Shown: positions 1 through 51,861 of the stretch, piece by piece | How positions within the stretch are numbered: position 1 is the first letter of the stretch | Layout: each line of letters begins with the position of its first letter | Source of the DNA: Candidatus Limnocylindria bacterium | GTDB lineage: Bacteria; Chloroflexota; Limnocylindria; P2-11E | Assembly (NCBI GenBank): GCA_036518215.1 | Contig: DATDNP010000083.1 | Coordinates: 1-51,861 of the forward strand | DNA: 51,861 nucleotides | Reading direction: 5' to 3' | Program-made: the position numbers and the translations under genes | Notes under the pieces: generated by a model | Told to the model about the DNA's origin: nothing | Databases searched by the model: none | The model's input: only the letters and a program-made list of their open reading frames with translations

Positions 1-1
1 C

Positions 2-1255
2 CTGTACCCGTTCGCGAAGTCCGCGGCCGCCGGCAAGCGCGGCGTCGAGCTCCAGGAGCAGATCGACATCGGCGGCGTCACGCTCCTCCGCGCGGCGGCA
101 AAGAACTACCAGGGCGTCATCGTCGTGTCGCGGCCGGGTCGCTACCAGGCCGTGCTGGACGAGCTGCGCGAGCGCAAGGACGTGTCGCTGGAGACGCGAC
201 GCCTCCTCGCGGCCGAGGCGTTCTCGCACACCGCCGGGTACGACGCCGCGATCGCGTCGCGCTTCGTCGCCGACGCGGGCATCACGTTCCCCGACGAGAT
301 GACCCTCGCCCTCCGCAAGGTGCGGGACCTCCGCTATGGGGAGAACCCGCACCAGCAGGCCGCGTTCTACGCGGTGCGCGGTGAGGACGACGGCGCGATG
401 GTCGCGATGGAGCAGGTCCACGGGAAGGCCGCGAGCTTCAACAACGTGCTCGACATCAACGCAGCGTGGCGGCTGGCGGCCGACTTCGCGCAGCCGACCG
501 TCGCGATCGTGAAGCACCAGAATCCGTGCGGCATCGCCTCGGATCTCGACGTCACGTCCGCCTATCGCCGCGCGTTCATGGCCGATTCGGTGTCGGCGTT
601 CGGCGGCATCGTCGGCGCGAACCGCGTGGTGACGCGGGAGCTCGCCGAGGCGATGCGCGACACGTTCTACGAGGCGATCATCGCTCCGGGCTATGACGAG
701 GACGCCCTTCCGATCCTTCGCCAGCGGAAGAACCTCGAGATCCTCACGGTGCCCAACGCGTTCATCAACGGCCGGCAGCTGCGTCGTCCCGATGCGCACG
801 CGCTCGACATGAAGCGCGTCGCCGGTGGGATGCTCGTGCAGACGCCGGACGAGACGGTCGCGGAGGAGGGGAGCTACAAGGTCGTCACGGAGCGGTCGCC
901 CACGCTCGAGGAGCTCACCGACCTCATCTTCGCCTGGCGCTGCGTCCGCCACGTCACGTCGAACGCGATCGTGCTCGCGAAGGGCCTCGCGACGGTCGGC
1001 ATCGGACCGGGGCAGCTCTCGCGCGTCGTCGCCGTAGAGGTCGCCGTGCGCAAGGCCGGTGAGAACGCCCGCCTCGCCGTGATGGCGTCGGACGCGTACT
1101 TCCCGTTCCCGGACGGCATCGAGGTCGCCGCGCGCGCGGGCGTGACCGCGATCATCCAACCGGGTGGATCGATCCGCGACGCGATGATGATCGAGACGGC
1201 GAACAAGCACCGCATGGCGATGCTGTTCACGGGCCGCCGGCACTTCAAGCATTAG
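2..1255 (+). CDS. purH: Bifunctional AICAR transformylase/IMP cyclohydrolase, 5'-partial
   Basis: Frame is open from nt 2 (LYPF...EQIDIGGVTLLRAAAKNY). Contains LRYGENPHQQAAFY, KHQNPCG, DSVSAFGG, MASDAYFPFPDG, IIQPGGSIRD and ends RHFKH. Confidence 0.97.
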   Translation: MYPFAKSAAAGKRGVELQEQIDIGGVTLLRAAAKNYQGVIVVSRPGRYQAVLDELRERKDVSLETRRLLAAEAFSHTAGYDAAIASRFVADAGITFPDEMTLALRKVRDLRYGENPHQQAAFYAVRGEDDGAMVAMEQVHGKAASFNNVLDINAAWRLAADFAQPTVAIVKHQNPCGIASDLDVTSAYRRAFMADSVSAFGGIVGANRVVTRELAEAMRDTFYEAIIAPGYDEDALPILRQRKNLEILTVPNAFINGRQLRRPDAHALDMKRVAGGMLVQTPDETVAEEGSYKVVTERSPTLEELTDLIFAWRCVRHVTSNAIVLAKGLATVGIGPGQLSRVVAVEVAVRKAGENARLAVMASDAYFPFPDGIEVAARAGVTAIIQPGGSIRDAMMIETANKHRMAMLFTGRRHFKH

Positions 1256-1754
1256 CGCGCGCTTCTGCATCCAGTGCGGTGCGAAGCTCGTGCGCCGCAC
1301 GGTCGAGCACCGCGTGCGGCCGGTGTGTCCCGAGTGCGGGTGGATCGCGTTCGGCAACGCGAAGCCAGCGGTCGGTGTGCTCATCGAGAAGGGCGCCCGG
1401 CTGCTGCTGGTCCGTCGCGAGCGCGCGCCGTTCAAGGGGTATTGGGACATCCCCGGCGGCTTCCTCGAGCAGGACGAGCACCCGCGCACCGGCGCGGTGC
1501 GCGAGGCGCGCGAGGAGACGGGGCTGCGCATCGCGATCGACGAGCTCCTCGGCGTCTATCACGACAAGAACGGCGACACCTACACGCTGAACCTGTATTA
1601 CCGAGGACACGTGATCGGTGGGCGCGAGAAGGCGGGCGATGACGCCGACGCGCTCAAGTGGTTCACCAAGCGCGAGCTGCCGAAGCGCATCGCGTTCCCG
1701 GGGCATGCGAAGGACGTGCTGCGCGACTGGCTCAAGGGGCAGGTGGCCGGGTGA
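1251..1754 (+). CDS. NUDIX hydrolase with N-terminal zinc ribbon (start uncertain: ATT 1251 vs GTG 1290)
   Basis: In-frame RFCIQCGAKL...VCPECG double CxxC and Nudix box GGFLEQDEHPRTGAVREAREETG. Confidence 0.85.
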   Translation: MSARFCIQCGAKLVRRTVEHRVRPVCPECGWIAFGNAKPAVGVLIEKGARLLLVRRERAPFKGYWDIPGGFLEQDEHPRTGAVREAREETGLRIAIDELLGVYHDKNGDTYTLNLYYRGHVIGGREKAGDDADALKWFTKRELPKRIAFPGHAKDVLRDWLKGQVAG

Positions 1755-2515
1755 CCGCGCTGCTCGCGCCGCAGGTCGACCTCTCGCATGTTCCGGCGGC
1801 GCCGGGCGCATACCTGATGCTCGACGGGCGTGGTCGCATCCTCTACGTCGGCCGCGCCGGCGATCTTCGCGAGCGCGTCCGCAGCTACTGGCACGCGAGC
1901 CTCGACCGTCCGGGACTGCGCGGGATGGTGCGTCGTGTCCGACGCGTCGCGACCGTCACGACCGCGTCGGAGCACGAGGCCGCGTTCCTCGAACGCGCGC
2001 TCCTCGAGCGGCACGATCCGCCGTTCAACCGCACGCTCGGGTTCGAGAGCATCGTGGCGATCCGACTCGCGCCGTCGTCCGTGACCGCGGTGCACGAGAT
2101 CGTCGCGGTGGAGGGCGTCCGCTACTTCGGGCCGTACCTCGGCTGGTCGCCGACGGCCGGCGCCGCGAGCGCCCTCGCGCGCGCGTTCCCCATCCACCTG
2201 TGCCGGCCCGCGAACGCGATGACGACCGTCGAGCGCGACATGGCGCGCCGTCGCGGCGTGAGCGCGGCCGACGGCCCGGCGCTCGCGCGCGCCATCACGG
2301 CCGTGCTCGAGCGCGACGCGTCCGCGATCGGAGATGTCGTCGCGCGCACCGAAGCGGTGCGCGATCGTGCATCGGAGCTCGCGCTCTACGAACGCGCCGC
2401 GGAGGTGCAGGCGGAGATCGCCGGCCTTCGCTGGGTCACGCAGCCGCAGTCCATCGCGCGATTCGACGCGAGCGGCGCGTGGCGGATCGAGGAGTCGCTG
2501 CTCCGATCGGCTTAG
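1751..2515 (+). CDS. GIY-YIG nuclease, UvrC/Cho N-terminal-like, with UVR-like C-terminal helix
   Basis: GTGA overlap with the NUDIX stop. PGAYLMLD..GRILYVGRAGDLRERVRSYW and SEHEAAFLERALLERHDPPFNR. No RNase H-like or HhH C-terminal half. Confidence 0.82.
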   Translation: MTALLAPQVDLSHVPAAPGAYLMLDGRGRILYVGRAGDLRERVRSYWHASLDRPGLRGMVRRVRRVATVTTASEHEAAFLERALLERHDPPFNRTLGFESIVAIRLAPSSVTAVHEIVAVEGVRYFGPYLGWSPTAGAASALARAFPIHLCRPANAMTTVERDMARRRGVSAADGPALARAITAVLERDASAIGDVVARTEAVRDRASELALYERAAEVQAEIAGLRWVTQPQSIARFDASGAWRIEESLLRSA

Positions 2516-3210
2516 GCGAGCTCGAGGTAGCGGAACGCCTCCGCGTGCGGGATGTTCCACGCGGCACCGATGCTCTTCGACCACGCGCGCATGCGCTCCG
2601 GGAATTCGGTGCGGTCGCCGAGCTGTGAGACGTGCGACTGCAGCGCGGCGATCTTCTTGTCCAGCGTCGTCGTGATGTCGAACCAGATATTCGGCTCGCG
2701 CGATCCGAAGAGGAGCACGCGCGAGACGCGGTGGTGCTTCAGCTTGCCGCCGCGCAGCTGCTCCGGGAAGAAGAGGTGGTCGCGCGCCGCGATGACGCCG
2801 TCGAGTCCGCTCCAGCCCGCGACGCGGTGGTCGGGATGGATCTGGTAATGGCCCCACGGGTCGTTCGTGAAGACGACGTCGGGCCTGTGCTCGCGGATCA
2901 CGCGACACACCTCGCCGCGCAGCTTCATCGTCCGCTCGAGCTCGCCGTCCTGGTACCCCAGGAACACGAAGCCCTGTACGCCGATCGCCTCGCCCGCCGC
3001 GCGCTGCTCACGCTGACGGATCTCCGCCATCTGCTTCGGCGACATCTTCGGGTCGTGCGTCCCCTTCTGCCCGCTCGTGATGACGCAGTACGTGACGTGG
3101 GTGCCACGCTCGATCCACGCGGCGAGCGTGCCCGAGCATCCGAAGTCGACATCGTCGGGGTGCGCGAAGATCGCCATCGCCCGCTTCGGGACGGGGAACG
3201 CTTCGGCCAC
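2512..3210 (-). CDS. PIG-L/LmbE family deacetylase (MshB/BshB-like)
   Basis: AHPDDVDFGCSG, RQREQRAAG, GYQDGEL and HPDHRV motifs. GGAGG lies 7 nt before GTG 3210. Confidence 0.9.
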   Translation of the reverse strand: MAEAFPVPKRAMAIFAHPDDVDFGCSGTLAAWIERGTHVTYCVITSGQKGTHDPKMSPKQMAEIRQREQRAAGEAIGVQGFVFLGYQDGELERTMKLRGEVCRVIREHRPDVVFTNDPWGHYQIHPDHRVAGWSGLDGVIAARDHLFFPEQLRGGKLKHHRVSRVLLFGSREPNIWFDITTTLDKKIAALQSHVSQLGDRTEFPERMRAWSKSIGAAWNIPHAEAFRYLELA

Positions 3211-3212
3211 GC

Positions 3213-4472
3213 TCAGACCTCCACCTTCGTGTTCGCGAGGATCTCGGCGTACAGTGCTTCGATGCGATCGCCGACCTTCTTCCACGTGTAGTGCTCCGCG
3301 CGATCGCGCGCGCCGTGCGCGAGGTGCATGCGCAGCCGCGGGTCCGTGAGCACCTGCGCGATCGCCTCCGCGAGCGCCTGGTAATCGCCCGCCGGGACAA
3401 GGAGACCTGATTCGCCGTCCTCGATGAGCTTTTGGAGGCCGCCGACGCGCGTGCCGACGACCGGCGTGCCGCACGCCATCGCCTCGAGCGCGACGAGACC
3501 GAACGATTCCGTCAGGGAGGGAACGGCGCACACGTCCGCGGCCGCGTAGTACATCGCGAGCGCGTCCTGATCCCGCGAGCCCACGAACGAGACGTTCGCC
3601 TCCATGCGGTGCTGATGCACGAGCCGCCGCAGCTCCTGGATCTTCTCCGTCTCGGGCGCATCGTCGCCCGGATCGAGCGCGCCGCCGACGACGACGAGAC
3701 AGACGTCGGACCGGAGCTCGGGATGCCTGAAGAACAGGAGCCCGAGCGCGCGCAGCAGCACGTCGATGCCCTTGATCTGCTCGATCCGCCCGACGAAGAG
3801 GATGAGGCGCTCGCACTGATCGCGACCGAGCTTCTCGCGCGCGTCGACCTGCCGGATCGGCCGGAAGACGTTCGGGTCGACGCCGCACGGGATGACGTGG
3901 AGCTTCGCGCGATCGGCGTCGTACAGGTCCAGCAGCTCGCCGACCTCGATCTCGCTCGCGGCGACGATCGCCGCGGAGTCGCGCACGGCGCGCCGCTCGA
4001 TGGCGATGCGCACGTCGCTCTCGCCGTCGAGGTCCTCGTCCATGACCTCTCGCTTCACGAGGCCGAGCGTGTGGAACATCTGGATGCGCGGCACGCGCCA
4101 CCGCGGCGCGAGCGTGCGCGCGACCTCGGCGGACAGCCAGTAATGGGAGTGGATGAGGTCGTACGAGCGGCCTTCGGCCGCGACGTGCTCCTGGAGCTTC
4201 GTCGTGAACTCGTCGAGGTGGTCGTACACGTCCATCTTCGGCCAGTACCCCATCGGTCCCGACGGGATGTGGACGACGCGCGCGTTCGGACCGAGCGACT
4301 GGATGCGTGGATCGTCCTTCTCGCGCCACCGGGTGAAGACGTCGACCTCGACGCCGCGGCGGCCCAGCTCGCGCGCAAGCTCGCGCACGTACACGTTCAT
4401 GCCGCCCGAGTCGCGCCCGCCGAGCTTCGCGAGCGGGCACGCGTGGACCGACAGCATCGCGATCCGCCTCAC
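3213..4472 (-). CDS. GT4 glycosyltransferase, MshA-like (D-inositol-3-phosphate glycosyltransferase-like)
   Basis: RRIAMLSVHACPLAKLGGRDSGGMNVYV, EVDVFTR, HSHYWLS, FVGRIEQIKG and ESFGLVALEAMACG. Confidence 0.9.
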   Translation of the reverse strand: MRRIAMLSVHACPLAKLGGRDSGGMNVYVRELARELGRRGVEVDVFTRWREKDDPRIQSLGPNARVVHIPSGPMGYWPKMDVYDHLDEFTTKLQEHVAAEGRSYDLIHSHYWLSAEVARTLAPRWRVPRIQMFHTLGLVKREVMDEDLDGESDVRIAIERRAVRDSAAIVAASEIEVGELLDLYDADRAKLHVIPCGVDPNVFRPIRQVDAREKLGRDQCERLILFVGRIEQIKGIDVLLRALGLLFFRHPELRSDVCLVVVGGALDPGDDAPETEKIQELRRLVHQHRMEANVSFVGSRDQDALAMYYAAADVCAVPSLTESFGLVALEAMACGTPVVGTRVGGLQKLIEDGESGLLVPAGDYQALAEAIAQVLTDPRLRMHLAHGARDRAEHYTWKKVGDRIEALYAEILANTKVEV

Positions 4473-5452
4473 TCCCGCACGGCCTCCAGCCGCCAGAGCC
4501 AGCGGTCCGTCGCGCCGAGGTCGTACTTGTATGGCTCGTCGCCGCGAAGCAGGTCGTACACCTTGAAGCCCTGCGCGATCGCATCGCGGATCGCGTACGC
4601 GTGCGTCGCGATGCCGAGCGAGAGCGATGAGAAGGCGGGGTCGTACGCGGCGTTGTACAGGGCGAGCGTGTCTCCGTACGCGAACGCGAAGAGCACCGCG
4701 GCATCGACGTCGTGCGCGCGGATGACGCCGAGCCGCAGCGTGCCGTTGGCCGCGAGCGCGTCGGCGATATCGCGGAAGAACGACTCGGCCTCCGTGGTCA
4801 TGAACGCGGCCTTCTCGCCCTTCGAGAGACGGTGCAGCGCGAAGAAGCGGTCGAGCACGCTTGCGCGCTCCGACTCGGGCGCCCAGCGGAACCCCGTGCC
4901 GGGAGCGTCGTCGAATCGCCGCAGCTTGCGGCGCAGCTCATGCCGCTCCTTCTTGCCGAGTCCCTGCACGTACGTCTCGAAGTCACCGGGGAGCGTCATC
5001 CGCGGGCTCGTGATGAGGCGCTCGCGCGTCACCCGATAGCCACACGCGGCGAGGGTCTCGTCGATCGCGGTGAGCGTCGGCGTGTCTTCCGGAACGTACT
5101 CGAGGAGCACGCGCGGCGTGCGCTCGGCGGCGATCCACGTCGCGACCGCGACCGAAGCGCGCCGCGCGTCGTCGGGAGCGGCCGCGATGTCCTGTTCGTC
5201 GGTGAGCTCTCCGCCGGCGAAGCCGATGGTCCCGTCGGCGGAGCGCGCGAGCGCGGCCACGGCGTACGGAGGATCGCCCGCGGCGAGCGTGATCGGCTCC
5301 CGCGCGTCATGCGCTCGGGCCACCGCAAGCCAGTCGGGAGTGAGGAAGATGGAGGCTGGCGCGCGCCGCGCGGCGATGCCGGACCAGGCGGACCGGATCT
5401 CGCTCGGGGCGCGCGCGGTACAGGCTGCGTCCGGGCTGGTGGAGAGGGTCAC
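4469..5452 (-). CDS. GNAT family protein, Acetyltransf_6 / CelD-BcsL / FemAB-like double GNAT fold
   Basis: SIFLTPDWL, basic helix KKERHELRRKLRRF, YNAAYDP and YDLLRGDEPYKYDLG. GGAGG precedes GTG 5452. Confidence 0.82.
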   Translation of the reverse strand: MTLSTSPDAACTARAPSEIRSAWSGIAARRAPASIFLTPDWLAVARAHDAREPITLAAGDPPYAVAALARSADGTIGFAGGELTDEQDIAAAPDDARRASVAVATWIAAERTPRVLLEYVPEDTPTLTAIDETLAACGYRVTRERLITSPRMTLPGDFETYVQGLGKKERHELRRKLRRFDDAPGTGFRWAPESERASVLDRFFALHRLSKGEKAAFMTTEAESFFRDIADALAANGTLRLGVIRAHDVDAAVLFAFAYGDTLALYNAAYDPAFSSLSLGIATHAYAIRDAIAQGFKVYDLLRGDEPYKYDLGATDRWLWRLEAVRE

Positions 5453-5513
5453 CCGACCTCCGAGTCTAGGAGTTCCCTGACAGAACACACCGTTGCGTAC
5501 ATATCATTCCCGC

Positions 5514-6667
5514 GTGCCCGACCGCGCGGCGCCGCGGGTCGTCATCGCCCCCCAATCGTTCAAAGGAAGCGCGGATGCGGTCGCCGTCGCCGCGGCGATC
5601 GCGCGCGGGCTGCGTCGTGTCTGGCCGCGCGCCGAATGTCTCGAGGTGCCCCTCGCCGACGGCGGTGAGGGCACGGTGCATGCCCTCGTCCGCGCGACGG
5701 GCGGCGAGCTGCGTCGAACGCGCGTGCACGACCCGCTCGGGCGCGAGATCGATGCGGAGTGGGGGATCCTCGGCGATCGCACGACCGCGGTCGTTGAGAT
5801 GGCGGCCGCGAGCGGACTCACGCTCCTTCGCGAGGACGAGCGGGATCCACGAATCACGTCGACGCGCGGCACTGGTGAGCTCATCCTTGCCGCCGCGATG
5901 ACGGGCGCTCACCGCATCGTCATCGGCATCGGAGGGAGCGCGACGAACGACGGCGGCGCGGGGATGGCGCGCGCGTTCGGCTATCGATTCTTCGACGCGG
6001 ACGGTGTCGAGCTGCCCGAGGGCGGCGCCGCGCTCGCACGACTCGCGCGCATCGATGGGCAGACCGACCCGCGTCTCGTCCGTCCGAGCATCGATGTCGC
6101 GTGTGACGTGCGCAATCCGCTCCTCGGCTCCGAGGGCGCGACCGCGGTGTTCGGACCGCAGAAGGGAGCGACGCGCGACATCGTGCGCGAGCTCGACGGT
6201 GCGCTCGGGCGCTACGCCGATGTCGTCGAGCGTTTCGTCGGTCGGCCGGTCCGCGATGTGCCCGGCGCGGGTGCTGCGGGCGGTCTCGGCGCGGGACTCG
6301 TCGCGTTCCTCGATGCGCGACTCGTATCGGGCGCGAAGCTCGTCCTCGATGCGGTCCGCTTCGATCGCCGTCTCGACGGCGCGACGCTCGTCGTCACCGG
6401 CGAGGGGCGGATCGACGGTCAGAGCGTGTACGGGAAGCTGACGCAGGCCGTGACCGAGGCCGCGAAGCGGCGTGGCGTGCGCGTCGCCGCCGTCGCGGGG
6501 ATGCTCGGTCCCGGCTACGAAGCGATGCGCGACGCGGGCATCGACATGATCCAGACATGCGCGACGACGGACGCCGAGCGCGTGGCTGCGATGCGCGATC
6601 CGCTTCCGCGGATCGAAGCGGCGGCGGAGCGGCTCGCGATGCAGATCGACGCGGGAGCGGATACCGT

Positions 6668-6671
<4 letters not shown>
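5514..6671 (+). CDS. glxK: Glycerate kinase (GarK/GlxK family)
   Basis: VIAPQSFKGS, PLADGGEGT, STRGTGELI, GGSATNDGG, VFGPQKGA and TGEGRIDGQS. TATCAT -10 box lies 6 nt before GTG. Confidence 0.95.
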
Positions 6672-7656
<985 letters not shown>

Positions 7657-7660
<4 letters not shown>

Positions 7661-8220
7661 CGGACCGACTCCGCCATCGCGTCCGCCATGTTCGGGTCGA
7701 TGCCGTCGGCGATCCGCACGTGGAGCTCGTACAGCAGCCCATCCTTGCTCCACATGTAGCTCGCGAAGCCCACGGTCCCCGGCGGCGCCGTGCGCGGCAG
7801 CGTCGTCACGATCGCGGGCACTCCCTGCACCGTCCCGTTGATCTCGCGCTGGTTGCCGACCGGGATCGCGTCCTGTCTCGTGACGTCGAGCGTCGCGACG
7901 CCGTGGCGATCTCGCGTGTACCCGACCGAGACGATGCCGACCCCCGGCCGAGCGAAGGGAAGGGGCGCCCAGCCGATCCCGTCGCGGTGCACGCCGCTCG
8001 GCAGATACGTGATCTGCGGCATCGGGCGCCCGAGGATCGCGCAGACCTCGGAGGGGCTGGCCTTCCCGACCGCGCCGTGGTCCGGATCGTACGTCGGCAC
8101 GGCCACCGGGAACGGCGAGCAACCGGGGCGTGCGAGCTCGTATGCGCCGAACGCACTGGCTGCGACGAGTGCGACGATCGATGTCGCGACGAGCGCGCGA
8201 AGGATCCGGAGACCGTTCAT
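7657..8220 (-). CDS. Hypothetical exported or membrane-anchored protein
   Basis: AGGAG precedes ATG. N-terminal hydrophobic segment, two Cys, and it fills the folD-glpX gap. Confidence 0.6.
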
Positions 8221-8247
8221 GCGTACGACGCTCCTAACGTCGAGACG

Positions 8248-9069
8248 CTAGCGCTGTTCCTCGGCTGCGGCGACGACATTGCGCAGCAACAAAGCCGTGG
8301 TCACCGCGCCGACGCCGCCAGGCACCGGGGTCACTGCTCCCGCGACGTGAGCAACGCTCTCGCCGTCCGCATCGCCGGCGATGCCCGACGGCGTCACGTT
8401 GATCCCGGCGTCGATGACCGTCGCGCCCGGCTTCAGCATGTCCCCGCGCAGGAAGCCCTTGCGACCGATCGCGACCACCACGATGTCCGCGCTCCGCGCA
8501 TGCGCGGCGATGTCCGCGGTCTTGCTGTGCGCCAGGGTCACCGTCGCGTCCTCCTGGAGCAGCAGGCTCGCGACGGGTCGACCGACGATGGGGCTCCGCC
8601 CGATGACGACGGCGTTCGCGCCGCGCAGCGGGACCTCGTAGAAGCGAAGGAGCTCGAGGATCGCCTCCGCGGTCGACGGTATGAAGCGCGGCCGTCCGAG
8701 CGTGAGACGCCCGACGTTCTCCGGATGCACGCCCTCGATGTCCTTCGCGGGCACGATCGCGGCGGTCATGCGCTCTTCGCTCATCCCGTTCGGGAGCGGC
8801 GTCAGCATGAGGACGCCGTGCGCGTCGCTGCGGCGGAGGGCATCCGCGAGCGCGCGTTCATCGGCCGCGACGACGCGCTCGTCGAGCGAGACACCCAGCT
8901 CCGTGGCGAGCTTGCGGATGCGCCCGAGGTACGAGCTCGCCGCGGGGTCGGCGCCGACGCGTACGACGTCGAGCCTCGGTGTGATCCCCTGCGAGCGAAG
9001 GGAGGCGATGCGTTCCTTGGTCCCCCCGTTCACCCGCTCCGCGACGGGACGCCCGTGGAGCAGGCGCAT
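8248..9069 (-). CDS. folD: Methylenetetrahydrofolate dehydrogenase/cyclohydrolase
   Basis: VGADPAASSY, KDIEGVHPEN, VVIGRSPIVGRP, VIDAGIN and TPVPGGVGAVTTALL. Confidence 0.96.
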   Translation of the reverse strand: MRLLHGRPVAERVNGGTKERIASLRSQGITPRLDVVRVGADPAASSYLGRIRKLATELGVSLDERVVAADERALADALRRSDAHGVLMLTPLPNGMSEERMTAAIVPAKDIEGVHPENVGRLTLGRPRFIPSTAEAILELLRFYEVPLRGANAVVIGRSPIVGRPVASLLLQEDATVTLAHSKTADIAAHARSADIVVVAIGRKGFLRGDMLKPGATVIDAGINVTPSGIAGDADGESVAHVAGAVTPVPGGVGAVTTALLLRNVVAAAEEQR

Positions 9070-9695
9070 CAGCGCGCGATGCGCGACTCGACGAAGTCCG
9101 TGATGCGCTTGCGCTGTGCCTCCGCGCCGTCGAGCGCGCGATCGAGATCCTCGGAGAGGGCCTTCACCTGACCTCGGTCCTTGAGCGACGCGAGGTTGAT
9201 CATCACGTTCATCGCGGCGCCCTGGAGCGCCGCCTCGGCCATGAGCGCACCGACCCCGATGTCGCTCACCGCCGCATCCGGCGCCTTCGCGAGGCCCTGC
9301 TCGCAGGCGTCGAGCAAGCGACGGCTCGTCTTCGCGAGCTCGAGCGGCACGCGCGCCGCGGCGAGGAGCGCGGTCTGGATGCGCTCGGTCCGCGTTGCCT
9401 TCTCGGCGTCGTTCGTCTTCGGCAGCTTCATCGCCTCCGCGACGCGCGCGTACACGGCGCTGTCGTCGTCGACGAGGCGCAGGAAGTCGTTCCGGAGGTC
9501 GTCCAGCTGCGCGATGTGATCCCGGAGCGCCTCATCGTCGTCCTTCTTCGCGGCGATGCGAGCGACCATCGCCGCGAGCGCCGCGCCGAGCGCGGCCGCG
9601 TACGCCGACGCGCTCCCGCCGCCGGGCACCGGCACGGCCGACGCGAGGTCGTCGCTGAACGCGCGCAGCGTGCTTTCGACGAGTCGTTGCGACAT
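9069..9695 (-). CDS. Cyclodeaminase/cyclohydrolase family (FTCD C-terminal / FchA-like)
   Basis: FSDDLASAVPVPGGGSASA, LVDDDSAVY, AARVPLE, SDIGVG and NVMINL. Confidence 0.9.
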   Translation of the reverse strand: MSQRLVESTLRAFSDDLASAVPVPGGGSASAYAAALGAALAAMVARIAAKKDDDEALRDHIAQLDDLRNDFLRLVDDDSAVYARVAEAMKLPKTNDAEKATRTERIQTALLAAARVPLELAKTSRRLLDACEQGLAKAPDAAVSDIGVGALMAEAALQGAAMNVMINLASLKDRGQVKALSEDLDRALDGAEAQRKRITDFVESRIAR

Positions 9696-9714
9696 GGGCG
9701 CGTGCGAGTGTACG

Positions 9715-9723
9715 TGTTACGAT
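9715..9723 (+). promoter_or_regulatory. Extended -10 promoter (TGnTACGAT) for the SAM-I/met operon
   Basis: TG-T-TACGAT at 9715-9723, 16 nt before the aptamer. A divergent TACACT on the minus strand (9707-9712) may serve the FTCD-C gene. Confidence 0.55.
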
Positions 9724-9739
9724 GCCGCGAACGCGGTCC

Positions 9740-9840
9740 CTTTCATCCAGAGAGGCTGAGGGAACGGCCCGATGACGCCTCGGCAACCGGCGGAGACCCG
9801 CAGTGGTGCCAACTCCGGCCCGACAAGGGAAAGATGAGAG
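9740..9840 (+). ncRNA. SAM-I (S-box) riboswitch
   Basis: CTTTCATCCAGAGAGG-CTGAGGGA-ACGGCCC-GATGACGCC-TCGGCAACC...GGTGCCAACTCC...AAGATGAGAG matches the S-box consensus. P1 is 9740-9747 paired with 9833-9840. It lies upstream of metF and metE. Confidence 0.94.
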
Positions 9841-9849
9841 GTCAGAAGT

Positions 9850-10767
9850 TTGAGCGCATTCACAGAGCTCATCGGTCGCGGCGAGTTCGTCGTCACGGCC
9901 GAGCTCAATCCCCCGAAGAGCGCCGCCGCGAGCGTCGTGCGTCGCCGCGCGAGCGTGCTCAAGGGGTACGCCGATGCGGTGAACATCACCGACAGCAATC
10001 GCGCGGTCGTCGCGATGGCCGCGATCCCCGCCGCCGTCCTCGTGCGTGAGGCCGGGGTCGAGCCGATCGTGCAGATGACCGGCCGCGATCGCAACCGCAT
10101 CGCGCTCCAGGCGGATCTCCTCGGCGCGAACGCGCTCGGACTCGAGCACTTCGTGTTCATGAGCGGCGACGACCCGAAGCAGGGGAACCATCCCGACGCG
10201 GTGAACGTGAAGGACCTCGACGGGATCGGCCTCGTGAAGATGGCCGTCCGGATGCGCGATGAGGGGAAGTTCCTGTCCGGGGACGAGCTGAAGCAGCCGC
10301 CACGCTACGTCGTGGGAGCGACCGCGTCACCGTTCACGAAGCCGATGGAGGCCGACGTCGCGAAGACGGTCGAGAAGATCGCGGCCGGCGCCGACTTCCT
10401 GCAGACCCAGCCGGTGTTCGACCTCGCGACCTTCGGCCGCTGGCTGGCCGAGGTCCGGCGCGCGGCTCCGCGGAACGTCGCGATCATCGCGGGCGTCTTC
10501 GTGCTGCGCTCGGCCGAGCAGGCCGAGCGGCTCGCGAAGATCCCGGGACTCGCGCTCGGCCCCGACGTGCTCGAGCGGATGAAGCGAGCGGACGACGCGG
10601 AGGCGGAAGGCGTCTCGCTCGCGGTCGAGATGGTGCGAAGCCTGCGCAAGCTGCCGGGGGTCGGCGGCGTGCATCTGTATGCGATCGAATGGCCGGAGGG
10701 CGTCGCGCGCGTCGTCGAAGGCGCCGGCCTCTACCCGCGAGCGAAAGTGAAGGAGGCCGTCCATTGA
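9850..10767 (+). CDS. metF: Methylenetetrahydrofolate reductase
   Basis: FVVTAELNPPK, AVNITDS, TGRDRNRIALQADLLGA, SGDDP, KIAAGADFLQTQPVFD and GVHLY. Confidence 0.92.
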   Translation: MSAFTELIGRGEFVVTAELNPPKSAAASVVRRRASVLKGYADAVNITDSNRAVVAMAAIPAAVLVREAGVEPIVQMTGRDRNRIALQADLLGANALGLEHFVFMSGDDPKQGNHPDAVNVKDLDGIGLVKMAVRMRDEGKFLSGDELKQPPRYVVGATASPFTKPMEADVAKTVEKIAAGADFLQTQPVFDLATFGRWLAEVRRAAPRNVAIIAGVFVLRSAEQAERLAKIPGLALGPDVLERMKRADDAEAEGVSLAVEMVRSLRKLPGVGGVHLYAIEWPEGVARVVEGAGLYPRAKVKEAVH

Positions 10768-11732
10768 AGACGACCGTCATCGGCGCCTATCCGAAGATCT
10801 CCGACGAGCGGCAGGACCTGCGCCGCGCGCTCCACGCGCACGACCGCGGCGAGCTCGACGACGCCGCGCTCGACACCGTGTACGACGAGACGATCGCGTG
10901 GGCCGTCGGCGAGATCCATTCCGCCGGGATCGACGTCCCGAACGACGGTCACATCCGCTGGGACGATCTGCTCGCGCCGTTCGCGAGCGGCTGGAAGAAC
11001 TGCGAGCGGGGACCGCTCGAGCGCTTCTACGACAACAACACCTACTTCCGGCAGCCCGTCGTGAAGGGACCGATCGAAAGCGACGGAAAGACGCTCGTGC
11101 GCGACTTCACGTACGCGAACAAGCTCGCGAGCGGGATGAAGGCGGGGATCTGCGGGCCGCTCACGTTCGCGACGCTCACCGCGGAGGATCGCCACTACAA
11201 GACCCTCGAGGACCGGACGCTCGCCGCGGCGGACGCGCTCGCCGCGGAGCTGCGCGGCCTCAAGGCCGCCGGCGCGCCGCTCGTCGACGTGGAGGAGCCC
11301 GCGCTCGCGGCGCACCCGGAGCTCATCGATCTCGAGCGCGCAGCGTTCGATCGGCTCGCGAAGGCGGGCGTGCCGCTCGCGCTCCATGCGTACTTCTTCC
11401 CGATCGACACGATCATCGCGAAGCTCGCGTCGTTCCCGATCGCGCAGCTCGGCGTCGATGCGCGGAGCCGCGAGACGTCCGCGAAGGCGATCGACGCGCT
11501 CGGCGCGTTCACGGGCACCGTCGTCCTCGGCATCGTCGACGCGCGGAACACCGCGGTCGAGACGCCGCGCGAGCTCGCCGATCTCATCGAGCGCGCCATC
11601 GGCCGCGTCTCGTACGACCGGCTCTGGTTCTCGCCGACGACGGGTCTCGAATACCTGCCGCACGACATCGCGGTCCGCAAGCTGTCCGCGCTCGTCTCGG
11701 CCGCGCGCGCAACGAAGGGGGTGCCGGCGTGA
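10764..11732 (+). CDS. Split cobalamin-independent methionine synthase, N-terminal (non-catalytic barrel) part
   Basis: AGGAGG plus TTG in a TTGA overlap with metF. TTVIGAYPK, DGHIRWDD, RFYDNNTYFRQP, GPLTFA and VLGIVDARN. Zn ligands absent (HAYF, PTTGL). Confidence 0.82.
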   Translation: MKTTVIGAYPKISDERQDLRRALHAHDRGELDDAALDTVYDETIAWAVGEIHSAGIDVPNDGHIRWDDLLAPFASGWKNCERGPLERFYDNNTYFRQPVVKGPIESDGKTLVRDFTYANKLASGMKAGICGPLTFATLTAEDRHYKTLEDRTLAAADALAAELRGLKAAGAPLVDVEEPALAAHPELIDLERAAFDRLAKAGVPLALHAYFFPIDTIIAKLASFPIAQLGVDARSRETSAKAIDALGAFTGTVVLGIVDARNTAVETPRELADLIERAIGRVSYDRLWFSPTTGLEYLPHDIAVRKLSALVSAARATKGVPA

Positions 11733-12712
11733 GCGAGATCCTATTGACGACGACGGTCGGCTCGTTCGGGAAGCCCGACTATCTGCAGAAGGCGCGCAAC
11801 CAGAACGCGCGCGGCAAGCTCTCCGACAGCGACCTCGAGCAGCTCGAGCGCAAGGCGACCGAGGAGTGGATCCGCCGTCAGGAGGCGATCGACCTCGACA
11901 TCCTCGTCGACGGAGAGATGTACCGCGGCGACATGGTCGCGTATTTCGCGGAGCGTCTCGAGGGGTTCACGATCGGCGGCCTCGTGCGCTCGTACGGGAA
12001 CCGCTACTACCACAAGCCCGTCATCGCATCGAAGGTCCGCCGGCCGAAGGCGATGACCGTCGACTGGTTCCGCTACACGCAAGGCCTCACCGATCGTCCG
12101 GTGAAGGGCATGCTCACGGGGCCGTACACGATGCTCGACTGGTCGTACAACGAGGCCTACAAGACGCGGCGCGACGCCGCGCTCGCGCTCGCCGAGGTCA
12201 TCCGGCAGGAGGCCGAGGACCTCGAACGCGCGGGCGCGAAATACATCCAGATCGACGAGCCCGCGATCCATGCGCGACCCGAGGAGATCGACATCGCGAT
12301 CGAGGCGATGGGCGTCGTCACGCAGAACCTGAAGGCGAAGACGGTGTCGCACATCTGCTACGGCGACTTCGCCGCGATCTACCCGAAGGTCCTCGAGCTC
12401 CCCGTCGACCAGCTCGATCTCGCCATGTCGAACTACGAATACCGCTGGCTCGATCTGTTCAAGCAGCATCCCTTCACGAAAGAGCTCGCGATCGGGATCG
12501 TCGACGTGCATTCGCACCGCCTCGAGACGGTCGACGAGGCCGCGGAGGGGATCCGCAAGGGGCTCGCGTACGTGAAGCCGGACAAGCTCCTGCCGCATCC
12601 CGACTGCGGGCTCAAGACACGCACGGTCGAGGAGTCGCTCGACAAGTGCCGCGTCGTCGTCGAGGCCGCGAAGAAAGTGCGCAGCGAGGTGTCCAAAGCG
12701 GCGGCCGTGTAG
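11729..12712 (+). CDS. metE: Split cobalamin-independent methionine synthase, catalytic Zn barrel
   Basis: GTGA overlap. TTTVGSFGKP, VDGEMYRGDMV, VRSYGNRYY, KGMLTGPYT, IQIDEPA, Zn ligands HICYG and HPDCGLKTR. Confidence 0.9.
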   Translation: MSEILLTTTVGSFGKPDYLQKARNQNARGKLSDSDLEQLERKATEEWIRRQEAIDLDILVDGEMYRGDMVAYFAERLEGFTIGGLVRSYGNRYYHKPVIASKVRRPKAMTVDWFRYTQGLTDRPVKGMLTGPYTMLDWSYNEAYKTRRDAALALAEVIRQEAEDLERAGAKYIQIDEPAIHARPEEIDIAIEAMGVVTQNLKAKTVSHICYGDFAAIYPKVLELPVDQLDLAMSNYEYRWLDLFKQHPFTKELAIGIVDVHSHRLETVDEAAEGIRKGLAYVKPDKLLPHPDCGLKTRTVEESLDKCRVVVEAAKKVRSEVSKAAAV

Positions 12713-12769
12713 GCCCTACAGTGGACCGCGGACCAGGGCGACGCGGTCACACCATCGTGGGGAGCGCAC

Positions 12770-14101
12770 ATGGCCATGCTCGTCGAGGAGACGACCGATC
12801 TCCTCCAGCACCTCATTCGGAACGCGTGCGTGAACGACGGCACGCCGCAGTCGGGCCACGAGCTCCGCAGCGTCGACACGCTCGAGAGCTACCTGCGTGT
12901 CCCCGGCGTGGAGATGCGGCGGTACGAGCCGGTGCCGGGACGGGGGAGCCTCGTCGTTCGCATCGAGGGCAGCGACAAGACCGCGCCGAGCCTGCATCTC
13001 ATGGGACACACCGACGTCGTCCCGGTGACGCCGTCGGGCTGGCGGCACGACCCCTTCGGCGGCGAGCTCATCGACGGCGAGGTGTGGGGCCGCGGCGCGA
13101 TCGACATGCTCGACGTCACGGCGTCGATGGCCGTCGCGCTGAAGCAGCTGCTCACGACCGGTTTCCGGCCGAAGGGGACGCTCATCTACTCGGCCGTCGC
13201 CGACGAGGAGGCCCTCGGGACGCATGGCGCGCAGTGGCTCACCGAGAACGCATGGGACGACGTGAAGAGCGACTACCTCGTGACGGAGTTCGGTGGCGCG
13301 CGCATCCCGATCGGACAGGGCGCGAAGCTGCCGATCATGACGGCGGAGAAGGGCTCGCAGTGGACCCGGCTCCGCGTGAAGGGCACGCCCGGACACGGCT
13401 CGATGCCGTACCGCAGCGATAACGCCCTCGTGAAGGCGGCCGAGCTCATCACGCGCATCGCGAAGTACAAGGCGCCGCTTCACCTGCGGGGCGTGTGGAA
13501 GGAGTTCGTCGAGGGGATCGACCTGCCGACGGTCCAGCGCATGGCGCTCACGACCGCCGCGACGTTCGACGCCGCGCTCGATCGGCTTCCCGCGGGCGCC
13601 GACAAGATGATGTACGCCGCCACGCGCACGACGTTCTCGCCGAATATCGCGCACTCGGGCATCAAGCTGAACGTGATCCCGGACAGCGCCGAGATCGACG
13701 TCGACATCCGTCTCCTGCCGGGTGACGAGGGCGACGGCGTGCGCGCGATGCTGCGTGACGCGGCGGGCGACCTGTGGAAGGACGTCGAGATCGTCGCCGA
13801 GGGCGACAATCCCGCGACCGAGTCGCCGCGCGACACGCCGCTGTGGCGTGCGCTCACGAAGGTGACGCAGCAGCTCGTCCCCGACTCGACGACCGTGCCG
13901 TTCCTCGTCGTCGGCGCGACCGACGCGCGGTTCTTCCGTCGCAAGGGCGTCATCGCGTACGGCTATGGCCTCATGAGCCAGCAGATCCCGTTCGGCGAGT
14001 TCTCGAAGCTCTTCCACGGGAACAACGAGCGCGTCGACCTCGACACGCTGAAGCTCATGACGCCGCTCTGGGAAGGCGCGATCCGGGAGATGGTCGGCTA
14101 G
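12770..14101 (+). CDS. M20/M25/M40 family metallo-hydrolase
   Basis: LMGHTDVVP, WGRGAIDM, ADEEALG, KGTPGHGS, GATDARF and FHGNNER. Confidence 0.92.
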   Translation: MAMLVEETTDLLQHLIRNACVNDGTPQSGHELRSVDTLESYLRVPGVEMRRYEPVPGRGSLVVRIEGSDKTAPSLHLMGHTDVVPVTPSGWRHDPFGGELIDGEVWGRGAIDMLDVTASMAVALKQLLTTGFRPKGTLIYSAVADEEALGTHGAQWLTENAWDDVKSDYLVTEFGGARIPIGQGAKLPIMTAEKGSQWTRLRVKGTPGHGSMPYRSDNALVKAAELITRIAKYKAPLHLRGVWKEFVEGIDLPTVQRMALTTAATFDAALDRLPAGADKMMYAATRTTFSPNIAHSGIKLNVIPDSAEIDVDIRLLPGDEGDGVRAMLRDAAGDLWKDVEIVAEGDNPATESPRDTPLWRALTKVTQQLVPDSTTVPFLVVGATDARFFRRKGVIAYGYGLMSQQIPFGEFSKLFHGNNERVDLDTLKLMTPLWEGAIREMVG

Positions 14102-14106
14102 ACCGC

Positions 14107-14964
14107 GTGGCGTACGACCCGTTCGGCCGAGGTCCATACGCGGTCGGCACCACGACGCTCGCCCTCACCGACACGTCGCGCGAGCGCGCGATCCCGGTCG
14201 CCGTGTGGCGGCCCGAGGGCGTCACGACGGCGCCGCTCCTCGTCCATTCGCACTCGAGCTACGGCCACCCACGCCAGTCGTCGTTCCTGTGCGAACACCT
14301 CGCGAGTCACGGCTACGTCGTCGCGGCGCCCGAGCACACCGGCAACACGCCCGCGGACCTCCGTCCACGGGGCGCGCCGCCGCTCACATCCGACGAGCTC
14401 GACGCGCTCGTGCGCCGCATGATCGGCGACCGCGTGCCCGACGTGCGCTTCACGCTCGACCGCATGCTGGCCGGCGGCGCGGGCATCGCGATCGACCCGG
14501 CACGCGTCGGCGTCCTTGGATGGAGCTTCGGTGGATGGGCGGCGCTCGCCACGCTCGAGCAGGACGCGCGCCCGGCGGCGGTCGCCGCGCTCGCCTCCGG
14601 CGGCGGCTCGAACCCCTTGCCCGGCATCATCCCCGCGACCTTGACGTTCCGTTGGTCGCGCGTCGTGCCCGCGCTCTTCCTCGCGGCGGACCGCGACCAG
14701 TACATCCCGCTCGCCTCCGTCGCCGAGCTGTACGAGCGCGCCCCGGGGCCGAAGCGGATGTACACGCTGCGCAACGCGGACCACGGCCACTTCGCGGATG
14801 AGGTGCCGCCCGGCATGTGCGACGCGACGCACGCGCACGCATTCACGCGCGCGCTCACCCTCGCGCACTTCGACGCCGCGCTCCAGGCGAATGAGGCGGC
14901 GCGCTCGTTCATGGCCGGCGACGTCGTCGCAGCGCTCCGCGCGCGGGGGATCGCGGCCGACTGA
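14107..14964 (+). CDS. Alpha/beta hydrolase (PAF-AH/dienelactone-hydrolase-like)
   Basis: GPYAVGT, LLVHSHSSYG, LASHGYVVAAPEH, nucleophile GWSFGG, AADRD and HGHF. Confidence 0.85.
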   Translation: MAYDPFGRGPYAVGTTTLALTDTSRERAIPVAVWRPEGVTTAPLLVHSHSSYGHPRQSSFLCEHLASHGYVVAAPEHTGNTPADLRPRGAPPLTSDELDALVRRMIGDRVPDVRFTLDRMLAGGAGIAIDPARVGVLGWSFGGWAALATLEQDARPAAVAALASGGGSNPLPGIIPATLTFRWSRVVPALFLAADRDQYIPLASVAELYERAPGPKRMYTLRNADHGHFADEVPPGMCDATHAHAFTRALTLAHFDAALQANEAARSFMAGDVVAALRARGIAAD

Positions 14965-14974
14965 CGCGCTGGGG

Positions 14975-15409
14975 CTACTGCCCGAGCGCCGCCCGAAGCT
15001 TCGTCGCGATCGCGTCCGCCTCACCGGCGGCGTAGCGCGTGCGCATCCAGAACGTGCGTCCTGGCGAGAACAGCCGGTCACCCTTGCTCCGGGGGACCAC
15101 GTGCACGTGCACGTGCGGCACGCTCTGGCTGATCCGTGTGTTCGAGAGCACGAGCGACCCCTCCGCGCCGAGCGCGGCCTGCATCGCGATCGAGATGCGG
15201 CGCACGACGGAGAAGAGCGGCACGAGCGCGTCGTCCGGAAGATCGTCGAGCGTCTCGTAATGGACCGCGGGAACGACGAGCGTGTGGCCCTTGATCACGG
15301 GCGCATGGTCGAGGAACGCGACGGTGTGCGCGTCGCGATACACGGCGTCGTGATCCGCACCGGCGACGACGGCGCAGAACACGCAGTCCTTGCTCGTCGC
15401 GCGCGCCAT
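14975..15409 (-). CDS. HIT family hydrolase
   Basis: DCVFC, KGHTLVVP and HIT motif QSVPHVHVHVVPR. Confidence 0.93.
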   Translation of the reverse strand: MARATSKDCVFCAVVAGADHDAVYRDAHTVAFLDHAPVIKGHTLVVPAVHYETLDDLPDDALVPLFSVVRRISIAMQAALGAEGSLVLSNTRISQSVPHVHVHVVPRSKGDRLFSPGRTFWMRTRYAAGEADAIATKLRAALGQ

Positions 15410-15410
15410 G

Positions 15411-16550
15411 TCAGCGGCCGTACAGCTCGAGGATCTCGCGCCGGAACGGGACGCCGGCCTTCTCGCGCAGGCGCTCGAACTCCTCGAAGTCCCACTCGCC
15501 GACGAACGTGACGGCGACGCCGGTCTCGCCGGCGCGACCCGTCCGACCGATGCGGTGCGTGAACGTCTCGGCGTCCTCGGGGAGGTCGTAGTTCACCACA
15601 TGGCTGATGTCCTCGATGTGGAGGCCGCGCGCCGCGAGGTTCGTCGCGATGAGGATCTTCACCTCGCCGCTTCGGAACTTCTCGAGCGTGCGCTCGCGCT
15701 CGCGCTGCGTCAGGTCCCCGTGGATCGCCGCGACCGCATGGCCGCGCCGCGTCACCTCATCGAGGAGACGGTCGACGCCGCGCTTCGTATGCCGGAAGAC
15801 GAGGACCTGCTCCGTCTCCCACCGCCGCAGGAGCTCCTCGAGCACGCGCGGCTTGTCCTCCTCGAGCACCTCGACGTACACCTGCTCGACGCTCTCGGTG
15901 GTCCGCCGCTCGGGATCGATGGCGATCTGGACGGGATCGTTCGTGAAGCGGTACGCGAGATCCTTGATCTCCCCGGTGAGCGTGGCGGAGAAGAGCGCGG
16001 TCTGACGCTGCTTCGGGACCATGCGCAGCAGGCGGCGGACATCGGGCGCGAATCCCATGTCGAGCAGGCGGTCGGCCTCGTCGAGCACGACGATGCGGAT
16101 CCCGTCCAGCTTCAGCGTGCCGCGCTGGATGTGATCGAGCAGTCGGCCCGGCGTGCCGATGATGATCTGGACGCCGCGCTTGAGCGCGCGCTCCTGCGGT
16201 CCGTACGGGACGCCGCCGTAGATCGCGACCTCGTGCGTATGTCGGAACTTCCCAAGCGCGCCGAACTCGCGTGTCACCTGCGTGGCGAGCTCGCGCGTCG
16301 GAACGACGACGAGCGCCTGCGGCCGCGCGTCGCCGGCATCGACGCGCGTGATGATCGGGATCGCGAACGCCGCGGTCTTGCCCGTCCCGGTCTGCGCCTG
16401 CGCGAGCACGTCGCGGCCCGCCTTGAGCGCCGGGATCGCCTGCGACTGCACGGGCGTCGGCACCATGAAGCCGAGCTCGTCGATCGCGCGCGCGACATCG
16501 GGATCGAGATCGAGATCGGCGAAGCCGCTGACCTTCGCGGTGTCTGTCAC
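15411..16550 (-). CDS. DEAD-box RNA helicase (minimal core)
   Basis: Q motif PTPVQ, AQTGTGKT, PTRELA, TPGRL, DEAD, SAT, HGDL and HRIGRTGRAG. GTGA overlap with the deoC stop. Confidence 0.95.
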   Translation of the reverse strand: MTDTAKVSGFADLDLDPDVARAIDELGFMVPTPVQSQAIPALKAGRDVLAQAQTGTGKTAAFAIPIITRVDAGDARPQALVVVPTRELATQVTREFGALGKFRHTHEVAIYGGVPYGPQERALKRGVQIIIGTPGRLLDHIQRGTLKLDGIRIVVLDEADRLLDMGFAPDVRRLLRMVPKQRQTALFSATLTGEIKDLAYRFTNDPVQIAIDPERRTTESVEQVYVEVLEEDKPRVLEELLRRWETEQVLVFRHTKRGVDRLLDEVTRRGHAVAAIHGDLTQRERERTLEKFRSGEVKILIATNLAARGLHIEDISHVVNYDLPEDAETFTHRIGRTGRAGETGVAVTFVGEWDFEEFERLREKAGVPFRREILELYGR

Positions 16551-17236
16551 CCCTCGCCGCGCCGCTGGCGAAGCTCGTCGAGGATCGCTTTCGTCGACGA
16601 CGTACCGAGCCGGCTCGCACCCGCCTCGAGCATCGCGAGCGCGTCGTCGAGCGTCCGGATACCGCCGGCGGCCTTCACCCCGATCTTGTCGCCCACGACC
16701 TCGCGCAGCAGCCGCACGTCCTCGACGGTCGCACCCTCGGGTCCGAAGCCCGTCGAGGTCTTCACGAAGTCGGCATCCGCCGCGAGCGCGATCTGCGCCG
16801 CGATCGCCTTCTGCGCGTCGTCGAGATACGCGCACTCGAGGATGACCTTCACGATCGCCTCGTTCGCGTGCGCGAGACCGACCACCATCCCGACCTCGCG
16901 CTCGATCGTCGCGTAGTCCTTGTCGACGAGCGCGCCGATGTTGATCACCATGTCGAGCTCGACCGCGCCGTCACGAAGGGCGTTCGTCGCCGTCCCCACC
17001 TTCACCTCCGGCGCCTGACCGCCGTGCGGGAACCCGATGACGGTCGACGTGACGACCCCCGAGTCCTTGAGGAGCCGGACCGTGTCGGGCACGTAGAAGG
17101 GCTTGACGCACACGCTCGCGATGTGCTCTTTGCGCGCGATCGTGCACGCGTCGACGACATCGCGCTCACCCTGGGTCGGCTTGAGGACCGCGTGATCGAT
17201 GACGGAGGCCAGCTCGGGGACTGACGGTAAGCTCAT
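16547..17236 (-). CDS. deoC: Deoxyribose-phosphate aldolase
   Basis: IDHAVLKP, TVIGFPHG, ELDMVINIG, VKVILEC, FVKTSTGF and KAAGGIRT. Confidence 0.96.
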   Translation of the reverse strand: MSLPSVPELASVIDHAVLKPTQGERDVVDACTIARKEHIASVCVKPFYVPDTVRLLKDSGVVTSTVIGFPHGGQAPEVKVGTATNALRDGAVELDMVINIGALVDKDYATIEREVGMVVGLAHANEAIVKVILECAYLDDAQKAIAAQIALAADADFVKTSTGFGPEGATVEDVRLLREVVGDKIGVKAAGGIRTLDDALAMLEAGASRLGTSSTKAILDELRQRRGEG

Positions 17237-17299
17237 CGTCGCTTCGCGCCGATTCGCATAGGACCTGTCTTCGCAGGGGCTCCGCCCCTGCCACCCCGG
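17233..17299 (-). repeat. Bipartite palindromic leader cassette, copy 1 (deoC)
   Basis: Blocks 17233-17253 (21 nt) and 17270-17299 (30 nt) match 47918-47938 and 47956-47985 at 50 of 51 nt. Confidence 0.9.
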
Positions 17300-17310
17300 A
17301 CTACGGCCAT
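17233..17310 (-). CDS. Putative 25-aa upstream ORF coupled to deoC (MAVVRGGRGGAPAKTGPMRIGAKRR)
   Basis: GGAGG-aaca-ATG at 17310. Its TGA overlaps the deoC ATG (ATGA). Confidence 0.5.
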   Translation of the reverse strand: MAVVRGGRGGAPAKTGPMRIGAKRR

Positions 17311-17342
17311 TGTTCCTCCAGTATCGCGGGTATGCTCGGCCG

Positions 17343-18488
17343 GTGCCTGGCTCGTTCCGGATCGCGCGGATCTTGGGCATCGACATCCGCGTGCATCTCT
17401 CCTGGCTGCTCATCTTCTTCCTCGTCACGTTCTCGCTCGCGAACGAGGTGTTCCCGTTCAACTATCCGACGTGGTCGGAGCAGAAGACGATCATCGTCTC
17501 GGCGATCGCGGCGCTCCTGTTCTTCTGCTCCGTCGTCGTCCACGAGTTCGCGCACGCGCTCGTCGCGCGCCGGTTCCGCATGTCGGTGTCGTCGATCACG
17601 CTGTTCCTCCTCGGCGGCGTCGCGAGCCTGACGAAGGAGCCGCCGAGCGCGAAGGCCGAGTTCTTCATGGCGGCGGCGGGTCCCGCGACCAGCCTCGTCA
17701 TCGGCGGCGTCGGCCTCGGCGTCGGAACGCTCGTCGGGAACTCGCTGGCGACCGCCCCGAGCCTTCAGCCGGTCGAGGCGATCGCCGGATACCTCGGCGA
17801 GGTGAACATCCTCGTCGCGCTCTTCAACCTCATCCCTGGGTTTCCGCTCGACGGCGGACGCGTCCTTCGCTCCGCCATCTGGGCGATCCGCGGCGACCGC
17901 GCGGCTGCGACGAAGATCGCCGCTCGCGGCGGGCAGGCCGTCGCGGGTCTCTTCGTCCTGTACGCCGCGTATCGCGTGCTCCAGCAGGACGTCGCGGGCC
18001 TCTGGTACGGCATCATCGCGTACTTCCTGTACGGGGCAGCCTCGCAGACGATGGAGCAGGAGCGCGTTGTGCGCGCCGTGGGAAGCGCGCGCGTCGCACA
18101 GCTCATGACGACGGACTTCCGCTCGACGACGCCCAACACGTCGATCGGAGACCTCGTGCGTGACGTCGTGCTCCCGTACAACCTGCGAGCGATCCCGGTC
18201 GTCGACGCCGCGCATCTCGTCGGCCTCGTCACGATCGGCGACCTGCGGAAGGTCGAACAGGATGCGTGGCCGACGACGCGCGTCGACGCCGTCATGACGC
18301 GGGTCGAGGATCTCTCGGTCGTGGGCGTGAACGACGATCTCGTCGTCGCGCTCGAGCGATTCGGTGCGGATGTGCCGCTCCTCGCGGTCGTCGACGCCAC
18401 GGGCGCGCTCGCCGGACTGCTCTATCGCGAATCGGTCATCGGGTACGTGCGCATGCGGGAGATGCTCGGCTTCGATCAGCGTCGCTGA
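17343..18488 (+). CDS. Site-2 protease (M50) with CBS-domain pair
   Basis: HEFAH, LFLLGGVA, AAAGP and FNLIPGFPLDGGR, followed by two CBS repeats. TATGCT -10 box lies 6 nt before GTG. Confidence 0.93.
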   Translation: MPGSFRIARILGIDIRVHLSWLLIFFLVTFSLANEVFPFNYPTWSEQKTIIVSAIAALLFFCSVVVHEFAHALVARRFRMSVSSITLFLLGGVASLTKEPPSAKAEFFMAAAGPATSLVIGGVGLGVGTLVGNSLATAPSLQPVEAIAGYLGEVNILVALFNLIPGFPLDGGRVLRSAIWAIRGDRAAATKIAARGGQAVAGLFVLYAAYRVLQQDVAGLWYGIIAYFLYGAASQTMEQERVVRAVGSARVAQLMTTDFRSTTPNTSIGDLVRDVVLPYNLRAIPVVDAAHLVGLVTIGDLRKVEQDAWPTTRVDAVMTRVEDLSVVGVNDDLVVALERFGADVPLLAVVDATGALAGLLYRESVIGYVRMREMLGFDQRR

Positions 18489-19732
18489 TGCGAGCGGGAT
18501 CGCTCTGGTCGCATCCGGAGTTCCTCAAGCTCTGGGGCGCGTACACGGTGTCGCGGCTCGGCAGCCAGATCACGCTCCTCGCGCTGCCGCTCACCGCGGT
18601 CCTTCTCCTCGGCGCGGGAGCGACGGAGACGGGACTCCTCGTCGCGGCGCGCAGCGCCTCGTCGATCCTGCCGGGTCCGTTCCTCGGCGCGTGGGTCGAC
18701 CGCCGCTCGCGGAAGCCGATCCTCGTCGGCGCGAACGTCGCGAGCGCGATCGTCATCGGCTCCGTGCCCGTCGCGGCGATGCTCGGCGTCCTCACGATCG
18801 GCCAGCTCTACGTGGTCGCGTATCTCGCCGGTGTGCTGAGCACGGCGGGCGAGCTCGCGCGCTCCGCGATCATGCCCGGGCTCATCGGGCGGGAACGTCT
18901 CGTCGCCGCGAACAGCAGCATGCAGGCCTCGGGAGCGTTCACGCAGATCGCCGGGCCGTCGCTCGGCGGCGCGCTCGTGCAGGCACTCTCGGCGCCGATC
19001 GCCATGGCGTTCGACGCGGCGAGCTTCGTCGTCTCGGCGGCCGCGCTCGCGGTCCTCCGGGTCCGTGAGGTGATCGCGCCGCGCGAAGAGGGCCGCCGCA
19101 TCTGGCACGACGCGGTGGAGGGCTTCGCGTTCGTGCGCGGCCAGGACGTGCTCTTCCGTTCGATCGTCGCCATAGGCCTCGCGAACATCGAGTGGTTCGC
19201 GGTGCTCGCGCTCCTCGTCGTCTACGCGACCGACGAGCTGCATATGCCGCCCGCGCTCCTCGGTGTCGCCATCGCCGCGGTGGGGCCCGCGACGCTCGTC
19301 GGTGCGGCCGTCGCCGGACCCCTGATCCGCGCGCTCGGGCTCGGGCGGGTGATGATCGTCGCGCTCACGTTCGAAGCGGTGAGCCGCCTCATCCTCCCGT
19401 TCGCCTCAGGAGGCGAGGTGCAGGTCGCGGTCGTCGTCGGAGTGACGCAGGCGCTCGTCGGTTTCACCGAAGCGCTCTGGTTCATCTCGTCGCGGACGCT
19501 CCAGCAGGCGGTGACGCCCGATCACCTGCAGGGACGGGTCGGGGCGGCGGTGTACTTCGTCGCGTTCGTCGTCGCACCGCCCGCGGCCCTTGGAGCTGGC
19601 ATCCTCGGCGACGCGATCGGACTCCGGCCGACGCTCTTCCTCGCCGGCGTGATCGCGGTCGTCGCGCTCGGGTACCTCGTGTCGTCCGCGGGTGTGCGCG
19701 GTCTTCGCTCGGCTCCGGCGGCGTCGAGCTAG
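18488..19732 (+). CDS. MFS transporter (MFS_3-like)
   Basis: TGATG overlap. FLKLWGAYTVSRLGSQIT, motif A-like GAWVDRRSRK, QQAVTPDHLQGRV and about 12 hydrophobic segments. Confidence 0.9.
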   Translation: MRAGSLWSHPEFLKLWGAYTVSRLGSQITLLALPLTAVLLLGAGATETGLLVAARSASSILPGPFLGAWVDRRSRKPILVGANVASAIVIGSVPVAAMLGVLTIGQLYVVAYLAGVLSTAGELARSAIMPGLIGRERLVAANSSMQASGAFTQIAGPSLGGALVQALSAPIAMAFDAASFVVSAAALAVLRVREVIAPREEGRRIWHDAVEGFAFVRGQDVLFRSIVAIGLANIEWFAVLALLVVYATDELHMPPALLGVAIAAVGPATLVGAAVAGPLIRALGLGRVMIVALTFEAVSRLILPFASGGEVQVAVVVGVTQALVGFTEALWFISSRTLQQAVTPDHLQGRVGAAVYFVAFVVAPPAALGAGILGDAIGLRPTLFLAGVIAVVALGYLVSSAGVRGLRSAPAASS

Positions 19733-20625
19733 GCGGCGAGCGAGGCCGCCAGCTCGGCGGCGATCCGCGCGTTCTGGCGGAGGAGCGCGACGTTCGCGCG
19801 CAGGCTCCTCCCGCTCGTCGCGTCGCCGAGGGCGCCGAGCAGGAACGGGGTGAGGGCGGCGCCGCGGACGCCGGAACGTTCGGCGGCCTCGACGGCGCGA
19901 GCGACCTCGGCCTCGGCCGCGCCGCGCTCGAGCGCATCCGACGACGCGATCGGGACCGCGATGACGAGGCCCGCGCCGCGCGCGAGCTGCTCACGCGCGA
20001 TCCGCGCGGCGCTCGCGGCATCGTCGACGCGATGCGGAAGACGCAGCCCGCTGGCGCGCACGTAGAACGCGGGGAATTCGTCGGTCGCGTAGCCGATCAC
20101 CGGGACGCCGAGCGTCTCGAGGCGCTCGAGCGTGAGCGCGAGGTCGAGCACGAGCTTCGCGCCGGCGCAGACGACGCACACCGGATGTCGCGCGATCGCC
20201 TCGAGATCGGCGGATTCGTCGAAGGACCGCTCCGCGCCGCGATGGACGCCGCCGATCCCGCCCGTCGCCATCACGGAGATCCCGGCGCGCGCCGCGATCT
20301 CGACCGTGGCGGCCACCGTCGTCGCGCCGAGCGTGCGCCGCGCGAGCACCGGCGCGATATCGCGCAGGCTCACCTTCGCGACGCCATCCTCGTTCGCGAG
20401 GCGCGCGAGGAGCGCGTCATCGACGGCCACGACGGCGCGTCCGTCGGCGAGCGCGATCGTCGCGGGCATCGCCCGCGCCGCGCGGACGTCCGCCTCGAGC
20501 GCGCGTGCCGTCTCGAGGTTCATCGGACGCGGTAGTCCGTGCGCGATCACCGTTGACTCGAGCGCGACGACGGGCGCGCGCGCCGCGATGGCGGCTGCGA
20601 CGTCAGGGCGGATCGCCAGGTTCAC
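19729..20625 (-). CDS. psuG: Pseudouridine-5'-phosphate glycosidase
   Basis: VALESTVIAHGLP, KVSLRD, ATTVAAT, ATGGIGGVHRG, DESADL, GAKLVLD and LTPFLL. Confidence 0.95.
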   Translation of the reverse strand: MNLAIRPDVAAAIAARAPVVALESTVIAHGLPRPMNLETARALEADVRAARAMPATIALADGRAVVAVDDALLARLANEDGVAKVSLRDIAPVLARRTLGATTVAATVEIAARAGISVMATGGIGGVHRGAERSFDESADLEAIARHPVCVVCAGAKLVLDLALTLERLETLGVPVIGYATDEFPAFYVRASGLRLPHRVDDAASAARIAREQLARGAGLVIAVPIASSDALERGAAEAEVARAVEAAERSGVRGAALTPFLLGALGDATSGRSLRANVALLRQNARIAAELAASLAA

Positions 20626-21122
20626 GTCCTGCGGTGGCCCGTCTCGCCGCTCTCGCCGGCGAGGAGCTCGACGGCGTGGGGGAGCACCGGCAGCAGCACC
20701 TCGAGCGATTCGCGCACCGCGCGCGGCGAGCCCGGCAGATTCACGACGAGCGTCGCGCCGACGGCGCCGGCGACGCCGCGCGACAGCATTCCGTGGGGGG
20801 TCTTGTCGAGCGAGCGCGCGCGCAGCGCCTCGGCGATGCCCGGTATCTCCCGGTCGATGACGCGGCGCGTCGCCTCGGGCGTGACGTCGTTGGGTGAGAG
20901 TCCCGTCCCGCCGCTCGTGAGCACGACGTTCGCGCCGCTCCGCACGCCGTCGAGGATCGCGTTCGCGACGGCGGCGACCTCGTCGCTCACGAGCGCGGTC
21001 ACGAGCACCTCGTGCCCTGCGGCCGTGAGGGCGTCTCGCATCGCCGGTCCGCTCTCGTCGACCCGCTGCCCGGCCGCGCCCTTGGTGCTCACGGTGATGA
21101 CCGCCGCACGCACGGCGGTCAT
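20622..21122 (-). CDS. mog: Molybdopterin adenylyltransferase, MogA/MoaB family
   Basis: [33 protein letters not shown] and NLPGSP. Confidence 0.92.
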
Positions 21123-21595
21123 TCCGCGCGGTACTCCCCGCTCCGCCCGCCGCTCTTCGCGACGAGACGGACGTCCGTGAGGCGCGCGCCGCGCTCGACC
21201 GCCTTCAGCATGTCGTACAGCGTGAGCCCCGCGACCGTCACCGCGGTGAGCGCCTCCATCTCGACGCCCGTCGGCGCCGTCGTGCCGACGGTCGCCTCGA
21301 TCGCGATGCCGTCGCGCTCGAGCACGAGGTCGACCGACGCGTGCGAGATCGGGAGCGGATGGCAGAGCGGGATGAGATCGGGCGTGCGCTTCGCCGCCAT
21401 GATCCCCGCGATGCGCGCCGCGGCGAGCACGTCGCCCTTCGGAGCTTCGCCGGTGCGCACGAGCTCGAGCGTCGCGTGCGACACGAGCAGCTTTCCGCGG
21501 GCCGTCGCGCGTCGATCCGTCGGCGGTTTCGCGCTCACGTCCACCATGCGCGCGGCGCCCTTGCTGTCGACGTGGGTGAGCTTCTTCGTGGCCAC
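21119..21595 (-). CDS. moaC: Cyclic pyranopterin monophosphate synthase
   Basis: [50 protein letters not shown] and KSGGRSG. Confidence 0.97.
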
Positions 21596-21597
21596 CT

Positions 21598-21735
21598 CTA
21601 ATGGTCCTGCTCGATCTCGTGCTTCGCACGAGACGCGCTCATGGCTGGTGGTGTCCGCTCCTCGCGGTCACGCTCGCTGCGCTCACTGACAGGGGCCCCT
21701 CCCCCTGACCGCTCGTCGCTCACGTCAATGGTCCT
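21598..21735 (-). repeat. Short palindromic insertion-like element between moeA and moaC, flanked by 9-bp direct repeats and carrying a 41-aa ORF
   Basis: AATGGTCCT at 21600-21608 and 21727-21735. Hairpins at 21615-21633 and 21690-21707. ORF runs from GTG 21723 to TAG 21598. Confidence 0.7.
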
Positions 21736-22975
21736 CGGGGAGATCCGTGAGGATCACGTCGACGGTCGTGCCGGGCTCGCCCGCGGCGAGCGGCTCCGGA
21801 AGCTCGATGAGGCAGTTCGCGAGCGACATCGAGCGCAGGATCCCCGATCCCTGAGGACCGGTCGACCGGACGGTCGCGCTCTCGCGGTCGTAGATGCCAC
21901 GCGCGAACATGCGCAGTCCGACGGGCTTCTCGATGCGGTCCTGCAGTGTCGCCTTCGCGACCGGGCGATGCAGCTTCTCGCGCCCGGACAGCTTGAGGAG
22001 GGCCGGTCGCACGAACAGCTCGAACGTGAGGAGTGCCGACACCGGATTGCCCGGCAGGCCGAAGATCGGCACCGTGCCGCGCTTCGTCCGGAGCTCGCCG
22101 AACGCCAGCGGCCGTCCCGGCCGGATCGCGATCGACCAGAAGTCCATCGAGCCCATCGCCTCGACGACCGGCTTCATGTGGTCGTGGTCGCCGACGGACA
22201 CGCCGCCGCTCGTGATGACGATGTCGCCGAATGCGGCGTTGCCGAGAGCGTGCCGGAGGTCGCTCGCCTCGTCGCGCGCGATACCGAGCTCGAACGGCGC
22301 ACAGCCGGTCGCGCGTACCGCGGCCGAGATCGAGTAGCGGTTCGCGTCGCGGATGCGGCCGGGTCCCGGCGTCTCGGTGATCTCGACGAGCTCGTCGCCG
22401 GTCGAGAGCACGGCGACGTTCGGACGCCGTACGACCCTCACCTGCGCACGGCCGATCGACGCGAGCACGCCGAGCTCGGGCGCACGCAGCACGGCGCCGC
22501 GCCGGATGACCGTCTCGCCCTCGCGCAGGTCCTCGCCGGCCTGGCGCACCGAGAGGCCCGTGGGCGTCGCGCGCTCGATCGACACGGTCTCGCCGCCGTT
22601 GTCGGTGTCCTCGACGCGCACGACCGTGTCGGCGCCGTCGGGCATCGGCGCTCCGGTCATGATGCGCATCGCCTGGCCCGGTCCGACGCGGCCCTCGGGC
22701 ATCTGGCCCGCCGCGATCGCGCCGACGACGGTGAGGCGGACGCCATCGCGCTGCACGTCCTCACCGCGGACGGCGTAGCCGTCCATCGCGGAATTGCGGA
22801 ACGGCGGGACGTCCCGGTCGGCGCGCGCGTCCTCCGCGAGCACCATGCCGAGCGCGTCCGAGAGCGCGACCTCGGTCTCCTCGAGCGGCGCGATACGCGA
22901 CAGGATGCGCTGGAGCGCCTCGTCGACGGAGAGCGATCGTGTGGCGGCGCGCGCCGCGCTCGGGCTCGTGGGCAT
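21725..22975 (-). CDS. moeA: Molybdopterin molybdotransferase
   Basis: PFRNSAMDGYAV, IMTGAPMPDGADTVV, STGDEL, DANRY, TSGGVSVGD, PGRP and GLPGNPVSA. Confidence 0.97.
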   Translation of the reverse strand: MPTSPSAARAATRSLSVDEALQRILSRIAPLEETEVALSDALGMVLAEDARADRDVPPFRNSAMDGYAVRGEDVQRDGVRLTVVGAIAAGQMPEGRVGPGQAMRIMTGAPMPDGADTVVRVEDTDNGGETVSIERATPTGLSVRQAGEDLREGETVIRRGAVLRAPELGVLASIGRAQVRVVRRPNVAVLSTGDELVEITETPGPGRIRDANRYSISAAVRATGCAPFELGIARDEASDLRHALGNAAFGDIVITSGGVSVGDHDHMKPVVEAMGSMDFWSIAIRPGRPLAFGELRTKRGTVPIFGLPGNPVSALLTFELFVRPALLKLSGREKLHRPVAKATLQDRIEKPVGLRMFARGIYDRESATVRSTGPQGSGILRSMSLANCLIELPEPLAAGEPGTTVDVILTDLPEDH

Positions 22976-22985
22976 CGAGCGAAGT

Positions 22986-24071
22986 CTAGTTTCCGGTGCT
23001 CTTTGGCTGGTGCGGCAGCAGGTGCGGTCCCGTGGCCTTGAAGGACGCGATGACGGATGCGCCTTCGTCGAGCCCGAGCTCCCGCGCCGACTGTCGCGTG
23101 ACGTGTGCGACGAGCGGGAAACCGCAGTCGAGCGTGAGGCGGACGCGGCGGCCGATCGTCTCGACCCGCGTGATGCGCGCGTCGAACGCGTTGCGCTCGC
23201 TCGAGCTGCCGCGCGCGCGCGCGATCACCACGTCGTCGGGCGTGATGAGGAGGAGCACCGCCGTCGCTCCGTCGGGGGGCTGCTCGGTCACGGACACGAG
23301 CGCGCTCCCGACTCGCAGGAGCGTCATCTCGTCCGTGGAGCGCTCGACGGTCGCCGGCAGCACGTTCTCGACCCCGACGAACGCCGCCACGTTCTCGTCC
23401 ACCGGACGGCTGAAGACGTCGTCCGCCGAACCCTGCTGGCGCACGCGTCCGCCCATGAGCACCGCGACACGGTCCGCGAGCGCGAGCGCCTCGTCGCGGT
23501 CGTGCGTGACGAGGATCGTCGCGACGCCCGAGTCGCGGAGCACGCGCCCGATGTCGGTGACGAGCGCGCGCCGCGTCGGCGTGTCGAGACCGTTGAACGG
23601 CTCGTCGAGGAAGAGGATCTCGGGTGACAGCGCGAGGGCGCGCGCGATGGCGACGCGCTGCGCTTCGCCGCCGGAGAGTCTCGTCGCACGTCGGTCGGCG
23701 AGCTTCTCGACACCGAGCCGCTCGAGCGCCGAGAGTGCGGCGCGGTCCGACTCGTCCCGAGACACACCGCGGAGCGTGAGGCCGAGCGCGGCGTTGTCGC
23801 GCACGCTGCGATCGAGGAGGAGCGGTCGCTGGAACACGACGCCGATGCGGCGACGGAACGCGAGCGGGTCCGCGATCTCCGCACCGTCCGCGCGCAGCGT
23901 GCCGCGCGCGGGGATGAGCGTGGCGAGCGCGAGCAGGAGCGTCGTCTTCCCGGCGCCGTTCGGTCCGAGCACGACCAGGATCTCGCGCTCGGCGAGCTGG
24001 AGCTCGTCGACGCGGACGACCTCGCGGCCATCGCGCTCGACGACGAGGTCGCGCGCCTCGAGCGCGGTCAT
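22986..24071 (-). CDS. ABC ATPase with C-terminal TOBE domain (TupC/ModC/WtpC-like)
   Basis: GPNGAGKT, LSGGEAQRVAIARAL, LFLDEPF and VTHD, then a TOBE-like LVAHVTRQSARELGL...ASFKAT. Confidence 0.9.
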   Translation of the reverse strand: MTALEARDLVVERDGREVVRVDELQLAEREILVVLGPNGAGKTTLLLALATLIPARGTLRADGAEIADPLAFRRRIGVVFQRPLLLDRSVRDNAALGLTLRGVSRDESDRAALSALERLGVEKLADRRATRLSGGEAQRVAIARALALSPEILFLDEPFNGLDTPTRRALVTDIGRVLRDSGVATILVTHDRDEALALADRVAVLMGGRVRQQGSADDVFSRPVDENVAAFVGVENVLPATVERSTDEMTLLRVGSALVSVTEQPPDGATAVLLLITPDDVVIARARGSSSERNAFDARITRVETIGRRVRLTLDCGFPLVAHVTRQSARELGLDEGASVIASFKATGPHLLPHQPKSTGN

Positions 24072-24763
24072 GCCGTCCGGCGCTGCTGCGCCCAGGTCGT
24101 GAGCCCGTTCACCGCGAACACCACGATGAGGAGGACGATGGCGAGCGCGATGGCGCCGCCGAAGTTGCCTGCGCCCGTGTCGAGAACGATGAGGGTCGTG
24201 AGGATGCGCGTGTCGCCCTTCAGGTTGCATCCGGTCATGAGCGATGCGCCGATCTCGCTGATGACGGCGCCGAACGCGGCCATCGCGGCGCTGAGGAGCA
24301 GGAGGCGCGTCTCGCGCACGAGGATGACGAGGCTCTGGAGCGCCGTCGCGCCGAGCGCGGTGAGCTGGAGACGCAGCATCGGATCGACGGACTGCATCGC
24401 GATCGCGGTGAGGCCGATCACCTCGGGCGCGGCGAGGAGGTACTGCGCCGCGACCATCGCGGGTCGCGTGCAGTACAGGCCGGCGCCGCCGAGCGGGCCG
24501 CTTCGGTAGACGAGCAGCGCCACGACGAGGCCGACGACGACCGGAGGGAGCCCCATCCCCGTGTTGACGAGCGAGAGGACGAGCGTGCGCCCGCGGAAGC
24601 GCGTGAGCCCGAGCATCGCGCCGAGCGGGATGCCGCTCGCGAGCGCGAGGAGGGTCGCGCTGCCGCTCACGACGAGCGAGGTCGCCGCCGCCTCCCGCAG
24701 CTCCGGGTCGAGCGTGACGAGCCGGCGGATCGCCTCGCCGAGGCCGTCGACGATGAGCTCCAT
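24068..24763 (-). CDS. tupB: Tungstate ABC transporter permease, TupB-like
   Basis: SLVVSGSATLLA, FRGR.LV, NTGMGLPPVVVGL, RSGPLG, FGAVISEIGAS and TRILTTLIVL. Confidence 0.85.
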   Translation of the reverse strand: MELIVDGLGEAIRRLVTLDPELREAAATSLVVSGSATLLALASGIPLGAMLGLTRFRGRTLVLSLVNTGMGLPPVVVGLVVALLVYRSGPLGGAGLYCTRPAMVAAQYLLAAPEVIGLTAIAMQSVDPMLRLQLTALGATALQSLVILVRETRLLLLSAAMAAFGAVISEIGASLMTGCNLKGDTRILTTLIVLDTGAGNFGGAIALAIVLLIVVFAVNGLTTWAQQRRTA

Positions 24764-24785
24764 CGCGTGCGAATGTACCCGCGAG

Positions 24786-25463
24786 ATGTTCCAACTTGCT
24801 TCCGCCTCGCCGCGGCGCATCGAGCTGCTCCGGCGGCTCGGCGTCGACGTGACGGTCGTGCCCGCGGCCGTCGACGAGGAGCGCTACGCGTCTCCGGCGA
24901 GCGCCAAGGCCGACTCGGTCGCGCGCGACGGCGTCGTGACGCTCGCGGTGGATACCGAGGTCGAGCTCGACGGGGTGCGCCTCGGGAAGCCGCGCGACCA
25001 CGAGCACGCGCTCGAGCTGCTGCGACGCCTCGCCGGTCGCGAGCACGAGGTCCGCAGCGAGGTCGTCGTCGTGTCGGCGGCGGGTACGCGGCTGCGCTTC
25101 GGCGTCCGCACGCGCGTACGCGTGACGAGCGACGACTCGCAGCTCGTCGCGTACGCGGCGACGGACGAGCCGCTCGACAAGGCGGGCGCGTACGCGATCC
25201 AGGGTGACGGACGGAGGATCGTGGAGGGGTTCGAGGGCTGCTTCGCGAACGTCACCGGGCTCCCGCTCTGCCACGTGTACTTCGCGCTACGGCGCAGCGG
25301 CGTCGCGTCACGCGAGCGCCCCGAGGTCGCGTGCCAGTCGCACTTCGCGTTCAGGTGCCCGGTGTGGCAGCTCGCGCAGCGACAGGGCCGAACGCTGAGC
25401 GCCGGCCGTGAATACGCCTCGTGGTCGGACGATCTCAGCGGGGACCTCGGTGTCCGACGATGA
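24786..25463 (+). CDS. maf: Maf-family nucleoside triphosphate pyrophosphatase
   Basis: LASASPRRIELL, VDTEV, LGKP, EPLDKAGAYAIQG and NVTGLPL. Confidence 0.93.
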   Translation: MFQLASASPRRIELLRRLGVDVTVVPAAVDEERYASPASAKADSVARDGVVTLAVDTEVELDGVRLGKPRDHEHALELLRRLAGREHEVRSEVVVVSAAGTRLRFGVRTRVRVTSDDSQLVAYAATDEPLDKAGAYAIQGDGRRIVEGFEGCFANVTGLPLCHVYFALRRSGVASRERPEVACQSHFAFRCPVWQLAQRQGRTLSAGREYASWSDDLSGDLGVRR

Positions 25464-25517
25464 CGACGACTATGAATCAAGCGCTCGCCTGCATACAGTT
25501 GTCGCGGAGGTGATCCC

Positions 25518-25670
25518 ATGACAGGGAAGGCACGCCGCACGACGCATCGCTCGAGCACCGGCACCAAGCTGTACGCGGTCCGCGACGCGAAGGGCCGATT
25601 CAAGGACATCCAGACGTACAAGCGGGCGCAGTCCGCGGACATGCGGCGAAAGAGCAAGGCCGAGAAGTGA
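25518..25670 (+). CDS. 50-aa basic small protein of unknown function (missed by the ORF track)
   Basis: Strong SD GGAGGTGA, ATG 25518, TGA 25668-25670. Sequence MTGKARRTTHRSSTGTKLYAVRDAKGRFKDIQTYKRAQSADMRRKSKAEK, with codon usage matching the genome. Confidence 0.85.
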   Translation: MTGKARRTTHRSSTGTKLYAVRDAKGRFKDIQTYKRAQSADMRRKSKAEK

Positions 25671-25689
25671 GCTGAGGGGTGCTTGGGGT

Positions 25690-26532
25690 CTAGGCCGCGC
25701 GCTCGCTCGCGGCTTCCCGCTCGAGGGCGCCCTGCGCCAAGCGGAGGATCTCGCCACTCGTCGCGATACCGGCCGACCACGTCGCACCGCCGACACGCAC
25801 TCGGTAGCGCGCCCCCTTGAACGCGCGCACGCTCGCGGTCATCGTCCGAAGCACCTCGTCCATCCGAGCTCGGAGGAGCGACGTGAGCAGCAACGCGCGA
25901 TCGCTCTCGCCGACGAGTGGCGCGATGATCGCGATGCCCGCATCACCATACCGATACGCGCTCGTGTCGCCGCCGAAGATGGTCGCGGCGCCGCCGATCG
26001 TCGCGCGGATGAGGCGGTGGACGATCGCGCGCCGGGTCGCCTCGGTCGCGGCCTCGACGTCGGCCATGCCGAGCGCGAGGACGAACGGGCGTCCGCCGTC
26101 GCGGGCCGCCGCGACGCGCTCGCGCAGCGCGCCGAGGAGCACGCGGTCGAGGTACATCTCGGCGACGAGCGCCGCGCGATACGTCACCGGTGCGGCCTCG
26201 GCGACGGCCGGCTCGGGCCTCGGCGCGGAGTCCACGTCGCCGGCGAGCCGGGCCGCGGAGGGTATGACGCGCTGCCAGCGCTCGCGCTCGGCGATGCGCT
26301 CGGAGGCACCGAGCGCGGTGAGCGCGACGGCACCGTCCCGCGCCGGGACGACGTAGCCGCCTTCGAGCAGCGCCTGGAGCGCGCGGCTGAATCCGCCGGT
26401 CGCGAGCGGCAGCTCTTCCGCCGCGATCTTCGCGAGCAGTGCCCCCGGTCGCGCGGGCGCGGCCGAGAGCGCTTCGAGGAGATAGAGGCGGAAGAATGCC
26501 GTCGCAAGACCGGTCGCCGCCGCGCGCACCAC
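25690..26532 (-). CDS. PadR-like winged HTH fused to a degenerate GGDEF-like domain
   Basis: N-terminus FRLYLLEALSAAPA...ALQALLEGGYV...ALTALG...ERERW is PadR-like. C-terminus AYRYGDAGIAII...RVRVGGA...EILRLAQGAL fits the GGDEF fold pattern. GGAGG precedes GTG 26532. Confidence 0.6.
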   Translation of the reverse strand: MVRAAATGLATAFFRLYLLEALSAAPARPGALLAKIAAEELPLATGGFSRALQALLEGGYVVPARDGAVALTALGASERIAERERWQRVIPSAARLAGDVDSAPRPEPAVAEAAPVTYRAALVAEMYLDRVLLGALRERVAAARDGGRPFVLALGMADVEAATEATRRAIVHRLIRATIGGAATIFGGDTSAYRYGDAGIAIIAPLVGESDRALLLTSLLRARMDEVLRTMTASVRAFKGARYRVRVGGATWSAGIATSGEILRLAQGALEREAASERAA

Positions 26533-26589
26533 AGCTCGCCTCCGTGGTCGGACTCCCTTCATGTGTTCGGCCTCGGCTTGCGACGGCCG

Positions 26590-28179
26590 TCAGTCGCGCG
26601 GGATGCTCACCACGAAGCGCGTTCCGCCGTCCGACGGCGCCTCGGCGTAGATCGTTCCGCCATGCCGCTCGACGATCTGCCGTGTGATGTAGAGGCCGAG
26701 GCCCATGCCCGAGCGATCTGGGTGCGCCTGATAGAAGCGGTCGAAGAGGCGGTTGCGGTGCTCGGGCGGCACACCGAGGCCGCGGTCGCGCACGGTGATC
26801 ACCACGTTTGCCCCCGACGGCTTCACGCGGACGTCGATGCGGCCGCCCTCCGGGGTGTACTTGATCGCGTTGTCGAGGAGGTTCGTGACGACCTGCTCGA
26901 TGCGCAGCTCGTCGATGTTCGCCATGAGCTCGTCGGGCGCGTCGACGACGATCTCGTGTCTCTCAGTGAGGACACGTGCGTCGTTCGCGACCGCCTGCAC
27001 GAGACGAACAAGGTCGACCTGCGCGCGGTCGATCTGGAGCTTCCCCGATTCGATCCGTACGGTATCGAGCAGCTGCACGACGAGCCGAGCGAGCTTCGTG
27101 ATCTGACGGTCGATGATCTCGAGCGACCGCTGCTGCGTCGGCGTGAGCGGCGTCGCTCTGAAGCTGCGCGTCACGAGCTGCGCCGCGGCCTTCGCGCTCG
27201 TCATCGGTGTCTTCAGCTCGTGCGCCGCGATCGAGATGAACTCATCGCGGAGGCGAAGAGCCTGCTCCGCCGCGTTTGCTTCGCTGCGCGCCTGGCGCGC
27301 CTCTTCGTACAGGCGCGCGTGCTCGACGGCGAGCGCGACGCGATCGGCGACGATCTCGAGGAACTGCACGTCACGCGGCTGGAACCTGCGCAGCGCGAGC
27401 GACCCGACGTGCAGCACGCCGATGACGCGTCCCCGCGCGATGAGGGGTACGCCGACGAGCGAGCGGATGCCTTTCTCGCGAAGGAGCGGGTTCAGGACGG
27501 TGGAGTGCTCGACGTCCTCGAGCACGACCGGCCTCGCCTCGGACGCGATCCGGCCCGCGAAGCCGTGCCCGATCGGAATGCGGACGCCGCGCTCGACCTC
27601 CTCCTCGATGCCTCGCGCGGCACGCGCGACCAGCACGTTCTCCTTTTCCTCCAGGAGGAGGACGGCGACGGTGTCGGCGCTGAGCGCGCTCGCGATCCGC
27701 TCGAGGAGCGCGCTGAGCAGGCCCTCGAGGTCGAGGTGCGCGAGGGCCTCCGTCGTGACCGCTTCGAGCGAGGCGCGTTCGTCGTCCGCCCGCTTGCGCT
27801 CGGTCAGGTCGCGCGTGACCTTCGCGTATCCGACGAGCTCGCCGGCCTCGTCACGTAACGCCGTGATGACGACGTTCGCCCAGAACTGCGTCCCGTCCTT
27901 GCGGACGCGCCAGTCGTAGTCCTCGTAGCGACCCTCCGAGGACGCGACGGAGAGGGCATGGCCGGGCTTGTCCCGCGCGCGATCGCGCTCGGGATAGAAG
28001 ACGGAGAAGTGCTGTCCGATGATCTCGTCCGCGCGGTAGCCCTTGATGCGCTCGGCGCCGGCGTTCCAGGACCGAACGTAACCGTCGGGATCGAGCAGGA
28101 AGATCGCATAGTCCTTGACGCTCTCGACCAGCAGGCGAAAGAGCTCGTCCGACTGAACGGCCGCGGATGCCTCGCGCAT
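26590..28179 (-). CDS. Cytoplasmic PAS-GAF sensor histidine kinase
   Basis: PAS (YAIFLLDPDG..SWNAGAERIKGY...WRVRKDGTQFW), GAF, H-box AHELKTP, N-box NLLDNAIKY and G-boxes DRGLG/GMGLGL. Confidence 0.95.
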   Translation of the reverse strand: MREASAAVQSDELFRLLVESVKDYAIFLLDPDGYVRSWNAGAERIKGYRADEIIGQHFSVFYPERDRARDKPGHALSVASSEGRYEDYDWRVRKDGTQFWANVVITALRDEAGELVGYAKVTRDLTERKRADDERASLEAVTTEALAHLDLEGLLSALLERIASALSADTVAVLLLEEKENVLVARAARGIEEEVERGVRIPIGHGFAGRIASEARPVVLEDVEHSTVLNPLLREKGIRSLVGVPLIARGRVIGVLHVGSLALRRFQPRDVQFLEIVADRVALAVEHARLYEEARQARSEANAAEQALRLRDEFISIAAHELKTPMTSAKAAAQLVTRSFRATPLTPTQQRSLEIIDRQITKLARLVVQLLDTVRIESGKLQIDRAQVDLVRLVQAVANDARVLTERHEIVVDAPDELMANIDELRIEQVVTNLLDNAIKYTPEGGRIDVRVKPSGANVVITVRDRGLGVPPEHRNRLFDRFYQAHPDRSGMGLGLYITRQIVERHGGTIYAEAPSDGGTRFVVSIPRD

Positions 28180-28252
28180 CTTTGGCGAGCCTACCGGAAC
28201 GTCTCGGCGGTCCGACCGCTTTGCTCGCGCGTTTGCTGTGCGGCGCGGCGTG

Positions 28253-29659
28253 CTAGCTCTTGCTGTCGGCTTCCATCGCCTTCGCGATGGACGAGAGGAA
28301 CTCCTTATTCGTCTTCGTCTTGCCGAGACGCTGGAGCAGCAGCTCCGTGCCTTCGATCTGGCCGACGGCCGAGAGCATCTTCCGGAGCAGGATCACCTGC
28401 CGCATGACCTCGGGCGACAGGAGCATCTCCTCGCGGCGAGTGCCCGACGCCGGGATGTTGATCGCCGGGAACGTGCGGCGCTCCTGCAGCTTGCGGTCGA
28501 GGATCATCTCGGAGTTACCGGTGCCCTTGAACTCCTCGTAGATGACGTCGTCCATACGGCTCCCGGTGTCGACGAGGCACGTGGCGAAGATCGACAGCGA
28601 TCCGCCGCCCTCGATGTTCCGCGCGGCGCCGAAGAAGCGCTTCGGCGGGTAGAGCGCGACGGGGTCCATACCACCCGACAGCGTGCGGCCGGACGGCGGG
28701 ACGGCGAGGTTGTACGCACGCGCCAGGCGCGTGATCGAGTCGAGGAGGATGACGACGTCGCGGCCGCCCTCCACGAGCCGCTTCGCGCGCTCGAGCGCGA
28801 GCTCGGCGACGCGGGTGTGGTTCTCGGTGGGCTCATCGAACGTCGACGAGAACACCTCGCCCTTGATGGAGCGACGGATGTCCGTCACTTCCTCGGGACG
28901 CTCGCCGACGAGCACGACCATGATGTGGACGTCGGGGTGGTTGCCGGCGATGCCGTTGGCGATGTCTTTGAGGAGCGTCGTCTTGCCGGCCTTCGGCGGC
29001 GACACGATGAGCGCGCGCTGCCCGAGGCCGAGCGGGTTCACGAGGTTGATGAGGCGCTGCGAGAGGTTCGCGCCGCCGATCTCGAGGTCGAACATCTCGT
29101 CAGGGAAGACCGGTGTGAGGTCCTCGAAGTGCGGACGGCGCTTCGCGACCTCCGGGTCCATCCCGTTCACGGCCTCGACGCGGAGGAGGCTGAAGTACTT
29201 CTCGTTGTCCTTCGGCGGGCGCGTCTGGCCCGTGATGAAGTCGCCGGTGCGCAGGCCGAGGCGGCGCACCTGGCTCGAGCCGACGTAGACGTCGTCGGGC
29301 GAGGGAAGCAGGCTGCGGCGGCGCAGGAAGCCGAAGCCGTCCTCGACGATCTCGAGGATGCCCTGGGCGAATATGTTGCCCTGGGCCTCGGTCTGCGCCT
29401 GCAGGACGCGCGTGATGACGTCCTGCTTGTTCATGTCGGCGGTGATGTCCGTCACCGAGAACTCCTTCGCGATGGCGAGGAGGTCCTTCGGCTTCGCTTC
29501 GTTCAGCTCGGTGATCGTGTAGTACTTGCGGCTCGGTTGCGCCGGCTGCGGCTCACGCGGCTCGCGCGCGTCGCGGCGCGGAGCGGGAGCGACCTCGGTC
29601 GCGGTGGCTGCTGGTGCGGATTCGGGTGCGCTGTTCGGTGTGGGCTCTTTTGCGTCCAA
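28253..29659 (-). CDS. rho: Transcription termination factor Rho
   Basis: [67 protein letters not shown] and [14 protein letters not shown] precedes TTG 29659. Confidence 0.98.
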
Positions 29660-29785
29660 GCGGTGTGTGCTCCTTGGGAATGATGTGCGTAGCCGGTCGT
29701 ATGACCATGAACCGGGGGGCGCCGGGTGCGCTCGCGCCCGGAAGAGGAAGATGGGGAAAGTCGCTACGGGGCAGTATACCCCTTC

Positions 29786-30910
29786 GTGGGCATCCCGGAC
29801 GCGCTGCGGCAAGAGCTGCTCGCGCTCTCACGCGAGATCCATGCCGATCCTGAGCTCGCGTACAAAGAGGAGCGCGCGGCCGCGCGCATCGCCGCGCTCA
29901 TAGAGCGTCACGGCATCGCCGTCGAGCGCGGTATCGGTGGCCTCGCGACGGCGTTCCGCGCGCGCGTCGGGCCGGCGGGGAAGAGCGTGGCGCTTCTTGC
30001 TGAGTACGACGCGCTCGCAGGCGTCGGCCACGGCTGCGGCCACAACCTCATCGCGATGACGAACGTCGGCGCGTTCCTGCTCGCTGCGACCGATCCGACA
30101 CAGCTCTCCGCTCCTCTCGAGCTCATCGGCACGCCCGCAGAAGAGGACGGCGGCGGGAAGATCGACCTGCTCACCGCCGGCGTGTTCGACGACGTCGCGG
30201 TCGCCCTCTCCACACATCCGGCGGCGCAGGCGGTCTGGGTCGTGAGCGGGACGGGGCTCGGGATCGTGGGCAAGCGTGTCATCTACCGCGGGCAGGCGTC
30301 GCATGCCGGGTCGTCGCCGGAGAAGGGGCGCAACGCGCTCAACGGTCTCATCCGCCTCTTCACGGGCATCGACGGGTGGCGTCAGCAGCTGCCGTCGGAG
30401 TCGCGCGTCCACGGCATCATCGACTTCGGCGGTGACGCCGTGAACGTCGTGCCCGCGCGGGCCGAGGGCCGCTTCGGGATCCGCGCGAAGGACCGCGCGA
30501 CGCTCGACGACATGGTGACGTGGTTCACCGACATCGCGCAGGGCGCGGCGCTCGAGACGGGCACGACGGTCGAGATCACCGACTACCTCCCGCTCTACCT
30601 GCCGGTCGCGGCGAACACGAAGATCGGCGACGTCATCGCGGCCGAGCTTCGCGCGCGCGGCGTCGAGCCGGAGCGCGGATCGCTCGTCACCGCGTCGACG
30701 GACCTCGGGAACGTGTCGCAGAAGGTGCCGACGGATTGGATCCGCTTCCCTGTGACCGAGCACGCGATACCGGGTCACTCCGACGAGATGCGCGAGGCGT
30801 GCGTGAGCGATCTCGCGCACGACAACGCCTTCATCGTTGTCGAGACGCTCGGTTGGGCCGCGCGGAAGCTCGCGACGGACGGCGTGCTGCGGGCGAAGGT
30901 CAGCTCATGA
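29786..30910 (+). CDS. M20 amidohydrolase (ACY1L2/AbgB-like), paralog 1
   Basis: EIHADPEL, LAEYDAL, GHGCGHNLIA, GTPAEEDGGGK, GRNAL and STDLGNVS. Start is uncertain. Confidence 0.9.
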   Translation: MGIPDALRQELLALSREIHADPELAYKEERAAARIAALIERHGIAVERGIGGLATAFRARVGPAGKSVALLAEYDALAGVGHGCGHNLIAMTNVGAFLLAATDPTQLSAPLELIGTPAEEDGGGKIDLLTAGVFDDVAVALSTHPAAQAVWVVSGTGLGIVGKRVIYRGQASHAGSSPEKGRNALNGLIRLFTGIDGWRQQLPSESRVHGIIDFGGDAVNVVPARAEGRFGIRAKDRATLDDMVTWFTDIAQGAALETGTTVEITDYLPLYLPVAANTKIGDVIAAELRARGVEPERGSLVTASTDLGNVSQKVPTDWIRFPVTEHAIPGHSDEMREACVSDLAHDNAFIVVETLGWAARKLATDGVLRAKVSS

Positions 30911-32022
30911 GCAGCAGCCTGCGCGACGATCTCATCGTCCTGTCGCTCGCGATCCACGGATCGCCGGAGCTCGCGTACCACGAGCGGCAGGCCGTCGCGA
31001 ACATCGCGGCGCTCCTCCACCGCCATGGGCACGATGTGGAACAGCACGTCGGTGGGGTCGAGACCGCGTTCCGCGCCCACGTCGGCCCGGCGGGCCCGTC
31101 GATCGCGCTGCTCGCCGAGTACGACGCGCTTCCGGAGATCGGCCACGCGTGCGGGCACAACCTCATCGCCATGTCGAACGTCGGCGCGTTCCTGCTCGCC
31201 GCGCAGCGGGAGCGGGACCTGCAGGTCGGCATCGAGCTCATCGGGACGCCGGCCGAGGAGTCCGGAGGCGGCAAGATCGACCTCATCGACGCGGGCGTGT
31301 TCAAGGATTCGGTCGCGGTGCTGTCGTCGCACCCGGGCCCGAACGAATGGGAGTTCGGCGGGGCGAGCCTCGGCATCGTCGGGAAGGTCGTCCGCTTCCA
31401 CGGCGTCGCGTCACATGCCGCCTACTCGCCGCACGCCGGACGGAATGCCCTCAACGCCGCGATCCGGCTGTTCCTCGCTGTGGACGGCTGGCGCCAGCAC
31501 CTTCCCGCTGACACGCGCGTGCACGGGATCATCACCAAGGGCGGCGCCGCGTCGAACATCATCCCCGACCTCGCCGAGTGCGAGTGGGGCCTTCGCGCGG
31601 CGAAGCTCGACGTCCTTCATGACATGGTCGACACGTTCCGGCGCATGTGCGACGGCGCCGCGATGCAGACCGGCACGACGGTCGAGCTCGACGAGAAGAT
31701 GCGCCTATACGAACCGGTCGAGCCGAATCCGAAGATCGGCGATCTCCTCGCCGCTGAGCTGGCCTCGCGCAAGATCGCGCCCATCCGCGGCAAGCTGACG
31801 CTCGCGTCGACGGACTTCGGGAACATCTCGCATGTCGCGCCCGCCGACTACATCGGATTCCCGGTGTCCCCGACGTGGATACCCGGCCACTCGCACCAGA
31901 TGCGCGACGCATCGGCGACGGATCTCGCCCACAAGAACGCCATGATCACCGCCGAGATCCTTGCGAACGTCGCGGTGAAGATCGCGACCGATCGCGCGAC
32001 GCGCGACAGCCTGCGCGCCTAA
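30907..32022 (+). CDS. M20 amidohydrolase (ACY1L2/AbgB-like), paralog 2
   Basis: ATGA overlap. LAEYDAL, GHACGHNLIA, GTPAEESGGGK, GRNAL and STDFGNIS. Confidence 0.9.
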   Translation: MSSSLRDDLIVLSLAIHGSPELAYHERQAVANIAALLHRHGHDVEQHVGGVETAFRAHVGPAGPSIALLAEYDALPEIGHACGHNLIAMSNVGAFLLAAQRERDLQVGIELIGTPAEESGGGKIDLIDAGVFKDSVAVLSSHPGPNEWEFGGASLGIVGKVVRFHGVASHAAYSPHAGRNALNAAIRLFLAVDGWRQHLPADTRVHGIITKGGAASNIIPDLAECEWGLRAAKLDVLHDMVDTFRRMCDGAAMQTGTTVELDEKMRLYEPVEPNPKIGDLLAAELASRKIAPIRGKLTLASTDFGNISHVAPADYIGFPVSPTWIPGHSHQMRDASATDLAHKNAMITAEILANVAVKIATDRATRDSLRA

Positions 32023-33491
32023 TCCCCGACGATCGTCACCACTCCGGCGCCGCCGTCCACCGTCACGCGCGCGCCGTCGGGGATGCGGCTCGTCCCGTCG
32101 CCCGTGCCGACGACGGCCGGGAGCCCGTACTCGCGCGCGACGATCGACGCGTGCGCCGCGATGCTCCCCACATCGGTCACGATCGCGATCGCTCGCCCGA
32201 ACAGCACGGTCCACGCGGGTGTGGTCATCGGGCAGACGAGCACGTCGCCGTGTTCGAGTCGGTCGAACTCGTCGGGTCCGCGGACGATGCGTGCGCGTCC
32301 GCTCGCGCGTCCCACGCTCGCCGGTATGCCGCGCAGCGTCCCGCCCCCGGACTCGTCGCGGAGCGCGCGATCCGCGGCGTCCATCACCGATGCGAGGACG
32401 CGGGGAAGGCGACCCAGTACGAGCGGCGCCTTCAGTGCCCGCTGCGCCTGCCACAACGCTCGACGGTCCGCCGCGAGCCCGGCGAGTGACGTCCCGGCGC
32501 CGGCGAGCGCGTCCATCAGCTCCGTCCGTGTGATGAAGTACACGTCGTCGGGCGCGGCGAGGACGTCGCGTGCGACGAGATGCGCCCCGACACGCGCGAG
32601 CGCACGACGGAAGACCGGCCACGCGCGTGTCAGCTCCGCGACCTGCTCCTCGCGTAGCGCGGCGCCCCGCCGCGCCTCGGTGAGCTGTCGTTCGAAAGCG
32701 CGCAGGAGCTTCGGCGTGAGCGCGGCGCGCGCTGCGCGTTCGAGCTCGTCGCGCTCGCGCACGACGCGTGCGCGGTCCGGCGTCGCAGGTGAACGTCCTT
32801 CGAGCTCGGAGAGCGTGGGGAAGTACCAATCCAGTGATGTTGCCGCGTGCACGTCGATCGACGGTGCGGTGATGCCGCGGAGGAGCGTCTGTGGATTACC
32901 GCCGATGCGCGCGGACAGATGTTTGCGGTAGAAACGCGCGAACGGGATCTCGCTCTTGTAGCCGTATCCCGCGACCATCGTGATCGACATGAAGGCGTCG
33001 CCGGCGTGCACCGCGAGCGTGTCGATGACGTCGGGGACCCGCTCGATCGGTCCGGCCTCGACGATCGCCGACGCGCGCTCGACCTCGGCGATGTAGGCGG
33101 GAAGCAGCTGCGTCCGCCACTCGCCGAGGTAGAGGTCGATGCCGAAGCGCGCGAGTGGCGGGAACACCGGCGCGACGCGCCGCGGCTCACGCGCCATGCG
33201 GGCGAGCGCACCCGGGAGCATGCGCGCGATCGCCGCCGGTGATGCCGGAAGGAATGCGAGCGAGTAGTAGTACCAGCCGTTCAGCACGATGTGGAGCGGC
33301 CGCGGAGGGGGCTGGCCCACGAGCCGGGCGTACCCCGCGTGCATCGTCTCCTCCATCGTCGTGAGCAGCCAGCTCTCGAAGAGCGGCGTCACCGGATCGC
33401 CGATCCACTCTCCGAGGCGCAGGTTGCGCGCGAATGCGCCCGGCGGCGCGTCCCACGTCACGCCGGACGTCGAGGACACGGCGTCCATCAC
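32019..33491 (-). CDS. PEP-utilizing-enzyme mobile (phospho-His) domain protein, rifampin phosphotransferase-like, lacking the ATP-grasp domain
   Basis: C-terminal GIPASVG..GRARIV, GDVLVCPMTTPAWT and TDVGSIAAHASIVAREYGLPAVVG. N-terminal DPVTPL motif. Confidence 0.82.
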   Translation of the reverse strand: MMDAVSSTSGVTWDAPPGAFARNLRLGEWIGDPVTPLFESWLLTTMEETMHAGYARLVGQPPPRPLHIVLNGWYYYSLAFLPASPAAIARMLPGALARMAREPRRVAPVFPPLARFGIDLYLGEWRTQLLPAYIAEVERASAIVEAGPIERVPDVIDTLAVHAGDAFMSITMVAGYGYKSEIPFARFYRKHLSARIGGNPQTLLRGITAPSIDVHAATSLDWYFPTLSELEGRSPATPDRARVVRERDELERAARAALTPKLLRAFERQLTEARRGAALREEQVAELTRAWPVFRRALARVGAHLVARDVLAAPDDVYFITRTELMDALAGAGTSLAGLAADRRALWQAQRALKAPLVLGRLPRVLASVMDAADRALRDESGGGTLRGIPASVGRASGRARIVRGPDEFDRLEHGDVLVCPMTTPAWTVLFGRAIAIVTDVGSIAAHASIVAREYGLPAVVGTGDGTSRIPDGARVTVDGGAGVVTIVGD

Positions 33492-34105
33492 CGCGGTCTG
33501 CGCAGATGCGCGCGGAGCGTCTCGAGCGCCCAGCCCACGTCCTCGGCCGCGTCCTTCGCGTCCATGCCGAGGTAGTCCTTGTATGCGCGCGTCATCGCGG
33601 ACGAGAGCAGGAGCAACGCGACGCGCGTGAACCGATCGAGCTCGGTGTTGGAGAGTCCGGGCACGCGCCGAGCGATCTCCTTTCGGACCATCACGAAGCG
33701 TTCGGGCATCACCCGAAGACGCATCTCGTGGCCGAGCGACGTCGCGAGAGCGGCGCGCGCCTCGGCGTCCACGGCCTCGCTGCGGCGGCTCAGCGCGCGC
33801 GCGAGCTCGCGGAAATCGTCGGTGTCCAGGTCGGGCACCTCCATGAGGCCGGTCCGGGCGAAGAGGTACGGCGCGAGCGCGTCGACGAGCTCCGCCTTGG
33901 TCTTGAAGTGGCGGTACACCGTCGGGACGGACACGCCCGCCTCCTTCGCGACCGCGGGGATCGAGAGATTCGCGACGCCGCGTCCCATGGTCCGCACGAG
34001 GGCGTCGAGGATCTTCTGCCGCGTGTCCGCGGACTGCTCGTCGCGCAGCCGCGTGTCGTACGCGCGGGGTGTGGGGCGGCGCTTGACATTCGTGATACGT
34101 TTCAT
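33488..34105 (-). CDS. TetR/AcrR family regulator
   Basis: TRQKILDALV, LSIPAVAKEAGVSVPTVYRHFKTKAEL. TATAAT lies 6 nt before ATG. Confidence 0.93.
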   Translation of the reverse strand: MKRITNVKRRPTPRAYDTRLRDEQSADTRQKILDALVRTMGRGVANLSIPAVAKEAGVSVPTVYRHFKTKAELVDALAPYLFARTGLMEVPDLDTDDFRELARALSRRSEAVDAEARAALATSLGHEMRLRVMPERFVMVRKEIARRVPGLSNTELDRFTRVALLLLSSAMTRAYKDYLGMDAKDAAEDVGWALETLRAHLRRPR

Positions 34106-34117
34106 ATCGTCATTATA
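34083..34117. promoter_or_regulatory. Overlapping divergent promoters and probable TetR operator
   Basis: Plus strand TTGACA(34083)-N16-TATCGT(34105). Minus strand TATAAT (34112-34117). Imperfect palindrome GATACG-TTT-CATATC at 34094-34108. Confidence 0.7.
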
Positions 34118-34174
34118 CGGACCATATCAAGGCGACCCGGGACGCGCTGATGGTCCGATGAAAAGGAGACCTCC

Positions 34175-34897
34175 ATGTCCGACGCTCGCCGCGTCGCCGG
34201 CATCGCCGGCGTCGTTCTCGCCATCATGATGGCTGTCGCGTTCGTGCTCGACTTCGTGCTCATCGCGACCACCGGCGGCCCGCCGCAGATCTACCCCGAG
34301 ACGATCTCGGTCGACCTCGTTCGTGTTCGCGCGAGCGCGATCTGGCCGCTTGAGACGTGGCTCTACAGCCTCCAGGTGATCCCGTTCACGCTGTTCATCC
34401 TCGGCGTCCGCAACGCGCTGCGCGCCGCGGGCCGCGAGGCCGCTGCCGATACGACCACCCTTGCGGGACTGCTCTTCATCGCCGCCCACACGCTCCACAA
34501 CCTCGCGATCCTCACGGTCGTCCAGTACATCGCGCCCGTCTATGCGCCGGACGCGCCGAACGCAGCCGCGCTCGAGGCGGCGACGCGCGCGCTCATCGGA
34601 CTCGCATCCGCGACGTTCCTCCCCGGTGGCGGCGTCGGCAGCGCGCTCCTCGTCATCTCGCTCGTCGCGTTCGCGATGGGCGCGCGCGGGACCGGCGTGT
34701 TCCCAGCGTGGAGCACGCGCTTCGCATGGGCCGGGGCCGTGCTCCTGGCCGTCGCGTATCTCCAGTACGTCATCGCCCCCGCGTTCTTCATCGCGCTCTT
34801 CGGGTATCTCGCGTTCATCGGTTGGGTCGCCGTGCTCAGTGCCTCGTTCATGCGGAGCGAGCAGCGCCGCGGCGTCTTCGTGCCGCAGCCCGCGTGA
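34175..34897 (+). CDS. Multi-pass membrane protein (DUF4386-like)
   Basis: AGGAG precedes ATG. About 6 hydrophobic helices and C-terminal FPAWSTRFAWAGAV. Confidence 0.75.
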   Translation: MSDARRVAGIAGVVLAIMMAVAFVLDFVLIATTGGPPQIYPETISVDLVRVRASAIWPLETWLYSLQVIPFTLFILGVRNALRAAGREAAADTTTLAGLLFIAAHTLHNLAILTVVQYIAPVYAPDAPNAAALEAATRALIGLASATFLPGGGVGSALLVISLVAFAMGARGTGVFPAWSTRFAWAGAVLLAVAYLQYVIAPAFFIALFGYLAFIGWVAVLSASFMRSEQRRGVFVPQPA

Positions 34898-34920
34898 TCT
34901 CGTGCCGGCCGCGCGCCGCT

Positions 34921-34949
34921 CGATGCGGTGCGCGGCCGGTACCGCATCG
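34921..34949. terminator. Inverted repeat (terminator-like hairpin, no clear U-tract)
   Basis: CGATGCGGT (34921-34929) and ACCGCATCG (34941-34949), just after the membrane protein stop. Confidence 0.45.
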
Positions 34950-34967
34950 GTGCGGCAGTATTGCGTC

Positions 34968-35927
34968 GTGCTCCCGTCGAACGACACCATCCACCCGAAG
35001 CCGCTCACGCACATCGATGCGAAGCGGTGGCTCGATCTCGATGTTCCCGGTCTCGAGGTCGGCGTCGCCGAGTACACCGAGGGTCCGACGGGCTGCACCG
35101 TGTTCCACTTCCCCGAGGTCGCCTCGATGCACATCGATGTGCGCGGCGGCTCGCCGGGCATCAACGGCGAGCATCTGACCGTGACGAATGCCATCTGCTT
35201 CGCCGGCGGCTCGCTCTACGGTCTCGAAGCGTCCACCGGTGTCGCCGCGGAGCTCTTCGCGAAGCGCGGCTACTCGACGAAGTGGATGGACATCGCGCTC
35301 GTCGCCGGCGCCATCATCTTCGACTACGGCGTCCGCGAGAACGCCATCTATCCCGACAAAGAGCTCGGCCGCGCCGCCGTCCGCGCGCTCCGCCACGACC
35401 GCTTTCCGCTGGGCCCGCACGGCGCCGGATCGTCGGCGACCGCGGGGCATGGCAAGACGGCGGAGCTCGCGGGTCAGGGTGGTGCCGCGCGCGCCGTAGG
35501 TCCGACGCATGTGGCGGTCTTCACCGTCGTGAACGCGTACGGCGCGATCGTCGATCGCGGCGGAAACGTCGTCCGCGGCAATCGCGATGCGAAGAGCGGC
35601 GAGCGTCGGCGCGCTGAGCGGATGGTCGAGGAGACCGGCGCGTATGACCCGGTCGCCGGACGCGCTCGCGGCGTGACGCAGAACACGAACCTCACGCTTG
35701 TCGTGACCGATCAGCGGCTCGATCCGCTGCAGCTGCGCTCCGTCGCGCGTCAGACGCATTCATCGATGGCGCGCGCGATCCAACCGTTCAACACGCGATG
35801 GGATGGCGACATCCTCTTCGCCGTCTCGACCCAGCGCGTGGATAATGCCGCGCTCGATGAGGTCAGCCTCGCGGTCGTCGCATCGGAACTGGCGTGGGAT
35901 GCGGTCCTCGCGTGCTTCGATCCATAG
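34968..35927 (+). CDS. P1/S58 (DmpA-like) peptidase
   Basis: GPTGCTV, DVRGGSPG, AICFAGGSLYGL, GAIIFD, GQGGA, VVNAYG and DGDILFAVST. Start is uncertain. Confidence 0.88.
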   Translation: MLPSNDTIHPKPLTHIDAKRWLDLDVPGLEVGVAEYTEGPTGCTVFHFPEVASMHIDVRGGSPGINGEHLTVTNAICFAGGSLYGLEASTGVAAELFAKRGYSTKWMDIALVAGAIIFDYGVRENAIYPDKELGRAAVRALRHDRFPLGPHGAGSSATAGHGKTAELAGQGGAARAVGPTHVAVFTVVNAYGAIVDRGGNVVRGNRDAKSGERRRAERMVEETGAYDPVAGRARGVTQNTNLTLVVTDQRLDPLQLRSVARQTHSSMARAIQPFNTRWDGDILFAVSTQRVDNAALDEVSLAVVASELAWDAVLACFDP

Positions 35928-36039
35928 GCCCGCTCGGCTGCTGCGCGGCGCCGCCGCACACCGGAGGATGACCTTCCGCGCCGCGTAGAGGGACGCAATG
36001 GCCGTCGTCGCCGGGCCATCGGCGAGCGACGATCGTGCC

Positions 36040-37818
36040 ATGCGAAGGATCATCGCCGCGACGATCCTCGCGATCGTCGCGCTCATCGCGACGAGCGGCT
36101 CGAACGGGACGGCGTCACCGGAGCAGGCGGCTGGCGATGCCGCCGTGTTCGGCCCCATCGGCCTTCCGTCGATGGCACCGGGCGCCACGGTCTACGTGCA
36201 GATGCGCGTGACGAATGCCGGATCGACGACATGGTCGAGCCCCGCGATCGCGCTCGCGTATCACTGGTACACCACATCCGGCGCGCTCGTCGTGTGGGAC
36301 GGACAACGGACCGCGCTCGGCACCGTCGACCCCGGCGCCTTCGTGTGGGTGGGCGCGCGCGTGGTCGTTCCGTCGACGCCGCGCGACTACATCCTCGCGT
36401 TCGAGGTCGTCCGCGAGGGCGTGTCATGGTTCGGGAATGCGGTGACGATGCCGGCACGCGTCGAGGGCGAGACGTATCGCGCGCTCTACACGGTCGGTGC
36501 CGGCGCGAGCGTGCCGGTCGGCGACTACGTCGAGATCCCCGTCAGCGTGACGAACGCCGGGACCGCGACATGGCACGCGACCGGCGCGGGTCTCGTCGCG
36601 CTCGCGTACCACGTGTACGACGCGTACGGGCAGCTCGTCGCGTGGGACGGAGAGCGCACGCGCCTCGTGACGGACGTCGCGCCGGGCGAGACGCGTGTTC
36701 TGAACATGCGGGTGAGCGCGCTACCCGGCGCGGGCGACTACACGATCCGCGTCGATCTGGTGCACGAGGGCTTCGCGTGGTTCTCGACGCTCGGCTCGCC
36801 GCTCGTCGACACGAAGGTGCGCGTGTGGGGTGGCTTCGGCGCGGTCGAGGCGCCCGACGTCATGTGGGCGGGCGCGTATGGCACCGCGAACGTGAGCGTC
36901 ACGAACACGACGCGATCGACGTGGCGCGCCGGCGGGACGAACCCGGTGCGGCTCTCGTACCACGTCTATCGCTCCAGCGACGGCCTGCTCGTGTGGGACG
37001 GCGAGCGAACGTCGCTTCCGTTCGACATCGCACCGGGCGCGACGGTCTATCTCAAGGCGTATCTCCGCGCTCCGGCGACGCCCGGCGACTACGTCTACGC
37101 GTGGGATCTCGTGGAAGAGGGCGTGTCATGGCTCTCGTCCCGCGGCGTCGCCGCAGTGAGCGATCTCGTCACCGCGCGGGCGCTGCCGGCATCGCTCATC
37201 GCGACCGAGTGGTCGCGCATCCCGACGACCGACCGCGTCGTCGCGCTCACCTTCGACTGCGGCGCCAACGCCGACGGCGCGCAGAAGATCCTCGACGCGC
37301 TCGCGCAGAAGAACGTGCCGGCCACGTTCTTCCTTACCGGCAACTTCGTCCGGAGCTTCTGGAACGCGTCGCTCGCGATCGCCGACCGCTATCCGGTCGG
37401 GGACCACACCATGACGCATCCCGATCTGCGCACGCTGACCGATGCCGACGTCGCGAACGAGATCCACACCGGCGAGCTCGAGCTCTTCCAGCTGCCCGGC
37501 GATCCGCACCCGCTGTTCCGCTTCCCGTATGGCGGGAGCGATGCGCGCACCATCGCGATCGCGAACGCGTACGGGTACGGCGGCATCCGCTGGACGGTCG
37601 ACACGCTCGGCTGGGAGGGCACCTCGGGCGGACAGTCCGTCGCGACCGTAACGAGCCGCGTGCTCGCCTCGCTCCAGCCCGGCGAGATCGTCCTCATGCA
37701 CGTCGGATCGAATCCCGATGACCGATCGACGCTCGACGCTGACGCGCTCGCCGGCGTCATCGATCAGATCCGCGCTCAGGGCTACACGTTCACGACGCTC
37801 ACCGACTACGTCCCGTAG
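36040..37818 (+). CDS. Secreted polysaccharide deacetylase (CE4/NodB) with three N-terminal Ig-like repeats
   Basis: Signal-like MRRIIAATILAIVALIA. Three V.VTN.G..TW...YH.Y....WDG.RT.L units. NodB motifs LTFDCG, TFFLTG, HTMTHPDL, FRFPYG, WTVDT and IVLMH. Confidence 0.9.
   Translation: MRRIIAATILAIVALIATSGSNGTASPEQAAGDAAVFGPIGLPSMAPGATVYVQMRVTNAGSTTWSSPAIALAYHWYTTSGALVVWDGQRTALGTVDPGAFVWVGARVVVPSTPRDYILAFEVVREGVSWFGNAVTMPARVEGETYRALYTVGAGASVPVGDYVEIPVSVTNAGTATWHATGAGLVALAYHVYDAYGQLVAWDGERTRLVTDVAPGETRVLNMRVSALPGAGDYTIRVDLVHEGFAWFSTLGSPLVDTKVRVWGGFGAVEAPDVMWAGAYGTANVSVTNTTRSTWRAGGTNPVRLSYHVYRSSDGLLVWDGERTSLPFDIAPGATVYLKAYLRAPATPGDYVYAWDLVEEGVSWLSSRGVAAVSDLVTARALPASLIATEWSRIPTTDRVVALTFDCGANADGAQKILDALAQKNVPATFFLTGNFVRSFWNASLAIADRYPVGDHTMTHPDLRTLTDADVANEIHTGELELFQLPGDPHPLFRFPYGGSDARTIAIANAYGYGGIRWTVDTLGWEGTSGGQSVATVTSRVLASLQPGEIVLMHVGSNPDDRSTLDADALAGVIDQIRAQGYTFTTLTDYVP
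36170..37180 (+). repeat. Three tandem intragenic Ig-like domain repeats (~116 aa each)
   Basis: WDG codons at 36295, 36643 and 36994, spaced 348 and 351 nt apart. Confidence 0.8.
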
Positions 37819-37927
37819 CGCGCGCGAGTGCCATCGGCATGGCGCGGTGTGCTCGTCTCGCTCGTCTAACGGGCACGCCCGCCCGCTCATCACTCGCAGG
37901 CTCGCTGCGTGGTAGTCGGAGAACGTC

Positions 37928-37955
37928 GAGAGCCCCGAGCGAACTCGGGGCTCTC
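37928..37955. terminator. Strong hairpin between convergent genes (probable gltA terminator)
   Basis: Perfect 12-bp stem GAGAGCCCCGAG-CGAA-CTCGGGGCTCTC, giving a UUCG loop on the minus strand. Confidence 0.8.
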
Positions 37956-37979
37956 GTTCGATGACGGTGTGCGGGCGCG

Positions 37980-39146
37980 TCAGCGCTCGGCGATCGGGAT
38001 GAACTTCTTGCCCATCGGTCCCGTGTACTCGGACTCGGGGCGGATGAGCCGGTTGTCGGCGTGCTGCTCCATGATGTGCGCGCACCAGCCGCTGATGCGG
38101 CCCACCGAGAAGAGCGAGGTGCCGAGGTCCGCGGGGATCCCGAGGAACGTGTACGTCGTCGCGGCGAAGAAGTCGACGTTCACGATGTTCACCTTCGCGG
38201 CCGCGGCGGGCGACATCTTCGGGCGGCGCTCGGCGATCGCCTGCACGAGCTTCTCCTGGATGTCGTAGTACTTCGGGCCCTTCCAGTCCTTCTGCAGCTC
38301 GCCGGCGAACTTGCGGAGGAACTTCGCCCGCGGGTCCTCGGTCTTGTACACGCGGTGACCGAAGCCCGAGAACTTGTACTTGCGCTCGATGGCCTTGTCG
38401 ACCCATGCGTCGACGTGCTCGGGCGAGCCGATCTCGTCGAGCATCTTCATCGTCCCGTCGGTGGCACCGCCGTGGAGCGGACCCTTGAGCGCGCCGAACG
38501 CGGCGGTGACGCTCGCGTGCATGTCCGCCTCGGTGGCCGCGACGATGCGGGCCGTGAAGGTCGAGGCGTTGAGACCGTGCTCCGCCTGGAGGATGAAGCA
38601 TGTGTTCAGGATCTCGGCGGCGCGCGGGTGGGCCTCGTCGATGCCGGCCATGCGCGCGAAGTTCGCGGCGTGGCCGAGGGCTGGGTCGGGCGGAACGGGC
38701 TGCTCGCCCTTGCGCCGGCGGATGTATGTCGCGAGGATCGTCGGGAGCTTCGCGGTGAGCCGGATCGACTTGCGGTACTCGGCCTCGCGCGAGTTGTCCC
38801 CCTCGGCGGGGTCCTCGACCGCCGCGGCGGACACGACCGTGCGGAGCACGTCCATCGCCGTGCCCGATTCGGACATCTCGAGGAGGATCTGGCGGAGGAA
38901 CGGCGACAGTGCGCGGTGCTTCGTCAGCTCTGCCTTGAAGTCCCGGAGCTGCTCCTTGTTCGGAAGATCGCCATTGAGCAGGAGATAGGCGACCTCCTCG
39001 TATTCGGCCTTCGTGGCGAGCTCCTCGATCGGGTATCCGCGGTAGACGAGGAGGTTGTCCTCGACCTTGCAGATGGCGGTCGAGGCGGCCACGACGCCTT
39101 CGAGACCGCGTGGGGATGCGGCAGGCGCCGCTTTTTCAGTAGTCAT
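37980..39146 (-). CDS. gltA: Citrate synthase / 2-methylcitrate synthase
   Basis: GLEGVVA, YRGY, AEHGLNASTF, LKGPLHGGA, GFGHRVYKTEDPR, NVDFF and RISGWCAH. Confidence 0.95.
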   Translation of the reverse strand: MTTEKAAPAASPRGLEGVVAASTAICKVEDNLLVYRGYPIEELATKAEYEEVAYLLLNGDLPNKEQLRDFKAELTKHRALSPFLRQILLEMSESGTAMDVLRTVVSAAAVEDPAEGDNSREAEYRKSIRLTAKLPTILATYIRRRKGEQPVPPDPALGHAANFARMAGIDEAHPRAAEILNTCFILQAEHGLNASTFTARIVAATEADMHASVTAAFGALKGPLHGGATDGTMKMLDEIGSPEHVDAWVDKAIERKYKFSGFGHRVYKTEDPRAKFLRKFAGELQKDWKGPKYYDIQEKLVQAIAERRPKMSPAAAAKVNIVNVDFFAATTYTFLGIPADLGTSLFSVGRISGWCAHIMEQHADNRLIRPESEYTGPMGKKFIPIAER

Positions 39147-39201
39147 GTGGCCGAGTGTGGCATAGCGGTGTCACCCGGCTGCTAGTGCCCTTACGACCCT
39201 C

Positions 39202-39230
39202 TTGCGCGGGTCATTCGGCGAGCGTACAGT
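39202..39230 (+). promoter_or_regulatory. Sigma70-type promoter
   Basis: TTGCGC(39202-39207)-N17-TACAGT(39225-39230). Confidence 0.7.
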
Positions 39231-39236
39231 CCCGCG

Positions 39237-39390
39237 AACACGGTCACTCGCTGCTAAACACTTCAGGGAGGACGAAACAAAGGACCGGCCCCGCGCGTTA
39301 CATGCGCGGGGGTGCCTTTCTCAACGAAAGCCCCTCATCCCACCCACCAGCGGAGGGCGGCGGCCGAAGGGCCGGCGCCCTTTCGCTTTC
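39237..39390 (+). ncRNA. Candidate structured RNA (6S-like RNA or cis-acting attenuator)
   Basis: Bounded by the promoter and a terminator. GTCACTCGCTG pairs with CAGCGGAGGGC. Central bubble CTAAACACTTCA/ACCCAC, GGGA/TCCC upper stem, internal hairpins. Confidence 0.5.
39355..39390 (+). terminator. Intrinsic terminator
   Basis: GGGCG-G-CGGCC-GAAG-GGCCG-G-CGCCC followed by TTTCGCTTTC. Confidence 0.7.
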
Positions 39391-39430
39391 TAGCGCCGTT
39401 TCGTTCGCTATCTTGCGCGTTGAGAGGGAA

Positions 39431-40513
39431 GTGAAGGTTATCCCGGCGGCGCGCGAGCGCCGCGCTCCCGTTTCGCGAGAGCGCTACCGCGCCGTCGCGC
39501 GGCAGAGCGGGCTGGCGGCGCGCCTGCGACGGCGGCCGCAGCTCGAGCTGGCGATCCTCGCCTTGGCGGCGCTCTTCATGGTCGCCGTTGCCCCGCGGCT
39601 CACCGACGTCGTTGTCTCGGGGCTCGCCTCGCTCGGCACGAGCCTCACGCAGCTCGGGTCGTCGGACCAGGGGAACCGCTCGATCGATCTCCCGAGCGGC
39701 GGCGGCACGGTGACCGCGGCGCCGGTCGCGGCGGGACTTCCGGACTTCACGAACCAGTCCGCGCTCACCGTGAACGGCCAGGTGCCCGAGTTCGCGCTCG
39801 CGGCCGGCCGCACGGTCGACGTATCGCTGAACGGCACGTCGGTCGGGACGCTCACGCCGGACCCGAGCGGCGCGTTCTCCACCACGCTCACGCTCCGCGA
39901 TGGATCGAACGCCATCGTGCTCACGCTCCGCTCGGGTACCGACACGGTGGCGTCGTCCTCATACGTCGTCGTGCTCGACCGCCAGCCGCCGACGCTCACG
40001 GTGACGAAGCCGGCCGCCGGCGCGACGATCGACGGCCCGGACGTCACTGTCGAGGGAAAGGCGGACGTCGGCACGACGGTGACGGTGAACGACCGCACGG
40101 TGCTCTCCGCGCAGGACGGGACGTTCACGACGACGTTCAGCGCGACGGCCGGCCCGCAGACGATCACGATCGTCGGGACCGATCGCGCCGGCAACAAGAC
40201 GACCACGAAGATCGACGTCACCGTCCGCGACGCGGCCGCGTCGGCGCTCCTCGTGACCGTCGTCCTCGATCCGGCGACGGTCGCGCCCGGCGCGCAGACG
40301 ATCGCGACGGTGCGCGTCACCGCGAACGGGACGCCGAGGGTCGCTCAGCTCGTCACGCTCCTCGTCGGTCTCTACACGGTCGGCTCGTTCCGTACCGACG
40401 CGAACGGCGTCGCGCGGATCGGCTTCGCCGCGCCGCCGAACGTCGGCGATGCCGTCGTCCTCGTGCTGACGGACGGCGCGAGCGGTCGGGCGACGCTCAC
40501 CGTCGCCAAATGA
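39431..40513 (+). CDS. Membrane-anchored protein with extracellular Ig-like domains
   Basis: GAGAGG precedes GTG. Arg-rich N-terminus, one TM segment, then Thr/Val-rich beta domains (DRQPPTLTV, VEGKAD.GTTVTVN, GTDRAGNKTT). Confidence 0.8.
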   Translation: MKVIPAARERRAPVSRERYRAVARQSGLAARLRRRPQLELAILALAALFMVAVAPRLTDVVVSGLASLGTSLTQLGSSDQGNRSIDLPSGGGTVTAAPVAAGLPDFTNQSALTVNGQVPEFALAAGRTVDVSLNGTSVGTLTPDPSGAFSTTLTLRDGSNAIVLTLRSGTDTVASSSYVVVLDRQPPTLTVTKPAAGATIDGPDVTVEGKADVGTTVTVNDRTVLSAQDGTFTTTFSATAGPQTITIVGTDRAGNKTTTKIDVTVRDAAASALLVTVVLDPATVAPGAQTIATVRVTANGTPRVAQLVTLLVGLYTVGSFRTDANGVARIGFAAPPNVGDAVVLVLTDGASGRATLTVAK

Positions 40514-40529
40514 CCTAGCGTCTGCGTCC

Positions 40530-42158
40530 GTGACGCAGGCCGATCTCGTCCTCTTCTCGATCCTCGGCGGCACGGCCCTGCTCCTCTACGGCGTCCGTCT
40601 CGTCGGCGAGGGTCTGCAGCGCGCCGCCGGCACGCGCCTCCGGCACGTCCTCTCGACGCTCACGGGAAACCGCTTCAAGGCGCTGCTCGTCGGCGCGGGC
40701 GTGACGGCCGTCCTGCAGTCGTCGTCCGCGACGACGGTGATGCTCGTCGGATTCGCGTCGGCCGGGCTCCTCTCGCTGCGACAGACGATCGGCGTCATCC
40801 TCGGTGCGGACGTCGGCACGACGGTCACCGTCCAGCTCCTCGCGTTCGACCTGCTCTCGCTCTCGCCCCTCGTCGTCTTCAGCGGGTGGCTCCTGTGGGC
40901 GACGACGAAGGGGACGCCGAAGTACGTCGGTCAGGCGATCCTCGGGTTCGGATTCCTCTTCCTCGGCATGAAGCTCGTCGCCGACGGCACGGCGCCGCTC
41001 GAGCAGAGCGCGCTCTTCCGCGATCTCCTCGCCGCGCTCACCAACCAGCCGCTCATCCTGCTCATCATCGCGGCCGCGTTCTGCGGCCTCGTCCGCTCGA
41101 GCGCCGCGACGATCGGACTCGCGCTGTCGCTCGCCGCGGCCGGCATCCTGCCCCTCGCGGGCGCCATTCCGATCATCTTCGGCGCGAACATCGGCACCGC
41201 CGTGACGGCGCTCCTCGCGGCCATCGGACAGAACGCCGAGGCGCGACGGGTCGCCGCCGCGCACGCCGTCTTCAAGGTCATCGGTGTCGCGCTGTTCTAT
41301 CCGTTCATGGCGCCGTTCGCCGATCTCGTATCGCGGACCGCGCCGGACGTGCAGCGCCAGATCGCGAACGCGCACAGCATCTTCAACATCATCGTCGCCG
41401 CGGTCTTCCTGCCCACGAGCGCCGTTGCCGCCGAGTTCTTCACGCGCCTGATCCCCGAGCGCGAAGGCCCGTCCACCGGCGCGATGTACCTGAATCCGCA
41501 GACGCTCGACACGCCCGCCGTCGCGCTCGGCCAGGCGCTGCGCGAGACGCTGCGCATGGGCGACGTCGTCGTCGGGTCGCTGCGCGACACGCTCGTCGTG
41601 CTCGAGCGTAACGACGAGAACCTGCTGCGGCAGCTGGTCGCTCGCGACGACCTCATCGATCGCCTCGAGGAGGACATCAAGACGTTCCTCATCGGTCTCT
41701 CGGTGCAGTCGCTCACCGAGGAACAGGCGGAGCGCGAGACGGCGCTCATCTTCGTCATCGCGAACCTCGAGGAGATCGGCGATGTCATCGAGAAGAACCT
41801 CCTCGAGCTTGCCCAGAAGAAGATCGATGGCGGGCATGTGTTCAGCGCGCAGGGCTGGGCCGAGATCACCGACGTGCACACGAAGGTCGTCGAGAACCTC
41901 GAGCTCGCGATGTCCGCGCTCGCGGCGCAGGACCGCCTCATCGCCGAGAAGGTCATCCGCCACAAGACGCGGATCAACGAGATGGAGCGCGAGTACCGGC
42001 AGACGCACATCGACCGGCTGCACTCGGGCCTCCGCGAATCGATCGACACCTCGAGCATCCACCTCGACCTGCTCGCGAACCTGAAGCGCGCGAACTCGCT
42101 CGCAGCCGGTATCGCGTACGCGGTGCTCGGGCGGCACGCGGTCAATGGGGAAAGCTAG
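40530..42158 (+). CDS. Na/Pi cotransporter family protein with PhoU-like domains
   Basis: QSSSATTVMLVGF, GADVGTT, SSAATIG and GANIGT, followed by two PhoU-like helical domains. Confidence 0.93.
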   Translation: MTQADLVLFSILGGTALLLYGVRLVGEGLQRAAGTRLRHVLSTLTGNRFKALLVGAGVTAVLQSSSATTVMLVGFASAGLLSLRQTIGVILGADVGTTVTVQLLAFDLLSLSPLVVFSGWLLWATTKGTPKYVGQAILGFGFLFLGMKLVADGTAPLEQSALFRDLLAALTNQPLILLIIAAAFCGLVRSSAATIGLALSLAAAGILPLAGAIPIIFGANIGTAVTALLAAIGQNAEARRVAAAHAVFKVIGVALFYPFMAPFADLVSRTAPDVQRQIANAHSIFNIIVAAVFLPTSAVAAEFFTRLIPEREGPSTGAMYLNPQTLDTPAVALGQALRETLRMGDVVVGSLRDTLVVLERNDENLLRQLVARDDLIDRLEEDIKTFLIGLSVQSLTEEQAERETALIFVIANLEEIGDVIEKNLLELAQKKIDGGHVFSAQGWAEITDVHTKVVENLELAMSALAAQDRLIAEKVIRHKTRINEMEREYRQTHIDRLHSGLRESIDTSSIHLDLLANLKRANSLAAGIAYAVLGRHAVNGES

Positions 42159-42867
42159 GGCGTTCGTCGGGACGTCGGGCTGGTCATACGCATCCTGGCG
42201 CCCGAAGTTCTATCCCGAGGGGATGAAGGCGAAGGACTTCCTCCGCTATTACGCCGAGCGCTTCGGCACGATCGAGATCAACTACACCTTCAATCACCTT
42301 CCCACGGAGAAGAACATCGCGGAATGGACCGCCGCGACGTCGGCTGACTTCGTGTTCGCGCTGAAGGCGTCGCAGCAGATCACGCACCGCATGCAGCTGC
42401 GCGAGCCCGCCGAGACGCTGCCGATCTTCTTCGATCGCGCGCGCCCGCTCGGGCCGCGTCTCGGCGCGGTGTTGTTCCAGACGCCGCCGTGGGTGAAGCG
42501 CGACGACGACCGGCTCGCCATGTTCCTCGCCGCGCTCCCGCGCGACGTGCGCTGCGCGCTCGAGGTGCGCGATCCATCGTGGTACGTCGACGAGGTCTAC
42601 GAGCTCTTGCGCACCGCGAACGTCGCGCTCGTGCACGCCGAGGGCGAGAAGGCGCCCTCGCCGGTCGAGACGATCGGCGCCGTCGCGTCGTTCGCCTACG
42701 TGCGCCTGCGCGCGCCGTCCGGGTACGACGAGGGCGCCGTGGACGCATGGGCGAAGCGCCTCGGCGCGATCCGCGACGCGGGGAAGGACGTCTACGCGTA
42801 CTTCCGGCACGACGAGGACGGTTCGAACGCGCTCTCGGCGATGCGGCTGCGCGACCGCCTCGCGTGA
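42145..42867 (+). CDS. DUF72 domain protein
   Basis: VGTSGWSY..W...FYP, YYAERFGTIEINYTF, FALKAS, LFQTPP, ALEVRDPSW and YVRLR. Confidence 0.93.
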   Translation: MGKARAFVGTSGWSYASWRPKFYPEGMKAKDFLRYYAERFGTIEINYTFNHLPTEKNIAEWTAATSADFVFALKASQQITHRMQLREPAETLPIFFDRARPLGPRLGAVLFQTPPWVKRDDDRLAMFLAALPRDVRCALEVRDPSWYVDEVYELLRTANVALVHAEGEKAPSPVETIGAVASFAYVRLRAPSGYDEGAVDAWAKRLGAIRDAGKDVYAYFRHDEDGSNALSAMRLRDRLA

Positions 42868-43436
42868 TCCCCACCGCGATCGTCTCCGCGATCGTGATCG
42901 CCAGCTTTGGGATCTTCATGCTCGTCGCTCAGCTCACGCGGAGCCGCAACGTCGCGCGGCGCGGCGCGTCGACGCGGCGCGCGTCGGGCATCGCGCATGC
43001 AGCGACCTACTTCTTCTGGCTGCCGTATCTCGTCGTGTGGATGCGCCCCGGTCCCTCCTTCGACGTGCCGCTCATCGTGGTGTGGATCGGGCTCGTGCTC
43101 GCCGTCGCCGGCATCGCCTTCGCGCTGTGGGCGATGCGCACGCTCGGCGAGCACTACGACCTGACGCTCGAGATCCACGGCGGGCACCGCGTCGTACGCG
43201 AGGGACCGTACGCGATGGTCCGCCATCCGATCTACACGGGGCTCGCGATCCATTCGATCGGCGCGATGCTCGCGACCGGGAACGCGCTCTTCATCGCCGG
43301 GACGCTGCTCGTCACCTTCCCGCTGTTCGTGATGCGCGCGCGTGTCGAGGAACGGCTCCTGCGCGACGAGCTCGGCGACGAATACGTCCGCTACGCGCGC
43401 GACGTACCGATGCTCATACCCGGAGGTCCTCCATGA
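42864..43436 (+). CDS. Isoprenylcysteine carboxyl methyltransferase-family membrane protein
   Basis: WAMRTLGEHY, VVREGPYAMVRHPIYTG and EERLL...GDEY..Y...VPMLIP. Confidence 0.9.
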   Translation: MIPTAIVSAIVIASFGIFMLVAQLTRSRNVARRGASTRRASGIAHAATYFFWLPYLVVWMRPGPSFDVPLIVVWIGLVLAVAGIAFALWAMRTLGEHYDLTLEIHGGHRVVREGPYAMVRHPIYTGLAIHSIGAMLATGNALFIAGTLLVTFPLFVMRARVEERLLRDELGDEYVRYARDVPMLIPGGPP

Positions 43437-43699
43437 AGATGACGAACGACACGTACTGCGTCGTGTTCCAGGCGAAGCGCACGAAGGAGCTCTATTACCG
43501 CGACGAGAACGGTTGGCTGAAGGTGAGCTCGCGCGGCAACGCATTCCCCGCGACCGCGGAGCAGGTGCTGAATCATCTCCTGCCGGCGCTCGCCGTCGGC
43601 CAGCGGCACGGTCTGACGGTCACGGTAGAGCAGTACCGCGGCGCGTATTGGCGGACGCGCGTCGCTCGCGAGCGGCGGCAGTCGATGCGCCGGCGCTAG
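43433..43699 (+). CDS. 88-aa hypothetical protein
   Basis: GGAGG precedes ATG in an ATGA overlap. Sequence MKMTNDTYCVVFQAKRTKELYYRDENGWLKVSSRG...ATAEQVLNHLLPAL. Confidence 0.7.
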   Translation: MKMTNDTYCVVFQAKRTKELYYRDENGWLKVSSRGNAFPATAEQVLNHLLPALAVGQRHGLTVTVEQYRGAYWRTRVARERRQSMRRR

Positions 43700-44859
43700 G
43701 GCCGCGGTCCCGAGGCCGTCTCGGCGTCACGATGCGTCGGGAACATCCGCACCGCTACCGCCGATGCCGCGATCGAGAGCGCCGCCGCGGCGAGCGCGCC
43801 ACTGGACTGCGTGGACGTGACGACGCCCGCCGCCACGCCGAGGCCGAGCACGACGAAGCTGAACTCGCCGATCTGAGCGAGACCGACGCCGAGCTGCGCA
43901 CGGCGCGATGGGATGCGGAATCCCGCCGCGAGCGCGGTCGAGACGAGCGCCTTCAGAACGACGAGCACGAGGAAGGCCGCGAGCCACTGCGGCTCGCGTA
44001 CGACGGCCGCCGGATCGACGAGCGTGCCGATCGCGACGAAGAACATCACCGCGAAGAGATCGCGGAAGGGCAGCACCTCGCGCCGTGCCTCGCGCGCGAT
44101 CGGGCTGGACGAGAAGAGCAGGCCCGCGACGAACGCGGCGAGCGCGATCGGCACGCCGAACACGACGGCGCCGATGCCCGCCATGGCGAGCGCGGTCGAG
44201 ACCGCGACGATGAGGAACGAATCGTGTTCCTCCTTGATGGAGGCGAGGAGCCTCGGTATGAGCACGACCTGCGCGACCGCGGCGACGACGACGAACGCGA
44301 GCGCCGCGGCGAACGCGACGGCGGGCGATTCGCTGCTCGGTGCCAGGAGGACCGCGAGGATCGTCGCGACGACGAGCGTCACGACGTCCTGGAGGATCGC
44401 CCACACGATGAGCGCCCTCTCGGTCGCCGCGTCCGTCGTGCGCTTCCGGCTTCGCGTGATGTTCACGACGACGACCGAGCTCGAGAGCGCCGCGACGAGG
44501 CCGAGCGTCGCCGCGCCGAGTGACGGCGTGCCGAGGAGGAGGAAGAGGCCGCTGCCGCCGACCGCGACGAGCGCGACCTGGAGCGGGACGGCGATGAGCA
44601 TGCCGCGCGGCTCCCGTCTCAGCGAGCGGAGGTCGAGCTCGATCCCGACCTCGAAGAGGAGAAGCACGACGCCGACGTCGGCGAGGAGCTGGATCTGCTC
44701 GCGGTCAGCGACGTAGCCGGGCGTGAACGGGCCGACCGCGAGGCCGATGACGAGGTAGCCGACGACCGCGGGCAGCCCGATCCGCCGCGCGGCGACGCCC
44801 GCGACGGCGGCGACGAGCAGGATGACGCCGAGCTCGAGGAGCGGGAGCGCGCCTTCCAT
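43696..44859 (-). CDS. CPA2 cation:proton antiporter (Kef/YbaL-like, no C-terminal RCK domain)
   Basis: PAVVGYLVIG, GPFTPG, ADVGVVLLLFEVGIE, ALSSS, LQDV, FRDLFAVMFFVAIG and AQIGEFSF. Confidence 0.92.
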   Translation of the reverse strand: MEGALPLLELGVILLVAAVAGVAARRIGLPAVVGYLVIGLAVGPFTPGYVADREQIQLLADVGVVLLLFEVGIELDLRSLRREPRGMLIAVPLQVALVAVGGSGLFLLLGTPSLGAATLGLVAALSSSVVVVNITRSRKRTTDAATERALIVWAILQDVVTLVVATILAVLLAPSSESPAVAFAAALAFVVVAAVAQVVLIPRLLASIKEEHDSFLIVAVSTALAMAGIGAVVFGVPIALAAFVAGLLFSSSPIAREARREVLPFRDLFAVMFFVAIGTLVDPAAVVREPQWLAAFLVLVVLKALVSTALAAGFRIPSRRAQLGVGLAQIGEFSFVVLGLGVAAGVVTSTQSSGALAAAALSIAASAVAVRMFPTHRDAETASGPRP

Positions 44860-44870
44860 CGACCCCGAGG

Positions 44871-45872
44871 CTATTGGAGGATGGCCGCGGTCGCCGCGAG
44901 CTCGCTCTCCGAGCCCATCGCGACGACGAGGTCGCCGTCCTCGATGCGCAGCGCGTCCTCCGGGTCGACGTGGAGCGCGCCGTCGCTGCGCCGCACGGCG
45001 AGGAGCCGCGCACGGCCGCGGTCGAGGAGGCCCGCCTCGCGAAGCGTGCGTCCGCGCGCCGCGCAGGTCTGGCCGACGATGATCTCCTCGATGCCGATCG
45101 TGCTCTCGCCGTGCTGCAGCGTCTCGATGACGTCCACGACCGATGGGCGGATCGCGAGCTGCGCCATGAGCCGGCCCGCCATGCCGTACGGCGATACGAC
45201 GCGGTTCGCCCCGGCGAGCTCGAGCCGCCGCTGCGATCCGGGTTGGCTCGCGCGCGCGGTGATGTGGAGCTCGGGGTTCAGCGCGCGCGCCGAGAGCGTG
45301 ATGTACACGACACGCTCGTCCGAGTCGACGACCGCGAGCAGTCCCTTCGCGTGCTCGATGCCCGCCGCCGTGAGCACATCCTCGGATGCGGCGTCGCCCT
45401 CGACGAAGCGGCGACCCTCGCGACGAAGGCGCGCGAGCGGCTCGGGATTCACCTCGACGACGACATACGGGACGTGCTGCCGCTCGAACTCGTTCGCGAT
45501 CTGCGTCCCGATGCGGCCGTAGCCGCAGATGATGAAGTGCCCGCGCTGCGCGCCGATCTCGCTCATCATTCGTCGCTGCCTCCGGTACGCCCCGAATCGC
45601 CCCTCCGCGACGGTCTCCGCGATCACCCCGAACGTGTAGAGGATCGCGCCCGTGCCGCCGAGGATGAGCGTCATGGTGAAGATGCGTCCCGCCGTCGAGA
45701 GCGGATGGACCTCGCCGAAGCCGACCGTCGCGATCGTCGTCAGCGCCATGTAGAGGGCGTCGATGCCGCTCCAGCCCTCGATGAGCATGTATCCGGCGGT
45801 GCCGTAGACGAGCGCGACGACGACCAGAAGAACGGAGAGCTGGAACCGGCGGAGGGGGTTCTCGACCTCCAC
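44871..45872 (-). CDS. Two-TM potassium channel with RCK (TrkA-N/TrkA-C) domains
   Basis: Pore TIATVGFGE, HFIICGYGRIG, GDAASEDVL and TrkA-C C-terminus. TACGCT lies 7 nt before GTG 45872. Confidence 0.93.
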   Translation of the reverse strand: MEVENPLRRFQLSVLLVVVALVYGTAGYMLIEGWSGIDALYMALTTIATVGFGEVHPLSTAGRIFTMTLILGGTGAILYTFGVIAETVAEGRFGAYRRQRRMMSEIGAQRGHFIICGYGRIGTQIANEFERQHVPYVVVEVNPEPLARLRREGRRFVEGDAASEDVLTAAGIEHAKGLLAVVDSDERVVYITLSARALNPELHITARASQPGSQRRLELAGANRVVSPYGMAGRLMAQLAIRPSVVDVIETLQHGESTIGIEEIIVGQTCAARGRTLREAGLLDRGRARLLAVRRSDGALHVDPEDALRIEDGDLVVAMGSESELAATAAILQ

Positions 45873-45909
45873 GGCGCGAAGCGTACGCGCCGCGTCCACG
45901 GAAATGGTG

Positions 45910-46782
45910 TTAGCGGGCGGCGAGCGCCTTCTTCACGAGCGCGGGGATCTCGCTCGGCGCGTTCGCGACGGGGATGCCCGCGGCCTCGAACGCCTTCACC
46001 TTCGACTCGGCCGTGCCCTGGTTGCCGGAGACGATCGCGCCGGCGTGACCCATGCGCTTCCCGGCCGGCGCGCTGCGGCCCGCGATGAACGCGACCGCAG
46101 GCTTCTTGCCGAACGCGCGCATGTACTCGGCGCTGTGTTCTTCCGCCGCGCCGCCGATCTCGCCGACGATGACGATGACCTCGGTCGCGGGATCTTCGTT
46201 CAGCAGACGCACCGCTTCCGGCGTCGGTAACCCGATGACCGGGTCGCCGCCGATGCCGAGGCACGTCGTCTGACCGAGACCGGCGCGTGACAGCGCGTCC
46301 GCGATCTCATACGTGAGCGTGCCGGAGCGCGACACGAAGCCCACCGGACCGGGCGTGAAGTTCTCCGCGGGCATGATGCCGAGCTTGCATTCGCCGGGTG
46401 TGATCGCGCCCGGGCAGTTCGGTCCGATGAGCGTCGTCGCGGAGCGCTCGAGGACGCTCGTCACCTTCAGCATGTCCTGGACGGCGATGCCTTCGGTGAT
46501 GCACACGACGAGCGAGAGCTCGGCGTCGATCGCCTCGAGCATCGCGTCCATCGCGCCGCCGGCCGGTACGAAGATGATCGACGCGTTCGCGCCGGTCGCG
46601 TCGACGGCCTGCGCGACGGTGTCGAAGAGCGGGATGCCCTCGATGCTCGTGCCGCCGGCACCGGGCTTCGTGCCGCCGACGACCTTCGTGCCGTACTCCT
46701 TCATCCGCGTCGCGTGGAACGTGCCCTCGCGGCCCATGCCCTGGACGAGGACCTTCGTCGTCTTCCCGAGGAGGACGGCCAT
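45910..46782 (-). CDS. sucD: Succinyl-CoA synthetase alpha subunit
   Basis: VLVQG, IFVPA, CITEGI, IGPNCPG, SRSGTLTYE, GIGGDP and KRMGHAGAI. Confidence 0.97.
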   Translation of the reverse strand: MAVLLGKTTKVLVQGMGREGTFHATRMKEYGTKVVGGTKPGAGGTSIEGIPLFDTVAQAVDATGANASIIFVPAGGAMDAMLEAIDAELSLVVCITEGIAVQDMLKVTSVLERSATTLIGPNCPGAITPGECKLGIMPAENFTPGPVGFVSRSGTLTYEIADALSRAGLGQTTCLGIGGDPVIGLPTPEAVRLLNEDPATEVIVIVGEIGGAAEEHSAEYMRAFGKKPAVAFIAGRSAPAGKRMGHAGAIVSGNQGTAESKVKAFEAAGIPVANAPSEIPALVKKALAAR

Positions 46783-47921
46783 TAGCGCGATCCCTTCGCG
46801 AGACGCACGGCCTCGGCGGCTGCCTCGTCCATCGTGGCGCGCGACTCGAGCGGGGCGCCCACGAGCAGCTTGCGGCCCGCCTCAGCCTCGGTGCCGGAGA
46901 GACGGATCACGAGCGGCACCTCCGGCGGATGCTGCGCGATGACCGAGAGGATCCCCTTCGCGACCTCGTCGCCGCGCGTGATGCCGCCGAAGATGTTGAT
47001 GAGCACGCTCTTCACGTTCTTGTTCGCGAGCACGATCTCGAGCGCGGCCTTCACGACGGCTTCCTTCGCGCCGCCGCCCACGTCGAGGAAGTTCGCGGCG
47101 CGGCCACCGGCGTTGCGCACGGCGTCGAGCGTGCCCATGACGAGACCGGCGCCGTTGCCGATGATGCCGACGTCCCCATCGAGCTGGACGTAGCTGAAGC
47201 CGAGCGCGCGGGCGCGCTCCTCGACCTCCTCGTCGGGGCTCACTTCCTTCCAGTCGCGCAGCTCGGGCTGACGGAACAGCGCGTTGTCGTCGATGTCGAG
47301 CTTCGCGTCGCCCGCGAGGACCGAGCCGTCGGTCTGGATGAAGAGCGGGTTGATCTCGATGAGCATCGCATCGGTCTTCGCGTACACGCCGTACAGCCGC
47401 TGCGCGATGTCGGTGACCGCGTTGCGCTGCTCCGCCGGCACGCCGGCGTCGAAGCAGAGCGCGCGGGCCTGATACGGCAGGAGGCCGAGCACCGGATCGG
47501 GCCATCCGCGGGCGATCTTCTCCGGCGTCGTCGCGGCGACCTCTTCGATGTCCATGCCGCCGACGGTCGAGAGCATGACGACGGCACGGCGGCGATCGCG
47601 GTCGAGGGTGATGCCGAGATAGAGCTCCTTCGCGATCTGCGCGCCGCGCTCGACGTACACCTTGCGCACGCGGAGTCCCTTGATCTGCATGTGGAGGATC
47701 GCCTTCGCGTGCTCGCCGGCCTCGGCCGGCGTCTTCGCGACCTTGATGCCCCCGGCCTTGCCGCGTCCGCCCGCGTGGACCTGCGCCTTCACGACGACGG
47801 TGCCGCCGAGCGCGCGCGCGGCGGCCTCGGCCTCTTCGGGGGTCGTGGCGATCCGGCCTTCGGGTACGGGGATGCCGGCGCGCGCGAGCAGTTGTTTGGC
47901 CTGGTACTCGTGCAGCTTCAT
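46782..47921 (-). CDS. sucC: Succinyl-CoA synthetase beta subunit
   Basis: MKLHEYQAK, VKAQVHAGGRGKAGG, GGMDIEEVA, EINPL, DAKLDIDDNALFRQ, GNGAGL, NFLDVGGG and INIFGGITRGD. Confidence 0.98.
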   Translation of the reverse strand: MKLHEYQAKQLLARAGIPVPEGRIATTPEEAEAAARALGGTVVVKAQVHAGGRGKAGGIKVAKTPAEAGEHAKAILHMQIKGLRVRKVYVERGAQIAKELYLGITLDRDRRRAVVMLSTVGGMDIEEVAATTPEKIARGWPDPVLGLLPYQARALCFDAGVPAEQRNAVTDIAQRLYGVYAKTDAMLIEINPLFIQTDGSVLAGDAKLDIDDNALFRQPELRDWKEVSPDEEVEERARALGFSYVQLDGDVGIIGNGAGLVMGTLDAVRNAGGRAANFLDVGGGAKEAVVKAALEIVLANKNVKSVLINIFGGITRGDEVAKGILSVIAQHPPEVPLVIRLSGTEAEAGRKLLVGAPLESRATMDEAAAEAVRLAKGSR

Positions 47922-47985
47922 CGTCGCTTCGCGCCGATGAAGACAACACCCTCTTTTCGCAGGGGCTCTGCCCCTGCCACCCCGG
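47918..47985 (-). repeat. Bipartite palindromic leader cassette, copy 2 (sucC)
   Basis: Same two blocks as 17233-17299, with a 17-nt rather than 16-nt variable spacer. Again includes the start codon. Confidence 0.9.
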
Positions 47986-48060
47986 CAGGGTCGTGGCGGA
48001 CGTGGAGCGCTGAGGTCTGCAAGGCGTTCACCGGGTCAGCCCGAGGATATCGTCGCGCGC

Positions 48061-48639
48061 GTGGACGTGCCTCGGGCACGGATGCGACGCGTCTCGGTCG
48101 TGGGCTCGACCGGGAGCGGGAAGACGACGCTCGGACGCGAGCTCGCCGCGATCCTCGGAGTCCCGCACGTCGAGCTCGACGCGCTGAACTGGGGAGCGGG
48201 CTGGACGATGGTGCCCGCGACGACGTTCCAGCAGCGCGTCCGCGACGCGATCTCGCGTGACGCGTGGGTCGTGGACGGCAATTACGGTGGACAGGGCGCG
48301 CGCGAGATCGTGTGGGAGTGCGCGGATACGGTCGTGTGGCTCGACTTCCCGCTCGGCGTGATCCTGGCGCGACTCTTCCGGCGGACGAACGAGCGCATCC
48401 GCTCCGGCCGCGAGCTCTGGGAGGGCACCGGAAATCGCGAGACCTTCCGAGGCGCATACCTCTCGCGCCGGTCGCTGTATCTCTGGGCGCTCAAGACCCA
48501 CCGCCGGCGGAAGCGCGAGTACGCCGCGCTCCTCGCTCTGCCCCAGTACGCGCACCTGCGGGTCCACCGCTTCACGCGGCCGGAAGACGCCGATGCATGG
48601 CTGGATGCGCAACGCGACGCCGTCGGCGAGAGTAGATAG
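48061..48639 (+). CDS. P-loop kinase, adenylate kinase/FlaR (topology modulation protein)-like
   Basis: VSVVGSTGSGKTT, VELDALNW, WVVDGNY and ADTVVWLD. TATCGT lies 7 nt before GTG. Confidence 0.85.
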   Translation: MDVPRARMRRVSVVGSTGSGKTTLGRELAAILGVPHVELDALNWGAGWTMVPATTFQQRVRDAISRDAWVVDGNYGGQGAREIVWECADTVVWLDFPLGVILARLFRRTNERIRSGRELWEGTGNRETFRGAYLSRRSLYLWALKTHRRRKREYAALLALPQYAHLRVHRFTRPEDADAWLDAQRDAVGESR

Positions 48640-48642
48640 GAC

Positions 48643-49677
48643 ATGGCAACGCTCGCGCAGCGCGCCGCGACGCCCGTCGTCCCGCGCCTCGGCGTCCGTT
48701 ACGACGCCATCGTCGTCGCGACATCGCTCTGGATGGGCGCCGGTCTCTACTGGGACGGATGGGCGCACGGCTACCGCTTGCCCGATTCCTTCTGGACGAT
48801 CTGGCACGCCGCCTTCTACTCGGGATTCGCGGCGTGCGCCGTCGCCGTCCTCGCGCCGGTCGTCATGGCGAAACCGCGGAGCGCCAGCTGGCGCGCCGCG
48901 ATCCCGGCGGGCTATGGCTATGCGGTAGCAGGCGTGCTCGTCTTCGCGGCGGGCGGCATCTTCGACGCGGTGTGGCACACGCTCTTCGGCATCGAGTTCT
49001 CGACCGACGCGCTCCTCAGCCCGAGCCACCTCCTCCTCGGGACGGGCGCCTCGCTCATCGTGAGCGCGCCGTTCGTCGCCGCGCGCCGGCGCGCGCGCAC
49101 CGATCTCGCGGGTCAGCTGCCCGCGGTGCTCTCGCTGACTCTCCTCCTCGGCGTCTTCACGTTCTTCACCCTCTTCGCCGGTCCGTACTCCGCGGTCATC
49201 GGCGGCGGCGATCGTCCGTCGGACACGACGCTCATCCGATCGATGCTCGGCGTGTATCTGTTCAGCGCGCTCATCACCGGATGCGCGCTCGTCGCGCTGC
49301 GACGCGCGGCGCTGCCGCCGGGGGCGCTCACGATCGTCGTCGGCCTCAACGGGGTCGCGATGATCCTCATGCGCGGGCACGCGACGCTCGCGACCCAGCT
49401 CACCTTCTCGCTGGTGGCGATCGCCGCGGGGGCGGTCGGCGACGTCCTCGTGTGGCGGCTCCGGCTCCGTCCCTCGCTCGATCGCACCGTCGCGCTGCGC
49501 ATCTTCTCGTTCGCGTTCCCGGCGGCGTACTGGGCGCTCTACCTCATGGTCGTCGCGCTCGGCGTCGGCACCCGGTGGACCGTCCACGAGCTCGCCGGCA
49601 TCGTCTTCGTCTCCGGTGCGATCGGGCTCCTCACCAGCTTCGTGTTCTCGGCGGGCTCAGCCGGCGAAGCCGCGTAG
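48643..49677 (+). CDS. Polytopic membrane protein of unknown function with several His-containing motifs
   Basis: About 9 hydrophobic helices. WDGWAHG, WHAAFYSG, FDAVWHTLFG and LLSPSHLL. Confidence 0.8.
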   Translation: MATLAQRAATPVVPRLGVRYDAIVVATSLWMGAGLYWDGWAHGYRLPDSFWTIWHAAFYSGFAACAVAVLAPVVMAKPRSASWRAAIPAGYGYAVAGVLVFAAGGIFDAVWHTLFGIEFSTDALLSPSHLLLGTGASLIVSAPFVAARRRARTDLAGQLPAVLSLTLLLGVFTFFTLFAGPYSAVIGGGDRPSDTTLIRSMLGVYLFSALITGCALVALRRAALPPGALTIVVGLNGVAMILMRGHATLATQLTFSLVAIAAGAVGDVLVWRLRLRPSLDRTVALRIFSFAFPAAYWALYLMVVALGVGTRWTVHELAGIVFVSGAIGLLTSFVFSAGSAGEAA

Positions 49678-50136
49678 CGCGTCGGCGCTGGCGCGCTCGA
49701 CCTCGCGGATGAGCGCGCGCGGATCGGCGAGCGCCTCGAGCGCGCGAGCGATCGCGGCGCGATGGCCGGGTGCGAGATCCGGCGGCAGCTCGTCCTCGTC
49801 GAGCACTGTCGTCGCGCCGCCCGGCATGACGAGCACGTCGACGGTGAGATCGGTGTATGCGACGACGGCGGGGTCGATCGTCGTCGCCGTCGCGACGTTG
49901 CAGTAGTAGGCGAGCGTCCGGCCGCCGCTGAGCCAGTGGTAGACGTTGTACGGCCGGTCGACCCAGTAGTGGCCGACCGTCACCGTACCCGCGACGACCC
50001 GCACGGGCGTGCCGGCAATGGCCCACTCGCGATCGCTCACATAGCGCAGGACCGCCCGGCGCCCGGGCTCGACGACGAGCGGTGCGCACGCGAATTCGGC
50101 CACCGAACCGTCAAGCCGGGTCTTGCGCTCGATCAT
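49657..50136 (-). CDS. DUF402 domain protein
   Basis: YWVDRPYNVYHW, YYCNVA, YTDLTVDVLV and LDEDEL. Confidence 0.85.
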   Translation of the reverse strand: MIERKTRLDGSVAEFACAPLVVEPGRRAVLRYVSDREWAIAGTPVRVVAGTVTVGHYWVDRPYNVYHWLSGGRTLAYYCNVATATTIDPAVVAYTDLTVDVLVMPGGATTVLDEDELPPDLAPGHRAAIARALEALADPRALIREVERASADALRGFAG

Positions 50137-50188
50137 GTCCGTCCTGAGTTTGACGCGGCACTACGCGTCGGTAGCATGACGGCACCGG

Positions 50189-51861
50189 ATGAAAGAGCTC
50201 TACCAGGTCGTGGAAGTGGGCCCCGCCTGGTATCAGGAGAACATTCCCTGCCAGGAAGCGTGCCCCGTCCGGACCAACTGCCGCGGCTACCTGAACCTGA
50301 CGGCCGCCGGCGAGTTCGAGAAGGGCTGGGAGCTGGCGCTCGACCCCAATCCGATGGCCTCCATCTGCGGCTCGGTGTGCGCCGCGCCCTGCGAGACGGC
50401 GTGCCGCCGGAAAGAGGTCGACAAGCCCCTTTCGATCCGGTACGTGAAGAAGTTCCTCTCGGACTGGACGCACGACAACGTTGCCGTGAACGGACGCTCG
50501 TACACGCAGCCGGCCCCGCCGGTCTTCGGGCCGCCGCAGGGCACGGTCGCGATCATCGGCGCCGGCTGCGCCGGTCTTGCCGCGGCGAGCGACCTCGCGA
50601 AGCTCGGGTTCGGCGTCACGGTCTACGACGCGCTCGATCAGGCCGGGGGCACGGCGCTCGCCGGCGTGCCGCCGTTCCGCCTGCCGCGCGAGGTCATCGA
50701 CCGCGACATCAACGGGATCGTGAACGAGAACGTGCAGCTGCGGCTCTCGACGTTCGTCGGACGCGACGTCACGCTGCGCCAGCTCCACGACGAGCACGAT
50801 GCCGTCCTCGTGACGGCGGGCTGCTTCGAGCCGAACTACCCCGGCATCCCCGGTGAGGACTCCGCGGGCGTCATGGCCGGCATCGTGTTCCTCGAGCGCG
50901 CCTATCGCGGCCGGCCGGTCGAGGTCGGGAAGCGCGTCGTCGTCCTCGGCGGTGGCTACACCGCGATGGACTGCGCGTCGACGTCGTGGCGTCTCGGTGC
51001 GGACGAGGTCTACATCGTGTACCGCCGCTCGCGAGACGAGATGGTCGTCGACGAGGAAGAGCTCGGCGAGACCGAGCGCGAGGGCATGCAGTTCGTGTAT
51101 CTCGCATCGCCGGTCGAGGTCCTCGCCGACGCGAGCGGCCACGTCCGCGGCGTGAAGTTCGTCCGGAACAAGCTCGGCGAGCCGGACAAGAGCGGGCGGC
51201 GCAGCCCCGAGCCGATCGAAGGGTCGGAGTTCGAGATCCCGTGCGACACCGTGCTCCTCGCGCTCGGGCAGTCGCCCGACACGACGTTCCTCGCGGACTT
51301 CCCGGAGTTCCGTGTGAAACGCTGGCGCGACGTGAAGGTCGACCCCGATACGTATCAGACGGCGCTGCCGAAGATCTTCATGGCCGGCGACTACCGGACC
51401 GGCCCGACGACGATCATCGAGGCGGTCGCGGATGGCCGCGGCGCCGCGCAGCAGATCGCGCGCTTCCTCGACCCGCTCGCGCTCTCGGTGAACGTTCCCG
51501 AGTACCACGAGATCGTGACGCTCCGCCGATCGAGCACGCCGGACAACGTGGGCCAGATCGCGGGCGAGGGTGAGCTCGCCCGGATCTACCACAACATGTC
51601 GGTGGACTACGACCGCATCCCGCGCCAGGAGATGCCAAAGCTCGCCAAGAAGGACCGGCGCGGCCTCTTCCTCGAGGTGAACCAGGGCTACACCGAGGCG
51701 CAGGCGATCGCGGAGAGCGACCGCTGCCTCAAGTGCAACTTCAACATCGAGATCATCGGCGAGCTGTGCATCATCTGCGGCGGCTGCGTCGACGTGTGCC
51801 CGATGGACGTCATCCACATGGTCGACATGAGCGACATCGTCGACGACGGCGCGATCCCGGG
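50189..51861 (+). CDS. GltD/NfnB/DsrL-like FAD/NAD(P)-dependent oxidoreductase with N- and C-terminal 4Fe-4S domains, 3'-partial (not in the ORF track)
   Basis: Read by hand: IPCQEACP...ICGSVCAAPCETACRR, IIGAGCAG, VVVLGGGYTAMDC, YRRS, FMAGD, RCLKC and CIICGGCVDVCP. No stop codon before the window end. Confidence 0.92.
   Translation, partial: MKELYQVVEVGPAWYQENIPCQEACPVRTNCRGYLNLTAAGEFEKGWELALDPNPMASICGSVCAAPCETACRRKEVDKPLSIRYVKKFLSDWTHDNVAVNGRSYTQPAPPVFGPPQGTVAIIGAGCAGLAAASDLAKLGFGVTVYDALDQAGGTALAGVPPFRLPREVIDRDINGIVNENVQLRLSTFVGRDVTLRQLHDEHDAVLVTAGCFEPNYPGIPGEDSAGVMAGIVFLERAYRGRPVEVGKRVVVLGGGYTAMDCASTSWRLGADEVYIVYRRSRDEMVVDEEELGETEREGMQFVYLASPVEVLADASGHVRGVKFVRNKLGEPDKSGRRSPEPIEGSEFEIPCDTVLLALGQSPDTTFLADFPEFRVKRWRDVKVDPDTYQTALPKIFMAGDYRTGPTTIIEAVADGRGAAQQIARFLDPLALSVNVPEYHEIVTLRRSSTPDNVGQIAGEGELARIYHNMSVDYDRIPRQEMPKLAKKDRRGLFLEVNQGYTEAQAIAESDRCLKCNFNIEIIGELCIICGGCVDVCPMDVIHMVDMSDIVDDGAIP

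Follow-up and report, generated by a model that had tools for sequence, protein, structure and literature searches.

A translationally coupled three-gene operon in Candidatus Limnocylindria

We analyzed a 51,861-nt stretch of Candidatus Limnocylindria bacterium, an uncultured member of Chloroflexota (DATDNP010000083.1; hereafter the 51.9 kb window), in which positions 2512-5452 of the minus strand hold a translationally coupled three-gene operon (GNAT, then GT4, then PIG-L). The operon and its immediate neighbourhood comprise the following features:

4469..5452, minus strand: FemX-fold double-GNAT (PF13480, Acetyltransf_6) of 327 aa, operon gene 1; GTG start with GGAGG before it
3213..4472, minus strand: MshA-like retaining GT4 glycosyltransferase of 419 aa; GTG start fused with the GNAT stop as GTGA
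2512..3210, minus strand: PIG-L/LmbE-family zinc deacetylase of 232 aa; GTG 2 nt past the GT4 TGA, with GGAGG before it
4916..4960, minus strand: codons L165-R179 of the basic helix (LGKKERHELRRKLRR) at the junction of both GNAT lobes; candidate tRNA acceptor-stem binding helix
4526..4531, minus strand: codons Y308-K309 within FDLLRGDEPYKYDLG; candidate catalytic aromatic-Lys pair
5453..5492, no strand: very short divergent intergenic region separating the operon from the glycerate kinase gene
5493..6671, plus strand: glycerate kinase gene, with the GlpX gene next after it

An earlier sequence-only reading had described three packed, co-oriented genes, and the GTGA overlap, the 2-nt gap and the Shine-Dalgarno sequences bear this out. 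Pfam assigns PF13480 to the GNAT (E 4.5e-30), Glycos_transf_1 (1e-41) and Glyco_transf_4 (1e-30) to the GT4, and PF02585 to the PIG-L protein (1.8e-31), and the motifs MLSVHACPLAKLGGRDSGGMNVY, HSHYWLS and KKERHELRRKLRR all occur in the operon proteins as first written. No sigma-70 consensus was found upstream of the operon, where such a search is uninformative at 70% GC. The divergent glycerate kinase and GlpX genes are kept beside the operon in every Limnocylindria locus reaching far enough upstream.

Family relationships of the glycosyltransferase and the deacetylase

The best HMM for the GT4 is TIGR03449 (MshA) with 363.2 bits, under the cutoff of 462.5; with the same model, the controls CgMshA and Tll1590 (a UDP-glucose enzyme) score 719.6 and 288.3 bits. 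The SPS and BshA models give 151 and 134 bits. Against PDB sequences, CgMshA is the best match (266 bits), followed by Tll1590 (251) and BshA (about 99). The GT4 is equidistant from CgMshA and Tll1590 (36% identity), and MshA is the top-scoring HMM for Tll1590 too. We therefore do not regard the GT4 as a certified MshA, and the failed cutoff together with this equidistance makes its donor and acceptor insecure. The motifs of the "MshA signature set" that had been claimed for it are present, and the MshA-type catalytic and acceptor-phosphate residues are kept as well (S21, G22, G23, M24, N25, K78, Y110, H133, T134, R154, K236, E316 and E324 in CgMshA numbering), but the set is partly common to Tll1590. 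In TeSPS, the acceptor phosphate is bound by R105 and R178 (PMC7264703), which align with the GT4 Lys and Arg corresponding to CgMshA K78 and R154. The Gln of the TeSPS GGQN motif binds fructose (PMC7264703), whereas the GT4 has MshA-type GGMN.

The PIG-L sequence contains the metal/catalytic motifs AHPDD and HPDH. Its scores against curated models are all sub-cutoff, with BshB1 best (101 bits), followed by BshB2 (93), Mca (58) and MshB (42), while PDB matches comprise diacetylchitobiose deacetylase (132 bits), LnmX (107), BshB (42-54) and MshB (29). Judged by sequence, it is nearer BshB and archaeal diacetylchitobiose deacetylase than MshB, and the former label "MshB-like" had to be dropped.

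A double-GNAT with the fold of aminoacyl-tRNA-dependent transferases

By sequence, the GNAT had no match in the PDB. For its AF2 model (pLDDT 93.5, pTM 0.88), Foldseek ranks 1-26 (TM 0.55-0.69) comprise Sba18/Sbb17, FemX, FemA and MprF/aaPGS, all aminoacyl-tRNA-dependent transferases, plus 2hqy, a protein of unknown function. Rank 1 is Sba18 with streptothrisamine bound, deposited as an aminoacyl-tRNA-dependent peptide synthase. The first acyl-CoA GNAT appears at rank 27 (TM 0.39), acyl-CoA tandem GNATs give TM 0.37-0.53, and no MshD structure is among the best 50; similarity to the MshD model TIGR03448 was not detectable. The ~327-aa Acetyltransf_6 double-GNAT with a basic helix and a fold common to FemABX enzymes, as first described, is confirmed by the Pfam match, by the helix in the model and its invariance across phyla, and by FemX and FemA among the top ranks. 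The accompanying view of MshD as a small GNAT was wrong: TIGR03448 has 294 positions, and MshD-like proteins are ~300 aa long with two Acetyltransf_1 domains.

The basic helix spans residues 167-182 in the model. In a 10-sequence, multi-phylum alignment, L165-E172, R175, K176 and R178 are invariant, and L[SG]KK[DE]RHELRRK is near-universal across 60 representatives (30-47% identity). Neither the helix nor the YK motif varies among sequences from Limnocylindria, Actinomycetota and "Deltaproteobacteria" or those of Dehalococcoidia type. The defining mark of Fem, L/F-transferase and aaPGS enzymes is a helix with positive charge (PMC6103681), and Y308-K309 is analogous by motif to F304-K305 of FemXWv and F328-K329 of DhpH-C (PMC12945691), which makes it a candidate catalytic pair. 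A conserved SPG is found where the Q/RxxGxG/A CoA loop usually stands, and PF04339 (FemAB_like) also matches some GNAT relatives. We propose that the GNAT is an aminoacyl-tRNA-dependent N-aminoacyl transferase.

Conservation and gene content of the cluster

The trio is found in the same order at about 44 Limnocylindria loci and at dozens of more distant loci. It is syntenic in every Limnocylindria locus of sufficient length, so the conservation that the earlier reading had put up for checking is real; recurrence of three genes in the same order is not chance, and the cluster is widespread in Chloroflexota. GNAT is followed by GT4 in 36/36 distant genome loci and 58/62 metagenome loci, and the pair also occurs in Actinomycetota (including Acidimicrobiia MAGs) and "Deltaproteobacteria" MAGs. 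Among the 27 metagenome loci long enough to score genes beyond the pair, 16 have PIG-L downstream (directly adjacent in 6 of these, as in the window), 12 have an MshD-like tandem GNAT (TIGR03448 as full-length top match, 79-127 bits), and 8 carry the pair alone. The MshD-like cluster gene was confirmed on Pfam-annotated Mb-scale contigs; with it, the extended cluster comprises counterparts of MshA, MshB and MshD plus a Fem-type enzyme, and no MshC. The cluster lies among conserved housekeeping genes with no flippase, polymerase or further glycosyltransferases, a setting more in keeping with a core metabolite than with a surface polymer.

MshC had been reported absent from the window, and this held: there is no KMSKS-type motif in any frame of the 51.9 kb, and no aaRS-like, BshC, MshD or inositol-phosphate-synthase family among the about 40 window genes scanned. 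Neither the window nor the surrounding 10 kb of any Pfam-annotated relative contains an MshC- or BshC-like gene, the 40 loci scanned show no tRNA gene or aaRS paralogue alongside the cluster, and tblastn gave no Ino1 in the window. Close to the operon, Limnocylindria and Dehalococcoidia-type loci have no inositol-phosphate synthase; an inositol-1-phosphate synthase gene directly adjoins the GNAT-GT4 pair in 11 "Deltaproteobacteria"/Deferrimicrobiaceae loci.

Proposed synthesis of an N-aminoacylated glucosaminyl conjugate

The ligase of mycothiol synthesis is MshC, an ATP-dependent CysRS paralogue, and BshC is thought to serve bacillithiol synthesis. Building upon the observed gene order, coupling, family and fold assignments, and residue and cluster conservation, we consider it an even call that the operon directs the synthesis of an N-aminoacylated glucosaminyl conjugate along mycothiol/bacillithiol lines, using a non-homologous ligase, a scheme in which we infer all substrates. 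MshA, MshB and MshD homologues or analogues are present, and the Fem-type enzyme appears to take the place of MshC. The GT4 would first move GlcNAc from UDP-GlcNAc onto a small phosphorylated hydroxyl acceptor, most likely 1L-myo-inositol-1-phosphate, and PIG-L would then strip the N-acetyl group, freeing the 2-amino group of the sugar. In the third step, the basic helix of the GNAT would hold the aminoacyl-tRNA acceptor stem, and the enzyme would put the aminoacyl group on the amine via Tyr308-Lys309, as FemX does with Phe304-Lys305, thereby standing in for MshC or BshC. In related clusters only, those of many other Chloroflexota, the new alpha-amine would be acylated by an MshD-like tandem GNAT; since the Limnocylindria operon has no MshD-like gene nearby, the amine of its product may stay free, as in bacillithiol. 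The most attractive amino acid candidate is cysteine, a speculative and rather doubtful choice that, if true, would make the product a low-molecular-weight thiol. Several findings speak against the scheme: the GT4 misses the MshA cutoff, inositol-phosphate synthase is missing near the operon in Limnocylindria and Dehalococcoidia-type loci, tRNA genes and aaRS paralogues are missing from the 40 loci scanned, 8 of the 27 long metagenome loci have the GNAT-GT4 pair alone, and the Chloroflexia GNAT homologue has an envelope-glycan-like setting; a canonical mshC or bshC may also lie elsewhere in the genome, msh genes being normally scattered. The sequence-only reading had placed a Fem-type aminoacyl transferase at the ligase step outside Actinobacteria; fold, basic helix, YK motif and cluster conservation speak for this part, as do the MshD-like gene and the adjoining inositol-1-phosphate synthase in relatives, while the GT4 falls short of MshA and the deacetylase is BshB/Dac-like rather than MshB-like.

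Alternative explanations

We regard as unlikely a conventional mycothiol-type pathway whose canonical ATP-dependent ligase gene (for MshC or BshC) lies elsewhere, and in which the PF13480 GNAT would be a late acyl-CoA-dependent N-acyltransferase (an MshD analogue or tailoring enzyme). Such a pathway would accord with the usual dispersal of msh genes, with MshD itself being a ~300-aa tandem GNAT (TIGR03448 length 294), and with the MSH pathway reported in one Acidimicrobiia species (PMC4255298), as Acidimicrobiia MAGs carry the GNAT-GT4 pair. BspF, a Brucella effector and distant PF13480-like protein annotated as a crotonyl transferase, matches the GNAT weakly (NCBIfam E 0.0079), suggesting that an acyl-CoA donor is possible in the wider superfamily. 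The GNAT itself, however, has neither detectable similarity to TIGR03448 nor a conserved CoA-binding loop, MshD structures fall outside its best 50 Foldseek matches, and it shows the fold, basic helix and YK motif of tRNA-dependent enzymes. Moreover, in many clusters the PF13480 gene is accompanied by a distinct MshD-like gene that already fills the MshD role.

Envelope glycoconjugate tailoring seems to us quite unlikely. Here, GT4 and PIG-L would build a GlcN glycolipid or polysaccharide (e.g., a GlcN-phosphatidylinositol-like or GlcN-lipid anchor), and a CelD/BcsL-type GNAT would attach an acyl or aminoacyl residue to the freed amine at the membrane. GPI anchor synthesis also begins with a GT4 step and then a PIG-L step, the PIG-L protein is closest to chitobiose deacetylase, and the JGI family name is [quoted passage not shown]. 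A DUF502 membrane protein is present in many clusters, and in Chloroflexia a GNAT homologue lies beside a different GT4, membrane glycosyltransferases and a PIG-L protein in an apparent envelope-glycan cluster. The Limnocylindria operon, in contrast, has housekeeping surroundings and no membrane protein, flippase, polymerase or extra glycosyltransferase, its GT4 resembles soluble enzymes of the MshA/SPS type, its ligands being those for the free phosphate of a small acceptor, and its high class-wide sequence conservation is unlike that of typical surface-glycan islands.

That the GT4 is functionally linked to its conserved divergent neighbours, glycerate kinase and the fructose-6-P-forming GlpX, with the PIG-L and GNAT genes as unrelated passengers, is very improbable: Tll1590, assayed as sucrose-phosphate synthase, is 36-39% identical to Limnocylindria GT4s and has phosphate ligands in common with them, but all three operon genes are translationally coupled, GNAT, GT4 and PIG-L also recur together in lineages without these neighbours, GGMN is present rather than fructose-binding GGQN, and the SPS HMM gives 151 bits vs 363 for MshA.

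Comparison with known systems

As in mycothiol synthesis of Actinomycetes (MshA, MshA2, MshB, MshC, MshD), the proposed pathway pairs an MshA-clade GT4, whose catalytic and acceptor-phosphate residues are unchanged, with a PIG-L/LmbE deacetylase expected to expose the amine of GlcN, joined by an MshD-like tandem GNAT in related Chloroflexota clusters and by an inositol-phosphate synthase adjoining the GNAT-GT4 pair in one lineage. It differs in a GT4 that scores 363 bits where the MshA model asks for 462.5 and true MshA reaches 720, a PIG-L that is not MshB-like (42 bits), and a FemX-fold PF13480 protein translationally coupled upstream of the GT4, with no CysRS-like MshC in the cluster; its genes lie together, unlike the normally dispersed msh genes, and the host belongs to Chloroflexota. 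Bacillithiol synthesis (BshA, BshB, BshC) likewise combines a GT4 and a PIG-L protein with a third enzyme adding an amino acid; BshB1 is the best curated model for the window PIG-L, and bacillithiol leaves the cysteine amine free, matching the Limnocylindria operon with its lack of an N-acetyltransferase. The operon GT4, however, is far nearer MshA than BshA (363 vs 134 bits), the cluster has no BshC homologue, and the predicted acceptor is phosphorylated, unlike malate.

A GT4 and PIG-L/LmbE pair is also known from the paromamine module of 2-deoxystreptamine aminoglycosides, where the MshA-derived GT4 BtrM/NeoM joins GlcNAc to a cyclitol and BtrD/NeoL frees the amine; this module lies in antibiotic clusters with many tailoring genes and, unlike the operon, is not known to include a Fem-type enzyme. 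With FemX/FemABX and MprF, the GNAT has in common the double-GNAT fold, an interlobe substrate cleft, a positively charged helix and, close to the C-terminus, an aromatic-Lys motif. It belongs to PF13480 and not to FemAB (PF02388) or DUF2156, has neither coiled-coil arm nor membrane domain, and is found with a GT4 and a deacetylase rather than with cell-wall or lipid genes.

The best structural match to the GNAT is Orf11/Sba18/Sbb17 of the streptothricin-type BD-12 pathways (E 1e-11, TM 0.59-0.66, 19-20% identity), although sequence similarity is not detectable with HMMER, the acceptor scaffold is different, and these enzymes belong to Streptomyces secondary metabolism instead of a conserved core-genome cluster. 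Orf11 glycylates streptothrisamine using Gly-tRNA (PMC12945691), and this aminoacylation of an amino-sugar amine is the chemistry proposed for the GNAT.

A compact operon of a GNAT, a glycosyltransferase and a deacetylase

The sequence-only reading had described three co-oriented, tightly packed genes at 2512-5452 of the window. This arrangement is borne out by a GTGA overlap at one junction and a 2-base gap at the other, and all motifs quoted at that stage were found in the translated genes.

Genes of the operon (window coordinates)
5452..4469, minus strand: GNAT of 327 aa, PF13480 Acetyltransf_6 (Pfam E 4.5e-30); GTG start with GGAGG ahead
4472..3213, minus strand: GT4 glycosyltransferase of 419 aa (Glycos_transf_1 + Glyco_transf_4); its GTG overlaps the GNAT stop as GTGA
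3210..2512, minus strand: PIG-L deacetylase (PF02585) of 232 aa (Pfam E 1.8e-31, 109.8 bits); GTG 2 bases past the GT4 TGA, with GGAGG ahead

The window DNA has a G+C content of 70%, at which a scan for sigma-70 promoters and terminators was uninformative. By its named homologues, the DNA belongs to Candidatus Limnocylindria (Chloroflexota). Exact look-ups of the GT4 and GNAT sequences found no record.

The GNAT is predicted to share the fold of aminoacyl-tRNA-dependent transferases

PF13480 was the sole Pfam family found for the GNAT, with no match to Pfam FemAB (PF02388); some of its relatives also match PF04339 FemAB_like. NCBIfam gave only a marginal match, to the Brucella effector BspF. 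The MshD model TIGR03448 had no match at E<=0.01, in agreement with the earlier view that this gene is not of the MshD type. Sequence and profile searches of the PDB with the GNAT likewise gave no match, and structural relatives came from fold comparison alone. An initial AF2 model from a shallow alignment of 25 sequences had a pLDDT of 76 and a poor N-terminus; a second, built on a 60-sequence two-phylum alignment with Actinomycetota homologues added, reached a pLDDT of 93.5 and a pTM of 0.88 and has a double-GNAT fold. When it was compared with the PDB using Foldseek, every match in ranks 1-26 (TM 0.55-0.69) was an aminoacyl-tRNA-dependent transferase, apart from a single protein of unknown function. 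The transferases were Sba18, Sbb17, FemA, FemX from Weissella and from Staphylococcus, and the MprF domain with aminoacyl-phosphatidylglycerol synthase function. The first acyl-CoA GNAT followed at rank 27 (TM 0.39). The top structural matches were the streptothricin-type (BD-12) pathway enzymes Sba18/Sbb17 (TM 0.59-0.66), deposited as aminoacyl-tRNA-dependent peptide synthases with streptothrisamine bound; FemX reached TM 0.66-0.69, and both had an E value of 1e-11. The order of matches was identical with the pLDDT 76 model. The FemABX fold proposed from sequence holds up on modelling.

[quoted passage not shown] Helix 167-182 of the GNAT model, KKERHELRRKLRR, is basic, is located where the two lobes meet and is invariant across phyla. 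The basic helix pointed out earlier is therefore real as a conserved feature, and sequence and model together make it a candidate tRNA acceptor-stem helix, the putative counterpart of the FemX helix. Limnocylindria, Actinomycetota, 'Deltaproteobacteria' and Chloroflexia all share L165-E172, R175, K176 and R178 without variation, and L[SG]KK[DE]RHELRRK is near-universal among 60 GNAT representatives of 30-47% identity. Equally invariant is Y308-K309, which recalls, by motif, F304-K305 of FemXWv (the Weissella FemX) and F328-K329 of DhpH-C (PMC12945691). The usual CoA pyrophosphate loop is not conserved. At 50% identity, the GNAT family comprises 9,417 clusters at E<=0.001, 2,805 at E<=1e-10 and 223 at E<=1e-30.

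The glycosyltransferase and deacetylase resemble early thiol-pathway enzymes

TIGR03449 (MshA) is the top curated model of the window GT4, with 363.2 bits against a cutoff of 462.5; BshA scores 134 bits and the sucrose-phosphate synthase (SPS) domain 151 bits. With the same model, the true MshA reference CgMshA reaches 719.6 bits and the UDP-glucose enzyme Tll1590 reaches 288.3 bits, and the window GT4 is 36% identical to each. Since Tll1590 also has MshA as its top model, a sub-cutoff match does not establish MshA function, and we discarded the score as proof of it. Tll1590 (PDB 6kih) is a cyanobacterial protein whose crystal structure was reported as that of a sucrose-phosphate synthase, and elsewhere the enzyme is called a glucosylsucrose synthase; its best NCBIfam model is MshA (288 bits), whereas the SPS domain model gives only 145 bits. 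Given this example, caution is advised with sub-cutoff 'MshA' annotations outside Actinobacteria.

In the alignment, the window GT4 keeps K78, Y110, T134 and R154 (CgMshA numbering), which the 2008 work of Vetting et al. is said to have assigned as acceptor-phosphate ligands in MshA, together with the GGMN loop. In the SPS-type enzyme TeSPS, the acceptor phosphate is bound by R105 and R178 and fructose by the Gln of GGQN (PMC7264703). These two arginines correspond to K78 and R154 in CgMshA, where the window GT4 has a Lys and an Arg; at the GGQN position it has GGMN, as in MshA. The GT-B/GT4 catalytic residues His133, Lys236, Glu316 and Glu324 (PMC4506291; CgMshA numbering) are conserved in four of four positions. 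Of the earlier call of an MshA-like glycosyltransferase, the catalytic residues, phosphate ligands and GGMN loop therefore stand, but the TIGR03449 cutoff is missed. Judged by its sequence, the protein is an MshA-clade GT4 predicted to act on a small phosphorylated acceptor, with an acceptor loop that appears MshA-like rather than SPS-like; it is not a certified MshA, and we infer both its donor sugar and its acceptor.

The PIG-L protein shows the AHPDD and HPDH (HxDH) metal/catalytic motifs. The sequence-only reading had called it MshB-like; its membership of the PIG-L family and its motifs agree with this, but MshB scores only 41.7 bits (cutoff 224.35), below BshB1 (101.4; cutoff 182.5) and BshB2 (93.0; cutoff 195.25), all of them under their cutoffs. 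The closest solved structures are archaeal diacetylchitobiose deacetylases (132 bits), then LnmX (107), with BshB at 42-54 bits and MshB at 29 bits. All characterised relatives known to us remove the N-acetyl group from a GlcNAc glycoside, and the context suggests this role here too. Taken by curated tests, the proteins of the cluster fall outside MshA, MshB, BshB, MshD and Pfam FemAB.

The gene set is conserved across several lineages

Among GTDB species genomes, we counted ~44 Limnocylindria-type loci, and the order GNAT-GT4-PIG-L is kept in all of them where the contig is long enough. In 36 of 36 more distant genome loci (GNAT identity 27-43%), a GT4 lies directly downstream of the GNAT. 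MshA-model scores of these GT4s are 385-432 bits in MAGs of Acidimicrobiia and other Actinomycetota and 334 bits in a low-GC Chloroflexi MAG; in 'Deltaproteobacteria'/Deferrimicrobiaceae MAGs, MshA is still the top model, at 133 bits. An inositol-1-phosphate synthase gene (Ino1, PF01658) directly adjoins the GNAT-GT4 pair in all 11 of the latter loci and only there, with none in the window or the other loci.

A metagenome scan using a profile of the more distant GNAT family members added 80 loci, from a wider group whose source names are Chloroflexi and Dehalococcoidia MAGs. Of the 62 loci that extend far enough, 58 have a GT4 directly after the GNAT (36-51% identity to the window GT4). Where at least 3.5 kb past the GT4 was available (27 loci), a same-strand PIG-L gene lies downstream in 16 (35-48% identity to the window PIG-L), directly adjacent in 6, as in the window, and with one or two genes intervening in 10; another 8 hold the GNAT-GT4 pair only. 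Conservation of the trio, put forward earlier as a check, is thus found throughout the sufficiently long Limnocylindria loci and in over half of the long metagenome loci.

Three loci with the Limnocylindria-type block carry other labels, namely Candidatus Acidiferrales (L018), Bathyarchaeia archaeon (L036) and Saccharimonadales (L041). All three have glycerate kinase, GNAT (60-76% identity to that of the window) and GT4; PIG-L and PurH are present in L018 and L041, and GlpX in L018. They are probably mis-binned Limnocylindria contigs.

Related clusters carry an MshD-like gene

Two kinds of gene lie between GT4 and PIG-L in metagenome loci. One encodes a membrane protein of the DUF502 family; the other, oppositely oriented, encodes a tandem GNAT of ~300 aa, whose full-length top model is TIGR03448 (MshD) with 79-127 bits against a cutoff of 163.1. 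Three long Pfam-annotated contigs (0.28-1.47 Mb) share the order FolE, PF13480 GNAT, GT4, DUF502 and tandem Acetyltransf_1 GNAT, followed by PIG-L in two of the three. Among the longer Dehalococcoidia-type clusters, about half have the DUF502 gene (PF04367) separating GT4 from the MshD-like gene (e.g., 10314-11072 in metagenome locus L102 and 12272-12979 in the long contig L165), and none was found near the Limnocylindria operon. The MshD-like gene is also absent there, and the Limnocylindria product may thus keep a free alpha-amine, as bacillithiol does.

Several neighbours were considered as pathway members. FolE (GTP cyclohydrolase I) ends within a few bases of the GNAT start or overlaps it in ~50 of 80 metagenome loci and in all three long contigs (e.g., L165 9474-9998, L167 9432-10004). 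It belongs to a long hom-thrC-folE housekeeping synteny and is absent from Limnocylindria, Actinomycetota and 'Deltaproteobacteria' loci, and was rejected as a member; its proximity may reflect that synteny or hint at a pterin-related acceptor, and the pterin-glycoside reading is kept only as a distant possibility. Divergent glycerate kinase and GlpX genes adjoin the trio wherever Limnocylindria loci extend far enough upstream, but were set aside as conserved within Limnocylindria only and absent from other cluster-bearing lineages. On an Acidimicrobiia-type contig of 2.84 Mb, an RsiG gene is followed by an Asparaginase_II gene (PF06089; L083 9049-9990; L084 923-1864), with only 11 bp between the latter and the GNAT-GT4 pair downstream; its product could be an amidase acting in this pathway. 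Neither a tRNA gene nor an aaRS paralogue, which might hint at the amino acid, was found beside the cluster in 40 loci or in the window.

A possible tRNA-dependent route to a low-molecular-weight thiol

Low-molecular-weight thiols set the cell's redox chemistry, detoxification and metal handling; to our knowledge, the thiol of most Chloroflexota, a large phylum, is unknown, and we know of no biochemical resolution of the ligase step of bacillithiol's BshC. Of the four dedicated mycothiol enzymes, three have a counterpart in the extended cluster: MshA in the MshA-like GT4, MshB in the BshB-like deacetylase that would take its role, and MshD in the MshD-like acetyltransferase. The cluster also encodes a protein with the Fem fold of tRNA-dependent enzymes, always in translational linkage with the GT4. 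It resembles the mycothiol and bacillithiol pathways in steps 1 and 2, and Orf11/Sba18 (both streptothricin-type) or FemX in step 3. In the proposed pathway, the GT4 would add a sugar to a small phosphorylated acceptor and the PIG-L enzyme would free an amine, which the Fem-type enzyme would aminoacylate as the ligase step, with aminoacyl-tRNA as donor in place of an ATP-activated amino acid. A Fem-type ligase is the simplest reading, and we put the mechanism as a whole at even chances. That the amino acid is cysteine is a good deal less probable. About as doubtful is the full proposal that the PF13480 enzyme cysteinylates a glucosaminyl-inositol (or related) scaffold from Cys-tRNA(Cys), an MshC/BshC-independent, tRNA-dependent route to a mycothiol/bacillithiol-class thiol; on this proposal, the route would operate in Chloroflexota, among them the abundant Limnocylindria and the Dehalococcoidia-type lineages, as well as in some members of Actinomycetota and 'Deltaproteobacteria'.

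Part of the GNAT family may instead serve envelope glycans, an alternative that is alive: the Chloroflexia homologue is paired with a different, stp2-like GT4 amid membrane glycosyltransferases and a larger PIG-L protein. The cluster itself sits among housekeeping genes without flippases, polymerases or further glycosyltransferases, a setting more in keeping with a soluble core metabolite than with a variable surface glycan. A canonical ligase (mshC or bshC) may also be encoded elsewhere in the genome, as msh genes are normally scattered. Motif and family scans found no CysRS-like MshC or BshC in the window, consistent with the absence of MshC noted from sequence, and none lies within 10 kb in the annotated relatives L081, L083 and L165-L167. 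The mycothiol (MSH) pathway is reported in one Acidimicrobiia species (PMC4255298), and with the GNAT-GT4 pair present in Acidimicrobiia MAGs, co-existence with MshC is possible there.

In our literature searches, we found no earlier account of a mycothiol- or bacillithiol-like cluster that includes a Fem-type or PF13480 enzyme. MshA, MshB and MshD counterparts with a Fem-type enzyme for the ATP-dependent ligase would point to a missing cofactor pathway and, if confirmed, would name that of a major, largely uncultured phylum. The tRNA-dependent route, if true, would be a natural example of non-orthologous replacement at the ligase step, one ligase type for another; if its product is a core cofactor, primary cofactor biosynthesis would join the processes outside the ribosome that consume charged tRNA. 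Should the amino acid be other than cysteine, the family (~2,800 clusters at 50% identity, E<=1e-10) would still define a new class of aminoacylated amino-sugar metabolites, and PF13480 'CelD/BcsL' proteins would gain a testable function.

Other features around the operon

Opposite in strand to the operon, the glycerate kinase gene begins just ~40-60 bp away from the first operon gene and is followed by GlpX (together 5493-7660, plus strand); shared regulation with the operon is possible. On the other side, a 285-aa ORF (1658-2515, plus strand) is convergent with the deacetylase gene, with a 4-nt overlap at the deacetylase stop. Inspection by eye suggests a GIY-YIG-like motif at the N-terminus of the ORF product, for which Pfam gave no match; the ORF is conserved in some of the Limnocylindria loci (L032, L034, L040). 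Further along, a SAM riboswitch (RF00162; 9740-9840, plus strand; 83 bits, E 3e-18) precedes an MTHFR gene (9850-10767) and a pair of half-size MetE-like genes, which are Meth_synt_2 by synteny with the relative L081.

Follow-up and report, generated by a model that had tools for sequence, protein, structure and literature searches.

How a gene can be translated when its start codon lies in the stem of an RNA hairpin, with no SD sequence in front of it, is the question raised by the deoC locus of an uncultured soil Chloroflexota bacterium. The locus belongs to a stretch of DNA of 51,861 nucleotides, which is called the window below. The module found at the deoC start is probably a MIRU-like insertion repeat of Limnocylindria-type Chloroflexota, which would keep its host gene expressed by translational coupling. 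This interpretation is drawn from comparisons of sequences. An earlier note on the same DNA had proposed a portable MIRU-like cassette, in which the start codon is held in a hairpin behind an overlapping upstream ORF, and all the comparative tests that were run agree with it.

The deoC start region and its empty counterparts

The features of the deoC locus, with the source of each assignment, are as follows.

16547..17236, minus strand: deoC (deoxyribose-phosphate aldolase, 229 aa); Pfam PF01791, E = 2.4e-16
17236-17234, minus strand: deoC ATG; sequence
17235-17233, minus strand: TGA overlapping the deoC ATG (ATGA); sequence
17231..17257, minus strand: hairpin 2, a 12-position stem with a GAA triloop, its 3' arm containing the deoC ATG and codon 2; folding and covariation
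17259-17257, minus strand: internal in-frame ATG, its A and T within the spacer 17258..17270
17258..17270, minus strand: A/U-richer, purine-rich inter-hairpin spacer AGACAGGTCCTAT; sequence
17273..17291, minus strand: hairpin 1, GCAGGGGC-GGA-GCCCCTGC; folding
17237..17307, minus strand: inserted repeat of 71 nt, flanked by the two ATGs (74 nt with one ATG); empty-site comparison
17233..17310, minus strand: 25-codon upstream ORF MAVVRGGRGGAPAKTGPMRIGAKRR, its TGA (17235-17233) on the deoC ATG; ORF listing
17308..17310, minus strand: ancestral deoC start codon, which now opens the 25-codon upstream ORF; empty-site alignment
17315..17319, minus strand: GGAGG, 4 nt 5' of the ancestral ATG, which may serve the upstream frame as an SD; sequence
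17320..17325, minus strand: -10-like hexamer GATACT, ending 9 nt 5' of the ancestral deoC ATG; putative promoter role

Homologues of this DeoC from Candidatus Limnocylindria/Limnocylindrales, with 90-92% identity, are named deoxyribose-phosphate aldolase. The module at deoC is not an assembly artefact, because the identical sequence is present on an independent Logan assembly contig (L001). Most of what the earlier note had read from the letters was found in place: the upstream hairpin GCAGGGGC-GGA-GCCCCTGC (17291-17273), the 25-aa ORF opened by GGAGG-aaca-ATG (GGAGG at 17319-17315, ATG at 17310-17308), and the overlap of the TGA of this ORF with the deoC ATG as ATGA (17235-17233). The stem in which the deoC ATG had been placed, ATCG-G-CGC-GAA-GCG-A-CGAT, is present at 17253-17235, but the complete stem is longer and has 12 positions (17257-17231). 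It is closed by GCGA/GAGC via two G.A mismatches and thus holds codon 2 as well. Both marks of translational coupling are found here: the stop and start codons overlap (ATGA), and the start is paired in the 12-position stem without an SD.

In the deoC copy, hairpin 1 has a folding energy of -17.2 kcal/mol (z = -3.0) and hairpin 2 of -10.4 kcal/mol (z = -1.5); at just this energy, hairpin 2 might open unaided. The fold of the 146-nt deoC start region is unexceptional compared to shuffled sequences (z = -0.53), and the other strand likewise does no better. A single large structure was therefore dropped in favor of two independent hairpins, and the significance of the module comes from its recurrence, not from its local fold alone. 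An outer helix, formed by the 5' flank GUACCC with GGGU of the spacer, occurs inconsistently and in few copies and was rejected by inspection. At the gathering score, neither the window nor any of seven loci gave an Rfam match, and nothing relevant turned up in 17150-17400 when the threshold was relaxed to E <= 10.

Six orthologous deoC loci lack the 74 nt. Their DeoC proteins are 84-92% identical and the gene order, M50/deoC/DEAD, is the same. When the window is aligned with these empty sites (L137, L138 and L141-L144), the flank is homologous up to the ancestral ATG. By this alignment, the module is an insertion directly after the original start codon of deoC, and the ATG of the 25-codon upstream ORF is therefore the old deoC start. 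The ORF to which the earlier note had drawn attention thus exists, complete with its overlapping TGA, but it is not a conserved gene, as its ATG is the ancestral deoC start and its frame varies. The length of the insertion, 74 nt, equals 3n+2, and the module contains no start codon in the deoC frame. Both junctions show the start codon, often together with the 2-4 nt that follow it (NTGAG), as a repetition of variable length.

The GGAGG is absent from the empty deoC orthologues, which have TGAGTGCAG, TGATGGCAC and similar sequences. The spacing [G/C]ATACT, 9 nt, ATG is conserved in the six empty deoC loci and in the window, and TANNNT hexamers cluster 6-7 nt 5' of start codons in relatives. 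Because the -10-like GATACT ends 9 nt before the old ATG, a leaderless or nearly leaderless deoC mRNA may not contain the GGAGG. The divergent M50/CBS peptidase gene on the other side of this region is likely to start at GTG 17343, according to the gene calls of its orthologues, and not at TTG 17310 of the ORF listing.

A repeat family at start codons

Each of the two hairpin sequences occurs twice in the window, compared to 0.04-0.05 occurrences expected by chance. The covariance model finds exactly two copies of the module there, one at sucC and the other at deoC (17230-17299, 86.6 bits), and the next match scores 13 bits. The sucC copy has the following features.

47915..47985, minus strand: second module copy, at the sucC start; covariance model, 87.4 bits; SucC domains by Pfam
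47959-47977, minus strand: hairpin 1 of the sucC copy; sequence
47916-47942, minus strand: hairpin 2 of the sucC copy, closing pairs CUUC/GAAG; sequence
47921-47919, minus strand: sucC ATG; sequence
48029..48031, minus strand: ancestral sucC GTG start, in frame with the TGA on the new sucC ATG, 37 codons upstream; empty sites

Empty sucC sites in three loci (L047, L061 and L086) read ...GACGATATCCTCGG..CCC/GTGAAGCTCCAC. The junction of sucC and sucD (TAATG) is empty in the window, and other lineages have the module there. 

The earlier note had suggested a search with both hairpin patterns, followed by a comparison of the frame and position of the copies with those of the start codons. The search recovered a dispersed family, and the composite module was found in 41 distinct copies in MAGs of Limnocylindria-type Chloroflexota and in soil metagenomes; many of the 41 are orthologous, so that the count overstates the number of independent events. 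All 41 copies are on the sense strand and in a fixed register, with a downstream ATG or GTG at the same position of the module, and in each copy this codon opens a long, high-GC3 ORF. The inter-hairpin spacer measures 16-18 nt in these copies, 4 outer-stem nucleotides included. Nine of the 15 loci from a genome scan are in other phyla and lack hairpin 1; they were set aside as chance matches or unrelated.

The host genes are unrelated to each other. Among them are the genes for DeoC, SucC, SucD, AccD, GcvH, CoaX, NlpC/P60 and a Zn-dependent alcohol dehydrogenase, and also those for an MR/MLE enzyme, a FabH-like enzyme and a bicupin. A riboswitch for a shared metabolite was rejected because of this functional diversity.

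Hairpin 2 and the upstream frame

Among 37 distinct copies, both sides change at 7 of the 12 pairs of hairpin 2. The paired cells amount to 83.6%, compared to 67.9% in shuffles, and the covariation score of 0.344 (0.108 in shuffles) was reached by none of 500 shuffles. The outer pairs, which played no part in picking the copies, are never unpaired. They track synonymous differences in codon 2, so that AAA/UUU in some copies corresponds to AAG/CUU in others, and AGA/UCU to AGG/CCU. This covariation shows that selection acts on the structure of hairpin 2, including its pairing of the AUG and codon 2. A CsrA-type GGA loop in hairpin 1 was ruled out, as the loop varies (GGA, GAA, GCA, AGA and others).

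The frame that ends in the overlapping TGA is never interrupted: it is open for at least 26 codons in all 41 copies, and the overlap is ATGA or GTGA in every one of them. Between hairpin 1 and the start, the three frames contain 0, 6 and 14 stop triplets, a result to be read with the knowledge that open frames are common anyway at ~70% G+C. The nucleotide at +4 is A in 41 of 41 copies, compared to 31 of 62 ordinary genes, and it stays A whether its partner in the stem is U or G.

A shorter in-frame ORF of 6-8 codons begins just 5' of hairpin 2 and recurs in most copies. No start codon is found near hairpin 2 in the sucC copy of the window or in three others (L015, L056 and L069). The only candidates for the start of the upstream frame at sucC are the old GTG, 37 codons up, and a GTG inside the repeat, and neither has an SD. 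Start codons just left of the repeat, within 36 nt, fall into the three frames in 26, 8 and 21 copies, which is a moderate enrichment of the coupling frame. The candidate rule that the ancestral start invariably lies in frame, immediately left of the repeat, found moderate support in these numbers and was kept only as supporting evidence.

In two loci (L097 and L042) the overlaps form a relay. The TGA of the upstream gene lies over the ATG of the short ORF, which then stops over the main ATG. In L097, hairpin 1 is read as part of the upstream SucC, which terminates in ...RGVAGAQPLRKEV followed by the stop codon. A GC3-based heuristic for upstream ORFs is noisy, because alternative frames in G+C-rich DNA score high, and only translation-checked cases were used.

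A conserved leader peptide was ruled out. The hairpin-1 frame gives GGRGGAPAK, GVAGAEPLR or GWQGRSPCE, and the GC3 of the spacer, 0.32 compared to 0.88 in the host genes, is not of the coding type. The upstream peptide differs between copies because the frame of hairpin 1 shifts with the length of the spacer. The selected trait looks to be the passage of ribosomes and not a peptide product.

None of the main starts in the 41 copies reaches -6 kcal/mol against the anti-SD, in accord with the statement of the earlier note that deoC has no SD. This value is reached at the starts of the short ORF in 37% of copies and at 16% of background positions, a modest excess of SD-like strength in front of the short ORF. 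The absence of an SD is not unusual in the clade, where a GGAG, GAGG or AGGA core is found for only 17 of 62 called genes of close relatives.

Proposed mechanism, alternatives and known systems

According to the mechanism proposed here, the old ATG at 17310 would keep its prior driver, be it a leaderless 5' end or the GGAGG, and would now open the 25-codon frame. This frame would traverse hairpin 1, the A/U-richer spacer and hairpin 2, and end at the UGA over the new AUG (AUGA). The 3' arm of hairpin 2 would keep this AUG and codon 2 paired, with no SD in front of them. Either the old ATG or the internal ATG of the same frame (17259) may serve as the entry point of ribosomes. While translating the upstream frame they would unwind hairpin 2, terminate at the UGA and restart on the overlapping AUG, by termination-reinitiation, RNA unfolding, or both. 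DeoC would then still be produced despite the insertion. That the upstream frame is translated and that DeoC synthesis depends on it are inferences, and so is any account of how the repeat moves.

Some properties of the family are those of a selfish or neutral palindrome, REP- or MITE-like, whose hairpins serve DNA mobility. The open frame and the ATGA would then represent survivorship among insertions, and DeoC would be initiated directly at the new AUG, either because the hairpin breathes or because 70S ribosomes scan from the 5' end. The module is indeed polymorphic between relatives, being present or absent at the same gene, and SD-less initiation is the norm in the clade. The core of hairpin 1 is a repeat of wide distribution, recorded at no fewer than 120 loci in metagenomes, and hairpin 1 alone is very abundant in varied contexts, which include the insides of ORFs and tandem arrays (L052, L078, L119 and L129). 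It is preceded by GTAG in the deoC copy and by GTAC, GTAA or GTCC in others, and the GTAG or GTAC found in many copies is REP-head-like; the sucC copy and many type-2 copies lack such a tetranucleotide. However, compensatory changes between orthologous copies track codon 2 of the host, which argues for selection at each locus after insertion, and survivorship alone would not keep the +4 A and the stop-free frame across diverged sucD and accD orthologues. Furthermore, no terminal inverted repeats were seen on inspection of the module ends. A purely selfish repeat is therefore an unlikely explanation.

The covariation, which points to selection for the structure of hairpin 2 with the AUG and codon 2 in it, would also be expected of a cis-regulatory RNA. 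Here a trans factor (an RNA-binding protein, an RNA helicase, temperature or a small RNA) would open the start-masking hairpin 2, thus exerting a common translational control to which the upstream frame is incidental. The two hairpins are nearly invariant across copies and the spacer is variable, the upstream frame has no coding signature, and the host genes belong mostly to central metabolism, all of which suits such an RNA. This reading is nevertheless quite unlikely, because the host genes have no pathway in common, the module comes and goes at the same gene among close relatives, unlike a conserved regulon, and the Rfam searches of the window and of seven loci gave no match to it. The invariant +4 A, the zero in-frame stops and the TGATG/ATGA relays would be left unexplained. 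A thermometer, in particular, would require weaker hairpins, since at soil temperatures a GNA-triloop stem of -14 to -21 kcal/mol is too stable for this role.

The coupling reading could be carried further, to a module that is a self-contained mobile translation-initiation unit for a clade of mostly SD-less, often leaderless genes. Such a unit would land on start codons and bring with it an A/U-rich spacer containing a GAGGA-like tract, the short ORF and the ATGA hand-over. The 5' foot of hairpin 2 comprises four nucleotides that match the target gene in its start codon and codon 2. By analogy with the guide sequences of IS200/IS605 ends, they might be a base-pairing guide for the choice of target; alternatively, they may have been re-tuned after insertion. 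We regard this extension as unlikely; if true, the module would be nature's own portable equivalent of engineered bicistronic designs, and its targeting of start codons would be programmable.

A transcriptional role, with the module carrying a promoter or acting as a terminator or attenuator, is very improbable: both window loci, deoC and sucC, are in divergent intergenic regions and the spacer TATGCGAAT is loosely -10-like, but this sequence is not conserved across copies, a consensus scan of 17100-17500 found no promoter-like or terminator-like site, the hairpins are followed by GAAGAC and AGCUUA and not by the U-run of an intrinsic terminator, and many copies are internal to operons, where they separate a stop codon from the start of the next gene.

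The insertion repeat with translational coupling, which is the preferred reading, resembles the MIRUs (Supply et al. 1997). As outlined in one account of them, MIRUs insert at start codons with an internal ORF that is coupled at a -4 nt spacing, and their insertion is thought to be nearly cost-free for expression thanks to this overlapping ORF (PMC12548453). Likened by description, both are short dispersed repeats of high-G+C, leaderless-rich lineages, and the module with its 71 nt, present twice in the window and in 41 distinct copies from other sources, is within the size range of ~40-100 bp. Both are found at start codons in the orientation of the gene, and in both the stop of the internal ORF lies over the start at -4 nt (ATGA). 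In contrast to MIRUs, the hosts of the module are Chloroflexota of the class Limnocylindria and not Mycobacterium, the comparison being one of architecture and not of sequence. The composite module is single at each locus, including both window copies, whereas MIRUs form tandem VNTR arrays. It consists of two stable GNA-triloop hairpins, the second of which buries the new start and covaries with codon 2. To our knowledge, a start-burying hairpin that covaries with codon 2 is not part of the description of MIRUs. A search of the literature on Limnocylindria repeats or start-codon hairpin cassettes found nothing specific.

We know of no example other than the MIRUs, so far, of a repeat that inserts at start codons and apparently protects the expression of its host through an overlapping ORF. 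A second, unrelated family in another phylum would suggest that this is a general solution for repeats in SD-poor, leaderless-rich genomes. The present family offers clean filled and empty sites, a covarying start-codon hairpin and relay junctions (TGATG, then ATGA). It is thus a tractable natural test case for distinguishing RNA unfolding from ribosome reinitiation in translational coupling, and the module is a possible source of context-insulating expression parts.

In structure-dependent translational coupling, a ribosome on a short leader ORF unfolds the structure and reinitiates downstream (PMC12548453). The module shares with such systems, and with bicistronic designs, a leader ORF that ends on or beside the gene start and a downstream RBS that is unusable or masked by structure. 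It differs in being a natural, insertion-borne repeat at many genes, and not a locus-specific junction or an engineered part, with coupling that is putative. The synthetic bicistronic design is reportedly that of Mutalik et al. 2013.

Hairpin 1 on its own is similar to the RAYT-mobilised REP/REPIN elements, as it is a G+C-rich imperfect palindrome of ~27 nt in very many copies, often preceded by GTAG/GTAC and sometimes tandem. REPs are typically extragenic, often 3' of genes and in either orientation, whereas the hairpin-1 copies are sense-oriented and positioned at discrete distances from start codons. The Rickettsia palindromic elements (RPEs), of ~150 bp, are inserted in frame, so that the host protein comes to include them (PMC10969869). 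Like RPEs, the module is a palindromic repeat tolerated in or beside coding sequence because a reading frame is kept, and some hairpin-1 copies are within the upstream protein. Unlike RPEs, the insertion at deoC, of 3n+2 nt, gave rise to a separate overlapping ORF instead of a segment of the host protein.

In the annotation of Limnocylindria MAGs, gene callers are inconsistent about the starts around the modules, and some of the proteins encoded upstream run on through hairpin 1. At its other end, deoC has an overlap of its own, the TGA stop being superimposed on the GTG of the DEAD-box helicase gene downstream (GTGA).

Module copies at deoC and sucC

Comparative evidence supports, with amendments, the earlier note's view that the deoC start codon lies in a portable cassette resembling a MIRU, the mycobacterial start-codon repeat whose internal ORF overlaps the gene start. 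The two hairpins, the GGAGG and the ATG following it, the 25-codon upstream ORF (uORF) and its ATGA overlap with deoC were all found at the coordinates that the note gave.

Features of the two module copies in the window
17236-16547, minus strand: deoC, with a Pfam DeoC match (E = 2.4e-16)
17236-17234, minus strand: ATG of deoC, within ATCGGCGC-GAA-GCGACGAT at 17253-17235 (hairpin 2)
17291-17273, minus strand: hairpin 1 of the deoC copy, GCAGGGGC-GGA-GCCCCTGC
17319-17315, minus strand: GGAGG, 5' of the ATG at 17310-17308
17310-17308, minus strand: ATG of the 25-codon uORF, MAVVRGGRGGAPAKTGPMRIGAKRR, whose TGA at 17235-17233 overlaps the deoC ATG
47915-47985, minus strand: second module copy, with identical ...ATCGGCGCGAAGCGACGATGA and the sucC ATG (47921-47919) at the same module position

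The fold of the 146-nt deoC region is by itself unremarkable (z = -0.53); hairpin 1 reaches -17.2 kcal/mol (z = -3.0) and hairpin 2 reaches -10.4 kcal/mol (z = -1.5). Both hairpin sequences recur once more in the window, where 0.04-0.05 matches are expected by chance. Searched with a covariance model of the 71-nt module, the 51.9 kb contain two copies and no more, scoring 87.4 and 86.6 bits, and the next match scores 13 bits. No Rfam family matches the module in the window or at seven other loci; the sole Rfam match of the window is a SAM riboswitch (RF00162) at 9740-9840 on the plus strand (83.1 bits, E = 3.2e-18).

Six orthologous deoC loci (L137, L138, L141-L144) lack the module, share the M50(-)/deoC(+)/DEAD-helicase order of the window and encode DeoC proteins 84-92% identical to that of the window. 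These empty sites read ...GAGCATA..GC[G/C]ATACT, 9 nt and ATGAG..., whereas the window reads ...GAGCATACCCGCGATACT GGAGGAACA ATG [71 nt] ATG AGC TTA.... The comparison places 74 added nucleotides directly 3' of the ancestral ATG, so that the uORF of the earlier note exists, but its ATG is the former deoC start, and its peptide is not conserved among the module copies. The added length is 3n+2 nt, and an RPE-like in-frame insertion is therefore inapplicable here. Filled deoC sites are found only in the window and in an independent Logan contig. DeoC homologues with 90-92% identity are listed under Candidatus Limnocylindria or Limnocylindrales. In a more distant relative, L139 (DeoC 82% identical), a 96-aa ORF without a Pfam match lies between the GATACT hexamer and deoC (9714-10004) and ends in ATGA over the deoC start, an alternative filling of the site.

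Three empty sucC loci read ...GACGATATCCTCGG..CCC|GTGAAGCTCCAC. The old sucC GTG is kept in the window at 48031-48029, 37 codons 5' of, and in frame with, the TGA that overlaps the new ATG. The sucC/sucD junction of the window is empty (TAATG); in several other lineages the module follows the sucC stop and precedes the sucD start, and its left junction still shows the old ATGA.

The plus-strand neighbour of deoC is a divergent M50/CBS peptidase gene that starts at GTG 17343 by orthologue gene calls, as against TTG 17310 in the ORF listing. A TATGCT hexamer 6 nt 5' of the GTG favours the former as a leaderless-type start, which would put the inserted repeat 5' of the region of the M50 promoter and antisense to that gene. 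Downstream of deoC lies a DEAD-box helicase gene whose GTG start overlaps the deoC stop as GTGA (16547-16550, minus strand, GGGGTGACA, -4 overlap). The two genes look translationally coupled, and by this overlap the deoC locus would already rely on -4 junctions. Elsewhere in the window, direct repeats at 29804-30088/30919-31203 and 30117-30192/31232-31307 (72-80% identity, 1115 nt apart) hint at a tandem pair of paralogous genes.

The repeat family and the pairing of hairpin 2

The 20-mer singled out in the earlier note, scanned against one genome per species, gave 15 loci, of which six belong to the family. These six are all in Chloroflexota MAGs (one named Candidatus Limnocylindria), with hairpin 1 upstream and a different gene starting at the embedded ATG in each. 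The other nine, from other phyla and without hairpin 1, were rejected. The same 20-mer, ATCGGCGCGAAGCGACGATG, stands three times in a myxobacterial MAG (Labilithrix; L007, L013, L014). GAGGG follows it every time and hairpin 1 is absent, and at least in L013 and L014 the short ORFs that come next resemble each other (MRGT...AQAQRAFAR). This repeat probably belongs to that genome and has no relation to the module.

A pattern scan of metagenome contigs for hairpin 1 gave at least 120 loci. Among the matches listed from both scans are 41 distinct composite copies, consisting of hairpin 1, a spacer of 16-18 nt and hairpin 2. Each of the 41 has an ATG (GTG in two) at the fixed position, opening a same-strand ORF. 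All such ORFs that are complete in their contig have at least 61 codons, and GC3 is 0.81-0.98 in ORFs of at least 40 codons. The host genes are unrelated: DeoC, SucC, SucD, AccD, GcvH, CoaX, NlpC/P60, a Zn-dependent alcohol dehydrogenase, an MR/MLE enzyme, a FabH-like enzyme, a bicupin and, by N-terminal resemblance only, a xanthine-dehydrogenase-type large subunit.

The start-codon hairpin described earlier is present, but its stem is longer than was thought and spans 12 positions. The additional pairs involve the 4 nt that precede the 8-nt arm, whose partners are the G of the start codon and the bases +4 to +6. The closing pairs are GCUC/GAGC, CUUC/GAAG (the window's sucC copy), UUUC/GAAA or UCUC/GAGA; the deoC copy, GCGA/GAGC, has two G.A mismatches. 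The inner stem exists in two versions, ATCGGCGC/GCGACGAT and ATGGCGGC/GCCGACAT, both of which occur at sucD in different lineages. Stability ranges from -10.4 (deoC) to -20.8 kcal/mol.

Across 37 distinct sequences, 83.6% of the cells are paired compared to 67.9% in shuffles, 7 of the 12 pairs have changed on both sides and the covariation score is 0.344 compared to 0.108 (0 of 500 shuffles reach it), the inner eight pairs being biased because they were used in selecting the copies. The two outermost pairs, which had no role in the selection, are never unpaired (GC 20, GU 6, CG 4, UA 3, AU 2, UG 2; and CG 32, UA 5). Among copies that share a host gene, the pairing follows synonymous changes of codon 2 (AAA/UUU compared to AAG/CUU, AGA/UCU compared to AGG/CCU). 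Judged by these substitutions, hairpin 2 is under structural selection.

The upstream frame and initiation

In all 41 listed copies the frame leading to the TGA that overlaps the main start has at least 26 open codons. Between hairpin 1 and the main start this coupling frame contains no stop triplets, compared to 6 and 14 in the other two, a signal weakened by the frequency of open frames in DNA of ~70% G+C. Position +4 is A in 41 of 41 listed copies, compared to 31 of 62 ordinary genes of close relatives, and is kept with either U or G as its stem partner. Such constancy is predicted by a required UGA and not by pairing alone. Spacers of 16, 17 or 18 nt put hairpin 1 in different frames from copy to copy; the ATGA register at the junction is nevertheless constant.

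An ATG, GTG or TTG stands two codons before the 5' arm in 18 of 20 window-type copies (NTG CGA ATC GGC GCG AAG CGA CGA TGA). Where the main start of a second-type copy is ATG, the arm itself begins with ATG or GTG, an almost inevitable result of its pairing with the main start. In L097 and L042 the frame of the upstream gene continues through hairpin 1 (...GVAGAxPLRKEV*) to a TGA that overlaps the ATG of the short ORF, and the short ORF in turn ends over the main ATG. Four copies, among them that of sucC in the window, have no start codon close to hairpin 2. Starts near the left end of the repeat show a moderate preference for the coupling frame (26, 8 and 21 copies by frame). Many copies are orthologous, so that none of the counts across the family is one of independent events.

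The lack of a Shine-Dalgarno (SD) sequence remarked on at deoC extends to the family: none of the 41 listed main starts reaches -6 kcal/mol against the canonical anti-SD. Short-ORF starts do so in 37% of copies, compared to 16% of background positions. Coding-type composition is absent from the spacer, where GC by codon position is 0.54, 0.51 and 0.32, compared to 0.70, 0.47 and 0.88 in the host genes. If the upstream frame is translated, it would be the passage of ribosomes that matters and not the product.

An SD core precedes only 17 of 62 called genes (27%) in the deoC relatives L137-L140. TANNNT hexamers cluster 6-7 nt before starts, the usual signature of leaderless mRNAs, and lie within 5-12 nt in 13 of 62 genes compared to 1 of 62 in a control interval. 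Leaderless and SD-independent initiation thus seems to be common in the Limnocylindria-type clade. In the window and in every orthologue [G/C]ATACT ends 9 nt before the old deoC ATG, a spacing by which that ATG may be at or near the mRNA 5' end, and the GGAGG may or may not be transcribed.

The internal AUG of deoC is SD-less, buried in a stem and has no obvious independent route of initiation. The most economical explanation is thus that ribosomes from the upstream frame would be handed over to it. We consider such translational coupling, whether by unfolding, reinitiation or both, rather probable.

Related repeats and variant copies

The overall design of the module parallels engineered bicistronic translation-initiation elements. 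Such elements are mentioned in PMC12548453. The closest precedent is the MIRU, which by the account of that paper (on work of 1997) inserts at start codons and has an internal ORF coupled at -4 nt spacing. The module shares with MIRUs the logic of insertion at a start codon with an overlapping ORF. Compared by description, it differs in belonging to another phylum, in forming no tandem array and in consisting of a pair of GNA-triloop hairpins, with the new start codon sequestered in one of them. The interest of the family is chiefly that it adds a second case of repeats inserting at start codons, one with a richer structure, and that translational coupling could be studied on it in a natural setting.

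On its own, hairpin 1 is closer in behaviour to a REP-type repeat. It has at least 112 distinct matches, about half of them in sense orientation at discrete distances (-1, +3 to +8 or +34/35 nt) before a start; other listed matches are at gene ends, inside ORFs or in tandem. Hairpin-1-only copies directly 5' of gene starts (L021, L057, L058, L131, L043, L077, L041, L114 and others) precede genes that are rplK-, rpsN-, pgk-, eno- and sucD-like by N-terminal resemblance only. They are followed by GCGAGGA or GCGAAGA with the start 3-8 nt on, or the start overlaps the repeat end (...CTG CGA TGA, ATGA). Two or more tandem units ~32-41 nt apart occur in L052, L078, L119, L129 and L071, and the 5' half of hairpin 1 is duplicated in L122.

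The composite copies L003 (5690-5785, minus strand) and L015 (1527-1623, plus strand) carry an extra ~30 nt in the hairpin-1 loop (...AGGGGCCCC.CCCCCT...), retain the closing stem and score 51-64 bits with the model. Copies can also degenerate, as in L053 (minus strand), where a composite copy ~80 nt 5' of a sucD-like GTG has a truncated hairpin 2 (ATCGGCGCGAAGCGAC|TTTCAG) and no start codon in register. A structured leader without an Rfam match, a conserved non-coding stretch of ~250 nt, lies 3' of hairpin 1 in L020, L032, L035, L079 and L108; it opens with a long hairpin, GGCTATCGAGTCGTCC...GACAACTCGATAGCC, and precedes a gene starting ...AKIKTGPKVKRKGGG.

Follow-up and report, generated by a model that had tools for sequence, protein, structure and literature searches.

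Several families of short repeats have been described between bacterial genes. MIRUs (mycobacterial interspersed repetitive units) are intercistronic elements of 40–100 bp, present in 40–50 copies, for which filled and empty sites, 4-nt direct repeats and reading frames that overlap the neighbouring genes have been reported (PMC3184786). They have been described as mobile and as inserting at start codons, where coupling of the internal frame at a −4 spacing minimises the effect on expression (PMC12548453); the source study is that of Supply et al. 1997, as summarised in PMC12548453 and PMC3184786. The REP and BIME sequences of enterobacteria and pseudomonads are short GC-rich extragenic hairpins with proposed effects on mRNA stability (PMC3184786). 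Here we examine a spacer between moeA and moaC in a member of the Limnocylindria (Chloroflexota), within a stretch of 51,861 nt of DNA that we call the window.

Both genes lie on the minus strand of the window (Table 1). Read on the gene strand, the junction runs ...CCC GAG GAC CAT TGA C GTG AGC GAC GAG CGG TCAGGGGGAGGGGCCCCTG TCAGTGAGCGCAGCGAGCGTGA CCGCGAGGAGCGGACA CCACCAGCC ATG AGCGCG TCTCGTGC GAA GCACGAGA TCGAGC AGGACCATT AG AG GTG GCC ACG AAG... A first-pass annotation had proposed that a 118-bp segment is flanked here by exact 9-bp direct repeats, and we located both copies (AGGACCATT on the gene strand, AATGGTCCT on the plus strand) at a spacing of 127, enclosing 118 nt. It had also proposed that the insert supplies moeA with a new stop and carries a 41-codon open reading frame that fits tightly between the two genes, and both proposals agree with the sequence: the final moeA codons GAG GAC CAT are followed by TGA C GTG, and after 41 codons the frame closes as CAG GAC CAT TAG AG GTG GCC. 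Neither gene is damaged. Their domains are complete, the MoeA C terminus ...PEDH, which is conserved among relatives, is retained in the window copy, and moaC keeps 14–16 nt of its own upstream sequence, the old moeA stop TAG included. Judged by the reading frames, translational continuity across moeA–moaC is structurally preserved, as had been suggested.

Table 1. Features of the moeA–moaC junction in the window.
Feature	Position	Strand	Description
moeA (molybdopterin molybdenumtransferase)	21725-22975	minus	complete MoeA_N, MoCF_biosynth and MoeA_C (Pfam)
Upstream direct-repeat copy, AGGACCATT	21727-21735	minus	native moeA end
Present moeA stop, TGA	21727-21725	minus	the duplicated 9-mer contributes its last T and the insert its first two bases, GA
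Inserted composite element, 118 nt	21609-21726	minus	architecture A5'-D-A3'-linker-B; absent from the moeA–moaC junction of relatives
41-codon frame, GTG to TAG	21598-21723	minus	runs through the whole element; 1 nt separates its GTG from the moeA TGA, and 2 nt separate its TAG from the moaC GTG
Hairpin module A, 5' arm, GTGAGCGACGAGCGG	21709-21723	minus	family consensus nnCGAGCGA[C/G]GAGCGG
Module D, TCAGGGGGAGGGGCCCCTGTCAGTGAGCGCAGCGAGCGTGA	21668-21708	minus	nested in the loop of hairpin A; contains the CAGGGG...CCCCTG hairpin
CAGGGG...CCCCTG hairpin, CAGGGGGAGGGGCCCCTG	21690-21707	minus	
Hairpin module A, 3' arm, CCGCGAGGAGCGGACA	21652-21667	minus	partner of the 5' arm; C...G at the covarying position in this copy
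Module B	21609-21651	minus	linker CCACCAGCC-ATG-AGCGCG, hairpin, 3' end TCGAGC
Module B hairpin, TCTCGTGC-GAA-GCACGAGA	21615-21633	minus	
Downstream direct-repeat copy, AGGACCATT	21600-21608	minus	with AG (21599-21598) gives TAG, the ancestral moeA stop
moaC start, GTG	21595-21593	minus	
moaC (cyclic pyranopterin monophosphate synthase)	21119-21595	minus	complete MoaC domain (Pfam); intact

We gathered the moaC locus from 60 related genomes, and the moeA–moaC junction was readable in 28 of them. In nearly all 28, moeA ends in ...GAGGACCA(T/C), followed by TAG or TGA. Among the closest relatives, empty sites were found in G003 (GAGGACCAT-TAG-TG-GCC), G018 (...TAG-CCG-GTG), and G025 and G013 (both ...TAG-GTG). 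Spacers of similar length in all relatives, which the first-pass annotation had named as evidence against an insertion, were not seen: in the nearest relatives moaC starts 0–6 nt beyond the moeA stop. The 25–66 nt present in more distant relatives are coding and form a basic N-terminal extension of MoaC (VPARKR...) rather than a spacer. The 118-nt element was found at this junction in none of the 28 relatives, and so in 1 of 29 genomes when that of the window is included. One relative, G016, has a 29-nt mini-insert at the same junction that begins with the same GTGAGCGACGAGCGG; this could mean that the insertion in the window is older, shared and since lost from further lineages, and not a recent gain.

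These alignments support the proposal that the repeats are a target-site duplication and that removing the insert restores a tight junction, for which we predict the empty-allele sequence GAGGACCATTAGAGGTGGCC. The downstream copy followed by TAG-AG-GTG has the form of the relatives' junction and stands in the position of the ancestral moeA terminus, and the upstream copy is the conserved end of moeA. Two physical copies of the moeA terminus thus exist, which identifies the segment as an insertion with duplication. Its exact extent depends on three bases: AGG, with which the right repeat copy begins, also belongs to the 3' consensus of the element, GAGATYGAGCAGG, and the strict duplication may thus be limited to the 6 nt ACCATT, with microhomology accounting for the other 3 nt. 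An imperfect match of the flanks reaches 13/16 nt (AGGACCATT-GACGTG versus AGGACCATTAGAGGTG). The best explanation of the spacer is thus a recent insertion of a 118-nt repeat that duplicated 6–9 bp of its target, and we assign roughly a 75% probability to this explanation as a whole, including the steps of expression and spread discussed below.

The insert is built from hairpin modules. Module A has the family form nnCGAGCGA[G/C]GAGCGG-loop-CCGCGA[C/G]GAGCGAG, in which Watson–Crick pairs alternate with three invariant tandem G.A/A.G steps that are possible on the gene strand only. The bracketed positions swap jointly, being G...C in five copies and C...G in six. Overall, 92.9% of cells in the module A comparison were paired, compensatory changes occurred in six of nine pairs and 0 of 500 shuffles were as good; as a control, sliding the partner by one column reduced pairing to ~20%. 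In the window copy, the 41-codon frame owes its GTG start to a change from the consensus in the 5' arm. Module D comprises 41 nt, the CAGGGGGAGGGGCCCCTG hairpin plus TCAGTGAGCGCAGCGAGCGTGA. Module B has the family form CCACCAGCC-NTG-AGCGYG, followed by a hairpin and then by GAGATYGAGCAGG, a 3' end that resembles a Shine–Dalgarno (SD) ribosome-binding site. The base of its stem is fixed (TCTC/GAGA), hardly any two copies have the same upper stem, and the cap is a GNA triloop closed by C-G. RNAalifold applied to a MAFFT alignment of module B recovered only the conserved stem base, the variable upper stem being misaligned, and we used per-copy folds, which gave the same fold in 17 of 17 copies despite their differing upper stems. 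These results argue that the structure of modules A and B is under selection.

We relied on covariation because generic energy models undervalue a G.A-zippered stem: the RNA fold of the whole spacer was not significant (z = −1.25), and its DNA fold gave z = −2.96 for the sense strand and −2.17 for the antisense strand. A cmscan of positions 20500–23500 against Rfam (E ≤ 1) returned only two chance miRNA matches elsewhere in moeA, and a Moco riboswitch or other Rfam RNA was rejected on this result. No promoter-like or terminator-like site was found in a scan of 21300–22000, so that nothing obvious marks the spacer as the boundary of a transcription unit. The element ends are GACGTGAGCGAC... and ...GAGATCGAGC, and there were no terminal inverted repeats among the 19 inverted repeats that our search found, which bears out the earlier statement that this is not a classical MITE.

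The first-pass annotation had called the segment the footprint of a mini-insertion. It is instead a complete composite element, with full-length relatives that are 79–83% identical at other loci of other species. A-D-B composites (79–83% identity, 110–116/121 nt) lie elsewhere in G006, G003, G013 (several), G036 and G073, the last two of which belong to another genus. Module D is also nested in the A loop of the nuoJ–nuoK copy of G011 and of copies in G013, G006, G003, G036, G073 and G076, and the A-D-B composite forms a recurring subfamily. A search of the insert against its own genome, which the same annotation had recommended, identified a dispersed repeat with related copies there and in relatives. 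The genome of the window (G000) has A+B copies at recO–glyS (contig C12), pgk–eno (C201) and nuoJ–nuoK (C51) and on C100, and seven further contigs carry copies of A joined to other modules. The glyS start has been called from the internal ATG of the recO–glyS copy. A recurrence that had been reported at 37.9 kb consists merely of loose GAGCGA-type words and contains no element copy.

Because a fuzzy search with a 13-mer core returned mostly noise, we used nhmmer and a covariance model instead. The module A covariance model identified 1–45 copies in 35 of the 37 genomes of one family (f1), in all nine of its genera, and the number per genome ranges from 0 to 45 even within one genus. The 24 genomes of the class outside this family yielded at most one weak match each, in 5 of the 24. 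An exact-pattern scan of all species genomes returned almost nothing but MAGs of Limnocylindria/Chloroflexi, whose sources were soil, groundwater and lakes. On this distribution, the repeat family is confined to one Limnocylindria family of uncultured Chloroflexota. The 118-nt insert is best read as a complete, recently inserted copy of this lineage-specific repeat. A literature search found no paper on repeats in Limnocylindria and no description of this repeat family. Among 99 evaluable public copies, the upstream gene was on the same strand in 52 and on the opposite strand in 11, and same-strand upstream stops ended a median of 6 nt before the element. The bias towards sense orientation and post-stop placement was also present in the genome of the window and its relatives. 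The element is thus usually a sense-oriented feature placed just after a stop codon, and the genes that adjoin its copies are unrelated to one another.

A fold and a placement of this kind could also mean that the element is mainly a cis-acting RNA or protein-binding site used by the cell. It might, as has been proposed for REP/BIME elements, stabilise the mRNA from between the cistrons, serve in processing or tune translation; its spread would then be secondary, and the open frame would simply follow from the T-poor composition. This would fit the strand-specific fold with its G.A pairs on the gene strand only, the covarying stems with invariant G.A steps and linker, and the 52:11 orientation with the genes right after their stops. 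It would also fit the nuoJ–nuoK junction, where the B hairpin and SD-like tail persist in several species in which the 5' part has been deleted, and where stems differ between lineages by compensatory changes. However, only 1 of 29 genomes has the element at moeA–moaC, copy number varies between 0 and 45 within a single genus, the neighbouring genes are unrelated and no Rfam family was matched. Covarying stems, moreover, are typical of mobile hairpin repeats too, since their enzyme recognises the fold. We consider a primarily cellular role unlikely and favour the recent insertion of a mobile repeat.

A second alternative is that the 9-mer match reflects coincidence or microhomology, the segment having arrived without a target duplication (for example, by recombination) or being an older spacer that relatives have lost. 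Taken alone, the 9-mer repeat is weak evidence. Exact 9-mer repeats spaced 100–160 nt apart occur at 4.8e-5 per position pair in the genome of the window, so that ~0.59 would be expected by chance per 200-nt stretch, and other 8–10-mers recur within the same 350 nt. The first-pass annotation had suggested a chance test of the match, and its outcome is divided: a repeat of this kind somewhere in the spacer is unremarkable, but one at the pre-defined boundaries (±5 nt) has a probability of ~0.006. The membership of AGG in the element consensus, the short related insert in G016 and the copy at pgk–eno, where only 2 nt are repeated at the flanks, also favour this alternative. It is harder to reconcile with the junction itself, where the right copy and TAG-AG-GTG reproduce the relatives' form and the left copy is the conserved end of moeA, or with the behaviour of other copies.

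Flanking duplications at other copies range from 7 to 15 nt, or from 6 to 15 nt with the window copy included. We found a perfect 15-mer (ATGACAGGAAGATGA) around the copy on contig C124 of G013, 14/17 nt around the nuoJ–nuoK copy of G000, ~13 nt on contig C198 of G013 and 7 nt on contig C77 of G036; most older copies have no clear flanking repeat. Cognate flanks matched better than non-cognate flanks in permutation tests, both among 19 A+B copies (p = 0.018) and among 11 composite copies with the window excluded (p = 5e-5). The G000 orthologue of the C124 site is empty and reads CGATGAAG (...GCG CG ATGA AG...). This site is filled in G013 and empty in G000, and moeA–moaC is the reverse, so the two species are reciprocally filled and empty. 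The nuoJ–nuoK junction is filled in five species; five others retain remnants there (the B hairpin and tail), and about thirteen have an empty site. At pgk–eno, the G000 copy is of the A+B type, and G017 and G015 carry another type of cassette. With 13–15-nt flanking repeats, matching empty sites and significant permutation tests at other copies, we regard this second alternative as quite improbable.

In this insertion, the element landed in the 5-nt junction ...GAG GAC CAT TAG AG GTG... and duplicated 6–9 bp of the target. The operon transcript would now hold a structured spacer devoid of promoter-like or terminator-like sites. Ribosomes finishing at the moeA TGA would probably restart at the GTG 1 nt downstream, served on this reading by a GAGGA that lies 9 nt upstream and previously served moaC. 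They would read 41 codons across the hairpins, stop on the ancestral TAG and restart at the moaC GTG 2 nt further on. Such a relay would keep moaC translationally coupled and would melt the hairpins on the way.

Other copies allow a similar path. We defined a relay chain as a series of small frames, linked within ±8 nt and often by ATGA or GTGA, that leads from the upstream stop to the downstream start. Chains of this type were present in 8 of 8 curated intra-operon copies, compared with 2.85 expected from dinucleotide shuffles, for a set that was self-selected and non-independent (five are possibly orthologous nuoJ–nuoK copies). At moeA–moaC alone, with the duplication held fixed, ~36–37% of insert shuffles also gave a stop-to-start relay; an open relay there is not improbable, and GC-rich DNA has few stops. 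At moeA–moaC, pgk–eno and nuoJ–nuoK, the last small frame is closed by the upstream gene's ancestral stop, which it reaches in frame. In canonical copies, the three frames contain TGA/TAA/TGA, and the 3' end is AGGAG-like and precedes the next start by a few bases. Taken together, these features make a ribosome relay through the element plausible.

The 41-codon frame is not conserved as a coding sequence, and we therefore treat it as a possible path for ribosomes and not as a protein gene. That it encodes a functional small protein is highly improbable: it is open, begins with a GTG that has GAGGA 9 nt upstream, fits tightly between two genes and shares its module B frame with several copies (...A-M/L-S-V/A-S...E-I-E/G-Q...), but a Pfam search of the 41 residues gave no match, their composition is of low complexity, the module B segment from TGAGCG to the element 3' end (33–36 nt) has a length divisible by three in only 10 of 17 copies, the internal ATG of module B is TTG or CTG in most relatives, substitutions keep base pairs and not residues, and TGA stops break the frames of canonical copies.

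The recent-insertion reading also has to account for spread. Genes for a Y1 HUH transposase (RAYT, PF01797, or the IS200/IS605 type) were found in 0 of 26 genus genomes, in a search to which 6 of 14 positive controls responded, and a reverse transcriptase (PF00078) was likewise found in 0 of 26, with 3 of 14 positive controls responding. The genome of the window is a MAG of 222 contigs with ~91% completeness, from which a source copy or the gene for an enzyme could be absent. Mobilisation of REP and BIME sequences depends on RAYT transposases, and a REP/BIME–RAYT system was rejected on the count of 0 of 26 for the RAYT gene. Target-primed reverse transcription, which leads to variable duplications, was considered in the form of a retro-transposed element and was rejected in the same way on PF00078. 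A MITE was rejected since terminal inverted repeats are lacking and the duplications are not of fixed length (6–9, 7, 13, 14 and 15 nt). Given that terminal inverted repeats are lacking, that the searches found neither an HUH transposase nor a reverse transcriptase and that the duplications span 6–15 bp, spread through staggered breaks or microhomology-guided template switching would be favoured over a classical cut-and-paste transposase.

The reciprocally filled and empty sites show that mini-elements are, or were until recently, active in an unstudied, uncultured bacterial class, where they occupy the tightest points of operons. These elements appear to be tolerated by duplicating the stop/start junction and giving ribosomes a path across the new sequence. 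They extend MIRU-type behaviour beyond mycobacteria and offer natural 'spacer insertions' for research on translational coupling. Movement without inverted ends, with duplications of 6–15 nt and with no HUH transposase or reverse transcriptase gene in 26 genomes poses a mechanistic question; the apparently transposase-independent spread and the loop-targeting module D are the points that could raise interest. For annotation of these MAGs, the practical consequence is that the elements yield spurious small open reading frames and wrong start codons.

The first-pass annotation had linked the insert to cassettes at deoC and sucC in the same genome through shared hairpins. Types of hairpin motif are indeed common to both (CAGGGG...CCCCTG and C-GAA-G caps), as is insertion at a gene junction with a coupled mini-frame. 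However, the deoC/sucC cassettes follow the plan GGTGG-CAGGGGCnGAGCCCCTG-CGAAAAGAGG...CATGnCGGCGAAGCCGnCATGA, occur in about 12 copies in G000 and lack modules A and B; they sit at start codons, whereas the window element lies right after a stop codon. The A-D-B element is thus a separate cassette, distinct from the GGTGG-CAGGGG...CCCCTG-CGAAAAGAGG type. In being small, non-autonomous and structured and in having target duplications, it also resembles MITEs such as the Correia elements (PMC3184786). With REP and BIME sequences it shares GC-rich hairpins, mosaics of modules, covarying stems and a location 3' of genes and inside operons, but the family is strongly orientation-specific, is flanked by duplications and lacks the conserved 5' tetranucleotide of the REP type.

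The closest analogue is the MIRU. Like MIRUs, the Limnocylindria repeat is short and interspersed between co-directional genes, in the orientation of those genes; its predicted internal frame abuts or overlaps the stop and start of the neighbours (TGA-C-GTG ... TAG-AG-GTG); its sites are filled or empty between related genomes and carry flanking direct repeats; and it sometimes forms tandem arrays. The element thus seems to work like a MIRU. The family has a consensus of its own. Its host is a member of the Limnocylindria in another phylum, the Chloroflexota, and its module occurs almost only in Limnocylindria; for these reasons we liken it to MIRUs by description and do not file it as a MIRU proper. 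It differs in being assembled from hairpin modules that can be separated and nested and that feature tandem G.A pairs and GNA triloops, and in its duplications, which are longer and vary from 6 to 15 nt against 4 nt in MIRUs. Its frame is often split into a relay of two or three mini-frames joined by ATGA or GTGA, and in canonical copies each of the three frames contains a stop and the 3' end is SD-like. We suggest tentatively, as a possibility less probable than its converse, that these features define an undescribed Limnocylindria system of strand-specific modular mini-elements that insert at stop/start junctions with variable duplications and without terminal inverted repeats, HUH transposase or reverse transcriptase. 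Such elements may move as folded single-stranded DNA (G.A-zippered hairpins with GNA triloops) by microhomology-guided template switching, would bring their own relay (restart codon, open frame, three-frame stops and SD), by which operon coupling would survive, and would include a second-order module, D, that inserts into the loops of first-order hairpins. If so, they would be a convergent counterpart of MIRUs and possibly a new mode of DNA mobility.

The junction between nuoJ and nuoK (loci L081-L104) is filled in five species, namely the genome of the window (G000) and its relatives G014, G008, G006 and G011. Five other relatives (G013, G019, G023, G009 and G007) carry only a B hairpin followed by an AGGAG-like tail at this position, and the junction is empty in about 13 species. 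Compensatory changes separate the B stems of different lineages, which read CTGGGC/GCCCAG, CTGGCC/GGCCAG or CGGGCC/GGCCCG. This pattern points to long-term retention by selection or, alternatively, to a hot spot that has been struck repeatedly.

At the pgk-eno junction (loci L105-L130), the ancestral state is an 8-nt overlap of the two genes (ATGCCTGA). The insertion point of the A+B element in G000 is the eno ATG, and the inserted element supplies a new pgk stop, changing PDA* to PDK*. The same junction holds one deoC-type cassette in G017 and two in tandem in G015. This cassette (GGTGG-CAGGGGCnnAGCCCCTG-CGAnAAGAGG...CATGnCGGCGAAGCCGnCATGA) is present in roughly 12 copies in G000. In the recO-glyS copy of the element (L002), an internal ATG of module B shares its frame with glyS, so that ORF callers start GlyRS at MSVSPGRRPEIGRDYES...; the N-terminus of the annotated G000 enzyme is therefore probably derived from the element.

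Between moeA and moaC, the relative G016 (L030) has a 29-nt mini-insert, TAGC-GTGAGCGACGAGCGGGACCGGGACGGCTGA-TGCC, whose first 15 nt are identical to those of the element in the window. The mini-insert makes up a frame of 9 codons with a TGA that overlaps the moaC ATG; it may stem from an independent hit, be a truncated copy, or represent a remnant. Many members of the genus encode a MoaC with a basic N-terminal extension of 10-20 residues (VPARKR...; L023-L045). Comparison of moaC 5' ends showed that G000 and its nearest relatives are without this extension.

Module D was found within the hairpin loops of other modules, in the window and at L102, L133 and L069. It occupies the loop of A in the window element and in the nuoJ-nuoK copy of G011 (L102). 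In one copy of G013 (L133, G013:C221), the loops of A and of B both hold module D, and in G001 (L069) it lies in the B loop in reversed orientation. Module D looks like a second-order element aimed at hairpin loops.

Elsewhere in the window, positions 37800-38050 contain a perfect hairpin with a 12-bp stem (GAGAGCCCCGAG-TTCG-CTCGGGGCTCTC). The adjoining GAGCGA-type words are only loose matches, and we rejected the region as a copy of the moeA-moaC element; the hairpin may act as a terminator or belong to a different type of repeat.

Locations of module D, element copies, cassettes and arrays
Feature	Location	Strand	Detail
Module D	window 21668-21708	-	CAGGGGnAGGGGCCCCTG + TCAGCGAGCGnAGCGAGCGTG, ~41 nt
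recO-glyS copy (L002)	G000 C12:~8912-9006		
deoC/sucC-type cassettes	G000 contigs C5, C20, C83, C87, C96, C110, C115, C129, C134, C190, C201		
deoC/sucC-type cassettes on C83	17233-17320; 47918-48031		
Module A tandem array	G015:C53:15362-15608		
Module A tandem array	G013:C117:16779-16890		
Module A tandem array	G014:C33:37-163		

Some copies of module A are arranged as short tandem arrays that repeat every ~74-134 nt and in which the module is joined with a CGAGTGACAACGAG module. These arrays recall variable-number tandem repeats of the MIRU type.

Follow-up and report, generated by a model that had tools for sequence, protein, structure and literature searches.

The gap between the genes for citrate synthase (gltA) and for a 360-aa protein with Ig-like domains (Ig360), in a contig from the Chloroflexota class Ca. 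Limnocylindria, encodes a previously undescribed structured RNA. On the sequences compared, it represents an RNA family that is new, although its general kind is familiar, and that is specific to Ca. Limnocylindria; we found no literature on the sequence of the element or on regulatory RNAs of Limnocylindria. The anatomy of this RNA is that of a small RNA (sRNA) and its genomics are those of a gene leader. An attenuator with a small-RNA product accommodates both, and we give an even chance to the reading in which the element is a 5′-leader attenuator of Ig360 that releases a stable small RNA, possibly with a dual role.

The preliminary description of this DNA, made from the sequence alone, had posited a separate transcript of ∼150 nt, structured and not coding for protein, between a promoter and a terminator-like hairpin; conservation and covariation strongly support it. 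The window (the whole stretch of 51 861 nt that was analyzed) is in itself weak evidence. The RNA folds only moderately better than its shuffles (z = −3.1), and simple consensus scanners flagged neither the promoter nor this terminator; it is conservation among the compared loci that makes these features real.

Locus and features of the RNA

The features of the locus, with coordinates in the window, are as follows.

37928–37962: presumed terminator, bidirectional, where the deacetylase and gltA genes converge
37980–39146, minus strand: gltA, citrate synthase (Pfam Citrate_synt, E = 4e-119)
39147–39430: gap between gltA and Ig360 (read directly)
39202–39230, plus strand: promoter (read directly, and conserved form in relatives), with −35 TTGCGC at 39202–39207, a 17-nt spacer and −10 TACAGT at 39225–39230
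near A39237, plus strand: putative transcript start
39243–39273, plus strand: 5′-terminal stem-loop domain with GGUCA and CUAAAC (39254–39259) (MFE fold, covariation in relatives)
39266–39278, plus strand: SD-like box (G)GGGAGGACGAAAC (long-form alignment)
39279–39319, plus strand: variable GC hairpin P2, AAAGG..CCCCGCGCGU-UAC-AUGCGCGGGG..CCUUU (fold)
39289–39311: CCCCGCGC-N7-GCGCGGGG hairpin (read directly)
39316–39330: CTTTC-N5-GAAAG hairpin (read directly)
39330–39348, plus strand: C-rich box GCCCCUCAUCCCACCCACC, predicted single-stranded (conservation and fold)
39349–39387, plus strand: 3′ hairpin AGCGGA-GGGCG-g-CGGCC GAAG GGCCG-g-CGCCC-U-UUCGCU, 16 pairs (folds, covariation)
39355–39380, plus strand: inner stem-loop, which with UUUCGCUUUCU at 39381–39391 reads as an intrinsic terminator
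39388–39430, plus strand: spacer from the hairpin to the Ig360 start (read directly)
39422–39429, plus strand: Ig360 SD GAGAGGGA (read directly)
39431–40513, plus strand: Ig360 gene, 360 aa (Pfam Glucodextran_B)
40530–42158: Na/Pi-cotransporter gene with PhoU domains, 3′ of Ig360
42145–42867: DUF72 gene, after the Na/Pi-cotransporter-PhoU gene

Direct reading found the hairpins CCCCGCGC/GCGCGGGG and CTTTC/GAAAG where the preliminary description had placed them. The spacer contains AGCGCCGUUUCGUUCGCU (39392–39409), a partial second copy of the 3′ arm of the hairpin that occurs in the window only.

Ig360, a membrane-anchored protein, consists of an Arg-rich cytoplasmic N-terminus (RRxPVxRDRYRAxAR), a single TM helix and, after a disordered linker, three Ig-like domains; comparison of homologues showed that residues R16, Y19, R20, A23 and R24 of the N-terminus are invariant. 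The AlphaFold model of the protein has pLDDT of 78, and its Foldseek matches were generic only (adhesin Ig repeats). None of the 244 homologues carries a protein name; the few with an organism given by the source all come from Limnocylindria or Chloroflexota. The N-termini of homologues identify GTG 39431 as the start codon; the Ig360 SD is not conserved (it is missing in L001 and L039). The usual order of genes 3′ of the RNA is Ig360, then Na/Pi-cotransporter-PhoU, then DUF72; at one locus, L203, cNMP-binding genes replace the Na/Pi gene downstream of Ig360.

Conservation of the RNA and its linkage to Ig360

Relatives were sought as loci encoding close relatives of gltA, one genome per species. 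This gave 49 loci of Chloroflexota, mostly labeled Ca. Limnocylindria, with 68–89% protein identity. We observed the element in 45 of them, on the strand opposite to gltA; among the four loci without it, two were cut by contig ends, and L040 and L042 lacked Ig360 as well. A scan of metagenome contigs with a 16-mer from the box, CCUCAUCCCACCCACC, added ∼20 true members along with many chance matches.

Across the 45 genomes, identity of the RNA core (39329–39389) to the window ranged from 91.5 to 100%. Its median is 95%; at the DNA level gltA reaches 80% (median), the Na/Pi gene 78% and Ig360 67%.

In the window, in each of the 45 genome loci with Ig360 and in all four loci anchored by protein, the RNA precedes Ig360 by 20–120 nt and shares its strand; all metagenome matches with enough flanking sequence also had Ig360 3′ of the RNA. 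At two rearranged loci (L002 and L003) this linkage is kept, with gltA 1.5 kb away. Each locus has a single copy, as does the whole 52-kb window, and no second genomic context was seen among ∼70 instances. The spacer between hairpin and Ig360, 20–120 nt in relatives, is not conserved.

RNA anatomy and selection at RNA level

Family members have four parts in common: the promoter, a 5′-terminal hairpin, the unpaired box GCCCCUCAUCCCACCCACC and a 16–17-bp GC hairpin (AGCGGA...UUUCGCU). About one third of the members, 18 distinct sequences, are short forms of ∼90 nt in which a 5-bp 5′ hairpin is followed by ACU(A/G)AAC, 4–7 nt, the box (A)GCCCCUCAUCCCACCCACC and the 16–17-bp hairpin, here AGCGGA-GGGCG-n-CGGCC...GGCCG-n-CGCCC-U-UUCGCU; they fold as two separate hairpins with no 5′–3′ pairing. 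In the long forms of ∼150 nt, the window copy among them, the 5′ stem spans the CUAAAC motif, and an insert between CUAAAC and the box contains GGGGAGGACGAAAC, which is invariant, as well as the variable GC hairpin P2 with GCGUU. One member, L043, is of intermediate length. The SD-like box is invariant in the long forms and missing from the short ones. The sequence of P2 is specific to lineages (the MAFFT alignment is unreliable across it); nevertheless the hairpin is always there, with a near-invariant GCGUU in its loop or beside it.

The 5′ domain of the window folds as GUCaCUCgCUG/CAGgGAGGAC (MFE). It has diverged and is weaker in the window and in its closest relative, L001, where GUCaCUC pairs with GAGGAC of the SD-like box. 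Two further elements, pseudoknots joining the loop of the 5′ hairpin to the tail and a short hairpin of CUGA with UCAG, appeared inconsistently, in some members only, and were set aside.

A covariance model built from the short forms, R1, gave exactly one match per locus; the match in the window, at 39301–39390, scored 78.9 bits. In the short-form alignment, which was fitted to the model, 10 of 20 pairs change on both sides, 91% of cells pair compared with 40–60% when partners are slid, and none of 500 shuffles attained the observed value. At the position of the long-form 5′ stem (P1), the short forms carry a hairpin of 5 bp that covaries. For P1 itself we used a MAFFT alignment made without fitting to structure: five of its six pairs change on both sides (with variants CAGGG/CCCUG, GGACGG/CCGUCC and GCGGAG/CUCCGC), and 83% of cells pair versus 27–42% with partners slid. 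We relied on these two alignments because a model-fitted alignment of 61 sequences forces helix 1 onto different hairpins of the long forms.

In the 3′ hairpin 98.8% of cells pair, and six pairs show compensatory changes. The hairpin base is compensated as AGUGAGA/UCUUGCU in L039 and AGCGAGA/UCUCGCU in L201; L024 combines a GCGGAU/GUUCGC base with a wholly different upper stem, and L025 carries a further compensatory change. By the pattern of these substitutions, both hairpins are under selection at RNA level, the outcome of the search for covariation in orthologous intergenic regions that the preliminary description had proposed. Since G·U pairs would be A·C on the other strand, the plus strand is the functional one.

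Other pairings drawn from the window fared differently. The end-to-end helix GTCACTCGCTG/CAGCGGAGGGC is not kept in relatives: only 60% of cells pair, covariation is absent throughout, and 7 of the 10 pairs are for the most part disrupted. The proposed stem–bubble–stem layout, which rests on this terminal pairing, is not confirmed either. The GGGA/UCCC pairing, said to close the bubble, does form in 96% of sequences; both of its sides are invariant, so that no covariation signal is possible and none supports it.

Promoter, 3′ hairpin and transcription

The promoter TTGCGC-N17-TACAGT of the preliminary description is present by direct reading, and 62 of 63 members have the same form. The family form is TTGnnn-N16–18-TA(C/A/T)A(G/T)T, represented by TTGACG/TACAGT in the short forms; the −35 of the window matches at only three of six positions. 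The distance from promoter to CU(A/G)AAC is constant, 22–24 nt, in 62 of 63 distinct members, and the first hairpin begins at +1 to +2 of the putative transcript. Judging from the aligned sequences, we conclude that the sigma-70-type promoter of the RNA is conserved. No second conserved promoter was seen 5′ of Ig360 besides the RNA's own; there is no room for a separate one, because the spacers (20–120 nt) are too short and too variable. Candidates inside the spacer, TATCTT or TATGGT after the hairpin, occur in some lineages only and have no −35; they were rejected.

At the other end, folds of 61 distinct sequences gave a strong 3′ hairpin in all members; the stem of the window contains an internal G·G mismatch. 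The inner stem and UUU are invariant in most members, and in most UUUCGCU follows the inner stem. The run of U is short and lies within the extended pairing AGCGGA/UUUCGCU. The U-tract is weak or absent in L035, L048, L049 and L156 (CGCUACCCCGG) and in L036 and L145 (CCCUCGCGCU); L039 has AAUUCC after the stem, and in several lineages the tail past the full stem is not U-rich. Of the intrinsic terminator claimed for 39355–39390, the stem-loop, the UUUCGCUUUCU tail and the conservation of the hairpin are confirmed; the U-tract is poor or lost in several lineages. The presumed terminator between the deacetylase and gltA genes, the only obvious genuine one in the vicinity, has a 12-bp GC stem lengthened by its flanks GAACG/CGUUC, and its U-tract is poorer still. 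Because the two are built in the same way, the 3′ hairpin is, by its predicted structure, a credible terminator for this genome. We found no antiterminator that is conserved: CCCUC/GAGGG (5 bp), the single candidate, persists in L029 and L038 through wobble pairing but is missing from L024.

The region is transcribed. The k-mers of the element occurred in at least 30 runs labeled as RNA libraries, nearly all of soil or rhizosphere and several only tentatively RNA; the evidence consists of assembled Logan contigs, which break at variant sites and may include DNA. One run (X2) gave contigs of 78–99 nt confined to the RNA, and another (X31) a 151-nt contig that begins 11 nt into the predicted transcript and ends 16 nt beyond the hairpin. 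Contigs of four runs (X1, X3, X4 and X33) cross the hairpin into or towards the coding sequence, and one contig of X35 reaches upstream of the promoter.

The C-rich box

The most conserved part of the RNA is the C-rich box. The 16-mer CCUCAUCCCACCCACC is exact in all 45 gltA-anchored genome loci, and the exact box was also present in all four loci reached via divergent Ig360 homologues, independently of the RNA sequence; the metagenome set, gathered by the 16-mer, is biased to box invariance by construction. In the box and in the hairpin arm next to it, the sequence itself is invariant and not just the structure, which argues for a conserved macromolecule rather than a small ligand as their recognizer. 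The box is proposed to be a recognition site or seed.

Predicted probability of the box being unpaired was 0.90 in the window, 0.75 in short forms and 0.51 in long forms, where the complementary GGGGAGGA makes the box less accessible in the prediction. When applied to the long-form MAFFT alignment, RNAalifold returned only the 3′ hairpin and this GGGGAGGA/box pairing, in which the SD-like box pairs with UCaUCCcaCCC of the C-rich box. All columns involved are invariant, so here too no covariation signal is possible. The complementarity hints that partners of the box are G-rich and SD-like.

Possible modes of action

The preliminary description had offered three options: a 6S-like RNA, an attenuator or riboswitch of the downstream gene, and a CsrA-binding sRNA. 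Attenuation is favored among them because the RNA is strictly linked to Ig360; the leader role is supported, while the antiterminator proposed with it is not conserved and no conserved RNA-only switch was found.

We suggest that the transcript started at the conserved promoter would be the 5′ leader of Ig360, in an operon that usually includes the Na/Pi-cotransporter-PhoU and DUF72 genes. The transcript would open with a protective 5′-terminal hairpin, expose the C-rich box, and then form the very stable GC hairpin followed by UUUCGCU. By default, this hairpin would stop or strongly pause RNA polymerase, releasing a stable RNA of 90–155 nt and keeping expression of the operon low. The choice between stop and read-through would fall to a trans-acting partner that recognizes the box along with the neighboring 5′ arm of the hairpin; a small molecule is a less likely candidate for this partner than a protein or a G-rich RNA. 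The released RNA may also act in trans via the same box.

Consistent with attenuation are the linkage to Ig360, which survived rearrangement in L002 and L003, and the joint absence of RNA and Ig360 from L040 and L042. A single copy per locus in a single context, with the RNA promoter as the only conserved one, points the same way, as do selection at RNA level, the resemblance of the 3′ hairpin to the deacetylase/gltA terminator, and the occurrence of RNA-sized contigs together with contigs crossing the hairpin. A same-strand 5′ leader kept with its gene, a mark of attenuators and riboswitches alike, was found in every evaluable instance. Several observations speak against it: the U-tract fails in some lineages, a conserved antiterminator was not found, and the set of 5′ hairpin, unpaired seed, terminator and variable insert is equally typical of a free trans-acting sRNA. 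Masking of the Ig360 SD by the box was rejected as a simple mechanism, since neither the SD nor the start context is conserved.

One could speculate further that the box and the hairpin arm dock a dedicated macromolecule, in a new system of factor-dependent antitermination or autoregulation that controls a surface protein specific to the class and a phosphate transporter; we regard this as rather unlikely. Candidate partners would be a KH-type or other RNA-binding protein, the Arg-rich N-terminus of Ig360, or a G-rich RNA such as a segment of rRNA.

The anatomy just mentioned leads to a tentative alternative, unlikely but to be taken seriously, in which the RNA is a free-standing sRNA that ends at the hairpin, whose box pairs with G-rich SD-like sites of several mRNAs and whose position next to Ig360 is synteny only. 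In its favor, the element has its own promoter, a 5′ hairpin and an unpaired box beside a terminator hairpin within 90–155 nt, and it keeps these modules while the insert between them varies; in sRNAs with C-rich seeds, conservation is highest in an accessible C-rich motif, and this is found here too, with accessibility as predicted. The SD-like GGGGAGGA, complementary to the box, suggests natural partners of SD-like sequence, and the RNA-sized metatranscriptome contigs fit as well. However, synteny would hardly account for a linkage to Ig360 that is exceptionless, very close and maintained when gltA has moved away, and Ig360 would be left with no conserved promoter. Eighteen invariant bases plus an invariant hairpin arm exceed the usual need of seed pairing, and a search of the 52-kb window for trans targets of the box, by duplex energies and exact 8–9-mers, gave none above chance.

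The behavior of the U-tract bears on a second alternative, a non-terminating 5′-UTR element whose hairpins stabilize the mRNA or tune its translation or processing, with no short RNA made deliberately and with the box as a binding site, e.g. for Rho, a KH-type protein or an RNase. The pairing over UUUCGCU is compensated in L024, L039 and L201; therefore, the conserved feature is the whole hairpin and not a free U-tract. Several lineages have no U-rich tail past the full stem, contigs run across the hairpin into coding sequence, and a hairpin beginning at +1 to +2 is like known 5′ stabilizers. Still, this alternative leaves the invariant 18-nt single strand without explanation, and the invariance of inner stem and UUU in most members, as well as the likeness of the hairpin to the presumed gltA terminator of the same genome, would not be expected from it. 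We consider it distinctly improbable.

A small-molecule riboswitch, with the terminator as expression platform and a ligand perhaps related to phosphate or ion homeostasis, seems very unlikely. The leader position, the covarying stems with invariant joining nucleotides, the terminator-like hairpin and the Na/Pi-cotransporter-PhoU gene after Ig360 in most loci could be read in its favor; at L203, though, the Na/Pi gene is replaced by cNMP-binding genes. The short forms would have to bind the ligand with only a 5-bp hairpin and ∼35 unpaired nt before the 3′ hairpin, and neither a consistent pseudoknot nor a conserved alternative pairing was detected. The best-conserved parts are a single strand and the platform, the reverse of known riboswitches. 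Comparison with Rfam, including the 6S (RF00013) and riboswitch models, gave no match at gathering score for the window, a short form (L035) and a long form (L012); at E ≤ 10 the same three sequences matched only noise far below threshold (asX1, ar35, ilvH, STnc380).

The remaining options can be dismissed. CsrB/RsmZ-type sponges of CsrA carry GGA motifs in large number, chiefly in the loops of hairpins. In the window RNA there are four (at 39267, 39270, 39282 and 39352), of which the short forms retain one, buried in the 3′ stem, with none in a conserved loop; the idea of a CsrA-binding sRNA was abandoned. A 6S RNA, i.e. an open-promoter mimic sequestering RNA polymerase holoenzyme, deserves next to no credence: the window copy has the length (∼150 nt) and its sequence alone can be drawn as stem–bubble–stem, but the RF00013 model does not match window, short form or long form even at E ≤ 10, the closing helix is neither conserved nor covarying, the central bubble is lacking, 90-nt short forms have no 5′–3′ pairing, and the RNA is tied to one gene. 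Practically negligible, too, is the chance that the region is coding, as an extension of Ig360 from ATG 39302 or as a small leader peptide across the box. This ATG is in frame with a long ORF (39155–40513) but is found in the window only, and homologues begin at the position of GTG 39431; length differences are not multiples of three, with short and long forms coexisting, the short forms have no start codon 5′ of the box, and the box is invariant at all three codon positions, compared with 67% identity in true coding sequence.

Resemblance to known RNAs

By function, the nearest known RNAs would be RsaE/RoxS, 6C, leader-derived sRNAs and protein-dependent antiterminators; these are analogies. 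In the RAT/LicT-SacY and PyrR systems, a sequence-invariant leader segment that abuts or overlaps the 5′ half of the terminator is read by a protein, as the box beside the 5′ half of the terminator-like hairpin may be. Unlike the imperfect hairpins of those systems, the box is predicted to be single-stranded; no conserved alternative hairpin was found, and the locus contains no gene for a PRD- or PyrR-type regulator.

In rnTrpL of Sinorhizobium and SreA of Listeria, premature termination in a leader yields a stable small RNA that can act in trans. A parallel of this kind would reconcile sRNA-like anatomy with strict linkage to a gene; these two, however, belong to known classes of attenuators or riboswitches with known signals.

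Yfr1 of cyanobacteria (54–69 nt) is not a gene leader and has the box ACUCCUCACAC. The succession of a hairpin, an absolutely conserved unpaired box and a hairpin, kept over a whole clade, is alike in the two; Yfr1 differs in box sequence, is shorter and has no leader role.

RsaE/RoxS of Bacillales has its own promoter and terminator and pairs G-rich ribosome-binding regions by unpaired C-rich stretches, acting on mRNAs of the TCA cycle (PMC4409812, PMC6158497). The likeness lies in the function of unpaired C-rich sequence, in the own promoter and terminator, in conservation over an order or a class, and in the TCA cycle, as citrate synthase usually adjoins the RNA described here. The differences are that RsaE/RoxS uses several short C-rich loop motifs rather than one linear 18-nt box, is not a gene leader, and has no similarity to our RNA in sequence or model.

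The 6C sRNA (B11) of Actinobacteria, hosts of high GC content, binds several mRNAs by C-rich motifs with no known chaperone (PMC6486639). It is likewise a C-rich regulatory RNA of high-GC organisms, conserved over a phylum-level group; its C-runs sit in the loops of two hairpins, not in an unpaired stretch separating hairpins as the box does, and its genomic context is another. Neither the RsaE/RoxS model (RF01820) nor the 6C model (RF01066) matched the window, the short form or the long form at E ≤ 10.

Implications

The element is the first well-supported candidate for a regulatory RNA in Ca. Limnocylindria. These bacteria are abundant in soils and lakes and are uncultured. As the RNA is conserved beyond the adjoining housekeeping genes and is detectable in many soil metatranscriptomes, it can be used as a lineage marker and as an entry to gene regulation in this group. 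The R1 model can join libraries of RNA families, and the region need no longer be annotated as empty or as the start of Ig360. A single strand of 18 nt that stayed unchanged while citrate synthase diverged to 68% identity implies a conserved partner.

Divergent promoters of gltA and the RNA

The structured C-rich leader RNA is transcribed divergently from gltA (citrate synthase, minus strand). In many relatives (L010, L012, L020, L030, L032 and others, all loci fetched via gltA), a mere ∼20 nt separate the start codon of gltA from the −35 element of the RNA promoter, and the junction carries a conserved (T)(A/G)GGACTTGC. The corresponding stretch of the window is:

39147-39201, junction between gltA and the RNA promoter

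Upstream of gltA, the window shows no Shine–Dalgarno sequence; given this and the ∼20 nt distance, either the two divergent promoters must overlap or else gltA must be leaderless. One contig assembled from X35, a public oligo-dT sequencing run, spans the 5′ half of the RNA, its promoter and 70 nt further. As coverage reaches this far beyond the promoter, the contig could represent an antisense transcript, a gltA 5′-UTR transcript or DNA.

Other RNA elements and the spacer

At its other end gltA converges with a polysaccharide deacetylase gene. Two further elements of the window are as follows:

37928-37962, between the convergent genes, probable bidirectional terminator, GAGAGCCCCGAG-CGAA-CUCGGGGCUCUC
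9740-9840, plus strand, SAM-I riboswitch (RF00162), full-length Rfam match, 83.1 bits versus a gathering score of 44.4

The putative terminator stem-loop has flanks GAACG/CGUUC and almost no U-tract, which suggests that terminators of this genome are U-poor. The SAM-I riboswitch was the sole family found in an Rfam search of the whole window.

The 3′ arm of the RNA's 3′ GC stem-loop (GGCGCCCUUUCGCU, 39374-39387) is partly repeated in the spacer before the downstream gene, as AGCGCCGUUUCGUUCGCU (39392-39409). This copy is followed by AUCUUGCGCG, which in relatives L001 and L044 comes right after the hairpin. The arrangement suggests a tandem duplication of ∼22 nt that is confined to the window genome, and the copy could offer the hairpin 5′ arm an alternative partner.

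The reverse complement of the invariant C-rich box (39330-39350), CUGGUGGGUGGGAUGAGGGGC, may loosely resemble a universal segment of 16S rRNA, ∼1168-1192 (CUGGAGGAAGGUGGGGAUGACG); the likeness may be due to chance.

Ig360 and the conserved unit

Ig360, the membrane-anchored Ig-like protein encoded directly downstream of the RNA, has a strongly basic cytoplasmic N-terminus (residues 1-36, window 39431-39540) with a family-wide motif RRxPVxRDRYRAxAR, in which R16, Y19, R20, A23 and R24 are invariant among the 31 sequences compared. Outside the N-terminus the protein evolves fast (41-55% identity).

The same locus is present in MAGs labelled Ca. Udaeobacter (L010), Bathyarchaeia (L014) and Saccharimonadales (L036); these contigs are probably mis-binned. 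The loci labelled Actinomycetota (L040) and Gaiellaceae (L042) have gltA at 72%, and both the RNA and Ig360 are absent from them. In a divergent relative fetched via its Ig360 homologue (L203:2622-3526), Ig360 is followed not by the Na/Pi-cotransporter gene but by two genes encoding cNMP-binding proteins and by one adenylate/guanylate cyclase-AAA-TPR gene; therefore, the conserved unit is the pair of the RNA and Ig360, not the entire cluster.

Follow-up and report, generated by a model that had tools for sequence, protein, structure and literature searches.

We found that two genes in the window (the whole stretch of DNA that was analysed, 51,861 nt) begin at start codons supplied by copies of one short cassette. 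This cassette is a member of a Limnocylindria (Chloroflexota) family of short (∼70–110 nt), G+C-rich repeats with two hairpins, HP1 and HP2. As judged from alignments with relatives, it is an insertion at the sucC and deoC start codons that arose in the window's lineage. Sequence comparison favours, as the probable reading, a mobile or duplicative intergenic repeat that would preserve host-gene expression by termination–reinitiation coupling. The feature is real, and its anatomy and its origin as an insertion are largely explained. Start-codon insertion combined with ribosome hand-over has so far been described for mycobacterial interspersed repetitive units (MIRUs, reportedly introduced by Supply et al. 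in 1997), and we probably see it here in a soil Chloroflexota genome. What is added beyond MIRUs is a start codon within a covarying hairpin and an HP1 that is modular.

Two near-identical cassettes at the starts of deoC and sucC

The cassette consists of two conserved blocks around a spacer, and both window copies lie on the minus strand (copy A, 17233–17299; copy B, 47918–47985; Table 1). Block 1, CCGGGGTGGCAGGGGC[G/A]GAGCCCCTGCGAA, is 30 nt long and recurs with 1 mismatch. Block 2, ATCGGCGCGAAGCGACGATG, is identical at 17234–17253 and 47919–47938, and an A directly 3′ of it in both copies extends it to a 21-nt block that includes ATGA. Together the blocks are identical at 50 of 51 nt, and the spacers between them, 16 nt in copy A vs 17 nt in copy B, are unrelated in sequence, exactly as a sequence-only reading of this DNA had described. 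That reading had also thought a chance origin unlikely, and the numbers agree: the block 1 repeat had 0 matches in 100 shuffles, block 2 was expected 0.04 times, and the chance expectation for recurrence of both blocks is ∼0. A covariance model of the cassette found the two copies at 89.8 and 83.1 bits, with the next best match in the window at 14.8.

The ATG that ends block 2 starts deoC in copy A and sucC in copy B. As A follows this ATG in both copies, a frame ending in ...IGAKRR-TGA overlaps the start as ATGA. Neither new ATG is preceded by a Shine–Dalgarno (SD) motif, and both copies lie within divergent intergenic regions, opposite M50 peptidase and SKI-like kinase genes. All three features had been read correctly from the letters, and the in-frame GTG codons proposed at 47980 and 48031 are both real. 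We found no intrinsic terminator or sigma-70 promoter around either copy.

The two copies represent two subfamilies, class I for copy A (16-nt spacer, arms GCGAAT...ATGAGC) and class II for copy B (17-nt spacer, arms CTTCAT...ATGAAG), so that neither is a simple duplicate of the other. An assembly artefact, raised earlier as a possible source of the duplication, is ruled out because relatives share the gene order on both sides of each copy.

Table 1. Positions of the cassettes, their parts and the adjoining genes in the window
Feature	Position	Strand	Description
sucC insert, copy B	47917..48026	-	110 nt absent from relatives; alignment vs L057, L058, L061
Old sucC start GTG	48029..48031	-	Corresponds in alignment to the relatives' TTG/GTG start; first codon of the present upstream frame
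Upstream frame, copy B	47918..48031	-	37 sense codons, from old GTG to a TGA overlapping the new ATG (ATGA)
Block 1 and HP1, copy B	47956..47985	-	Stem 47970-47977 with 47959-47966, loop AGA; predicted -17.2 kcal/mol
Spacer, copy B	47939..47955	-	17 nt, class II; ends in CTTC, 4 nt that make up the outer 5′ arm of HP2
HP2, copy B	47916..47942	-	CUUCAUCG-G-CGC-GAA-GCG-A-CGAUGAAG; encloses the new AUG (47919-47921) and sucC codon 2
sucC	46782..47921	-	SucC by Pfam
sucD	45910-46782	-	Joined to sucC as TAATG
deoC insert, copy A	17234..17307	-	74 nt absent from relatives; alignment vs L062, L063
Upstream frame, copy A	17233..17310	-	25 sense codons (MAVVRGGRGGAPAKTGPMRIGAKRR*), from old ATG to a TGA overlapping the new ATG
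Old deoC start ATG	17308-17310	-	Preceded by GGAGG at 17315-17319
Block 1 and HP1, copy A	17270..17299	-	HP1 at 17273-17291, loop GGA
HP2, copy A	17231..17257	-	GCGAAUCG-G-CGC-GAA-GCG-A-CGAUGAGC, tandem G.A mismatches; encloses the new AUG (17234-17236) and deoC codon 2
DeoC/LacD-family aldolase gene	16547..17236	-	By Pfam; followed by DEAD-box helicase and HIT genes

Relatives carry empty sites at both loci

SucC relatives were retrieved by protein search and exact look-up; the window's own SucC had no exact match on record. Empty sites in close relatives, which the sequence-only reading had suggested looking for, were found with precision at both loci. At sucC, a compact 27-nt spacer between the kinase gene and sucC, with the start codon intact, is common to six to at least eight relatives whose SucC proteins are 98 to ∼80% identical. 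The empty site reads ...GACGATATCCTCGG..CCCC[G/T]TGAAGCTCCAC in L057 (SucC 98% identical), L058, L061, L066, L067 and L068, and the filled site of the window reads ...GATATCCTCGGGCTGACCCGGTGAA, with its GGTGAA end, followed by 105 nt and ATGAAGCTGCAC. The insert of copy B starts after nt 5 (GTGAA) of the ancestral sucC open reading frame (ORF), its boundaries being ambiguous through the repeated TGAA. At deoC, the empty site of L062 and L063/L064 (DeoC 90–92% identical) is ...gatacttga..gca.ATGAG[T/C]CT. The filled site is ...gatactggaggaacaATG, ending in ATG, followed by 71 nt and ATGAGCTTA (ATGAGC), which places the insert of copy A directly after the ancestral deoC ATG.

The sucC/sucD junction offers a further pair of states: it is filled in L013 and L026 (ACATGAG, joined to ACGTACCC...GCGACG, joined in turn to ATGAGCGTC) and empty in the window (TAATG), L057, L058, L059 and L061. 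No cassette was present in 127 kb of the relatives' syntenic DNA. Sites so cleanly filled or empty would be useful as markers when populations in soil metagenomes are studied at strain level.

Direct repeats at the junctions are TGAA at sucC, ATG(AG) at deoC and ATGAG at sucD. These flanking repeats are only 3–5 nt long and could simply reflect the presence of two start codons. A stretch of 41 nt (47986–48026) between the old GTGAA and CCGGGG belongs to copy B alone and is shared by no other copy, and copy A has GGAGGAACA ahead of its old ATG, a place at which relatives show a different 9-mer.

The cassette belongs to a two-hairpin family in Limnocylindria

The HP1 pattern was scanned exactly, once each, in species-representative genomes and metagenome contigs. 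Family matches came from Limnocylindria/Chloroflexota DNA only, the remaining matches being unrelated G+C hairpins. Far from being limited to the two window copies, a possibility considered at the outset, the family comprises 26 distinct full cassettes (HP1, spacer, HP2 and start) in Limnocylindria DNA, upstream of 16 different genes, among them sucD, gcvH, argR, ruvB and genes for an amino-acid kinase, an ETF subunit, a Liv-type (livH-like) permease, a KAS-III-like protein, a Zn-ADH (Zn-dehydrogenase), a CpaF-like ATPase, an NlpC/P60 protein and an MR/MLE enolase-family protein. All 26 full cassettes have the same orientation as the downstream gene and are in exact register with its start.

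HP1 also occurs without the rest of the cassette. It stands alone between pyrR and pyrB in four contigs and after rplA, ahead of the rplJ leader, and a tandem pair lies between nusG and rplK; tandem HP1 units number 2 in L004 and 3 in L066. Other solitary copies lie behind stop codons and between convergent genes (L001, L008, L056), and still others are translated in frame at protein N- or C-termini (a ParB-like protein, a Tat-signal protein and SucC tails; L010/L048, L049/L053, L037, L066). HP2 was rejected as an independent module, as it was never seen without HP1 in 391 kb.

The window contains 2 copies in 52 kb, each species-representative metagenome-assembled genome (MAG) gave one exact HP1 match, and 391 kb contained no further copies. 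The copy number seen looks low, which is unusual for a selfish repeat. Viral contigs gave no match to block 1 or block 2, and a phage origin was rejected; our search for literature on repeats in Limnocylindria returned no paper. L044 and L045 share the same upstream gene (92.7% identity) and have different downstream genes, which is suggestive of recombination at HP1, L045 being a 1.7-kb metagenome contig that may be a chimeric assembly.

The start codon lies in a covarying hairpin

HP1 has the form GCAGGGGC-NGA-GCCCCUGC (predicted −17.2 kcal/mol). The core of HP2 is AUCG-G-CGC-GAA-GCG-A-CGAU, and its stem extends outward so that AUG and codon 2 lie in the 3′ arm; for copy B, the predicted fold has −18.6 kcal/mol and z = −3.4. 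RNAalifold recovers both hairpins unaided. Across the 26-sequence alignment, HP2 has changed on both sides in 8 of its 14 pairs. Its covariation score is 0.217, compared with 0.077 ± 0.011 in shuffles (0/500 reach 0.217) and at most 0.086 with slid partners. Compensation extends to the start codon itself, where GTG pairs with C and ATG with T at the same position, and into codon 2 (AAG/CTT, AGC/GCT, ACC/GGT); past codon 2, pairing covers no more than 1–3 nt. This pattern of covariation indicates that the HP2 structure is under selection. We rejected an origin of the spacer by inverted duplication of the target's 5′ coding sequence: complementarity past codon 2 was 27.9% for the own gene vs 25% for other genes.

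HP1 is invariant among the sampled copies, the search pattern itself having fixed it. HP1-like units that had not been selected in this way occur at the sucC 3′ end of more distant relatives, with the stem kept and pairs flipped, in L067 (GCAGGGGG-TCCT-CCCCCTGC) and L066 (CAGGGGG-TTCG-CCCCCTG and GTGGGGG...CCCCCAC). The HP1 loop varies (GGA, AGA, GAA, GCA, AAA, TGA), and a CsrA-type GGA loop was rejected for this reason. On reading the sequence, we also discarded a sigma-54 promoter in block 1 (TGGCAG-N5-GAGC), which lacks the −12 TTGC, has variable loop bases and would serve housekeeping genes. A split ribosome-binding site, with GGGGUGG moved beside the AUG by HP1, fits L004 and L037 and does not fit the full cassette with its paired AUG.

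A through-frame may hand ribosomes over to the new start

In every cassette, the entering frame comes from a start codon immediately 5′ of HP1 or from a long ORF or gene upstream. It stops at NTGA, or else at TGATG, from which a mini-ORF of 8 codons leads to ATGA. L022/L055, L034 and L039 lack a start codon immediately 5′ of HP1, and here the upstream gene or mini-ORF is needed. [A/G]TGA closes the cassette in 26/26 copies; A occupies +4 in 45% of window genes. Openness of the frame alone is weak evidence, because open frames of 25–40 codons are common in 70% G+C DNA. Orthologous cassettes before the CpaF-like gene (L014 vs L024/L029) differ by indels and in class, start codon and peptide, and the through-frame is open in both. 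Copy A, compared with other class I copies, apparently carries two frame-restoring indels. Co-orientation and exact register in 26/26 cassettes, together with a through-frame kept across indels, argue for selection at the level of translation.

These observations suggest a model in which ribosomes would start at the old initiation site, which is left intact, and unfold HP1 and HP2 while translating the short frame. They would then terminate at A-TGA and re-initiate on the new ATG, coupled at a −4 spacing. HP2 would keep the SD-less new start silent until a ribosome comes from upstream. With the old initiation site retained and re-initiation at the new one, the host gene would therefore stay under its original translational control though it is without an SD of its own.

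Mobility and alternative explanations

The element cannot encode an enzyme and would therefore depend on movement in trans or on copying by recombination. A scan of 53 window genes found no transposase or recombinase and no RAYT or Y1 HUH gene, and the RAYT/HUH partner anticipated by the sequence-only reading was not found within the window. That reading had left two explanations side by side, a mobile mini-element that supplies start codons and an RNA regulon for deoC and sucCD. The first is supported by the empty sites, the 16 unrelated genes and the constant [A/G]TGA end; the second was not supported, for reasons given below.

HP1 and HP2 could instead be recognition structures of single-strand DNA transposition, as in a PATE derived from IS200/IS605 or a REP with a RAYT-type HUH enzyme, a reading that we regard as rather unlikely. 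HP1 would then be the left-end and HP2 the right-end hairpin, the HP2 5′ arm would serve as a guide pairing with the target NTGARN, and the covariation would stem from DNA hairpins and target recognition rather than from RNA function, with coupling as a tolerated by-product. PATEs are expected to have subterminal hairpins at both ends and to insert 3′ of a fixed tetra- or pentanucleotide without duplicating the target; here hairpins are present at both ends and the left flank is always NTG(AR), but the same letters appear again at the right end. The two hairpins are subterminal and G+C-rich, often carry the very stable GCGAAGC mini-hairpin motif, and include HP1-like forms with flipped pairs in L066 and L067. 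Insertion is always beside NTGA[AG], and the HP2 5′ arm changes along with codon 2 of the target gene. The HP1-only copies behind stops and between convergent genes, moreover, cannot serve translation. Against this stand the lack of a Y1/HUH gene in the window, a 5′ consensus (CGTACCC) without a conserved GTAG-type tetranucleotide, and a copy density that is low, unlike that of REPs. IS200/IS605 elements make no target duplication.

Another idea is that the element homes to start codons through base pairing. In single-stranded DNA, the HP2 5′ arm (YTCAT or GCGAAT) would pair with the five or six bases that open the target ORF (NTGARN), as a guide that can be changed. We consider such homing improbable; if true, it would define a small, retargetable, start-codon-specific mobile element with its own expression-rescue device.

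It is likewise improbable that the cassette is a cis-regulatory RNA (a leader, thermosensor or protein-binding site) that joins deoC, sucCD and other genes in one post-transcriptional regulon, with HP1 bound by a conserved factor and HP2 gating the start. HP1 is nearly base-for-base the same in different species and at different loci and holds fixed operon positions in several species (pyrR–pyrB, rplA–rplJ, nusG–rplK), and HP2 is predicted to occlude the start codon, all of which speak for such a regulon. However, relatives whose proteins are 90–98% identical lack the cassette at these genes, and the downstream genes are housekeeping genes with no common pathway or shared theme. The element is sometimes translated inside proteins, and the variable HP1 loop argues against a loop-specific binder such as CsrA. 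Rfam gave no family at the gathering score (best sub-threshold match 15 bits, E = 2.9), and a described cis-regulatory RNA was rejected, as no curated covariance model matched.

Two further accounts are very improbable. One takes the cassette for an old leader of the ancestor that was lost in relatives: the presence/absence pattern alone gives no direction and related elements sit at the sucC/sucD junction in many lineages, but the relatives share the compact kinase–sucC spacer with an intact start, repeated deletions would each have to restore the start codon precisely, the pattern is the same at deoC, and the window's two copies come from different subfamilies. The other, a functional basic peptide (...GGRGGAPAK...RIGAKRR) or classical attenuation leader peptide encoded by the short frame, has in its favour a similar peptide in most class I copies and against it that the blocks show no synonymous variation, conservation being at the nucleotide level, that in class II copies, copy B among them, block 1 is read in a different frame (GVAGAEPLRK), and that L014 and L024 yield different peptides at the same locus.

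Relation to known repeats and coupling systems

The reading as an intergenic repeat that preserves host-gene expression has its apparently closest known counterpart in the mycobacterial MIRU, by functional features as described, not by sequence. MIRUs are 40–100 bp long, contain internal inverted repeats rich in G+C as well as ORFs that overlap the neighbouring genes, and show tetranucleotide direct repeats and both filled and empty sites (PMC3184786); their insertion at start codons comes with an ORF coupled at −4 spacing (PMC12548453). Our cassette is likewise a short G+C-rich repeat with internal inverted repeats (inserts of 74 and 110 nt, two hairpins), with filled and empty sites and 3–5-nt direct repeats, inserted at start codons or between cistrons and sometimes in tandem (L004, L066). 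Its internal co-oriented ORF overlaps the neighbours' stop and start at the same −4 spacing, by which translation of the host gene would be kept. It differs in residing in Chloroflexota, class Limnocylindria, and not in Actinomycetota, and in building the start codon into a hairpin with clear compensatory variation. It is also modular (HP1 alone, or HP1, spacer and HP2), and some copies have a two-step relay (TGATG, 8-codon ORF, ATGA). The copy number seen is low; a MIRU-type repeat would be expected in dozens of copies per genome and in tandem arrays of variable number. As all matches are from Limnocylindria/Chloroflexota, we liken the cassette to MIRUs by their described features and do not file it as a MIRU proper. 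Should this mechanism be right, the MIRU strategy (insertion at a start codon, provision of a new one and ribosome hand-over through a stop that overlaps the start) would be no mycobacterial oddity but a recurrent solution in unrelated high-G+C phyla.

REP/BIME elements and the RAYT-mobilised REPINs are also short, G+C-rich extragenic hairpins after stops or between cistrons, sometimes in tandem, and the HP1-only copies resemble them. In contrast, the cassette has the 5′ flank consensus CGTACCCGGGGTG, with GTAG in copy A alone, a far lower density, no RAYT in the window, and full cassettes in strict start-codon register; REP membership was rejected on the conserved 5′ GTAG and on copy density. 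We also rejected a classical MITE, as there is no complementarity between CGTACCCGGGG at the left and GCGACGATG at the right end and the inverted repeats are internal, and an integron attC, as the arm ends are YTCAT...ATGAR, not RYYYAAC...GTTRRRY, and copies are single and ahead of housekeeping genes.

Coupling through an occluding hairpin is known from genes VII/IX of phage f1, from the MS2 coat–replicase pair and from the synthetic 'bicistronic design' leader (PMC12548453). There it is a fixed feature of one operon; here it would sit on a repeated, insertion-polymorphic element, and the cassette may represent a compact natural 'bicistronic design' part. Rickettsia palindromic elements, reviewed with other in-frame inserting repeats in PMC3184786, share with HP1 its translation in frame at protein N- or C-termini. 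The full cassette differs from them in not being fused to a protein, the overlapping stop and start splitting the upstream frame from the gene. For the annotation of uncultured Chloroflexota, a practical consequence is that gene callers give wrong starts or N-/C-terminal extensions at such sites, as in SucC relatives of 405–465 aa.

Possible recombination within the repeat

When two contigs, L044 and L045, were compared, the upstream gene together with HP1, the hairpin of the first cassette block, was common to both (92.7% identity over 300 nt); the spacer, HP2 (the hairpin enclosing the start codon) and the downstream gene differed between them. This pattern has one of two causes: the repeat was a site of recombination, or one metagenome contig is a chimera.

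Sequences around sucC and sucD

The SucC proteins of six relatives (P0010, P0049, P0052, P0054, P0056 and P0109) are called with N-terminal extensions of 30-85 aa, which correspond to the divergent kinase gene read antisense (..VVFP.PV.PT.ETR..). These extensions are an annotation artefact from open frames in 70% G+C DNA. In a relative whose SucC is 93% identical (contigs L059, 9792-10000, and L060, 1248-1456), a different insert of 77 nt, with its own hairpin (CAGCCGGAGT-TGCG-ACTCCGGCTG), lies immediately 5' of the sucC GTG, and only a 77-aa remnant is left of the divergent kinase gene.

The sucC 3' end and its junction with sucD form a hot spot, with one to three HP1-like hairpins per site (contigs L066, 3070-3236; L067, 11100-11176; L068, 3190-3269; L037, ~5210-5260). 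Several of these variants carry flipped base pairs that preserve the stem. The hairpins are read as a basic C-terminal SucC tail, for example ...TRGGVGGSAPTRSTGGSPPATETRGSAPTRTKK*, whose end is still ATGA on sucD. At the same junction, contig L023 (~1150-1330, minus strand) holds a degenerate cassette whose ATG is gone and which sits between the two units of a direct repeat of 20 nt, GAGTCGAGCGAGGAGCGGCT. In L024 and L029, a sequence resembling this repeat, GTCGAGCGAGGAG, precedes the cassettes on their 5' side.

HP1 within proteins and near rplJ

HP1 is also found in frame (..GGRG[G/K]APAK..) within two proteins: a ParB-like protein, in its N-terminal tail (contigs L010, ~7290-7400, and L048), and a Tat-signal protein, in its N-region (L049 and L053). 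In five further contigs (L020, L031, L036, L040 and L042), rplJ is preceded by a conserved, apparently structured leader, GGCTATCGAGT.GTCCATTCGATAGACTGA..., ~170 nt past HP1. Because no Rfam gathering score is reached, this could be an L10 leader specific to the lineage.

Methionine genes in the window

The window also carries a SAM-I riboswitch locus with two neighbouring MetE-like genes, each of half size.

Features of the methionine locus
Feature	Position	Strand	Remark
SAM-I riboswitch	9740-9840	+	83 bits
MTHFR gene	9850-10767		immediately 3' of the riboswitch
MetE-like gene	10764-11732		
MetE-like gene	11729-12712
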